Source: Planctopirus limnophila DSM 3776
Lineage (GTDB): Bacteria; Planctomycetota; Planctomycetia; Planctomycetales; Planctomycetaceae
NCBI RefSeq assembly: GCF_000092105.1
Contig: NC_014148.1
Location: 3,450,001 to 3,482,000, forward strand
Direction of reading: 5' to 3'
DNA: 32,000 nucleotides
The translations under genes and the position numbers were made by a program. Positions 1 to 32,000 of this stretch are shown piece by piece. Below the pieces are notes generated by a model that had not been told where the DNA came from, ran no database searches, and worked only from the letters and a program-made list of their open reading frames with translations. Position 1 is the first letter of the stretch. Every line of letters begins with the position of its first letter.

Positions 1-392
1 GTACTACGGCCCAGGTATTCGTAATCGACCAGGTGAGTGGAATCGTCGTCGATGATCGAGACGGTGCGGCTGAGGGCATCATCCAGACTGTTGGCGGTGC
101 CGTAGCTGTAGGTCAACGTGCGGCCGTTGGGATAGACCAGCCCTGTCTGGCGGATCGAGTTATTCGAGCCGTCGGCGTAGGTGTACTGGACTTTCGGTGT
201 CGTCAACACGTTCACCGCTCCATCATGGGACTGGTACTCCGTGATCAGTTGGCCAAAATCATCGTACACCATTTGTACCTGATTGATGCAGTTACTCATT
301 GCGACGGAATCGAAAGCCACTGCCGGCGAGCGATCCCCGGCAGTGGGTGGAAAGAAACACTTTGCTGAAATATCAAAGAGCAAAAAGATCAT
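1..392 (-). CDS. RHS/YD-repeat protein, 5' end only (ORF runs off the left edge of the window)
   Basis: Absent from the supplied track because it has no stop inside the window. My translation of the minus strand from ATG 392..390 gives MIFLLFDISAKCFFPPTAGDRSPAVAFDSVAMSNCINQVQMVYDDFGQLITEYQSHDGAVNVLTTPKVQYTYADGSNNSIRQTGLVYPNGRTLTYSYGTANSLDDALSRTVSIIDDDSTHLVDYEYLGRS, open to position 1. The recurring YDxxGQL, YxYADG and YPNGRxLxYxYG units are the YD/RHS repeat signature. Alternative starts are at 299 (MSNC) and 272 (MVYDD). Track ORF 33..368 (+) is its antisense shadow. Confidence 0.55.
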   Translation of the reverse strand, partial: MIFLLFDISAKCFFPPTAGDRSPAVAFDSVAMSNCINQVQMVYDDFGQLITEYQSHDGAVNVLTTPKVQYTYADGSNNSIRQTGLVYPNGRTLTYSYGTANSLDDALSRTVSIIDDDSTHLVDYEYLGRS

Positions 393-491
393 GGTCGAGG
401 GAGGCGCAAACTCTTGTGCCGCTGGCACACAGGTCGCTCTAAGACGAGCAATCTGTGCCACCTGCTGTCCGGAAGGTTGGTGAGCCGAGAA

Positions 492-1463
492 TCACTTGCG
501 AGCAACATGCTTGCCGAGGAAATCACGCATCAGTCGGGCAATCTCGTCGCCGTTGGATTCCAGGGCAAAGTGACCCGCGTCGAGGAGATGGAACTCCAGC
601 GTCTTGAGGTCTCGTTTGTAAGGCTCGGCACCGGCAGCGGGGAAGATCTGATCATTCTTTCCCCAGACGATCAGCATCGGCGGCTGGTGCTTACGGAAAT
701 ACTCCTGCCAGCGGGGATAAAGGGCCGGATTGCTGCCGTAACTGAGGAACATGTCGAGCTGAATCTCGGCATTGCCGGGGCGGTCGAGGAGAAACTGATC
801 GTGGGCAGCTCCATCCGGGCTGACACGCTCCGGCTGCTTCACCCCATGCAGATACTGCCACTTGGTGGCGTCGTAGTTGAGAACTCCCTTGAGGGCGTCG
901 CGCTTCGTCTGGCTGGTGGGATCGTTCCAGTAGGCCTTGATCGGCTTCCAGAAGTCGTTGTCGAGCCCTTCATCGTAGGCATTGCCATTCTGGACGACGA
1001 TCGCCGTGATGCGTTCGGGATGGGCACTGGCCAGACGATAGCCGATCGGCGCGCCGTAGTCCTGCACATAGAGGGCGTACTTCGTGAGGCCGATCTTTTG
1101 CGTGAATTCGTCGATTACCTTTGCCAGGTTGTCGAAGGTGTAGGTGAATTTGTCGTGGGTGGGCATCGAGCTGTGGCCGAAACCGGGATAGTCAGGGGCG
1201 ATGACGTGGTACTTGTCGGCCAGAGCGGGAATGAGATTGCGGAACATCTGCGAACTGGTGGGAAAGCCGTGCAGCAGCAGGATCGTCGGCGCGTCCTTCG
1301 GACCGGCCTCACGATAGAAGATGTCGAGGTCGCCCACTTTGACCGTCTTGTGCAGGACAGTCTGGGTTTGAGCCTGGGTTTCGTTGGCGGAGAGCCAACC
1401 CCATGCCGTGAATGCTGAGAAAGCCAATAGAATAGCGAGGGAATTACTGCGAGACATGGTCAA
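492..1463 (-). CDS. secreted alpha/beta-fold hydrolase (epoxide hydrolase / haloalkane dehalogenase-like)
   Basis: 323-aa ORF with a signal-like N-terminus ([15 protein letters not shown]). [37 protein letters not shown] is the typical HG/oxyanion region of the fold. YVQDYGAP looks like an Asp-nucleophile elbow. GHFALE near the C-terminus fits the catalytic His region. Confidence 0.85.
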
Positions 1464-1511
1464 TACTCTCTAAATGAGAAGTGGGCTTTAAAGAACAAGT
1501 TTGATCGTTAT

Positions 1512-2000
1512 TTAGCGGATTTCGAAAATGCCCGGGTGATCCGCTGGGCGTGCGCCGGGGGCGGGCCAGAAGAATTTGCGGTCGGATTCGACGATATCGA
1601 TGTCGTTGATGCTGGCCTCGCGGCGACGCATCAAACCACGTTCGTCGAACTCCCAGAGTTCGTTGCCATAGCTCCGGTGCCAGCCGCCGTGGAGATCGCG
1701 CCATTCATACTGGAAGCGGACAGCGATACGATTATCAGTAAAAGCCCAGAGATCTTTCACCAGCCGATAGTCGAGTTCCCGTTGCCATTTACCAGCCAGA
1801 AACCGTTGGATCTCTGCGCGACCGGTGACGAACTCGCTGCGATTACGCCAGACGGAGTCCTCGGTGTAGGCAAGGGAGACACGCACTGGATCACGGGAAT
1901 TCCAGCTATCTTCGGCCAGACGAACTTTGCGGAGTGCCGTCTCTTGTGTGAATGGCGGCACTAGGATCAGTGTCGCATGCTGTTGGATCGTCGTGGACAT
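1512..2000 (-). CDS. DUF1348 family protein (NTF2/SnoaL-like fold)
   Basis: 162-aa ORF. The blocks [51 protein letters not shown] and YGNE.WEFDE.GLM are the conserved DUF1348 pattern as I recall it. Confidence 0.8.
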
Positions 2001-2092
2001 GATGATCTGCCTCTTTCGTGAGCCGGGAACTCATTGAGGATAACGCTCGTAAAGCCTCGCGACTGTTGGTCATCGCGAGGCTTCGACTGTTG

Positions 2093-2629
2093 TTAGAGAG
2101 CCGGAGCGTGGGGGAAATCGACTTCCGTCGCTGCGACGATGTTGAAGTAGTTGGTCAAGATGTCGTGGGCGACACCAGCGACGACTTCGGCAATCACGCC
2201 ATCACCAAAACCTGCATCTCGGACGGCCTGCACGTCGGCTTCGTTCACATGACCGCGCGTCTCAACGACTCTGTGAGCAAAACGCAGCAGAGCATCGGTT
2301 CCCGGATCAACCGCCTCTCCATGCCGACTGTCACGCAGTTGGTCGACAGTCAGGCCGACCATCTTGCCAATGGCCGAATGAGCAGCCAGGCAATAGTCAC
2401 AACTATTGGCTTGAGCGACCGCTAAAGAAATCTGTTCTCGAACTTTGGCACTCAGTTGCCCACGCGCCAGGGCACCACTGAATTGCAGATAGCCTTCGAG
2501 GACAGCCGGAGCTTGAGCCATCGTTCGCATCATGTTGGGAACCATCCCCAACTTGCGGCCAACTCCATCGAGCAGTTCTTTGACGTGGCCAGTGGCATTC
2601 TGTGGATCGAGAGGAGTGATTCGTGGCAT
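2093..2629 (-). CDS. carboxymuconolactone decarboxylase / AhpD-like family protein
   Basis: The track ORF 2093..2644 begins at a TTG; the ATG at 2629 (MPRITPL) is the more likely start. The AhpD-core CxxC motif is present (AQANSCDYCLAAHS). The size of about 178 aa is typical of the family. Confidence 0.85.
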   Translation of the reverse strand: MPRITPLDPQNATGHVKELLDGVGRKLGMVPNMMRTMAQAPAVLEGYLQFSGALARGQLSAKVREQISLAVAQANSCDYCLAAHSAIGKMVGLTVDQLRDSRHGEAVDPGTDALLRFAHRVVETRGHVNEADVQAVRDAGFGDGVIAEVVAGVAHDILTNYFNIVAATEVDFPHAPAL

Positions 2630-2639
2630 GATGATTTCT

Positions 2640-2662
2640 TTCAAATTCTGGATTCAAATTCT
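2640..2662 (-). promoter_or_regulatory. tandem 10-bp direct repeat (TTCAAATTCT-gga-TTCAAATTCT on +) just upstream of the AhpD-like start
   Basis: Exact 10-mer at 2640..2649 and 2653..2662, with 13-bp periodicity, lying 11-33 nt upstream of ATG 2629. Function is unknown; the repeat is seen directly in the sequence. Confidence 0.25.
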
Positions 2663-2765
2663 TGTCACCGAACAATTCGATAACTGACACCCCTTAGCAC
2701 ACATCCCATGCCACTCAACAGAAAAAACACAAATCATTTAAAAACATGAGTTTACGACATTTTTA

Positions 2766-2808
2766 TTGACACCTAGTAAATAACGACATATCGTATTCTT
2801 ACGAATAC
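2766..2808 (+). promoter_or_regulatory. candidate sigma-70-type promoter with overlapping inverted repeat, upstream of the sigma-54 activator gene
   Basis: TTGACA (2766..2771), a 17-nt spacer, then TATCGT (2789..2794). The inverted repeat GTATTC-ttac-GAATAC (2793..2808) overlaps the -10 and start-site region. Promoter consensus in Planctomycetota is poorly defined, so confidence is low. Confidence 0.3.
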
Positions 2809-2843
2809 ACGTAAACACATCACGAAATTTCGTGAGTCGATCT

Positions 2844-4499
2844 ATGAGCGATGTCCGCAGTGAGCCTCTGGTCTCAGACCCCAAACGCCTGCTCCTTGAT
2901 CTGGCGCGAGAACATTCCGTTGAGGGCTTGCTCAACCTGATTGTCAGCCGACTGGCAGAGCAGAAACGCATCGCTCTGGCCCGCATCTGGTTATCGCAAC
3001 CGACAAGCGAATGCCGTGGCTGCTCGACACAGGAGGTGTGTCAGCACCAGACAGAGTGTCTGAAACTGGTTGCCAGTCGTGGATCCTCGCTGACAACGCC
3101 CTCGATCACCTGGACTGCGGTGGATGGGGCTTTCCAGTATATGCCCTACAGCGTGCGCAAAGTGGGACGGATCGCTGCCACGGGACTGGCCATCGAAGAA
3201 CCAGAGATCCAGGAACCTCTACCAGAATGGATTGCACGTCCGGAGTGGGTACGAGCCGAAGGGATTCGAGGCTTCGCCGGTCAACCACTGATCCACAGGG
3301 GAAAAGTTCTCGGGGTACTCGGAGTCTTTGCCCGGCAGATTATTGGCGAAGAATGCATGGGCTGGCTGCGCATGATTGCCGACCACGCGGCGGCAGCAAT
3401 CGTTACCGCTCGAGCCTTTGCCGAAATTGAAAGTCTTCGTAAGCGTCTGGAATTGGAGAACGAGTACCTACGGGAAGAAGTGACGGGGAGCGGTGCGTTC
3501 GGCGAACTGATCGGTCAAAGCCCGGCTTTGGGGACAGTCTCTCAGCAGATCGACCTGGTAGCACCGACCGATTCGTCAGTATTGATTCTTGGGGAAAGTG
3601 GCACTGGCAAAGAGTTGGTCGCCCGCGAGATCCATCGCCGCAGCAGGCGATCGAATCGTCCGCTCATCAAGGTGAACTGCGCCGCCGTCCCGCGCGAACT
3701 CTACGAGAGCGAGTTTTTCGGGCATGCCAAAGGGGCATTCACCGGAGCCCTGCGCGATCGAGTCGGACGATTTGAACTGGCGGATGGGGGGACACTCTTT
3801 CTTGATGAAGTGGGCGAGATTCCGCTGGAACTCCAAGCCAAACTGTTGCGTGTGTTGCAAGAGGGAGAACTGGAGCGAGTTGGCGAAGAACGAACACGGA
3901 AGGTCAACGTGCGGATCATAGCGGCCACGAATCGCGATTTACGCATGGAGGCGGAGGCGGGGCGGTTTCGGCAAGATCTCTATTACCGTTTGAGTGTGTT
4001 CCCTGTGGAAGTCCCGCCATTACGTCGACGCAAAGAGGATGTTCCCCTCCTGGCCAGTCACTTCCTGAGGATTGCAGCACGCAAGGTGGGACGTCCTCAA
4101 CCTTTGTTGACTCTCGCCATCGTCCAGAAACTTCAGCAATACGACTGGCCGGGAAATGTGCGCGAGTTGCAGCATGTCATCGAACGAGCGGTCATTACTT
4201 CGACCAACGAGAGACTCTTGATTGAACTCCCTCAAACAACGGGCAGCAAACCCACCAGATCTGTGAAGTCGCCCAGCAATTCCACAGCGACATCTCAGGA
4301 GATTCCCATTCGCACCGACCTGGAGATCCGGCAGATGGAAGCAGAAAACATTCTGGCAGCACTGCAGGCCACTCATGGCAAAATCTCAGGGCCAGGGGGA
4401 GCAGCAGCACTTCTGGGCCTCAAGCCAACCACTCTGGCTTCACGGATCAAGGCTTTGGGAATCAAGCCTGCCCCTCGCTATCCGAGAGGAGAAGACTAA
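2844..4499 (+). CDS. sigma-54-dependent transcriptional activator (bacterial enhancer-binding protein): GAF sensor, AAA+ domain, Fis-type HTH
   Basis: Walker A GESGTGKE, the sigma-54 contact loop GAFTGA ([10 protein letters not shown]), Walker [22 protein letters not shown], and a C-terminal HTH ([20 protein letters not shown]). The N-terminal region of about 190 aa has GAF-like blocks ([13 protein letters not shown]) and there is no receiver domain. The track start 2832 is a GTG; ATG 2844 is the alternative used here. Confidence 0.9.
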
Positions 4500-4564
4500 C
4501 TCTTGATGACGCAACAAGATGACGCGAAGTCTGAGTACCCCATCGTGAGAAAAGGGTCTTCGGG

Positions 4565-6622
4565 TCACTGTGAAGCTGAAGACACAACTGCTGATCGAGG
4601 ACCAGTATCAGCAAGTGGTCGAGGCTGAGATCGGTCGGGCCACCAGCCGAGTTCTCGATAAACGGGTGAGTTGATCTGGAATCCTTGTTGGGGTTGTGAG
4701 CGATCAACCAGTAAGGGATCAGCCAATAGAGAATCCTTATCGTACCCCAGTTCTTGCCAGGCCGCCCATTTCCACATTCCCCACCTCCATGGCTGCGGGG
4801 CATTCGAGAAGTAGAGATTCTTGTTGAGCTGCACGTTGCGGTTTTTCCAGTTCGAATGCAGAAAGTGGCCAGTCGTATTGACAACGACGTTCTGCTCGAA
4901 CGTAAATGAGTTGTGCTCTTCTTCCTTAGACCGGCGCACTCCCCCTTCACCACAATCGACAATCAGATTGCGGCGAATGATGTTGTCTTTACCATAGTGC
5001 TGATGAAAACCAGCCTTCATACAGCGGGCGACGACGTTTTCTTCCAGCAGAATGCCCGTCGAACCTTCGTCGGTATAGAGCCCCCACGCTCCGTATTCGT
5101 GGCACTTCAAGTCATGAATCAGATTTTTGCGAACAATCGTTCCCGGCTGTGGGCCCAGCAGATAAACACCACCCATATCGCTGAGAAGATCGCTTCCCAG
5201 ATGGTGGATATGATTGTGTTCGACGATGTTGTGATGGCAGGGAGACTCTTTATAGCCCCAGGTCCAGCCAACCGAGATCCCGGAGTAAGGAGCATCGAAG
5301 ATCGTGTTATCCGAAATCCGGTTTTCACTCGACTGAAAGACGATGACACCCACAGCACCAAAATCAATGTTTCCATAGCGGCTGATCTGACAACCAGACA
5401 CGATGTTTCGACTGACCTGCTTTTCCGACTCGGGTGCGATCACCGCCTCACCAATCCGGATCCCGCCCGCCCCCAGGTTATGCAATCGGCAGTTTTCAAT
5501 CCGAATGGAATTGCTGCCTGTCTGCAAATCTACGCCATATCCCGCGACTAGAGAAACTGTTGAGTTTTTGAGCGTACAGTGACGAGCCCAGCGGAATTGT
5601 ATGGCACCGCGCCTTTTGGCCGCCGCCTGCACATCGATTTCGCCTTGAGCAGAAAATGAACTCCCACATTCCCGGAAATCAAGCCCCTCCAGTGTCACGT
5701 TTTCGGCATGGTCAACGACCACCAAGGCTTCCAGTAGCGAGACATCGACTCGTGGGATTGCCGATGAAGAACCTGCCTGTGCGAGTGGTTTCCAGAGGAT
5801 GGCATTTTCAGCCGGTCGATAAATCCATTCTCCCTCACGATTGATGTCAGTTAACGAGTTTTCGAACCAGAAGCGGTTCTTCTTTTCCTGCCGATGGCCG
5901 ATGGCTGCCAGTGGAAGTGTCAGCGTACGTTGCCTGGTGTCAATGCCCGTCACAACCTGCTCAAAGCCAGCCCATTTCTGAACTGCTCGAACGACCAGGC
6001 CCGACCCTTCCTGCCAGGCAGAATTCCAGTGCTCTTGAGGAATCTCCAGTTGGATGGGCCCATTTGTCTGAAGAGTCTGTTCTGTCTCCAACCAGCCAGC
6101 ATCAGGAGTGCGAGCCCGGGCCAGGAGTTTCCCATCGTGAAAGATCAGTCGAGGGCTGAGATGTGCCGGAACCGGCATGGGTAAAGTGGCTTGCCATAGC
6201 CCGTCATGCCCTGCGACAGGCTTCCAATCGTGAAGTGAAATCGACCCGCGAATAATGGATCCCGGCGAGCCCCTAAGAGTCATCCCGTTATGCTTGGCAG
6301 TCAACTTCAGTGTCTTGTCGAGTCGATATTCTCCCGGAGAGAGAATGATTGTCGCCCCCGGTTCCTTCGCCACGATCCGATCGATCGTTTTCTGAAGAGA
6401 CCCTTCGACAAGACCTTCGGGGGATATTCGACTGGCATCAGCAGCCAGACTTTCCAGGGGCGTTAGGACTGCTATTGCCAGAAGTGTCACCAGAATCTGG
6501 CAGATATCTGATACAGGAGTTTGGTATCGTGACCCTTCTAAAACTCTTGTATTTTTTGGGGCGGACACAACCTGTGTTGCTGACAGTCGCTGCCACATGG
6601 CAATCCTCTTCCTCAACTTCAC
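4565..6622 (-). CDS. secreted right-handed parallel beta-helix repeat protein (possible polysaccharide lyase/hydrolase)
   Basis: 685-aa ORF with a hydrophobic signal-like segment (ICQILVTLLAIAVLTPLESLAADA). It has many short repeats of the type N.T..N..V / I..N.I.D..Y.GI / I.RN.I.D typical of parallel beta-helix proteins. The start could be GTG 6622 or ATG 6598. The catalytic class cannot be assigned by eye. Confidence 0.7.
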   Translation of the reverse strand: MKLRKRIAMWQRLSATQVVSAPKNTRVLEGSRYQTPVSDICQILVTLLAIAVLTPLESLAADASRISPEGLVEGSLQKTIDRIVAKEPGATIILSPGEYRLDKTLKLTAKHNGMTLRGSPGSIIRGSISLHDWKPVAGHDGLWQATLPMPVPAHLSPRLIFHDGKLLARARTPDAGWLETEQTLQTNGPIQLEIPQEHWNSAWQEGSGLVVRAVQKWAGFEQVVTGIDTRQRTLTLPLAAIGHRQEKKNRFWFENSLTDINREGEWIYRPAENAILWKPLAQAGSSSAIPRVDVSLLEALVVVDHAENVTLEGLDFRECGSSFSAQGEIDVQAAAKRRGAIQFRWARHCTLKNSTVSLVAGYGVDLQTGSNSIRIENCRLHNLGAGGIRIGEAVIAPESEKQVSRNIVSGCQISRYGNIDFGAVGVIVFQSSENRISDNTIFDAPYSGISVGWTWGYKESPCHHNIVEHNHIHHLGSDLLSDMGGVYLLGPQPGTIVRKNLIHDLKCHEYGAWGLYTDEGSTGILLEENVVARCMKAGFHQHYGKDNIIRRNLIVDCGEGGVRRSKEEEHNSFTFEQNVVVNTTGHFLHSNWKNRNVQLNKNLYFSNAPQPWRWGMWKWAAWQELGYDKDSLLADPLLVDRSQPQQGFQINSPVYRELGWWPDRSQPRPLADTGPRSAVVSSASQ

Positions 6623-6698
6623 TGTATGAGAACATGGTGATCTCTGTGACAGTATCAGAACGGGACTGTCGCTTCATGCATCAGCGACCATTGTCCTG

Positions 6699-8051
6699 TT
6701 ACTGGGGAAAACACTTGCCGAATGCCACCAGCAGCTTGAGTGGACCTCTCAGGCGGATTTTACGTGTCAGTAATGCCCAGACGATGTGGCGTTCCTTTCG
6801 AAGAAACCCAATCCAGGTCGAAGCCTCTGCGTTGATGCTGAGATCGGCATTACCCTGGTGCCCTTCTGTGACTGTCAAAGCCTGGTCATGAATCTGAAAC
6901 GTCGCCCGCTGAGGCTGCCCCTTCGAGATTTCATCGCCAGTAAACGTGAAATGGAATGTGGCATTCAACTCAGCCGATTGCTTTGGCTGAAAAACATGCG
7001 GAGCCCCTTTGAGGAACCCTTCAATCGTGGCAGGCCGCAGACCGTTGCCGACGATTTTGACTTTCTTGTGAGGAAATCGACGGGTGACGTGCTGCTGGGC
7101 ATCGGAGTTCTTCAGCACATAGATGGTCTCGTGCTTGTCTTGCAGTGGACGCACAATCTCCCTGAGATGCTCTTTTTTGTCCGCAAGATAGGGGCCGATG
7201 ACATCTTCTCCTGCCGGGCAAACTGACAGGCAATACGCCGCCTTATAATTGGGACCAAACGAGAGACTTTGCCACAACGATGAAGACTCGGCATCGGTCA
7301 CTCGCTGGCGATATTCGACAGCATTCCTGCTATCAACGACCTGCTCCACCCAATCCGTGAAGCCTCCCATGAATTCGCGATAGTTGTGTGTATAGCAGGC
7401 AGAAAAATCGAATTGACCATCGGCTGAAATCGCACCTACCGGGCAGGCGGCTACGCAAAGTTTGCACTCCAGGCACGGGTTGTAACTGATGGGATCGTCG
7501 TATGCCGAAATCTCGGCATCGAGCAGAATTGTCCCCAGAAGTATGAAGTTACCAAATCGTGGATGAATCACATTGCGATGAATTCCCATCATCCCCAGCC
7601 CGGCAGCGACAGCAACTGGTTTGTGGGACACCACCCAGACCTTCCCGGGAAAGTCAGCCATCTCCATAGGAAAACCCATGGAGGGATTCATAGCTCCAAT
7701 ACCACGATCTTCAAGCTGGCGGACAATGCGGTGAGCGATTTCATTCACCTCATCACCGCAATGATGAAACTCCAGATTAGCCACAGATCGAGAGGGAGAA
7801 CGAATGGGTTCGCGATTCATCCGCACGACAATGCTCATGAGCGCTTTCGTCCGGGGGTAAGCCTTCAAGATCTCGTGCCGCTCCTGATCCAGAACAGGCC
7901 TGCCGATCTCGATGAATCCCACATCATCGGCACCAGCATCGCGTGCCAGTTGCTTCAGTTCACTGGCCTGCAAAACTGCTGCTGGACTTGCTGGCCCAGA
8001 CTGATTTTTCTCGCGGTAGGCCAGCACTGTCGGATGCTTTTCAATCTTCAT
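6699..8051 (-). CDS. QueG / reductive-dehalogenase-superfamily-like Fe-S protein fused to a C-terminal SCP2 (sterol-carrier-like) domain
   Basis: AAGLGMMGIHRNVIHPRFGNFILLGTILLD followed by CLECKLCVAACPVGAI (CxxCxxCxxxCP) and a later CLSVCPAG resembles the core of epoxyqueuosine reductase/RdhA-type enzymes. The last 100 aa or so (ATFHFTFTGDE...NADLSINAEASTWIGFLRKE...ALLTRKIRLRGPLKLLVAFGKCF) match the SCP2 pattern. Confidence 0.65.
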   Translation of the reverse strand: MKIEKHPTVLAYREKNQSGPASPAAVLQASELKQLARDAGADDVGFIEIGRPVLDQERHEILKAYPRTKALMSIVVRMNREPIRSPSRSVANLEFHHCGDEVNEIAHRIVRQLEDRGIGAMNPSMGFPMEMADFPGKVWVVSHKPVAVAAGLGMMGIHRNVIHPRFGNFILLGTILLDAEISAYDDPISYNPCLECKLCVAACPVGAISADGQFDFSACYTHNYREFMGGFTDWVEQVVDSRNAVEYRQRVTDAESSSLWQSLSFGPNYKAAYCLSVCPAGEDVIGPYLADKKEHLREIVRPLQDKHETIYVLKNSDAQQHVTRRFPHKKVKIVGNGLRPATIEGFLKGAPHVFQPKQSAELNATFHFTFTGDEISKGQPQRATFQIHDQALTVTEGHQGNADLSINAEASTWIGFLRKERHIVWALLTRKIRLRGPLKLLVAFGKCFPQ

Positions 8052-8093
8052 GCTTCACCTGTTGCATATACAACTATATGGGCAAATCGAGAA

Positions 8094-8531
8094 TTAAGAC
8101 TTTGTTCGAATTCGATCAGACGATGTGGTGAGTTGTTGAACCATCTCAGCGCCGAGAGTGGCGATCACTTGCGACTGAGCGGCTTCCCAAAACCCGGCTG
8201 CCGTTTCCAGAAGCTGGCGTCCTTCGCTGGTCAGCCGGACTTGCTGTGCCCTGCCGTCGTTGTCGTCGCTCAGCAACTCCAGCCAGCCTCGATTTTTCAT
8301 TCTCTCCAGATTGCGGCTGAGAGTCGAAACATCGATATGAAGTGCCTCACCGAGATCCGTAGGACGTGGCAAGCCCATCAAGGCGACAACCACCAGAATG
8401 TTCATCTGGCTGACTTTCAACCCCAATGGGCGCAATGCCTCATCGTAGACATTCGTAACGACTCTATTGAGCATACGCAGCCGCACGGCCACGCACTCCC
8501 TCGCAATCTGCTCAATTCGAATTTGGGACAC
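8094..8531 (-). CDS. MarR-family transcriptional regulator
   Basis: 145-aa ORF with a GTG start. The winged-HTH pattern LGLKVSQMNILVVVALMG.PRPTDLGEALHIDVSTLSRNLERMKNRGWLE......DGR...V.LT..G is classic MarR. It lies 42 nt upstream of the Fe-S/SCP2 gene on the same strand. Confidence 0.85.
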   Translation of the reverse strand: MSQIRIEQIARECVAVRLRMLNRVVTNVYDEALRPLGLKVSQMNILVVVALMGLPRPTDLGEALHIDVSTLSRNLERMKNRGWLELLSDDNDGRAQQVRLTSEGRQLLETAAGFWEAAQSQVIATLGAEMVQQLTTSSDRIRTKS

Positions 8532-8560
8532 TTTTCATTTCCGATCATAGGCCGATAGTT

Positions 8561-8589
8561 ATTGTACATGCAAGTAAAATCACTCGCAA
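8561..8589 (-). promoter_or_regulatory. candidate sigma-70-type promoter for the marR-like gene
   Basis: On the minus strand: TTGCGA (8589..8584), a 17-nt spacer, then TACAAT (8566..8561), about 30 nt upstream of the GTG start at 8531. Confidence 0.35.
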
Positions 8590-8710
8590 GGCATTTTTGA
8601 GATTTTCCAAGTGGCGCCTCGCGCACGCAGATCCATGCACGACTGCGCCCTTTAGTGGCGAGGCTAATTTCGCACCGAGCCTCCGATCCATTGGCTGCTC
8701 GACAATCCTT

Positions 8711-8746
8711 CAATAACAAAAATGCCCGGACGGAAATGTCCGGGCA
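8711..8746 (-). terminator. rho-independent terminator downstream of cphA
   Basis: The minus strand reads TGCCCGGAC-atttcc-GTCCGGGCA (9-bp GC-rich stem, 8746..8723) followed by TTTTTGTTATTG. It lies 47 nt after the stop at 8793. Confidence 0.75.
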
Positions 8747-8792
8747 CGTCGTACTCAGTGGCAAATCGTCTCAGATGCGATCACACAGCAAA

Positions 8793-11483
8793 CTATTCTT
8801 CCTCGAACGACTTCCTCGAACGATGGGGATTTGCCTGAGTGGCAACCGCCAGTGGGAGTTTCGAGATGTAGGTTTGAACGAACTGAATGGCCTCGTCGAC
8901 CTGGTCAGCCTGAATGAGTACCAGATCGCCGGGTTCCATCCGCTGGAGGCACATTTCAATCGCAACCATTTCACCACGCGTTTCGAGGATACTTGAAAGC
9001 CTACCCCCTTGAGAGAGGCCTTGCCGCATCAGTCGGATGACTTCGCCATCCGCCCGGCCGCGCGTGCATTGATCCTCGTAGATCACGATCTCATCAAAGC
9101 CACTGGCAATGAGCTGCGCCTGTCGCACGATATCTTCATCGCGGCGATCGCCTGCAGCCGTATAAACAATCCGGCGGCGGCCATGTGGCAACTGGTTGAT
9201 CGCATCGAGTAAGGCGACAATCGCCGATGAATTGTGGCCATAATCGATAATCAGCGTGGCTCCAGCCGCTTCCAGCACATTAAACCGGGCCGGTGCCTTG
9301 CGGATATCACTGCTGAACGTCTCGAGTGCCGAACGGATCGTTTCGAAGGGAATGCCCAGGGCCCAGGCCGCAGCCATCGAAGCCATGGTGTTATCGACCT
9401 GAAAACCAATCAGCCCCGAGAATGTCAGCGGGACATTATTGAGCGACGCCACTCGCGCACTCCAGCTTCCTTCGGCTGCTATGAGCCAGTTCTGCTGGGT
9501 ATAGACGGCTTTACCGCCTTTGGCCAGATGCGACTTGACTGCAGGATGATCACCTGAGCGGGCAAAGAGAATCACTTTCCCGGGGCAATAATCAGCCATG
9601 GCAAGAGTGATGGGATCTTCGGCATTCAGGACGGCATGACCATCGGGTGATACGTTCTCGACAATCACACGCTTGACGCGTCCAAGTTGTTCGGCTGTCT
9701 CAATGCCAGCCATCCCGAGATGATCGCCTTCCCCAATATTGGTCACAATGGCGACATGGCAGCGGTCAAAGCCGAGCCCTTCGCGCAGAATTCCACCACG
9801 GGCGGTTTCGAGCACAGCCGCTTCGACAGTGGGGTTTGAAAGAACAGTTCGAGCACTGCGCGGGCCACTGCAATCGCCCGTATCAATGCGACGATCATCG
9901 ATGTAGACACCATCGGTGCAGGTCATGCCGACGCATTTACCCTGCTGACGGAAGATATGTGCCATGAGGCGTGTCGTGGTCGTTTTTCCATTCGTTCCCG
10001 TCACTGACACGATGGGTACACGACCATCGTCGCCGGGAGGGAACATGGTATTTACAATTGCTTCACCCACCGGACGAGGTTGACCGGAGGAAGGCTGGAG
10101 ATGCATCCGCAGTCCCGGAGCGGCGTTGATCTCGACAATCACACCGCCCTGCTGCTCGAGCGGCCGACTGATGTCACTGGCCACCACATCGACACCGGCA
10201 ATATCGAGGCCCACCATGCGGACGGCATCAATCACTCGTGCAGCGACTTCCGGATGGACTAACTCAGTCACATCAGCAGCGCTGCCACCGGTACTGAGAT
10301 TGGCATTACGCCGCAACAGCACCAGTTGGCCTGCAGCGGGAACGGAATCGGGAATCAATCCCTGATCAGCCAGCACAGCACAGGCGATATCATCGAGCGG
10401 AATCTTGCTGAGCGGCGTGGCGTGATCTTCACCACGGCGCGGATCGAGATTGACCTCACGAACCAGTTCGCGAATGGTGTGACGCCCATCCCCCACGACT
10501 TGTGGAGGTTCACGGCGAGCAGCAGCCACCAGTTTGTAGCCGATAATCAGCAGTCGATAATCCGAACCGGGAGCAAACTTCTCGACGAGAATCTCGCGTC
10601 CTTCTTCCCGAGCTGCAGCAAAGGCAGAGAAGACCTGCTCTTTGGAAGACAGGTTAACCGCAACTCCCCGGCCCTGGTTGCCATCTTTAGGTTTGATGAC
10701 CACGGGCAGACCGATTTCGAGAGCGGCAGCCCAGGCATCTTCGGCATCCACGACCTGCCGCCCTTTAGGGACAGGGACGCCCACCGCCTCCAGAAGGTTC
10801 TTCGTCAGTTCTTTGTCCTGAACGATCGCCTCAGCCACAGCACTGGTGCGATCTGTTTCAGCCGCGAGTATGCGATGCTGTTTGCAACCATAGCCTAACT
10901 GAACCAGACTGCGGGTATTCAAGCGGCGGAAAGGGATGCCACGAGCCACAGCCGCCATGACGATCGAATTGGTACTTGGCCCGAGTCGAATCTGCTGGTC
11001 GAGTGTCCGCAGTTCGTCAACCATTTCCGCAGCAGACATCGCCAGCTCAGGAGCGTGCCCGGGAAGCAGATTCTCCAGTGCGAGGGCATGACGGGACAAA
11101 CGCAAAGCGTCCTTCAATGCCTGCCGGCCCACATCTTCTTCGCAATACTCAAAGGCAATGCGAAATAAGCCAGTCTCTCTGGTTTCGACAACGCGCCCCA
11201 GCGTGACGAGTGAACCCGCCGCATTCTGCAAGCCCACCACCAGTCGTACCACAACCTCAGCGACTCCCAGCAGGATCGAGCGATCCTGTTGTGTCTGGCT
11301 GAAGACTTCGGTTTCATCTTCCTGTGCGAGAAAGGCCGCCATCTCTGTCAGTTGTCCGCGGAACTTGGCCAGTTCCAGGGGAAACTGCATGGTCACCTGA
11401 CGCAAATCCAGGGTGGCTTCTATGACGGTCAATTGAGACCAGACATTCGGCCCACGCAACGCGCGGACATTCGCCAACTCCAT
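8793..11483 (-). CDS. cphA: cyanophycin synthetase (copy with intact G- and M-domain motifs)
   Basis: The start is taken at ATG 11483 (MELANVRALRGPNVWS, the usual CphA N-terminus); the track start 11522 is a GTG extension. ATP-grasp blocks: VVIKPKDGNQGRGV, ANLSTGGSAADVT..VHP, VIVEINAAPGLRMH. Mur-ligase-like blocks: P-loop VTGTNGKTTTTR, NIGEGDHLG, VLNAEDP, IIDYGHNS, AAGDRRDED. Confidence 0.9.
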   Translation of the reverse strand: MELANVRALRGPNVWSQLTVIEATLDLRQVTMQFPLELAKFRGQLTEMAAFLAQEDETEVFSQTQQDRSILLGVAEVVVRLVVGLQNAAGSLVTLGRVVETRETGLFRIAFEYCEEDVGRQALKDALRLSRHALALENLLPGHAPELAMSAAEMVDELRTLDQQIRLGPSTNSIVMAAVARGIPFRRLNTRSLVQLGYGCKQHRILAAETDRTSAVAEAIVQDKELTKNLLEAVGVPVPKGRQVVDAEDAWAAALEIGLPVVIKPKDGNQGRGVAVNLSSKEQVFSAFAAAREEGREILVEKFAPGSDYRLLIIGYKLVAAARREPPQVVGDGRHTIRELVREVNLDPRRGEDHATPLSKIPLDDIACAVLADQGLIPDSVPAAGQLVLLRRNANLSTGGSAADVTELVHPEVAARVIDAVRMVGLDIAGVDVVASDISRPLEQQGGVIVEINAAPGLRMHLQPSSGQPRPVGEAIVNTMFPPGDDGRVPIVSVTGTNGKTTTTRLMAHIFRQQGKCVGMTCTDGVYIDDRRIDTGDCSGPRSARTVLSNPTVEAAVLETARGGILREGLGFDRCHVAIVTNIGEGDHLGMAGIETAEQLGRVKRVIVENVSPDGHAVLNAEDPITLAMADYCPGKVILFARSGDHPAVKSHLAKGGKAVYTQQNWLIAAEGSWSARVASLNNVPLTFSGLIGFQVDNTMASMAAAWALGIPFETIRSALETFSSDIRKAPARFNVLEAAGATLIIDYGHNSSAIVALLDAINQLPHGRRRIVYTAAGDRRDEDIVRQAQLIASGFDEIVIYEDQCTRGRADGEVIRLMRQGLSQGGRLSSILETRGEMVAIEMCLQRMEPGDLVLIQADQVDEAIQFVQTYISKLPLAVATQANPHRSRKSFEEE

Positions 11484-11704
11484 AAAGCATCCTTTGTCAA
11501 TGTCGCGGCAAACTGTCGTCACTGGGAGGTGGCATAGGCACTGGCCTGCCGCCGGTCGCTGGCATCAATGATCAATTGCTGCCAATGACCCTTTTCCTGT
11601 AAAGCCCAGACTCCAGTCAGGCGACATCCTGCCGCCTCGTGCCAGTCCTGCTGCTGGCTACTGAGTGTTGATCCTGTTGTATCGTCAAAATCAAGGTCGA
11701 TCAG

Positions 11705-11998
11705 TCACAAGTTCGCTTTGAGTCGAAGTGGTAGTTCCATCAAAGCAATTCCAGCAACACTTGTCATCAAGATGATAAAAGCTGTCGCAAGAATGACGAA
11801 TTTGTGAGTAGATCCTGCTCCCTGATACGTTGCTGCTGCTCGTGTCTTGTGAATTGTTATGCAAAGAGAAATCAAATCAAAGATGATTGAAATAAGTTCC
11901 TGCGAAGTTACGCAAGTGACGCAGGCCCGGTTAACAAAAATCTTGTTCACTGAAACTGAACACCAACCCTCGCAATTTGTATCTTCAGCAAATCTCAA
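11705..11998 (-). CDS. hypothetical small protein (doubtful ORF) in the AT-rich spacer between the two cphA genes
   Basis: 97-aa track ORF with two hydrophobic stretches (LISIIFDLISLCITI and FVILATAFIILMTSVAGIALM). Its composition is unusual (Cys/Ile-rich, AT-rich codons) and I recognise no family. Confidence 0.2.
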   Translation of the reverse strand: MRFAEDTNCEGWCSVSVNKIFVNRACVTCVTSQELISIIFDLISLCITIHKTRAAATYQGAGSTHKFVILATAFIILMTSVAGIALMELPLRLKANL

Positions 11999-12104
11999 CC
12001 CGTGATTTCAAACACTTAAACTGCCAATACTGTCGATTTGGAACACCCGAGACTGAATCTTCTCTGAGTCTTCTGAAGTCGTCCCCAAGATGAAAACAGC
12101 GACT

Positions 12105-14720
12105 CTACGCTTTACTGACAAGCTCTAACCCTAGAAGCTGCTGAACCTTACGAATAGTGGCAGAAATCGCCCCAGCCTGAATCAACAGGACATCTCCCTC
12201 GCGAAAATCGTGCCAGGCAGCATCGACCGCCTTTTGCCAATCCTCTTCCAGATTCACGCAAAGCTTTTCTGAATCAGCGGTTGCACGAATTGAAGCGAGC
12301 AGAAGTTCTCTTGGTGCATCCGCACCCGTCGTGGCACAGCCTGGCAAATGATACAAGTAAAAATTCTGGAAATGCTCTGCGAGCAACTCTCCCTGTTGCG
12401 TGATATCGCTGTGGATTCGATCGTTTTCCGCAGCGTAAACCACCAACTTTCGCTGGCTCGAGAAGGCCTCCAAGCCGGCAATCGTGGCTTTAAGGGCTGA
12501 CGGATTCCGGGCATCGACGACAATCAGCGTTTTTCCACCCAATTGAAAAACGTTGAACCGGCCCGGATCGTCTGCCAGATTTCCCTGGAAGTGCTGCAAT
12601 CCAGCGGCGATTGCCGAGAACGGAATCTTGAGTCCCCAGGCGGCGGCAGTCGCAGCCAGTACGTTATCAATCTGAAAGCCGATCCGTCCGCCATGGGTAC
12701 AGGGAACATCTGCCAGACGGACAATTTGCGACGAGAGCCCGCCATCACCCGCGACAATCCAGCCGTCGCGTACGAAAACCACTTTCTTACCTTCACTGCG
12801 ATGCTGCGAAAGCACAGGCTGACGCTCATCACGGGCAAAGAAAATCACCCCGCCCGCAGAAAGTGTGGACATCTTTGCCACCCAGGGATCGGCCGCATTC
12901 AGGACTGCGAAGCCACCCGGCATCACCACATCAACCGGCGTTCGCTTCACCGAATACATCTTTTCCACAGTATGAATATCGTATTCACCCAGATGATCCG
13001 GCTCAGACAGGTTCGTGACGACAGCCACATCGCACTTGTCGAACCCTAGCCCTTCGCGGAGAATTCCGCCACGGCCCGCTTCGAGGACCGCAGCCTCGAC
13101 GGTGGGATTCAGCAGCACGGCCCGCGCACTCTTGGGCCCTGCACAATCGCCCAGCTCAATCACGCGATCTTCCACGACAATTCCGTCACTGGTGGCCACG
13201 CCGACCTTGATTCCTGCCTGACGGAGAATGCTGGCGACGAGCCGACTGGTGGTCGTTTTTCCGTTCACGCCCGTCACGCAAACCAGAGGAATGCGGCCAG
13301 AAGTTCCCGGTGGAAAGAGTCGCTCAAGAATGGCTTCTCCCACGGGGCGAGGTTTCCCGACGGCGGGCCGCAGATGCATCAATAATCCCGGCCCGGCATT
13401 CACTTCGACAATCGCCCCACCCTGCTCCTCCAGAGGCTGGGAAATGTCTTCTGTAACAATATCGACACCAGCGATATCCAATCCTACGATCCGAGCCGCC
13501 ATCACCGCATGCTCGGCGTTGCGCGGATGAACTTCATCAGTTACGTCGATCGACAAATTGTCATTCCGACGAACAATGACAACCGCACCAGCGGGAGGAA
13601 TCGACTCCGGGGTGTAACCTTGCCGCTTCAGTTCGAGCAAGACCACGCCGTCATCAAGGCGGACAGTACTCAATGGAAAAATCTCATCATCGCCCCGGCG
13701 AGGATCGCTGTTCACCTGCCGTTGAATCAATTCCGCGACGTTGTGCTCACCGTCACCCTCGATCTTGGCGGCATCTCCCCGAGAGGCGGCCACCAGCCTG
13801 TCGCCGACCACCAGCAGGCGATGCTCTGATCCTGGAGCAAAACGCTCCACAATCACACCACTTCCCTCCTGGGAAGCTACCACGAAGGCATCACGGATCT
13901 CTTCTTCCGTTTCGAGATTCATGCACACGCCACGACCATGATTGGCGTCAATCGGCTTAACAACAATGGGCCCCTCAATCTCCTGAGAAGCTTCCCACGC
14001 ATCGCCGGGGTCTTTGACCTCGCGACCTTCCGGAACAGGAACACCGGCAGCGCGGAGCATCGATTTCGTCAGGTCTTTATCCTGGGCAATCGATTCGGCA
14101 ATCGCACTCGTGCTATCAGTTTCAGCTGTCCAGATTCTTCTCTGGCGAAAGCCCTGCCCCAGTTGCACCAGACTCCCTGTGTTCAATCGTCGGTAAGGAA
14201 TGTTCCTGGCGAGAGCGGCGGAAACAATCGCCTGTGTACTTGGCCCAAGGCAAACACGATCGGCCAGTTCCCTGAGTCGAATCGTTTCAGCCTGGATGTC
14301 GAAAGGCTGGTCGTAAACGGCGGCAAGGCATAATCGATGAGCGACTTCCAGAGCCGCCCGGCCCACCGATTCTTCGGCGTATCGAATGGCGACTTTGTAG
14401 ACACCCTCTTCGGATGTTTCGCGAGCTCTGCCAAAGCCCACATTGGTGCCAGCCATTGTCTGGAGTTCGAGAGTCACATGCTCCAGGATGTGTGCGAGAT
14501 AAGTTCCCCGCCTGAGCCTCACAAAGAAACCACCCCGTTCGCCGACACTGCAGCGATGCTCGATCATGCCCGGGAGCCAGCTCATGAGTCGATCATTGAA
14601 GCCGGGAATCAGCTCCGACGAAAGATCCTTCAGCGGCCCCAGATCGACCAGAGCTTCTAAACATGGTTGACGCGACCAGATATTCGGTCCACGAAGGGCG
14701 CGGACACTCCGAATCTGCAT
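12105..14720 (-). CDS. cyanophycin synthetase-like paralogue (canonical N domain; G- and M-domain motifs partly lost)
   Basis: The start is taken at ATG 14720 (MQIRSVRALRGPNIWS); the track start 14798 is a TTG extension. Retained motifs: IEHRCSVGERGGF...GTYLAHILEHVTLELQ, KPIDANHGRGV, IVEVNAGPGLLMH and the P-loop VTGVNGKTTTSR. Missing or changed: the STGG loop, and the DYxHN and GDRRD equivalents read DARNP and ENDRI. Confidence 0.9.
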   Translation of the reverse strand: MQIRSVRALRGPNIWSRQPCLEALVDLGPLKDLSSELIPGFNDRLMSWLPGMIEHRCSVGERGGFFVRLRRGTYLAHILEHVTLELQTMAGTNVGFGRARETSEEGVYKVAIRYAEESVGRAALEVAHRLCLAAVYDQPFDIQAETIRLRELADRVCLGPSTQAIVSAALARNIPYRRLNTGSLVQLGQGFRQRRIWTAETDSTSAIAESIAQDKDLTKSMLRAAGVPVPEGREVKDPGDAWEASQEIEGPIVVKPIDANHGRGVCMNLETEEEIRDAFVVASQEGSGVIVERFAPGSEHRLLVVGDRLVAASRGDAAKIEGDGEHNVAELIQRQVNSDPRRGDDEIFPLSTVRLDDGVVLLELKRQGYTPESIPPAGAVVIVRRNDNLSIDVTDEVHPRNAEHAVMAARIVGLDIAGVDIVTEDISQPLEEQGGAIVEVNAGPGLLMHLRPAVGKPRPVGEAILERLFPPGTSGRIPLVCVTGVNGKTTTSRLVASILRQAGIKVGVATSDGIVVEDRVIELGDCAGPKSARAVLLNPTVEAAVLEAGRGGILREGLGFDKCDVAVVTNLSEPDHLGEYDIHTVEKMYSVKRTPVDVVMPGGFAVLNAADPWVAKMSTLSAGGVIFFARDERQPVLSQHRSEGKKVVFVRDGWIVAGDGGLSSQIVRLADVPCTHGGRIGFQIDNVLAATAAAWGLKIPFSAIAAGLQHFQGNLADDPGRFNVFQLGGKTLIVVDARNPSALKATIAGLEAFSSQRKLVVYAAENDRIHSDITQQGELLAEHFQNFYLYHLPGCATTGADAPRELLLASIRATADSEKLCVNLEEDWQKAVDAAWHDFREGDVLLIQAGAISATIRKVQQLLGLELVSKA
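12201..12215 (-). promoter_or_regulatory. sigma-54-type -24/-12 element match (TGGCACG-ATTT-TCGC) inside the 3' end of the upstream cphA paralogue
   Basis: Read directly on the minus strand. GG and GC have the canonical spacing. There is one mismatch to TGGCACG-N4-TTGC. It points towards the spacer and the downstream cphA. Confidence 0.25.
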
Positions 14721-14857
14721 GGCAAAACTTTCCCCGTGGGGAGGTATGGCAATCGTTGAAAAATCGCAGCGATCAACTGAAAACCCATCGCCCTGCAAAG
14801 TCCGATGACTCTTCTCGGCACTTCTAAAGTAGGTTCCAGCGATCCACTACCATTTGA

Positions 14858-15100
14858 ATGAGTGGATTATTACGACCAGTGAACCCGGATACCATGAGGA
14901 TTTTCGTGAGGAGGCAGTCTTCCCCGCTCGATTTCACTCGGACAGAACGCCTGAAACGAGAAATTCTGCAGATTCCGCTGATGGAACCGACTTCCTCCAT
15001 CATCACGTTGAAAACAGATCTGACAAAAGGAGATCTCACCTCGGAACAGCGAATTTCCCCTGTTTTGGATAAGCTGCAGAAACTCTCATCATGCATTTGA
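14858..15100 (+). CDS. hypothetical small protein (80 aa), uncertain
   Basis: ATG-initiated ORF that fills most of the gap between the divergent cphA paralogue and the Nif3-like gene. Its codon choice looks similar to neighbouring genes. I recognise no family, and the overlapping ORFs 14824..15096 (-) and 14854..15072 (+) look less protein-like. Confidence 0.25.
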   Translation: MSGLLRPVNPDTMRIFVRRQSSPLDFTRTERLKREILQIPLMEPTSSIITLKTDLTKGDLTSEQRISPVLDKLQKLSSCI

Positions 15101-15160
15101 TCCTTAATGGCGGGCCGGATTTCCGCCAGCAGTTTTCACTCGGAGCTGAGGCTGGCCACC

Positions 15161-16270
15161 ATGACTGTACCCACCGTGCGGCACGTTATTGAAGTGCTTG
15201 AACAGATCGCAAGCCCTTACCTGGCTGCCAGTTGGGACAACACAGGCCTGTTGCTCGGCAGCCCCGAGATGGATGCCGGCAGAATTTTGACTTGTCTCTC
15301 GCTCACCAGCGATGTCGCTCAAGAAGCCATCGAAACAAATGCGCAATTGATTGTGACGCATCATCCGGTGCTCTTTAAACCCGTTCAGAAACTGACGACA
15401 CAATCGGTGGAAGGAGCATTCCTCTGGAAACTGGCCCGAGCCGGAATTTCCGTCTATTCACCACATACGGCATGGGATGACGCACCGACTGGTATCAATC
15501 AGCAATTGGCCGAACGGCTGGGACTTCACGCCATTCAGCCATTGCGTGTCAAACCCCTCTCTGCTGCACTCAAAATTGTGACTTTTGTCCCCGAAAACTC
15601 ATTGGAAATCGTGGCGGAAGCGATCTGGCAAGCCGGTGCGGGCACGATTGGAGAGTACAGTCGGTGCAGTTTCTTCCATGCCGGGACCGGGACCTTCCAA
15701 GGGTCTGCAGCTACGAATCCCACAGTGGGAACAGCCGGAGTTTTTGAGAGAGCTCCGGAGTTTCGCCTGGAGATTCTCTGCCCGAAAAATCGATTGGAGG
15801 CTGCACTCAAGGCACTTCGAGCCGCTCATCCTTACGAAGAACCTGCCATTGATGTGATCCCATTAGAACCTTCGAGCGGTTCCTGGGGCAGCGGCCGTCG
15901 CGGAGTCTTGCATCAGCCTGAAACATTGAAGGCCTTTGCCGAGCGTTGCCGGGACGTGTTGCAATCCGGGCACGTCATGGTGGTGGGGGATGCCGAACGC
16001 CTCGTGACAACCGTCGCTATTGCCTGTGGCGCAGCGGGTGAGTATCTGAGCGATGCCCGGCGGGCCGGCTGCGATCTCTTCCTCACGGGGGAAGCACGCT
16101 TCCACACCGCACTGGAAGCTCGCGAACATCGCACAGGGCTGGTACTGGCTGGTCATTTCGCCACCGAGCGATTTGCCATGGAAGCCCTGGCGAACCGTCT
16201 GCAACAGGAGTTTCCTGAGGCGAACGTCTCCGCCAGTCAAGTGGAGCAAGACCCGATCTGGTTCTGCTGA
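15161..16270 (+). CDS. Nif3-like dinuclear metal centre protein (YqfO/YbgI family, long form with insert domain)
   Basis: ASWDNTGLLLG, LIVTHHPVLFKP, VYSPHTAWD and the C-terminal DLFLTGEARFH are the family's conserved blocks. ATG 15161 (MTVPTVRHVIEVLEQI) fits family N-termini better than the track start 15107. Confidence 0.85.
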   Translation: MTVPTVRHVIEVLEQIASPYLAASWDNTGLLLGSPEMDAGRILTCLSLTSDVAQEAIETNAQLIVTHHPVLFKPVQKLTTQSVEGAFLWKLARAGISVYSPHTAWDDAPTGINQQLAERLGLHAIQPLRVKPLSAALKIVTFVPENSLEIVAEAIWQAGAGTIGEYSRCSFFHAGTGTFQGSAATNPTVGTAGVFERAPEFRLEILCPKNRLEAALKALRAAHPYEEPAIDVIPLEPSSGSWGSGRRGVLHQPETLKAFAERCRDVLQSGHVMVVGDAERLVTTVAIACGAAGEYLSDARRAGCDLFLTGEARFHTALEAREHRTGLVLAGHFATERFAMEALANRLQQEFPEANVSASQVEQDPIWFC

Positions 16271-16314
16271 AGTTTTTCAACTCAAGTCGGCAGCGAAACT
16301 GTGATTTTCTGGCC

Positions 16315-18276
16315 TTAAAGATTCTGCCGGATCGGGGAGGGATTAGGCGTTCGAGGAGGAATGAACCCAGGTGTCACCCGGACTTTATAAGAACTGATCC
16401 CCCACCCTTTACCATATAAACTTTCTAGCTCGAGCCTGGCACGCACGGCCCAGGGCGTCCCGGGATAGCTTTCTGCAACAGTGGAAAGCATCTCATGGGC
16501 CTTCTCTCGCAGCTTTTCGGCGACTGGCCCACCCTCATCAATCGGACTCGAAGCGATCAGTTGCCACATATTGTGATCTGGTTGCTTCGGCTTAGCCTTC
16601 CCCGAAGTGATTTGTTCGAGCACACCCAGATAGCTGTGACAATACGCACGCTGGGCCACGAGTAGTGAAACCGCCAGATCATAATTGGCAAGCGATCTGC
16701 GGTCGCGCACTCGAGTGCGCCAGGGGCCCAGCTCTTCCAGAGATTTCAGATTCCGGGCTAACCCCGCATCGAAAGCTGCCACCATGGCTCGCGATTCAGG
16801 TAAGGTCAATCCACTGACGAGCAGATTATTCGGTATGGGAAACCGGCTTCCCGGTACACCCAGAGCCAAAGTTTTGTAATCTTCAGAAACCGCCACCAGT
16901 CCTGCCCGAAAGGGATCGAACTGCAGCGAACGTTGAACTGCCAGTCGATCTCCGTAGAGAGGTTGAAATTCCTCATTAATCTCAGGGTCAATTGCCGGAT
17001 CAATGTCGGTGCTTGACATCAGAAATAATCCACCCGTTTCTACACATAAACGTTTAAGACCAAAAGCCGCCTCACCGGTCAAAACTGTCGGCTGGTTGTA
17101 CGAAAAAAACGAATGAGCGGCAGGATCCATGAACTCCAGGTAAGCCGATTCCAGGCCGGGCTCAACGACACTGATGTATTGCTGACCTGACGGGTCAAAT
17201 CGATGAGTTTCCACAACCGGCCGACCCAGCACAGTCGATTTCCCAATGACAAAACAACGGATGAGATCCTTTTGCATCAGTTCAATGCAATGATCCAGAT
17301 TCCGAGAAACATCGGAGCCCTCTTCATCAGTGACCACGATGAACATGACGCGGAATGGAACCCGCTCTTTCGCTGGCCCATAGCGGTTTCTCGCGTTCAT
17401 AACTGCCAGGTAAGTGTTTTCAATCCCGCGTTCGGTCGAAGGCAATCGGTTGATCAAATCTTTGATTTTGAGAGGGTCTTTGACTGTTTTCGTCGAGAGT
17501 GCGTGCGGCTTGTCGTCAAAAGCCATCAAGCCGGTCTCCAATGAAGTCTCGATGGGCAGCTTCATCGACTTGAGCTGGGCATAGATTTTCTCCATGCGAT
17601 CAGCAATCACCCGGCGGTATTCGGTCATCGAGGGTGAAACATCCAGAATCCAGACGACTCGTGTCGGCCCTTCTTGCAGTGACTGAGCGATTTCCTCTGT
17701 CAGAATATCCACAGCCCCGGAAACACCATTGGCCCGGGTCATTTTCCCTGCCCTTAAGACAGGTTGCGAAAGTTGTGATGTCTCGAAACTGATCACTTCT
17801 CCCGGAGTTTGTGAGCCCGGCCCATAAAACTCACCCGCAATCTGCTCCTTTAAAACCATCGAAGATTGAACAGAAACGCCAGACGAATCAGCCCCCATGA
17901 CTCCATCTGCCGAGACCTGGCTGGACGATTCGTTGGGATCCGTCACCGTAGCAGCGACATCCATTGTCACGGGCAGCAGTTCTTCTGGCGTTGTCGCGAG
18001 GCCGGATTCAATCACAAAAGGGAGCTGAATCACTTCGGAAAACGTAATCAGCGACAACACCAGCAGTAACACCAGGTGCAGCACCAGACTGACAAACCAG
18101 GCACTCCGGCGATTCTGCACGGCAGGTCGGCTCATGGAGTCAGCCTGCGGAAGCTCCAAGCCTGCCAGCAGAGAAGGAACGGCCAGAGTAGTACCGGTTA
18201 AAGCTGAATTCCGGGTTTCATCATCGGCAGGTGTGGAGAACGTACGGGCCATGATGCTCCTGAATTGCTGGATCAC
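16315..18276 (-). CDS. membrane-anchored von Willebrand factor A (VWA) domain protein
   Basis: An N-terminal TM helix (AWFVSLVLHLVLLLVLSLITF), then the MIDAS-type motif VVWILDVSPSMTEY (DxSxS) and FIVVTDEEGSD. The C-terminal 250 aa or so match nothing I recognise. The start is uncertain (18276, 18252 or further in). Confidence 0.7.
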   Translation of the reverse strand: MIQQFRSIMARTFSTPADDETRNSALTGTTLAVPSLLAGLELPQADSMSRPAVQNRRSAWFVSLVLHLVLLLVLSLITFSEVIQLPFVIESGLATTPEELLPVTMDVAATVTDPNESSSQVSADGVMGADSSGVSVQSSMVLKEQIAGEFYGPGSQTPGEVISFETSQLSQPVLRAGKMTRANGVSGAVDILTEEIAQSLQEGPTRVVWILDVSPSMTEYRRVIADRMEKIYAQLKSMKLPIETSLETGLMAFDDKPHALSTKTVKDPLKIKDLINRLPSTERGIENTYLAVMNARNRYGPAKERVPFRVMFIVVTDEEGSDVSRNLDHCIELMQKDLIRCFVIGKSTVLGRPVVETHRFDPSGQQYISVVEPGLESAYLEFMDPAAHSFFSYNQPTVLTGEAAFGLKRLCVETGGLFLMSSTDIDPAIDPEINEEFQPLYGDRLAVQRSLQFDPFRAGLVAVSEDYKTLALGVPGSRFPIPNNLLVSGLTLPESRAMVAAFDAGLARNLKSLEELGPWRTRVRDRRSLANYDLAVSLLVAQRAYCHSYLGVLEQITSGKAKPKQPDHNMWQLIASSPIDEGGPVAEKLREKAHEMLSTVAESYPGTPWAVRARLELESLYGKGWGISSYKVRVTPGFIPPRTPNPSPIRQNL

Positions 18277-18802
18277 AATTCATGATTATTCAACTATGGG
18301 AGATCATTGGGCGCGAAGGTTATTAGAACATTTGCTCAGACTGAAACAATTGGGATTACTACGAATTTCCCCAAAAATCAGATCGCCAAAAAGGAATTGG
18401 CCAGTTTTCAGGAAATGGGAAAGTGACTGTTTCACCCGCCATCATCTTGACTGACCGATCTGCCAGCGAATTGCAGATTCTGCAGTGACCAGTGCCACTT
18501 CCAGTTGGAAGGGTTAGGCGAAGGTTGTCGCTGGGCAGGCCTCCGGCAAATTTCGCCGGTGCGGAAGGCCGATCTTAAAGTCGAGTGCGCCGTCCGAGCG
18601 TCATCGACCTTGAGACTGAGGCACGACCGCTGTGTTTCTGGAAGACTTGCAGCTTATCTGCCGTAGAATCTTAATGTTTGGCATCAGAACTGCTGTTCAG
18701 ATACCAGCATGAAGTCTCTCCAGGAAGGAGTTGCGAAGACGGGTTGAGCCGGGGAATGTCCCTGGTGAATCTGTCTCCAGAAAAATCGATCTTGACAGGA
18801 AC

Positions 18803-18831
18803 TTGAGATCGAAAATCCATCAGGTTAGAAT
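18803..18831 (+). promoter_or_regulatory. candidate sigma-70-type promoter for the small ORF at 18906
   Basis: TTGAGA (18803..18808), an exact 17-nt spacer, then TAGAAT (18826..18831), about 75 nt upstream of ATG 18906. A TTGACA also occurs at 18792..18797. Confidence 0.3.
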
Positions 18832-18905
18832 TTGGTCAGGAAGTTTCAGCGAGTCATTGGCACATCGGCCAGAAATGCCGGAGCTTCTCCATTATTGAGG
18901 TCTTC

Positions 18906-19115
18906 ATGAGCGAATCACTCCAAATCCATCTCACCAGCCGCCAGTGTGAACTGCTCCAGCGGGGATTGCGATTTGTCCGCAGCAGCCGCATGCTCGAGTT
19001 CCGGGATTCATCGGATATGACTGATGAAGAGAGGAAGCAGGAACTGGCCGAGATTCGCGAGCTGCAGAACATGATCGAAGCAGGTGTCAACACGGGCCGT
19101 ACGGCTCGGGTGTGA
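18906..19115 (+). CDS. hypothetical small protein (69 aa, predicted helical, charged)
   Basis: ATG-initiated ORF (MSESLQIHLTSRQCELLQRGLRFVRSS...DEERKQELAEIRELQNMIEAG) bracketed by a promoter-like element and a perfect terminator hairpin. I recognise no family. ORF 18854..19135 (-) is its shadow. Confidence 0.45.
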   Translation: MSESLQIHLTSRQCELLQRGLRFVRSSRMLEFRDSSDMTDEERKQELAEIRELQNMIEAGVNTGRTARV

Positions 19116-19223
19116 TTGGCTGGACTAAGTCTCATCGATCATTAATAGTTTCGTGCGGCAAATCGAGCCAAGACGGTTGACTGAGACCAATCGCGACACA
19201 CCAATTTAAGTCTGATCTTCAAA

Positions 19224-19267
19224 CAGAGAGAGGATTGTCAGTTCGACAATCCTCTCTCTGTTTTTTT
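19224..19267 (+). terminator. rho-independent terminator between convergent genes
   Basis: A perfect 16-bp stem CAGAGAGAGGATTGTC (19224..19239) / GACAATCCTCTCTCTG (19245..19260), a 5-nt loop, then TTTTTTT (19261..19267). Only a 3-nt T run follows it on the minus strand, so it mainly serves the + strand gene. Confidence 0.8.
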
Positions 19268-19288
19268 GTTGATTTTTACACGCAAGTT

Positions 19289-19792
19289 TTAAGTACGGGC
19301 TGATCCCTTCTTTTTGGGTGGGAGTGGAAGCTGGAATGAGTTTTCTCCAGCACGAACTTCGAATGGTTCGGGAAGCAGAATGTCTTCCGGTGGTTCAAGC
19401 ATCGGACGGGGAGGATCTCCAGGCTGCAATGGCTTACCAGGATTGCCCGTTGTGACCTTCACTCGATGTGAGCCCACAGCAGCGCCGCCTTGACCATCGA
19501 AGTAGCGTAGTTCAAATCGGCCCTGCGAATCTGTATTTCCAGATGAAGCCGTGCCTTTTGCAGGGGTAAAGATTACCAGTGCATCGGCGACCGGTGAGCC
19601 TTCTCGCATCACCTGACCGCTGACAGGGGCGAGGACAGGAGTATCACTGACTCCACAACCTGTTGCCAGGAAGACAAAACCTAAACTCCAACCATTCCAG
19701 CGAAAGCCGGTTAGTGAAAACAAGGAACTCAATTCACGACTCCTTTTGTCGAACTTAACTCGCTTAACCGAAGAATTACGTCTGATGACCAT
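19289..19792 (-). CDS. carboxypeptidase-regulatory-like domain lipoprotein
   Basis: Start taken at ATG 19792. It has a lipobox (FVFLATGC) followed by a single Ig-like/CarboxypepD_reg-type pattern: VSGQVMREGSPVADALVIFTP...GNTDSQGRFEL...GSHRVKVT. It lies 18 nt downstream of the DUF1559 gene. Confidence 0.7.
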   Translation of the reverse strand: MVIRRNSSVKRVKFDKRSRELSSLFSLTGFRWNGWSLGFVFLATGCGVSDTPVLAPVSGQVMREGSPVADALVIFTPAKGTASSGNTDSQGRFELRYFDGQGGAAVGSHRVKVTTGNPGKPLQPGDPPRPMLEPPEDILLPEPFEVRAGENSFQLPLPPKKKGSART

Positions 19793-19809
19793 GAGCTCGG
19801 ATAAACAAA

Positions 19810-20859
19810 TTAGAATTCGCCAACTGGAGTGTTGTCGTTCTTGTTGCACAGGGCATTCAAAATGGACTGTGACATGTTCTGTGATAGAAAACGGACAGAA
19901 CCATCTGCGAACAGGAAGTGAGCACCACCCGTGTGAGCCGAATTAAAGACGTGGTGGTAACCGGGATCGCCATACCAGTAGGGCACAGTACCGAATGGAT
20001 TGCTGCAGTCAGCGTCATAGTTGATGCCAGCCGGAGCCCGGAAACTTGTGACATTACCCCAGAAACCATAGTATTGATCAGCCGGATCTTCTCCACCAGG
20101 CCCTCCAGCCCACAGACCACCATTCGAGTTACTGGTCCGACGATCAACCGGATTGCCGCTGCAATCCTTTCGGAAGTTGCCTTGCTCACCCACCATCACA
20201 GTATTTGTGGAACCATCTGTCACCTTCTGCAAGCCAACTGTCGAGAAACCCTTAATGGGAGGGTTGATCAGCCCGTTCCAAACTTGACGACCATGAGCCC
20301 CTTCCCAGATCGTGTCATTTGCCGTCCCACCAGCTGGTGCATCGTAGGCACCGGCAATGCCCACATAATTCGTTGTCTGAATTGCAATAGAGTTCGGGAC
20401 ACCCGTTGTTAAGCCGCGCGTGGCTGTATTGGTGTTTTGAGTTCTTGTTTGAGGCAAGGGACTTGATGGGCAATTGAGACCCGCAACTCGCAAACTGCTC
20501 ATGGTCTGCCAGGCGCGGTTCTTACCACGTTCCATCGTGAAATCGTTGTCAGTAAAGGCCAGTGAATTGTAGGCCGCTGTCTGATCCATCATGGGGAACA
20601 GTCGGACAATCCAACTGGCTGCGGTTGTTGTCGATTGACCCGAGCTAGTGACGCGTGTCGTTGACATCGGAAACATGTTCGACTGGTCATGATAGTTGTG
20701 CATGGCCAGACCAAGTTGCTTGAGATTGTTACGGCACTGTGTCCGTCGAGCCGCCTCTCTTGCCTGCTGAACCGCAGGAAGAAGTAAGGCAATGAGCACC
20801 GCAATAATTGCGATGACCACCAGCAACTCAATCAACGTAAACCCTCGAAAACGCGGCAT
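19810..20859 (-). CDS. DUF1559 domain protein with prepilin-type N-terminal cleavage/methylation motif
   Basis: From ATG 20859 it reads MPRFRGFTLIELLVVIAIIAVLIALLLPAVQQAREAARRTQCRNNLKQLGLAMHNYHD, the stereotyped planctomycete DUF1559 N-terminus. The C-terminal HTGGAHFLFADGSVRFLS is also typical. Confidence 0.9.
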   Translation of the reverse strand: MPRFRGFTLIELLVVIAIIAVLIALLLPAVQQAREAARRTQCRNNLKQLGLAMHNYHDQSNMFPMSTTRVTSSGQSTTTAASWIVRLFPMMDQTAAYNSLAFTDNDFTMERGKNRAWQTMSSLRVAGLNCPSSPLPQTRTQNTNTATRGLTTGVPNSIAIQTTNYVGIAGAYDAPAGGTANDTIWEGAHGRQVWNGLINPPIKGFSTVGLQKVTDGSTNTVMVGEQGNFRKDCSGNPVDRRTSNSNGGLWAGGPGGEDPADQYYGFWGNVTSFRAPAGINYDADCSNPFGTVPYWYGDPGYHHVFNSAHTGGAHFLFADGSVRFLSQNMSQSILNALCNKNDNTPVGEF

Positions 20860-21639
20860 GTCAAATCTCTCCAGTAATACAAGTAAACATAGACTACTAT
20901 GGACATCTCGATATGACGCACAGTTCGTTCCAAAACTCAAAAAGATGAAGAAATTGTAATCTATAGACCATAAACGGAACTTTTATCACACTGATTGATC
21001 ATTTTAACATGCCAACCTTCATCTCAAAAATCATTAGTGATCGAAAAAACATACATATTCATGCATCATTACGCCGCAGAATTGCATCAATTGGGTGCAA
21101 TTGCTCAACCAAATCCGACAAATGTACGTAACGACAATATGAAGGGGAGACTGAATAACCAAACGACGATTGCCCACCTGAAATTGACGCTGCTGACACA
21201 TGTAATGTCGGGCGCAATAAGCGGCTCATGCAAACAGGAGGTGATCAACTGGTCGCCTTTTGATGCAGTCAAGACGGCACTTAGGAGCAGATTGCTGCAA
21301 TCACTAAGCAACAGCGGCTTCCCAATTGGCGTGAGGCAAAGGTTCTGGTATTCTTGATGTTACAGCCGTTTGCATTGACTGCTTCTCAGTTGGTGCCCGT
21401 CGGCTGACCTCGGTGCATCGCCTTTGTCTGTCAACCCCCGGAGATCATTGGGGGTTGAGCATAGGGTTCGATGACTCCCTGGGTTTGCCTTTTTGTCTTC
21501 TATACGGTGCCAGAAGCCGACATTTGCCAGGCAGTCTTTCGAATTCATCCCGATGATGTGACAAGTCAGATGATGTCCCGAATCAGTCGAACTGCGGCAA
21601 CAACGGAATTTCGGATACCGCCATCCCCTTGAGGATTTC

Positions 21640-22809
21640 ATGGCCAGCCCGCAGATCACACCGTCTCCAGCCGTTTCCAAATCAAGGTCCACTCCCAGCA
21701 TCAAGACGAAGGATCTCTTCGACGACTCGACCATGACTTTTGGCGAGCATCTCGAAGTGCTCCGCGTGCATGTCTTTCGTGCGATGATCGGACTGGTGAT
21801 CGCTGTCTGTTTTTCACTCTATGCCGGCGAATACATTGTCGCATTCATCCGCCAGCCGATTGATGCGGCCCTCGTGCGAAACAACATGATGGAATTCGTC
21901 CAGGCTGAGCCGCAGATGTCATCGGGTGATTTCTTCTCGTATCTCTCGAATTCGTTCTGGGCTCTTTGGGGCTATGAAAACAAGACTCCCGCATCTACCG
22001 ATACGCAAGAACTGAAACAGGAACTCGAACAACTCCAGACCGAGAAAACGAGCCCCAGCAAGTCGATCGATCTCCAATTGTCGGCTTACGAGCTGCTGTC
22101 CCAACTGCATCAGGTCGCCCCGGAGTCGCTACCGGCACCGAAAGAAGAACTCAAGGGGAAATCGATCACAGTCAAAGTGATGAGCGACACCTTCTCGACT
22201 TTGCGAAAGGCAGCCGAGAACAGCGTACGGCCGATCGCACTGAATGTTCAGGAAGCCTTTATGACTTATCTGAAGGTCGGCTTCGTTTCGGGCCTGGTCT
22301 TCGCCAGCCCATGGGTGATTTACCAGTTGTGGCTCTTTGTCGCTGCCGGGCTTTATCCTCACGAGCGGCGTTATGTGTATATCTATCTGCCCTTCAGTAT
22401 TGGATTGTTTTTGGCGGGGGCGGCCTTCTGTTACTTTGCCGTTTTCCCGCTGATGCTGGACTTCCTGCTGGGTTACAACGCCCGCCTGGGAATCAACCCG
22501 CAGATTCGCATCTCGGAGTGGATTTCGTTCGCCGTCAGTTTTCCACTGATGTTCGGCATCAGCTTTCAACTGCCACTGGTGATGATGTTCCTCGCGAAGA
22601 TCAACGTGGTGACTCCCAAGATGTTCCGCGAGCAGCGGCGAATGGCGATTCTCGTGATCGCGATTGCTTCGATGCTGCTGACTCCTTCCGGTGACCCAGC
22701 CAGTATGATTCTGATGATGGCCCCCCTGCTGGTTCTGTACGAATTGGGCATCTACCTCTGCAAAGTCCCCGAATCATCGGAAGAAGCGACTTCTCCAGAA
22801 GCCGCCTGA
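21640..22809 (+). CDS. tatC: twin-arginine translocase subunit TatC (with a long insertion in the first periplasmic loop)
   Basis: FGEHLEVLRVHVFRAMIGLVIAV (the TatC N-terminal block), LYPHERRYVYIYLPFSIGLFLAGAAFCYFAVFPLMLDFLL, and LLTPSGDPASM. An alternative start is ATG 21733 (MTFGEHLE). Confidence 0.85.
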   Translation: MASPQITPSPAVSKSRSTPSIKTKDLFDDSTMTFGEHLEVLRVHVFRAMIGLVIAVCFSLYAGEYIVAFIRQPIDAALVRNNMMEFVQAEPQMSSGDFFSYLSNSFWALWGYENKTPASTDTQELKQELEQLQTEKTSPSKSIDLQLSAYELLSQLHQVAPESLPAPKEELKGKSITVKVMSDTFSTLRKAAENSVRPIALNVQEAFMTYLKVGFVSGLVFASPWVIYQLWLFVAAGLYPHERRYVYIYLPFSIGLFLAGAAFCYFAVFPLMLDFLLGYNARLGINPQIRISEWISFAVSFPLMFGISFQLPLVMMFLAKINVVTPKMFREQRRMAILVIAIASMLLTPSGDPASMILMMAPLLVLYELGIYLCKVPESSEEATSPEAA

Positions 22810-22943
22810 TATTGGAGATCTGTGGCAAGCACAGACCATGAATGGTGGACTCGCGCAGGTCAGCTTTTCGTCATGTTTACGGTTCACCACTGCGACTTAG
22901 TGCGTGCAGCGATAGACACTTAAACGAGCAGATTTGCCCAGAG

Positions 22944-22970
22944 AACATGCAATTGCGCTTGCATGTTTTT
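22944..22970 (+). terminator. possible rho-independent terminator after tatC
   Basis: AACATGCAA (22944..22952) / TTGCATGTT (22959..22967), a 6-nt loop, and a T run to 22970. The stem is AT-rich and lies about 135 nt after the stop, so this is tentative. Confidence 0.4.
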
Positions 22971-23327
22971 ATGCATTGATCTTTTTTCCCAACAATCGTG
23001 TGAGATTTGCCCGCGAGAGTTGCCCTCCGCGCAATCAACGATTGAAATGCGCCCTGAATTTCAGCACTCCGAATGACAGCGGCAACCAGAGCCTCGAGCT
23101 CGTCGTGATTTGGAACTGATTGGCGCAGTGAATGCAGTGTCCTTTCGTATCGCAGGCTTTTCCTTCCGAGTTGTTGACCTCCTTTTTAACACAATGAATC
23201 AGAATCTGATGGCTTCTGATTGTTGATGTGAGCAAGGAGCTTTGAGGAACTGTCCAAGCGAGCAAAGTGACACTGACGTTTGAGACAACTGCAGGAATTC
23301 CTCCTGTTTTGTGACAAAGGTTTGAGA

Positions 23328-24701
23328 ATGAAGCGGATCGCAATTCTGACTGCCGGCGGTGATACTCCCGCACTCAATGCCACCATCTACGGGGCTGTCG
23401 AGCGAGCCAATGCCCTCAAGATCGAGGTTTATGGCATCATTCGAGGCTATGCGGGCCTTGTCGATCCGCGAACACCTCATGTGCGGCTCAACCCGCTTTT
23501 CACCACCATTCCCGAACTTGATCCCTGTAAAGGAGGCACTCTGCTGGGTGCTTCCCGTACCTATGTCGATCCCGCCGAAAGTGAACTCCTGGGCCAGATT
23601 GGCAGTCGGCTCAAAAAGCTCGGCATTGAAGGTCTGATCTGTGTCGGCGGTGACGGCACAATCAACGGCATGCAGCCACTTTCCGAGATGCTCCCCTGCG
23701 TACTGGCTCCAAAAACCATCGACAACGATCTCGGGCTTAACTATCTCGATGAAGTTCACGAATGGAACGAAGCGGGCGACCGCAAAGAACTGCTGACCAA
23801 ACCTCAGCGCGAAGCCATTCAACTCGACGAAATCATTAACTTTGCCACTCCCGGTTATGCCACAGCCTGCTTTGTGGTCGCCCAGGGGATGGAGCGCATC
23901 CGCACGACGGCAGAAAGCCACCGCCGGATTGCAATTGTCGAAGTCATGGGACGAGATTCCGGCTATATCCCGCTCGGCTCTGCTTACGGCCAGCCCGATG
24001 TCATCCTGATTCCTGAAGTGCCGCTCGATATGGATCGTCTTGAACGACGTATTGCCGAGCTTTACGACCTGCAGAAGCACGTGGTCATTTCGATTGGCGA
24101 AGGGATTGTCGATTCGACTGGCCATCAACTGGGTGCGGCTCATAAGAGCTTCGACCCCGCAGGCAACGTGGTCTTCAGCGGTGCGGCTGAAGAATTGAAA
24201 CGCATGCTGGTTAAGCGATTTGGTGATGAATTCTTTGATAGCCGCCGCAAGCACGAATCGGGGGATTCGGCGATCTTTACTCGTAAAGTGGGTCACACCC
24301 AGCGTGGTGGTCGTCCGATTCTGTTTGATCGCTTCTATGCGACACAACTCGGTGGCAAAACGGTCGATCTGCTGCATCAAGGCAAAAACAACGTGATTGC
24401 CACGTTGCAGTGGTCTACTAAAGATGGCTTCCGCCTCGATTCGATCCCTGCCCAACGCCTGCGCGATCAGTGGGGCCGCATTCATGCCCGGCATGTGCAC
24501 CCCTCACTGTACGATGCCGATAAGTTCCAGCCATCGCGACTGGGGATGCAGTATCTTTCGACTATCCTCACCAGTGCCGTGGGTGCCGACGATATCGAAC
24601 AGCTCTCACGCGAGATCTTCAGCCCGGGCAAACTGGTGGCTCGTTACCAGAGTGTGAATATCGACATCCAGCGGCGGATCGAAACCATCAAGGATGCCTG
24701 A
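23328..24701 (+). CDS. 6-phosphofructokinase family enzyme (phosphoryl donor not assignable by eye)
   Basis: From ATG 23328: MKRIAILTAGGDTPALNA, ICVGGDGTINGM, APKTIDNDL, VMGRDSGYIPL, VGHTQRGG, which are all core PFK-A family blocks. Track ORF 23199..24500 (-) is an antisense shadow. Confidence 0.9.
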   Translation: MKRIAILTAGGDTPALNATIYGAVERANALKIEVYGIIRGYAGLVDPRTPHVRLNPLFTTIPELDPCKGGTLLGASRTYVDPAESELLGQIGSRLKKLGIEGLICVGGDGTINGMQPLSEMLPCVLAPKTIDNDLGLNYLDEVHEWNEAGDRKELLTKPQREAIQLDEIINFATPGYATACFVVAQGMERIRTTAESHRRIAIVEVMGRDSGYIPLGSAYGQPDVILIPEVPLDMDRLERRIAELYDLQKHVVISIGEGIVDSTGHQLGAAHKSFDPAGNVVFSGAAEELKRMLVKRFGDEFFDSRRKHESGDSAIFTRKVGHTQRGGRPILFDRFYATQLGGKTVDLLHQGKNNVIATLQWSTKDGFRLDSIPAQRLRDQWGRIHARHVHPSLYDADKFQPSRLGMQYLSTILTSAVGADDIEQLSREIFSPGKLVARYQSVNIDIQRRIETIKDA

Positions 24702-24839
24702 TGCCATTTTGGCCTTATGGGATGGACACGAAATTTCGTCATCGATTCGGTGATGGAATCTCACCATTCATCGAATTGAGCCGGGGCTATCTCTTTCGTT
24801 GACTACCCCTGTGACCACTGTGTCACAATTCCTAAAGCG

Positions 24840-24878
24840 AAATGCCCTCTGGTGTTGAATCAGAGGGCATTTTCTTTT
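24840..24878 (+). terminator. rho-independent terminator after the phosphofructokinase gene
   Basis: A 12-bp stem AAATGCCCTCTG (24840..24851) / CAGAGGGCATTT (24861..24872), a 9-nt loop, followed by a T-rich tail (TCTTTT). Confidence 0.7.
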
Positions 24879-25022
24879 CAACAGGTTTCCCAGCGAAAGT
24901 GGTTATCAAAGTTGATCTTGCGGCAATTGTGAGGCCCGATTTAGATTAAGCAAGACGTTTTGTTATCGTCGCAATTCACGATCTTGGAATGATCCGATTC
25001 GGTTGCTCCCCTCGAGTGGCCG

Positions 25023-26120
25023 ATGTCCGGCGAAAGGATTCGCATGTCGGCAGCTCTCTCCCTCGATGCGTGGGGTGCTCAGGCCACGGCACCGGCCTTG
25101 GCGATCGCTCCGGGTACATTCCAGCCGGAAATCTTCCGCGAATCGATCGATTGCCCATGCTGTGGATCTCATCAATTCCGCACAATCATTGAAGCAACTG
25201 ACCCACTCACGGGAATTGGCGGGAAGTTTCCCATCGTCGAGTGCGAGTCGTGCTCAATGGTCATTACCAATCCCCGGCCCACACTCGCTTCTTTGGGGTA
25301 CTTTTATCCCGCCGAATACTCACCTTACGATCACAACTCGGGAGACGGTCTCAAAGCGTTTGACCGCTTCATTGAACAGTCGGCACTGCGAACTGATTTT
25401 GGCTACCCGCCACAACCCGTCGGCCTGTTGACTCGCATGGCCTCCCGGCTGGCGGCATCACGATTTCGAACCAAGTTTACGCGCCATGAATGGATTCCCT
25501 GGACAGGCTCAGGCCGCCTGCTTGATGTGGGCTGCGGCTCGGGAGGATTTCTCACCCGCATGAAACGCCTGGGCTGGAACGTCGAAGGGATCGACTACGC
25601 CAGCGATGTGGCCCGCAAAGTCCAGGAGCGAACAGGAATTCGCGTACTGGCAGGGACGATTCCTCATCCTGAACTCAAGCTCTCCAGCTACGATGTCGTC
25701 TCTTTGTGGCATGTACTCGAGCATGTCCCTGATCCTCGGGCGACACTTTCAGCGGCGGCTGATCTGTTGGCCCCCGGTGGAAAACTTGTTCTCGAAGTTC
25801 CCAACATCGAGAGCTGGAGTTTTGCCGAGTTCCGCGAAGACTGGTTCGCTTTGGAAGCCCCGAGGCATCTCAACCACTTCAGCCCAAAGTCCTTGGCAAA
25901 GATTCTTCCTGAAGGCCGCTTCTCGTCCGTCAAGATTGAACAGATTGGCATGCGGTCGTGGATTCGGAAGTCGGCCCAGATGGCTGTCAAGAAGGGTCAC
26001 GAGAAGTACAACGCCTGGCTGAAAGCGGGCAAACCACACTTTACGAAGCTGGCTGCTCAAAGCGAAGCCGACCATCGGGGCGACGCCTTGCGATTGATTG
26101 CTGTGAAGTCAAACGCCTAG
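25023..26120 (+). CDS. class I SAM-dependent methyltransferase with N-terminal Cys4 zinc-ribbon-like motif
   Basis: CPCCGS...(x24)...CESCS, then the SAM motif I LLDVGCGSGGFL, and later VVSLWHVLEHVPDP and GGKLVLEVPN. Confidence 0.8.
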   Translation: MSGERIRMSAALSLDAWGAQATAPALAIAPGTFQPEIFRESIDCPCCGSHQFRTIIEATDPLTGIGGKFPIVECESCSMVITNPRPTLASLGYFYPAEYSPYDHNSGDGLKAFDRFIEQSALRTDFGYPPQPVGLLTRMASRLAASRFRTKFTRHEWIPWTGSGRLLDVGCGSGGFLTRMKRLGWNVEGIDYASDVARKVQERTGIRVLAGTIPHPELKLSSYDVVSLWHVLEHVPDPRATLSAAADLLAPGGKLVLEVPNIESWSFAEFREDWFALEAPRHLNHFSPKSLAKILPEGRFSSVKIEQIGMRSWIRKSAQMAVKKGHEKYNAWLKAGKPHFTKLAAQSEADHRGDALRLIAVKSNA

Positions 26121-26165
26121 CGGATCAATTTGCGAGGTCTTCGATCACTGTCTCCGTGACTGGAA

Positions 26166-27260
26166 ATGAACACGATGATCCCCTGGTCGCCACTCCCACC
26201 AGCTCCATCGACATTGATCGAAACACCTGCTGCCACGTCTACGCTCTCTGCAGGCCACCGAGTACAGCCTCCACTCGTCTCTGTCGTGATCGTCAACTGG
26301 AACGGCGGAGAGATGCTGCAGGCATGTCTGCACTCGCTGGAAAACTGCGAGGGCCGAGATTCACTTGAAGTCATCGTGGTGGATAACGCCTCCAGCGACA
26401 ATTCGTGGAGGAACATCCCCGCATTACACTATCCCTTCAAGCTCCTGCGGAATGAAACAAATCTTGGTTTTGCCATGGCCTGCAATCAGGGGGCAGAACT
26501 CAGTTCCAGCGAGTTTGTACTACTACTGAACCCGGATTCCATCCTTTACCCACAATCGATCTCGAAGGTTGTCGAGTTTCTGAATGCGCCCGCACAGGCT
26601 GACATTGGCATCTGCGGCATCCAGCTCGAAGATGAGCGTGGTCGAGTTTCACGAACTTGCTCAAGGTTACCGACGCCCGTCTCTTTGATAGCGAAATCAT
26701 GGCGGCTCGACAGCTACTTTCCCCGCTGGTTCCCGCCTCTGTTCATGAAAGAATGGGATCACCTTTCCACGCGCGATGTCGAGGAAGTGATCGGAGCCTT
26801 CTTCCTCGTCCGGCGTGACGTGTGGCATCAACTGAATGGGCTGGATGAGCGATACTTCGTTTACTTCGAAGAAGTCGACTTCTGCGAACGAGCCAGGCTG
26901 GCCGGATATCGCACGGTCTACTTTGCCGGGGCACGCGCTCGGCATCTGGGTGGTGGCTCGTCCAAACAGATTCGCGGCAAAGCAGGCTTCTACAATCTGC
27001 GAGCCCGATTGCAATATGCCGCCAAACATTTTTCCAAGCGACAAGCACAACTGGTTGTGCTCCATACCCTGACCATTGAACCAGCCATTCGTCTCTTCGA
27101 AGCGGCTATCAAACTGAAGTTCAAGCGTCTTCCCGAGATCTGGACTTCCTACCAGATGCTCTGGCGAGACTGGCTGACTTATGGCATTCGCCAGGTGGCA
27201 ATCTACGAGCGTCCGCCCATTCATCAGCCCTCTGGCGGTAAAAACGCGAAGGCCGCCTGA
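26166..27260 (+). CDS. family 2 glycosyltransferase (rhamnosyltransferase-like)
   Basis: VSVVIVNWNGGEMLQACLHSL, VIVVDNASSDNS, LGFAMACNQG and YFEEVDFCERARLAGY are the typical GT2 (GT-A, DxD-type) blocks. It lies 45 nt downstream of the methyltransferase on the same strand. Confidence 0.85.
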   Translation: MNTMIPWSPLPPAPSTLIETPAATSTLSAGHRVQPPLVSVVIVNWNGGEMLQACLHSLENCEGRDSLEVIVVDNASSDNSWRNIPALHYPFKLLRNETNLGFAMACNQGAELSSSEFVLLLNPDSILYPQSISKVVEFLNAPAQADIGICGIQLEDERGRVSRTCSRLPTPVSLIAKSWRLDSYFPRWFPPLFMKEWDHLSTRDVEEVIGAFFLVRRDVWHQLNGLDERYFVYFEEVDFCERARLAGYRTVYFAGARARHLGGGSSKQIRGKAGFYNLRARLQYAAKHFSKRQAQLVVLHTLTIEPAIRLFEAAIKLKFKRLPEIWTSYQMLWRDWLTYGIRQVAIYERPPIHQPSGGKNAKAA

Positions 27261-27312
27261 ATAATAGTCGCGAAACTCACTCCCACCAAAGAGCTTTTCA
27301 GGTGAGGAGACT

Positions 27313-28794
27313 TCAGGCACTGGCCTGTTTGCCGGGGTGCACGCGTTCGATATGTTCGCTGCCGCAGCCTGAACCTGCGGGAAACATCTTCCCGGGGCTC
27401 AGCAGGTTTTCCGGGTTGAAAGTGCTTCTCACACGCGACATCACTTCGACATCAACAGGCGAGAAGAGCTTGGGCAGAAAGGCTCGCTTTTCGACACCAA
27501 TGCCATGCTCGCCGGTAATGCTCCCGCCGAGCCGAATACATTCGTTGAGGATTTCATCGCTCGCCTGCAGGACTCGACTCAATTCCCCCTCGTGGCGTTC
27601 ATCGAATAGCAGGACGGGATGGATGTTGCCATCACCGGCGTGGCAGACATTCACAATGCGAATGTCATACTTCTCACTAGTGCGCTGAATAAACGAAAGA
27701 ATTTCTGGCAGCCGCGTACGCGGCACCACTCCATCCTGTGTGCAGTAGCTGGGGCTGAGCCGGCCGATTGCTCCGAAGGATTGCTTGCGGCACTTCCAAA
27801 GCGCGGCGCGCTCGGCTGCCGATTGAGCCACCCGCGTTTCCCGCACATGGTGCTGTTCGAGTAGTGCAGCGATCTTGACTGATTCTTCCTGGACCGCGAT
27901 CTCCAGCCCATCGAGTTCAATAATCAGCACAGCCCCGGCATCGAGCGGGAACCCGTATTGAAATGCCGCTTCGACCGCCTGAATGATGCCCTGATCCATC
28001 AACTCCAGCGCTGCAGGGATCAACCCCGCCCCAATGATCGAACTGATCGCATTGGTGGCATCGGCAACTGTGGCAAAGATGGCGAGTAATGTTCGCCAGG
28101 CGGCAGGATCGCGTGTGAGCCTGACCCAGGCCCGCGTACAGATACCCAATGTCCCTTCACTCCCCACCATCAGCCCCGTCAGATCGAGTGGATCGCTGGT
28201 TCCCCGGGGGCCACCAAAAACCTCGATGGAGCCATCCGGCAGCACCATTTCGACCCCCAGGACATGATTCACCGTCACCCCGTATTTGAGGGTATGCGGG
28301 CCACCGCTGTTGGTCGCCACGTTGCCGCCAATCGTGCAGGCACTTTGCGAGGAAGGATCCGGAGCATAATGATAGCCTGAACCCGCCAGTTCCCGGTTCA
28401 AATGGATGTTCACCACACCGGCTTGAACGACGGCATAGCGATCTCGCAGATGAATTTCTTCAATGGACGTCATCCGTGTGGTGGCGATCATCACGCCGCC
28501 ACCAATGGGTAAACAACCACCAGCCAACCCCGTCCCGGCTCCACGCGGCACGACAGGAATTTTTGCCTGGGTACACGCTTTCATCACGCGGGAAAGTTCG
28601 TCGGTAGAAGCGGGGAAGACAACCACCTCGGGGACATTCTTCTCGATGGTGTAGCCATCACACTCATACACCAGCAGCTCGCTCGCCACCGTGCGCAGAT
28701 GCTTCGAGCCCACGATGGTGGCGAGCGTCCTCAAGAATTCAGTGGTGATAGGCATGTGCATGGTTCCTGAAGAGGTCATCACTTCTGCAGCCAT
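27313..28794 (-). CDS. FAD-linked oxidase (GlcD / D-lactate dehydrogenase-like)
   Basis: VVFPASTDELSRVMKACTQAKIPVVPRGAGTGLAGG (the FAD-binding PCMH domain), and a C-terminal GGSITGEHGIGVEKR. The start is uncertain: 28872, 28794 (used here), 28779, 28761 or 28755. No glcE/glcF-like partner is adjacent. Confidence 0.85.
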   Translation of the reverse strand: MAAEVMTSSGTMHMPITTEFLRTLATIVGSKHLRTVASELLVYECDGYTIEKNVPEVVVFPASTDELSRVMKACTQAKIPVVPRGAGTGLAGGCLPIGGGVMIATTRMTSIEEIHLRDRYAVVQAGVVNIHLNRELAGSGYHYAPDPSSQSACTIGGNVATNSGGPHTLKYGVTVNHVLGVEMVLPDGSIEVFGGPRGTSDPLDLTGLMVGSEGTLGICTRAWVRLTRDPAAWRTLLAIFATVADATNAISSIIGAGLIPAALELMDQGIIQAVEAAFQYGFPLDAGAVLIIELDGLEIAVQEESVKIAALLEQHHVRETRVAQSAAERAALWKCRKQSFGAIGRLSPSYCTQDGVVPRTRLPEILSFIQRTSEKYDIRIVNVCHAGDGNIHPVLLFDERHEGELSRVLQASDEILNECIRLGGSITGEHGIGVEKRAFLPKLFSPVDVEVMSRVRSTFNPENLLSPGKMFPAGSGCGSEHIERVHPGKQASA

Positions 28795-29035
28795 GTTATA
28801 CCAACCGGGTGGCCCGACCGCCTCGCGGTTTGGGTCGCGCAGCGACAAGATGCCACTTCCTGCGCTTGTCATCGGAAATAACGTTGATCAAACAGGCATC
28901 TTGTCTTTATCTCTTCCGACAATTACGGCAAGCGGGCGGCTCAACCATGGACCACGTTGGAAGCATGTCACACGGATGGCGCGGCGTCTTGTGCCTCCGG
29001 CACCCGGCCACTAGCTGGCAGGGCTACCAGAAGTA

Positions 29036-30625
29036 TTAAGGTGTGATGATTGCGGGATTGGCAGGTGGCAGGCTGCGAGCCAGTTCTTCCTGCTGGATGA
29101 CGAACTCCCGATAACCGGCATCGAGCTGTTCGAACGGAACACCCACCAGTTCTTCAATCGAATCGACGCTGTCTCGCTTCAGATCACTCATCGAGTAGAT
29201 CTGTGACAGATGGGCAATGACCGCATCTCGATAGCGGCCACCTTCCGCTTCCATGAGATACTTGGTCATGTTCGCAGCCTGCTGATAGTTCCAGGCAAGT
29301 TTTTCGCTCGATTGAAATGCCTGCATACCGAGCGGTGCCATCTCGCGTAGAGGCAGATAGTAGCCATCATTCAGAAATCGATAGCGGGCTGCCAGAAAGC
29401 GATCAAATCGAGGATCACCCAGGCTGGCACCCAGATCTTTCTCAGAAAACGATTCGAAATAGCAGGCAATCCCTTCAACAATCCAGAAGTTTTCATACCG
29501 GGCGATCTCGCGATCACGTCCGATCTCGTAGAGCAACTGGTGAGTCGCTTCATGATAGAGCGTCGTTTTGGCACTCACTTCAGGATCGTGAAAGAAGTGG
29601 GCAATTCGTTCCGTCGGTCGATACAGGCCATTGGTAATATCAATCTGTGGAACAAACTGCTTCAGGCGTTCGTTGTATTCGAGCCTCGTACGGTAGTAGT
29701 GCACCACATGTGGCTTGGAGACCGTTCGTGCCTGGGTCTTCCCATCAAACAATTGAGCCAGCTGCTCGGGGGTATTGAAAAAGCCAGCGAACTGCAGGTG
29801 GAAGAAGTCGTAAAAGGCTTCCAGAGCATCCCCAAGTTCAACACCTTTTTCGAGACTGTGATTGGTTTTAATCAGAAAGTGCTCAGTACGAATTTCCCAC
29901 GCCTGCCGGAAATCACGGCGAATCTCGGCTTCCTTCTCGGCCGACACCCAGCGGGATTGCACGAACCGCTCGCCATTTTCGTAACGGGGGACATGCTTCT
30001 TGAGAATCCAGCCAAACTGCGGATGCCGCACATACATTTTGCGTGTCATGTCGGCTTCGAAAGGCGTCATCCATTCCTGGCCCTGCTGCACATAACCAAG
30101 CAATTTGCGAGCAGGCTTGTTATCGGGATCGTGCTGAGCCACTTCTCGCACAAGATCCAGAGCATAACTGCCAAAACCCGCATGTAAGGCTTTGCGTGAA
30201 TGGAGATATAAATTCTTGGCGTGGCTTTCCTGTTCGAAGCGAAGTTGAGTCTGCCAGAAGCGATCGTCCGCAGGGAGCGCCAGCGGAATTTCCGCGCGTG
30301 TTTGGCGCGGTAAGGGCCTGGCGAGAAAGGCTGCCCGATCTGCCGGTGTTTTCGCAGCGCGAACTGTGAGAGCAGCACTGGGAAGCACACGGGTTTCGCA
30401 CTCTTTGGCCAGAGTCTCAAGCCTGGCGGCAAATTCTTCTTCCAACTTGGCCTGTTGACTCTGGAGAACTTTCAACGTGCCAGCAGCAGCCGCACGATTC
30501 GTCGTCTGCGCCAGAGCCCGGGAGGGATCGAGGATGATCAAAAACAAGGCAAGGATCAGGAGCACCGGAGACCAGAAGTTCGATCTGGTGGGAGAGGTAT
30601 CGCTCACATCCATGTTGATGACCAT
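29036..30625 (-). CDS. DUF1570-like exported protein with HExxH motif (putative metallopeptidase-like)
   Basis: An N-terminal hydrophobic segment (FWSPVLLILALFLIILDPSRALA), and TTLYHEATHQLLYE containing HEATH. The overall layout resembles planctomycete DUF1570 proteins as I recall them. The track start 30664 is a GTG; ATGs occur at 30625 and 30613. Confidence 0.5.
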   Translation of the reverse strand: MVINMDVSDTSPTRSNFWSPVLLILALFLIILDPSRALAQTTNRAAAAGTLKVLQSQQAKLEEEFAARLETLAKECETRVLPSAALTVRAAKTPADRAAFLARPLPRQTRAEIPLALPADDRFWQTQLRFEQESHAKNLYLHSRKALHAGFGSYALDLVREVAQHDPDNKPARKLLGYVQQGQEWMTPFEADMTRKMYVRHPQFGWILKKHVPRYENGERFVQSRWVSAEKEAEIRRDFRQAWEIRTEHFLIKTNHSLEKGVELGDALEAFYDFFHLQFAGFFNTPEQLAQLFDGKTQARTVSKPHVVHYYRTRLEYNERLKQFVPQIDITNGLYRPTERIAHFFHDPEVSAKTTLYHEATHQLLYEIGRDREIARYENFWIVEGIACYFESFSEKDLGASLGDPRFDRFLAARYRFLNDGYYLPLREMAPLGMQAFQSSEKLAWNYQQAANMTKYLMEAEGGRYRDAVIAHLSQIYSMSDLKRDSVDSIEELVGVPFEQLDAGYREFVIQQEELARSLPPANPAIITP

Positions 30626-30779
30626 TGCTCTTGACCCCTGAGGCTGCCAGTGAATGTCACTCACAGGCCCGAGAAAAATTCTGCCACTTTATGATGATTG
30701 ATTGAAGCGGAGTGGTCTAGACCCGAATGAGCGGAATCGTGGCCCGTAGAACAAAGTGGAATTCTGCCGAAGATCGGCA

Positions 30780-31817
30780 TCAGGGATGGCTGGAATGGGC
30801 AAGATGCTCATGGTCGAGTGCTGAAGACGATTTGAAGAGCCAGAACAGCCACGCCAGCGAAGGTAATAAAAGGAGCATTCCGCCAGCGATCGCCACAAGC
30901 ATGGCCCAGAGGACGGACGGCGGAGCCACCAGTTGATCCAGTGGAATTTCGGGGATCATGGTCGCGGGTGAGACGGCTAAGCCGGCCCCCCACAGCACCG
31001 CGGCCACAGCCAAAACACTCGCCAGCACGGCAGCCAGAGGCCAGCGAAAATAGAGCGCGACCATCGAAAACATCCCGCCAGCCCAGGAAAGCAGCACCAA
31101 GGGTGAGTCGCCCCAGATGAGTCGCCTGGCCATTTCCGGTTGTTCGCTGCTGACAAACGCCAGCCCTGCCATGGCCAGAAGTCCTGTCCAGACACCGGAG
31201 AGCATCGCCCTGCTCCGCCAGATCTCCATCAGAAAACGTTCGTGGCGCAGGCTTGCTTCGCGGAAGAGAAAGACTGAGCAAAGATAGAGGCAGACAGCCA
31301 CTGCAAAAAATCCACTATAGATCGCCAGTGGATTGAGCCACGCCGTCTGCGATAAACGGGGATTTGTTGCCTCACGGGTCAGGATCCCTCCCACGACGGT
31401 TCCCAGAAAAAATGGCGCTGCCGTCGAAGCCAGACCGAAGAGCACAGTCGACGCACGCGTGACCGAGTTTTCGACAGGCGAATACGCGCGAAAGATAAAG
31501 GCCGCGCCACGACAGACAATCCCAGCTAATCCCAGAAGTAGTGGCAGCCACATCACCACACACAGATGCTGAAACACCCGCGGCATGGCCGACCAGAGGA
31601 TCACCAGCACAAAAATCAGCCAGACGTGATTGGCTTCCCAGACAGGGCCAATCACTTCTCTCAGCAATTGGCGATCTCGACGATGCGAGCGAAAACTTGT
31701 GTTGAACTCCCAGATTCCCGCGCCAAAGTCGGCACCGCCAAGAATGGCATAAGCTGTGAGTGCCAGCAGCAATGTGCCGTAAAGTATTGAGGCAGGGAGA
31801 ATAGCATCGGGATTCAT
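30780..31817 (-). CDS. cydB: cytochrome bd-type quinol oxidase subunit II
   Basis: From ATG 31817: MNPDAILPASILYGTLLLALTAYAILGGADFGAGIWE...IGPVWEANHVWLIF...CRGAAFIFR, which are CydB signature blocks, and the protein is multi-TM throughout. The track start 31961 lies inside cydA. Confidence 0.9.
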   Translation of the reverse strand: MNPDAILPASILYGTLLLALTAYAILGGADFGAGIWEFNTSFRSHRRDRQLLREVIGPVWEANHVWLIFVLVILWSAMPRVFQHLCVVMWLPLLLGLAGIVCRGAAFIFRAYSPVENSVTRASTVLFGLASTAAPFFLGTVVGGILTREATNPRLSQTAWLNPLAIYSGFFAVAVCLYLCSVFLFREASLRHERFLMEIWRSRAMLSGVWTGLLAMAGLAFVSSEQPEMARRLIWGDSPLVLLSWAGGMFSMVALYFRWPLAAVLASVLAVAAVLWGAGLAVSPATMIPEIPLDQLVAPPSVLWAMLVAIAGGMLLLLPSLAWLFWLFKSSSALDHEHLAHSSHP

Positions 31818-32000
31818 GACAAAGAGCTTTGATCTGACGCTGCCGGGTTGGAAGACAAATTCGAAGACGTTGGTATCGGCTGCACCGCCAATAATTGGAG
31901 GACAATGGTCAAGCCAGCGAATAAAGCCAGATAGATGGCCAGCGTCGCTAAAAAGAGCCATTCCAGCCCAGGGATTTGTGAGGCGGCGTCTTTGGTACGC
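31814..32000 (-). CDS. cydA: cytochrome bd-type quinol oxidase subunit I, 3' end only
   Basis: My translation of the minus strand entering at the right edge gives RTKDAASQIPGLEWLFLATLAIYLALFAGLTIVLQLLAVQPIPTSSNLSSNPAASDQSSLS*. It has a terminal TM helix. Its TGA (31816..31814) overlaps the cydB ATG (31817..31815) in an ATGA junction, as is usual for cydAB operons. The identity rests on position and topology only. Confidence 0.6.
   Translation of the reverse strand, partial: RTKDAASQIPGLEWLFLATLAIYLALFAGLTIVLQLLAVQPIPTSSNLSSNPAASDQSSLS

Follow-up and report, generated by a model that had tools for sequence, protein, structure and literature searches.

The locus described here raises the question of why two genes for cyanophycin synthetase should lie one behind the other, and whether the upstream one still encodes a complete enzyme. 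Cyanophycin synthetase is usually regarded as one enzyme that is sufficient by itself and has three active sites; the site in the N domain is present in about 83% of CphA1s, and about one sixth are without it and are read as primer-dependent. Tandem cphA/cphA' pairs were reportedly noted in non-cyanobacteria by Füser and Steinbüchel in 2007, and a tandem cphA pair of R. eutropha H16 is said to have been treated by Adames et al. in 2013. Neighbouring cphA copies are on record, including those of Accumulibacter, Tetrasphaera and Sideroxydans (PMC10687191, PMC8560796, PMC5178258). In the literature searched, which lies outside the tandem-pair papers of 2007 and 2013, no account was found of the deleted loop residues, the missing R323 and R458 or the complementary absence of the N-domain site reported below, and nothing relevant on heteromeric, pseudoenzyme or CphA3 cyanophycin synthetases. 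Within the window (the whole 32,000-nucleotide stretch of DNA that was analysed) the two genes are:

12105..14720, minus strand: upstream gene (UP), a short-loop (S-type) CphA1 paralogue, 871 aa from ATG 14720
8793..11483, minus strand: downstream partner (DN), a full-loop CphA1, 896 aa from ATG 11483, with canonical G and M sites

The mechanical open reading frame of UP extends further, to a TTG at 14798 (ORF list); the start of its homologues corresponds to M27 of this frame, and residue numbers follow the resulting 897-aa numbering. UP combines the three-domain N-G-M architecture with whole-length similarity to characterised CphA1: it contains the Pfam domains Cyanophycin_syn, ATP-grasp, Mur_ligase_M and Mur_ligase_C, reaches 943 bits with NCBIfam TIGR02068 (cutoff 850) and matches 7lg5 with an E value of 1.5e-183 (HMMER). 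CphA1 chains are its best solved-structure matches both by sequence and by fold (top Foldseek match 7wae; 37–42% identity to solved CphA1 chains in Foldseek alignments), and it resembles CphA1 more closely than CphA2 (E 1e-183 vs. 8e-50). Modelling, suggested with the original prediction, was informative at the level of fold: the AlphaFold2 monomer (mean pLDDT 73, pTM 0.48, built from 21 sequences) is sufficient to confirm a predicted CphA1 fold, and active-site geometry lies beyond its quality, the model being too poor for this purpose in residues 158–210 and 518–602 and in the domain arrangement (TM about 0.4). The CphA1 enzymes of known structure (Synechocystis UTEX2470, Trichodesmium erythraeum, Acinetobacter baylyi, Tatumella morbirosei) share with UP the N-G-M layout, the N-domain site, the P-loops and, in most of its catalytic residues, the M core; UP differs from them in a G-domain loop five residues shorter, in Gly for R323, Leu for R458 and Arg for H748, in an altered GDRRD motif and in being paired with a CphA1 without the N-domain site.

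The G-domain positions concerned are:

13548..13553, minus strand: Ser416/Ile417 junction of UP (codons 13553..13551 and 13550..13548), where five large-loop residues (TGGxA, Su/Te 397–401) are absent; from alignments
13776..13778, minus strand: Gly341 of UP, at the Arg323 position
13380..13382, minus strand: Leu473 of UP, at the Arg458 position (EVNAGPGLLMH vs. APGFRMH)
13929..13958, minus strand: G-domain phosphate loop KPIDANHGRG of UP, with His287 as the His267 equivalent
10278..10292, minus strand: TGGSA of the intact DN large loop; from BLASTP and alignment

UP and DN are 45% identical over 892 columns, and a single five-residue gap in UP directly after N-L-S faces TGGSA of DN (BLASTP of both ORFs). 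Alignment by HMMER to five distinct solved CphA1 sequences (7lg5, 7txv, 7wac, 7lgm and 7lgn) sets the gap against T397–A401, the placement agreeing within one residue, and MAFFT alignments of 122, 146 and 153 sequences give the same gap. The loss of five residues, first seen by eye, is borne out by all these methods; rigorous alignment, named at the time as a possible source of refutation, puts the gap inside the conserved large loop and not outside it. T397–A401 are the tip of the Gomega large loop (389–399 in TeCphA1), in which Asn394 binds the substrate aspartate (PMC9427784). Two further contacts with this substrate, absent from the original prediction, have gone as well: R323, which contacts the beta-carboxylate (PMC9427784), is Gly, and R458, which contacts the alpha-carboxylate, is Leu, while N394 and S396 remain. 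The alanine mutants N394A, R323A and R458A impair TeCphA1 (PMC9427784), and the same paper cites S396W as a change that prevents SuCphA1 from adding Asp. With the loop deleted and R323 and R458 lost, UP should for these reasons be poor at adding free aspartate, and such addition is judged very unlikely from its residues. The earlier view that UP is unlikely to perform both canonical ligation steps thus finds support, at the level of sequence, for the aspartate step.

The residues for ATP and acyl-phosphate in the same domain (K220, K261, H267, R309 and G456) are all kept. KPIDANHGRGV, IVEVNAGPG and GVNGKTTT, listed before as retained, are all three present, and the retention of nucleotide binding proposed with them appears sound for both the G domain (K220, K261, H267, R309) and the M domain (N497, K499, T500, E558, D585, H586, R731).

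The changes were first described in this one gene; they prove to be a family trait and no local accident, within a two-gene system conserved in several phyla (70 proteins, 63 loci). The in-frame deletion is common to all 119 aligned closest homologues (60–99% identity) and to all 70 short-loop proteins found in 80 related loci of Planctomycetota, Betaproteobacteria and Verrucomicrobia, which argues against chance or sequencing error. These 70 proteins form one clade (G-domain NJ tree), and every one of them, like UP, joins the five-residue deletion to a non-Arg residue at both 323 and 458 and keeps H267 and R309. Position 323 is Gly in 69 of the 70; position 458 is Leu in 63 and Arg in none. 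The N-domain motif, K220, K261, H267 and R309 are invariant throughout the set, and G456 is found in 65/70. The possibility that UP is an ordinary self-sufficient CphA1, its changes being neutral lineage-specific variation, agrees with its passing the equivalog cutoff and with its intact P-loops and largely intact M catalytic core; it is nonetheless highly improbable, as members of a monophyletic family have changes at three distinct contacts with the substrate aspartate, never at one without the others, replacement of any one of the contact residues by alanine impairs TeCphA1 (PMC9427784), and the contacts are kept in all five distinct solved CphA1 sequences and in all full-loop proteins examined.

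At the other end of the protein, UP and DN complement each other in a way that the original prediction did not note:

14478..14552, minus strand: intact N-domain Cx19HxxEH of UP (C83, H103, E106, H107); alignment to C59/H79/E82/H83 of SuCphA1
11217..11345, minus strand: degenerate N-domain region of DN, with 0/4 Cx19HxxEH residues; from alignments
10674..10676, minus strand: Gln283 of DN at the His267 position (DGNQGRG)

Cx19HxxEH is the primer-generating, metallopeptidase-like site of the CphA1 N domain (PMC9262961). It is kept by UP and lacking in DN, whose Cyanophycin_syn match reaches only 28.9 bits, compared with 127 bits for UP. The same division holds for the partners of the family (n = 64): the full loop, R323, R458 and every M residue occur in 64/64, the N-domain motif in 0/64. 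Gln at position 267 was considered as possible evidence that the G site of DN is inactive and ruled out, since this residue is found in 9 of 11 otherwise intact single-gene CphA1s, as well as in 64/64 partners and many representatives; judged on these alignments, it is a natural variant and no evidence of inactivity.

Gene order is equally constant. In 63/63 two-gene loci, and in the window, both genes share a strand and the short-loop gene comes immediately before (upstream of) the full-loop one; another two loci carry an incomplete partner downstream of the short-loop gene. Pairwise G-domain distances among short-loop proteins and among their partners are correlated (r = 0.74, 63 pairs). A protein of 1493 aa (P0003) was examined as a natural fusion of the two types and rejected, as it joins part of one full-loop protein to the N-terminus of a second and resembles a tandem that was mis-called. 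Trp672, a tetramer contact of SuCphA1, was likewise set aside as a marker of a heteromer interface, its position not being conserved outside cyanobacteria and hence uninformative.

Two M-domain motifs of UP had also been reported as altered, in a domain that otherwise keeps its P-loop:

13248..13271, minus strand: M-domain P-loop GVNGKTTT of UP, retained; from alignments
12501..12515, minus strand: DARNP of UP replacing DYAHNP, His748 to Arg; from alignments
12411..12434, minus strand: AAENDRIH of UP replacing GPGDRRD, lineage-specific, in the relaxed M lid

Both alterations are real (VVDARNP for DYAHNP, ENDRIH for GDRRD), but they are the least diagnostic of the changes and fall in the fastest-evolving part of UP (Mlid dN 0.32 vs. 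0.07–0.08). H748 contacts the ATP gamma-phosphate (PMC9427784), and its replacement by Arg (DGRN/DARN) is common to the planctomycete clade; relatives from Bordetella and Cupriavidus keep His (VDDAHN). ENDRIH is peculiar to the window lineage (L001), the L002 orthologue being similarly altered to EDDRLQ and most relatives in the clade reading EEDRRD. Of ten M catalytic residues (N497, K499, T500, T522, E558, D585, H586, F692, R731, H748), nine are present or conservatively replaced in UP (Ser for T522); the tenth, H748, has become Arg, and NDRIH stands for GDRRD. The M domain of UP is full-length, its catalytic core apparently intact and its lid fast-evolving. Most S-type relatives have a truncated M domain, in which M activity is predicted to be lost altogether.

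Non-synonymous substitution rates (dN) against the L002 orthologues give the constraint on each domain:

UP: N 0.065, G 0.072, Mcore 0.082, Mlid 0.316
DN: N 0.210, G 0.035, Mcore 0.056, Mlid 0.032

Relaxation in UP is confined to the M-domain lid, whose rate is about four times that of the remaining protein, and in DN to the N domain, so that constraint in one protein is the mirror image of that in the other. UP as a decaying duplicate, a pseudogene in the making, could account for the degenerate canonical motifs and the fast lid; it is refuted by an intact frame of 871 codons, by a dN/dS of about 0.03–0.1 (an approximate ratio, dS being saturated) and by the same state in more than 100 clusters (60–99% identity) from at least three phyla. 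The family trait, the 63/63 gene order and the mirrored substitution rates argue that UP is a selected specialised subunit and not a pseudogene.

Taken with the active-site anatomy, these data favour, with a probability of roughly 0.55, a two-gene cyanophycin synthetase made of UP and DN, in which UP would be the specialised member that does not add aspartate. DN, with complete G (Asp-adding) and M (Arg-adding) sites, would carry out polymerisation and would have lost the peptidase function of its N domain, i.e., the cutting of nascent polymer into primers. UP, whose N-domain site appears to be under strict selection, would take on the making of primers and the handling of polymer; judging from the complementary motifs, its most likely contribution is the primer-making N domain. 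Its G domain keeps all ATP/acyl-phosphate residues around a rebuilt nucleophile pocket in which free aspartate would not be positioned. The two proteins would act together, probably as a hetero-oligomer, and we infer their physical association, primer donation in trans and the use of ATP by the UP G domain. Precedents for such a division exist: the isolated SuCphA1 N domain in trans turns the primer-dependent TmCphA1 primer-independent, and an N-G+M+/N+G-M- CphA1 heterodimer is active (PMC9262961). The engineered SuCphA1 heterodimers and the N domain supplied in trans (Sharon et al., 2022) represent a functional split like the apparent one between UP and DN, primers being generated there by a separate polypeptide; those constructs derive from one gene, whereas UP and DN are natural diverged paralogues and the G site of UP is remodelled rather than killed.

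Short-loop proteins more distant from UP have lost the N-domain site too and keep the G-site residues; for P0159, which is among them, 13 kb of surrounding sequence contain no partner. N-site donation can therefore not be the universal function of the family. Also against the two-gene reading in its simplest form, N-domain donation alone would leave the perfect conservation of G-domain catalytic residues in UP unexplained.

This conservation is one ground for a different reading, in which the G domain of UP would have full ATP-grasp ligase activity towards an altered nucleophile and UP would be an enzyme in its own right rather than chiefly an N-domain donor. The nucleophile would be without free alpha- and beta-carboxylates, candidates being the Asp at the N-terminus of a second cyanophycin chain (segment ligation) or the beta-Asp-Arg dipeptide (CphA2-like re-polymerisation). 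ATP/acyl-phosphate residues of the G domain are invariant in 70/70 proteins in which M residues decay, and are conserved even where the N-domain site is missing; exactly the carboxylate-binding arginines have been removed, the lid loop shortened and the pocket opened. CphA2, the cyanobacterial beta-Asp-Arg polymerase, is a derived CphA1 relative that uses its G site only, its M site being inactivated, and its layout of N, G and truncated M (PMC9427784) is shared by most short-loop relatives, although not by UP. By its published features, however, CphA2 has the canonical large-loop spacing (R389, N393, S395) and neither an N-domain site motif nor the M-domain P-loop and Mlid (PMC10273328, PMC9262961, PMC9427784), UP being the opposite on each count. 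A cyanophycinase that would supply the dipeptide was not found among the window ORFs scanned, and Betaproteobacteria are reported to have no cyanophycinase genes (PMC5178258). Altered chemistry is on balance a doubtful, though serious, alternative.

A more specific form of it is unlikely and offered tentatively: short-loop paralogues might constitute a third class of cyanophycin synthetase, whose G domain phosphorylates the C-terminus of cyanophycin and links it to a second chain or oligomer at its N-terminal end, so that UP, with its N-domain endopeptidase, would cut and re-ligate segments and thereby set primer supply and chain length for DN. The N-terminal Asp of a chain has no free carboxylates, and the absence of both R323 and R458, together with the opening of the lid, would suit such a substrate. 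If this were true, many motif-less, 'primer-dependent' CphA1s would be one half of a self-priming two-protein enzyme.

The pseudoenzyme or scaffold role named in the original prediction, taken here to mean that UP binds nucleotide, catalyses nothing and only stabilises or regulates DN in a hetero-oligomer, is a poor fit and quite improbable. The destroyed Asp pocket, the relaxed M lid, the loss of M activity in most relatives and the oligomerisation core (Gcore and Mcore) retained even in truncated relatives would suit it. Against these stand the N-domain motif, H267 and R309, invariant in 70/70 proteins, since structural roles rarely fix catalytic side chains across phyla, and dN values for the N and G domains of UP as low as those of the catalytic domains of DN. 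Invariant G residues beside freely decaying M residues in the same proteins point to a working, re-targeted G site.

By their sequences, the three sites are split over two co-inherited paralogues in several phyla, each relaxed exactly where the other is constrained, and this offers a concrete candidate explanation for the long-noted, unexplained tandem cphA genes. Both genes pass the 'cyanophycin synthetase' equivalog model, and automatic annotation hides a distinct S-type class; UP may also indicate a new ATP-grasp specificity. The split bears on heterologous expression, the only attempt reported in the literature searched having involved both R. eutropha genes: according to the account of Adames 2013 in PMC8560796, neither the native host nor E. 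coli made detectable cyanophycin from the pair, a result that counts against the two-gene reading.

The 620-bp (approximate) spacer between UP and DN and the 5' region contain only chance-level weak matches to promoter and terminator consensus and no Rfam family, and the distance between the two genes here is a point against their joint action. In Betaproteobacteria the genes are often a few to tens of bases apart (stop-to-stop ORF bounds). Loci of Cupriavidus, Ralstonia, Bordetella and Accumulibacter share with the window the order of short-loop then full-loop gene; the window pair differs in being planctomycete, in its full-length M domain and in being without the accompanying genes for an ABC transporter and DUF1854. 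The pair is relevant to nitrogen recovery, being carried by Accumulibacter and related sludge bacteria, and both copies are expressed in Accumulibacter metatranscriptomes (PMC10687191).

In both its anatomy and its evolutionary pattern, as observed here, the upstream gene of the tandem pair (UP) is a conserved CphA1 variant with a rebuilt aspartate pocket, located beside a complementary full-loop paralogue (DN). The two CphA1-like ORFs are separated by ~620 bp and are followed by three genes on the same strand:

12105-14798, minus strand, UP, CphA1-like (homologues start at ATG 14720, giving 871 aa)
8793-11522, minus strand, DN, CphA1-like (probable start ATG 11483, giving 896 aa)
8094-8531, minus strand, MarR-family regulator, directly downstream of DN
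6699-8051, minus strand, 4Fe-4S cluster protein, after the MarR-family regulator
4565-6622, minus strand, right-handed beta-helix/NosD-like protein, after the 4Fe-4S cluster protein

UP and DN are 45% identical across their whole length (BLASTP), contain the Cyanophycin_syn N domain, the ATP-grasp G domain and the Mur-ligase M and C domains, and score 943 and 992 bits, respectively, with the NCBIfam cyanophycin synthetase equivalog (cutoff 850 bits). At 99% identity, the closest genome record is L001, a MAG from a pond that bears the label Planctomyces sp. The surrounding genes are typical of planctomycetes, and the scanned ORFs of the window include neither a cyanophycinase nor an isoaspartyl dipeptidase. 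The UP-DN spacer (11484-12104) is unusually long; neither an Rfam match nor a convincing ORF was obtained for it, and its sole terminator-like (11916-11899) and promoter-like (11799-11772) sites are weak. In Betaproteobacteria the equivalent genes are often a few to tens of bases apart.

The original prediction that UP lacks five residues of the G-domain loop (TGGSA in DN, 10292-10278) directly after N-L-S, between Ser416 (13553-13551) and Ile417 (13550-13548), was correct in position and extent: the same placement was obtained by BLASTP against DN, HMMER alignments to all five distinct solved CphA1 sequences and three MAFFT alignments (122 to 153 sequences). The absent residues match T397-A401 in the CphA1 of Synechocystis and Trichodesmium. 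There they form the tip of the Gomega "large loop" (389-399), in which Asn394 binds the beta-carboxylate of the aspartate to be added (PMC9427784). Two further substrate-aspartate contacts, previously overlooked, are gone in UP, Arg323 being replaced by Gly341 and Arg458 by Leu473 (EVNAGPGLLMH vs APGFRMH around position 458). Mutating N394, R323 or R458 to alanine in each case impairs the Trichodesmium enzyme, TeCphA1 (PMC9427784). The motifs listed as retained (KPIDANHGRGV, IVEVNAGPG, GVNGKTTT) are all present. From these residues, UP is predicted to be unable to bind free aspartate. An AlphaFold2 model of UP (mean pLDDT 73; best structural matches TeCphA1 and Synechocystis SuCphA1) predicts a continuous strand at the place of the loop, at a quality too low for active-site geometry.

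Also overlooked was the N-domain motif Cx19HxxEH (N-site), which is intact in UP (C83, H103, E106, H107) and was shown to be a cryptic, metallopeptidase-like site at which cyanophycin is cut into primers (Sharon et al., PMC9262961). All four residues are missing from DN, and its Pfam N-domain score is barely at threshold (28.9 bits vs 127 for UP). DN carries Gln283 (10674-10676) at the His267 position of the G-domain phosphate loop; H267A is a 'G-dead' mutation in SuCphA1. Gln267 was not counted as a defect, being a natural variant common to all 64 partners surveyed below and most single-gene CphA1s of these phyla. Since 11 single-gene loci combine the full loop and an intact N-site with, mostly, Gln267, this residue is compatible with a complete enzyme, and His is evidently not universally required at this position.

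The deletion, a non-Arg residue (Leu or other) at 458 and the N-site motif occur in all 119 aligned closest homologues of UP (60-99% identity; Schlesneria and other Planctomycetota). A profile scan with one genome per species yielded 80 loci from Planctomycetota, Verrucomicrobia and many Betaproteobacteria (among them Bordetella, Achromobacter, Cupriavidus, Ralstonia, Accumulibacter, Rhodocyclus, Janthinobacterium, Sideroxydans), in which every CphA-like ORF was classified, giving 70 short-loop (S) proteins and 64 full-loop partners.

Table. Residues of S proteins and partners (Synechocystis/Trichodesmium numbering)
N-site C59/H79/E82/H83: S, all four in 70/70; partners, complete motif in 0/64
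K220, K261, R309: S, 70/70; partners, 64/64
Position 267: S, His 70/70; partners, Gln 64/64
R323: S, Gly 69/70; partners, Arg 64/64
R458: S, never Arg, Leu 63/70; partners, Arg 64/64
N394: S, kept 67/70; partners, kept 64/64
M-domain catalytic residues: S, decayed in most; partners, essentially all present

The S gene precedes its partner on the same strand in all 63 two-gene loci, and two more loci have a partial partner downstream of the S gene. The 70 S proteins form one exclusive clade (neighbour-joining tree, G domain), and their pairwise G-domain distances correlate with those of their partners (r = 0.74, 63 pairs), which fits co-inheritance of the pair. The anatomy of UP is a family trait, not an accident.

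The two M-domain changes originally reported, DARNP (12515-12501) and AAENDRIH (12434-12411), are real and correctly located, but both lie within the relaxed lid (Mlid) of UP. The former places Arg at the position of His748 of DYAHNP, which touches the ATP gamma-phosphate in TeCphA1 (PMC9427784); ENDRIH is limited to the immediate lineage of the window, most of the clade having EEDRRD. Among S proteins the M domain is variable: ~15 look complete (planctomycete members including UP, plus Bordetella, Achromobacter, Cupriavidus and Ralstonia) and ~50 have lost the lid, roughly half of these also the P-loop lysine. In the same lineages the catalytic residues of M change freely, in contrast to the N-site and the ATP/acyl-phosphate residues of the G domain, which are invariant. 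When UP and DN were each compared with their own orthologue in locus L002, a mirror image was obtained, one paralogue being relaxed where the other is constrained.

Table. dN per domain against the L002 orthologue (with dS above 1.2, saturation of silent sites makes ratios rough; amino-acid rates are clear)
UP: N 0.065; G 0.072; Mcore 0.082; Mlid 0.316
DN: N 0.210; G 0.035; Mcore 0.056; Mlid 0.032

DN has all that is needed for Asp and Arg addition but lacks a primer-making site; UP has that site but is predicted not to bind free aspartate. A primer-dependent CphA1 no longer needs primer once an isolated N domain is provided in trans, and an N-G+M+/N+G-M- heterodimer is functional (Sharon et al., PMC9262961). 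The natural pair reproduces the functional split of these constructs, and UP is therefore taken as a specialised partner of DN that would generate primers and handle polymer; from their synteny, their complementarity and the mirror image in constraint, the two probably act within one hetero-oligomer. The earlier "pseudoenzyme" interpretation is only partly right, as the G-domain catalytic residues of UP are too conserved for a mere scaffold; even in more distant short-loop proteins without the N-site, K220, K261, R309 and mostly H267 persist. Altered chemistry, ranked second and not exclusive of partnership, is suggested by the pocket, which lost precisely the two carboxylate-binding arginines and part of its own lid: the G domain may take a nucleophile that carries no free carboxylates, a description that would suit the N-terminal Asp of another cyanophycin chain better than a beta-Asp-Arg dipeptide. 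A CphA2-like role is weakened by the canonical loop kept in CphA2 (PMC10273328) and the absence from it of the N-site motif (PMC9262961). The partnership with DN remains the preferred reading.

Neighbouring cphA copies outside the cyanobacteria have reportedly been known since Krehenbrink 2002 and Füser & Steinbüchel 2007, with Accumulibacter, Tetrasphaera and Sideroxydans cited as carriers (PMC10687191, PMC5178258). The Ralstonia eutropha pair, in the account of Adames 2013 relayed by PMC8560796, gave no detectable cyanophycin. Within the literature searched, such pairs are not discussed in the 2021-2023 structural papers or the 2023 bioinformatic survey, and no paper describes the shortened loop, the missing R323 and R458 or the complementary absence of the N-site; the 2007 and 2013 papers may mention some of these.

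A fused ABC exporter (50-57% identical, usually in divergent orientation) adjoins the cphA gene(s) in ~60 of 80 related loci (L007-L080, e.g., L014:3269-5672; also L081:131-2811), in about half of which a small DUF1854 protein was detected as well. NCBIfam names the exporter 'cyanophycin metabolism-associated ABC transporter' (NF052233; DUF1854 family, NF052234), a puzzling link for an intracellular storage polymer. The window lacks both, as do L001-L006, its closest relatives. Short-loop proteins such as P0159 (L081:2972-5107), P0172, P0173, P0186 and P0215 have lost the N-site and M site and keep K220, K261, R309 and mostly H267. No full-loop partner of P0159 lies within 13 kb; the ABC/DUF1854 pair flanks P0159, and a Pel9A-like beta-helix gene overlaps its stop codon. 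The representative search also recovered a degenerate CphA1-like class (P0128, P0132, P0133, P0135, P0137, P0141, P0198, P0241) with intact N-site motif and M domain and a G domain without phosphate loop, large loop or R458, which looks like the mirror image of short-loop proteins without M. In P0003 (1493 aa, ENA metagenome), a C-terminal fragment of a full-loop CphA, whose phosphate loop is unusual (DADYGHG), is apparently fused to the N-terminus of a second full-loop CphA; the protein probably reflects the mis-calling of a tandem that belongs to another type of cphA pair.
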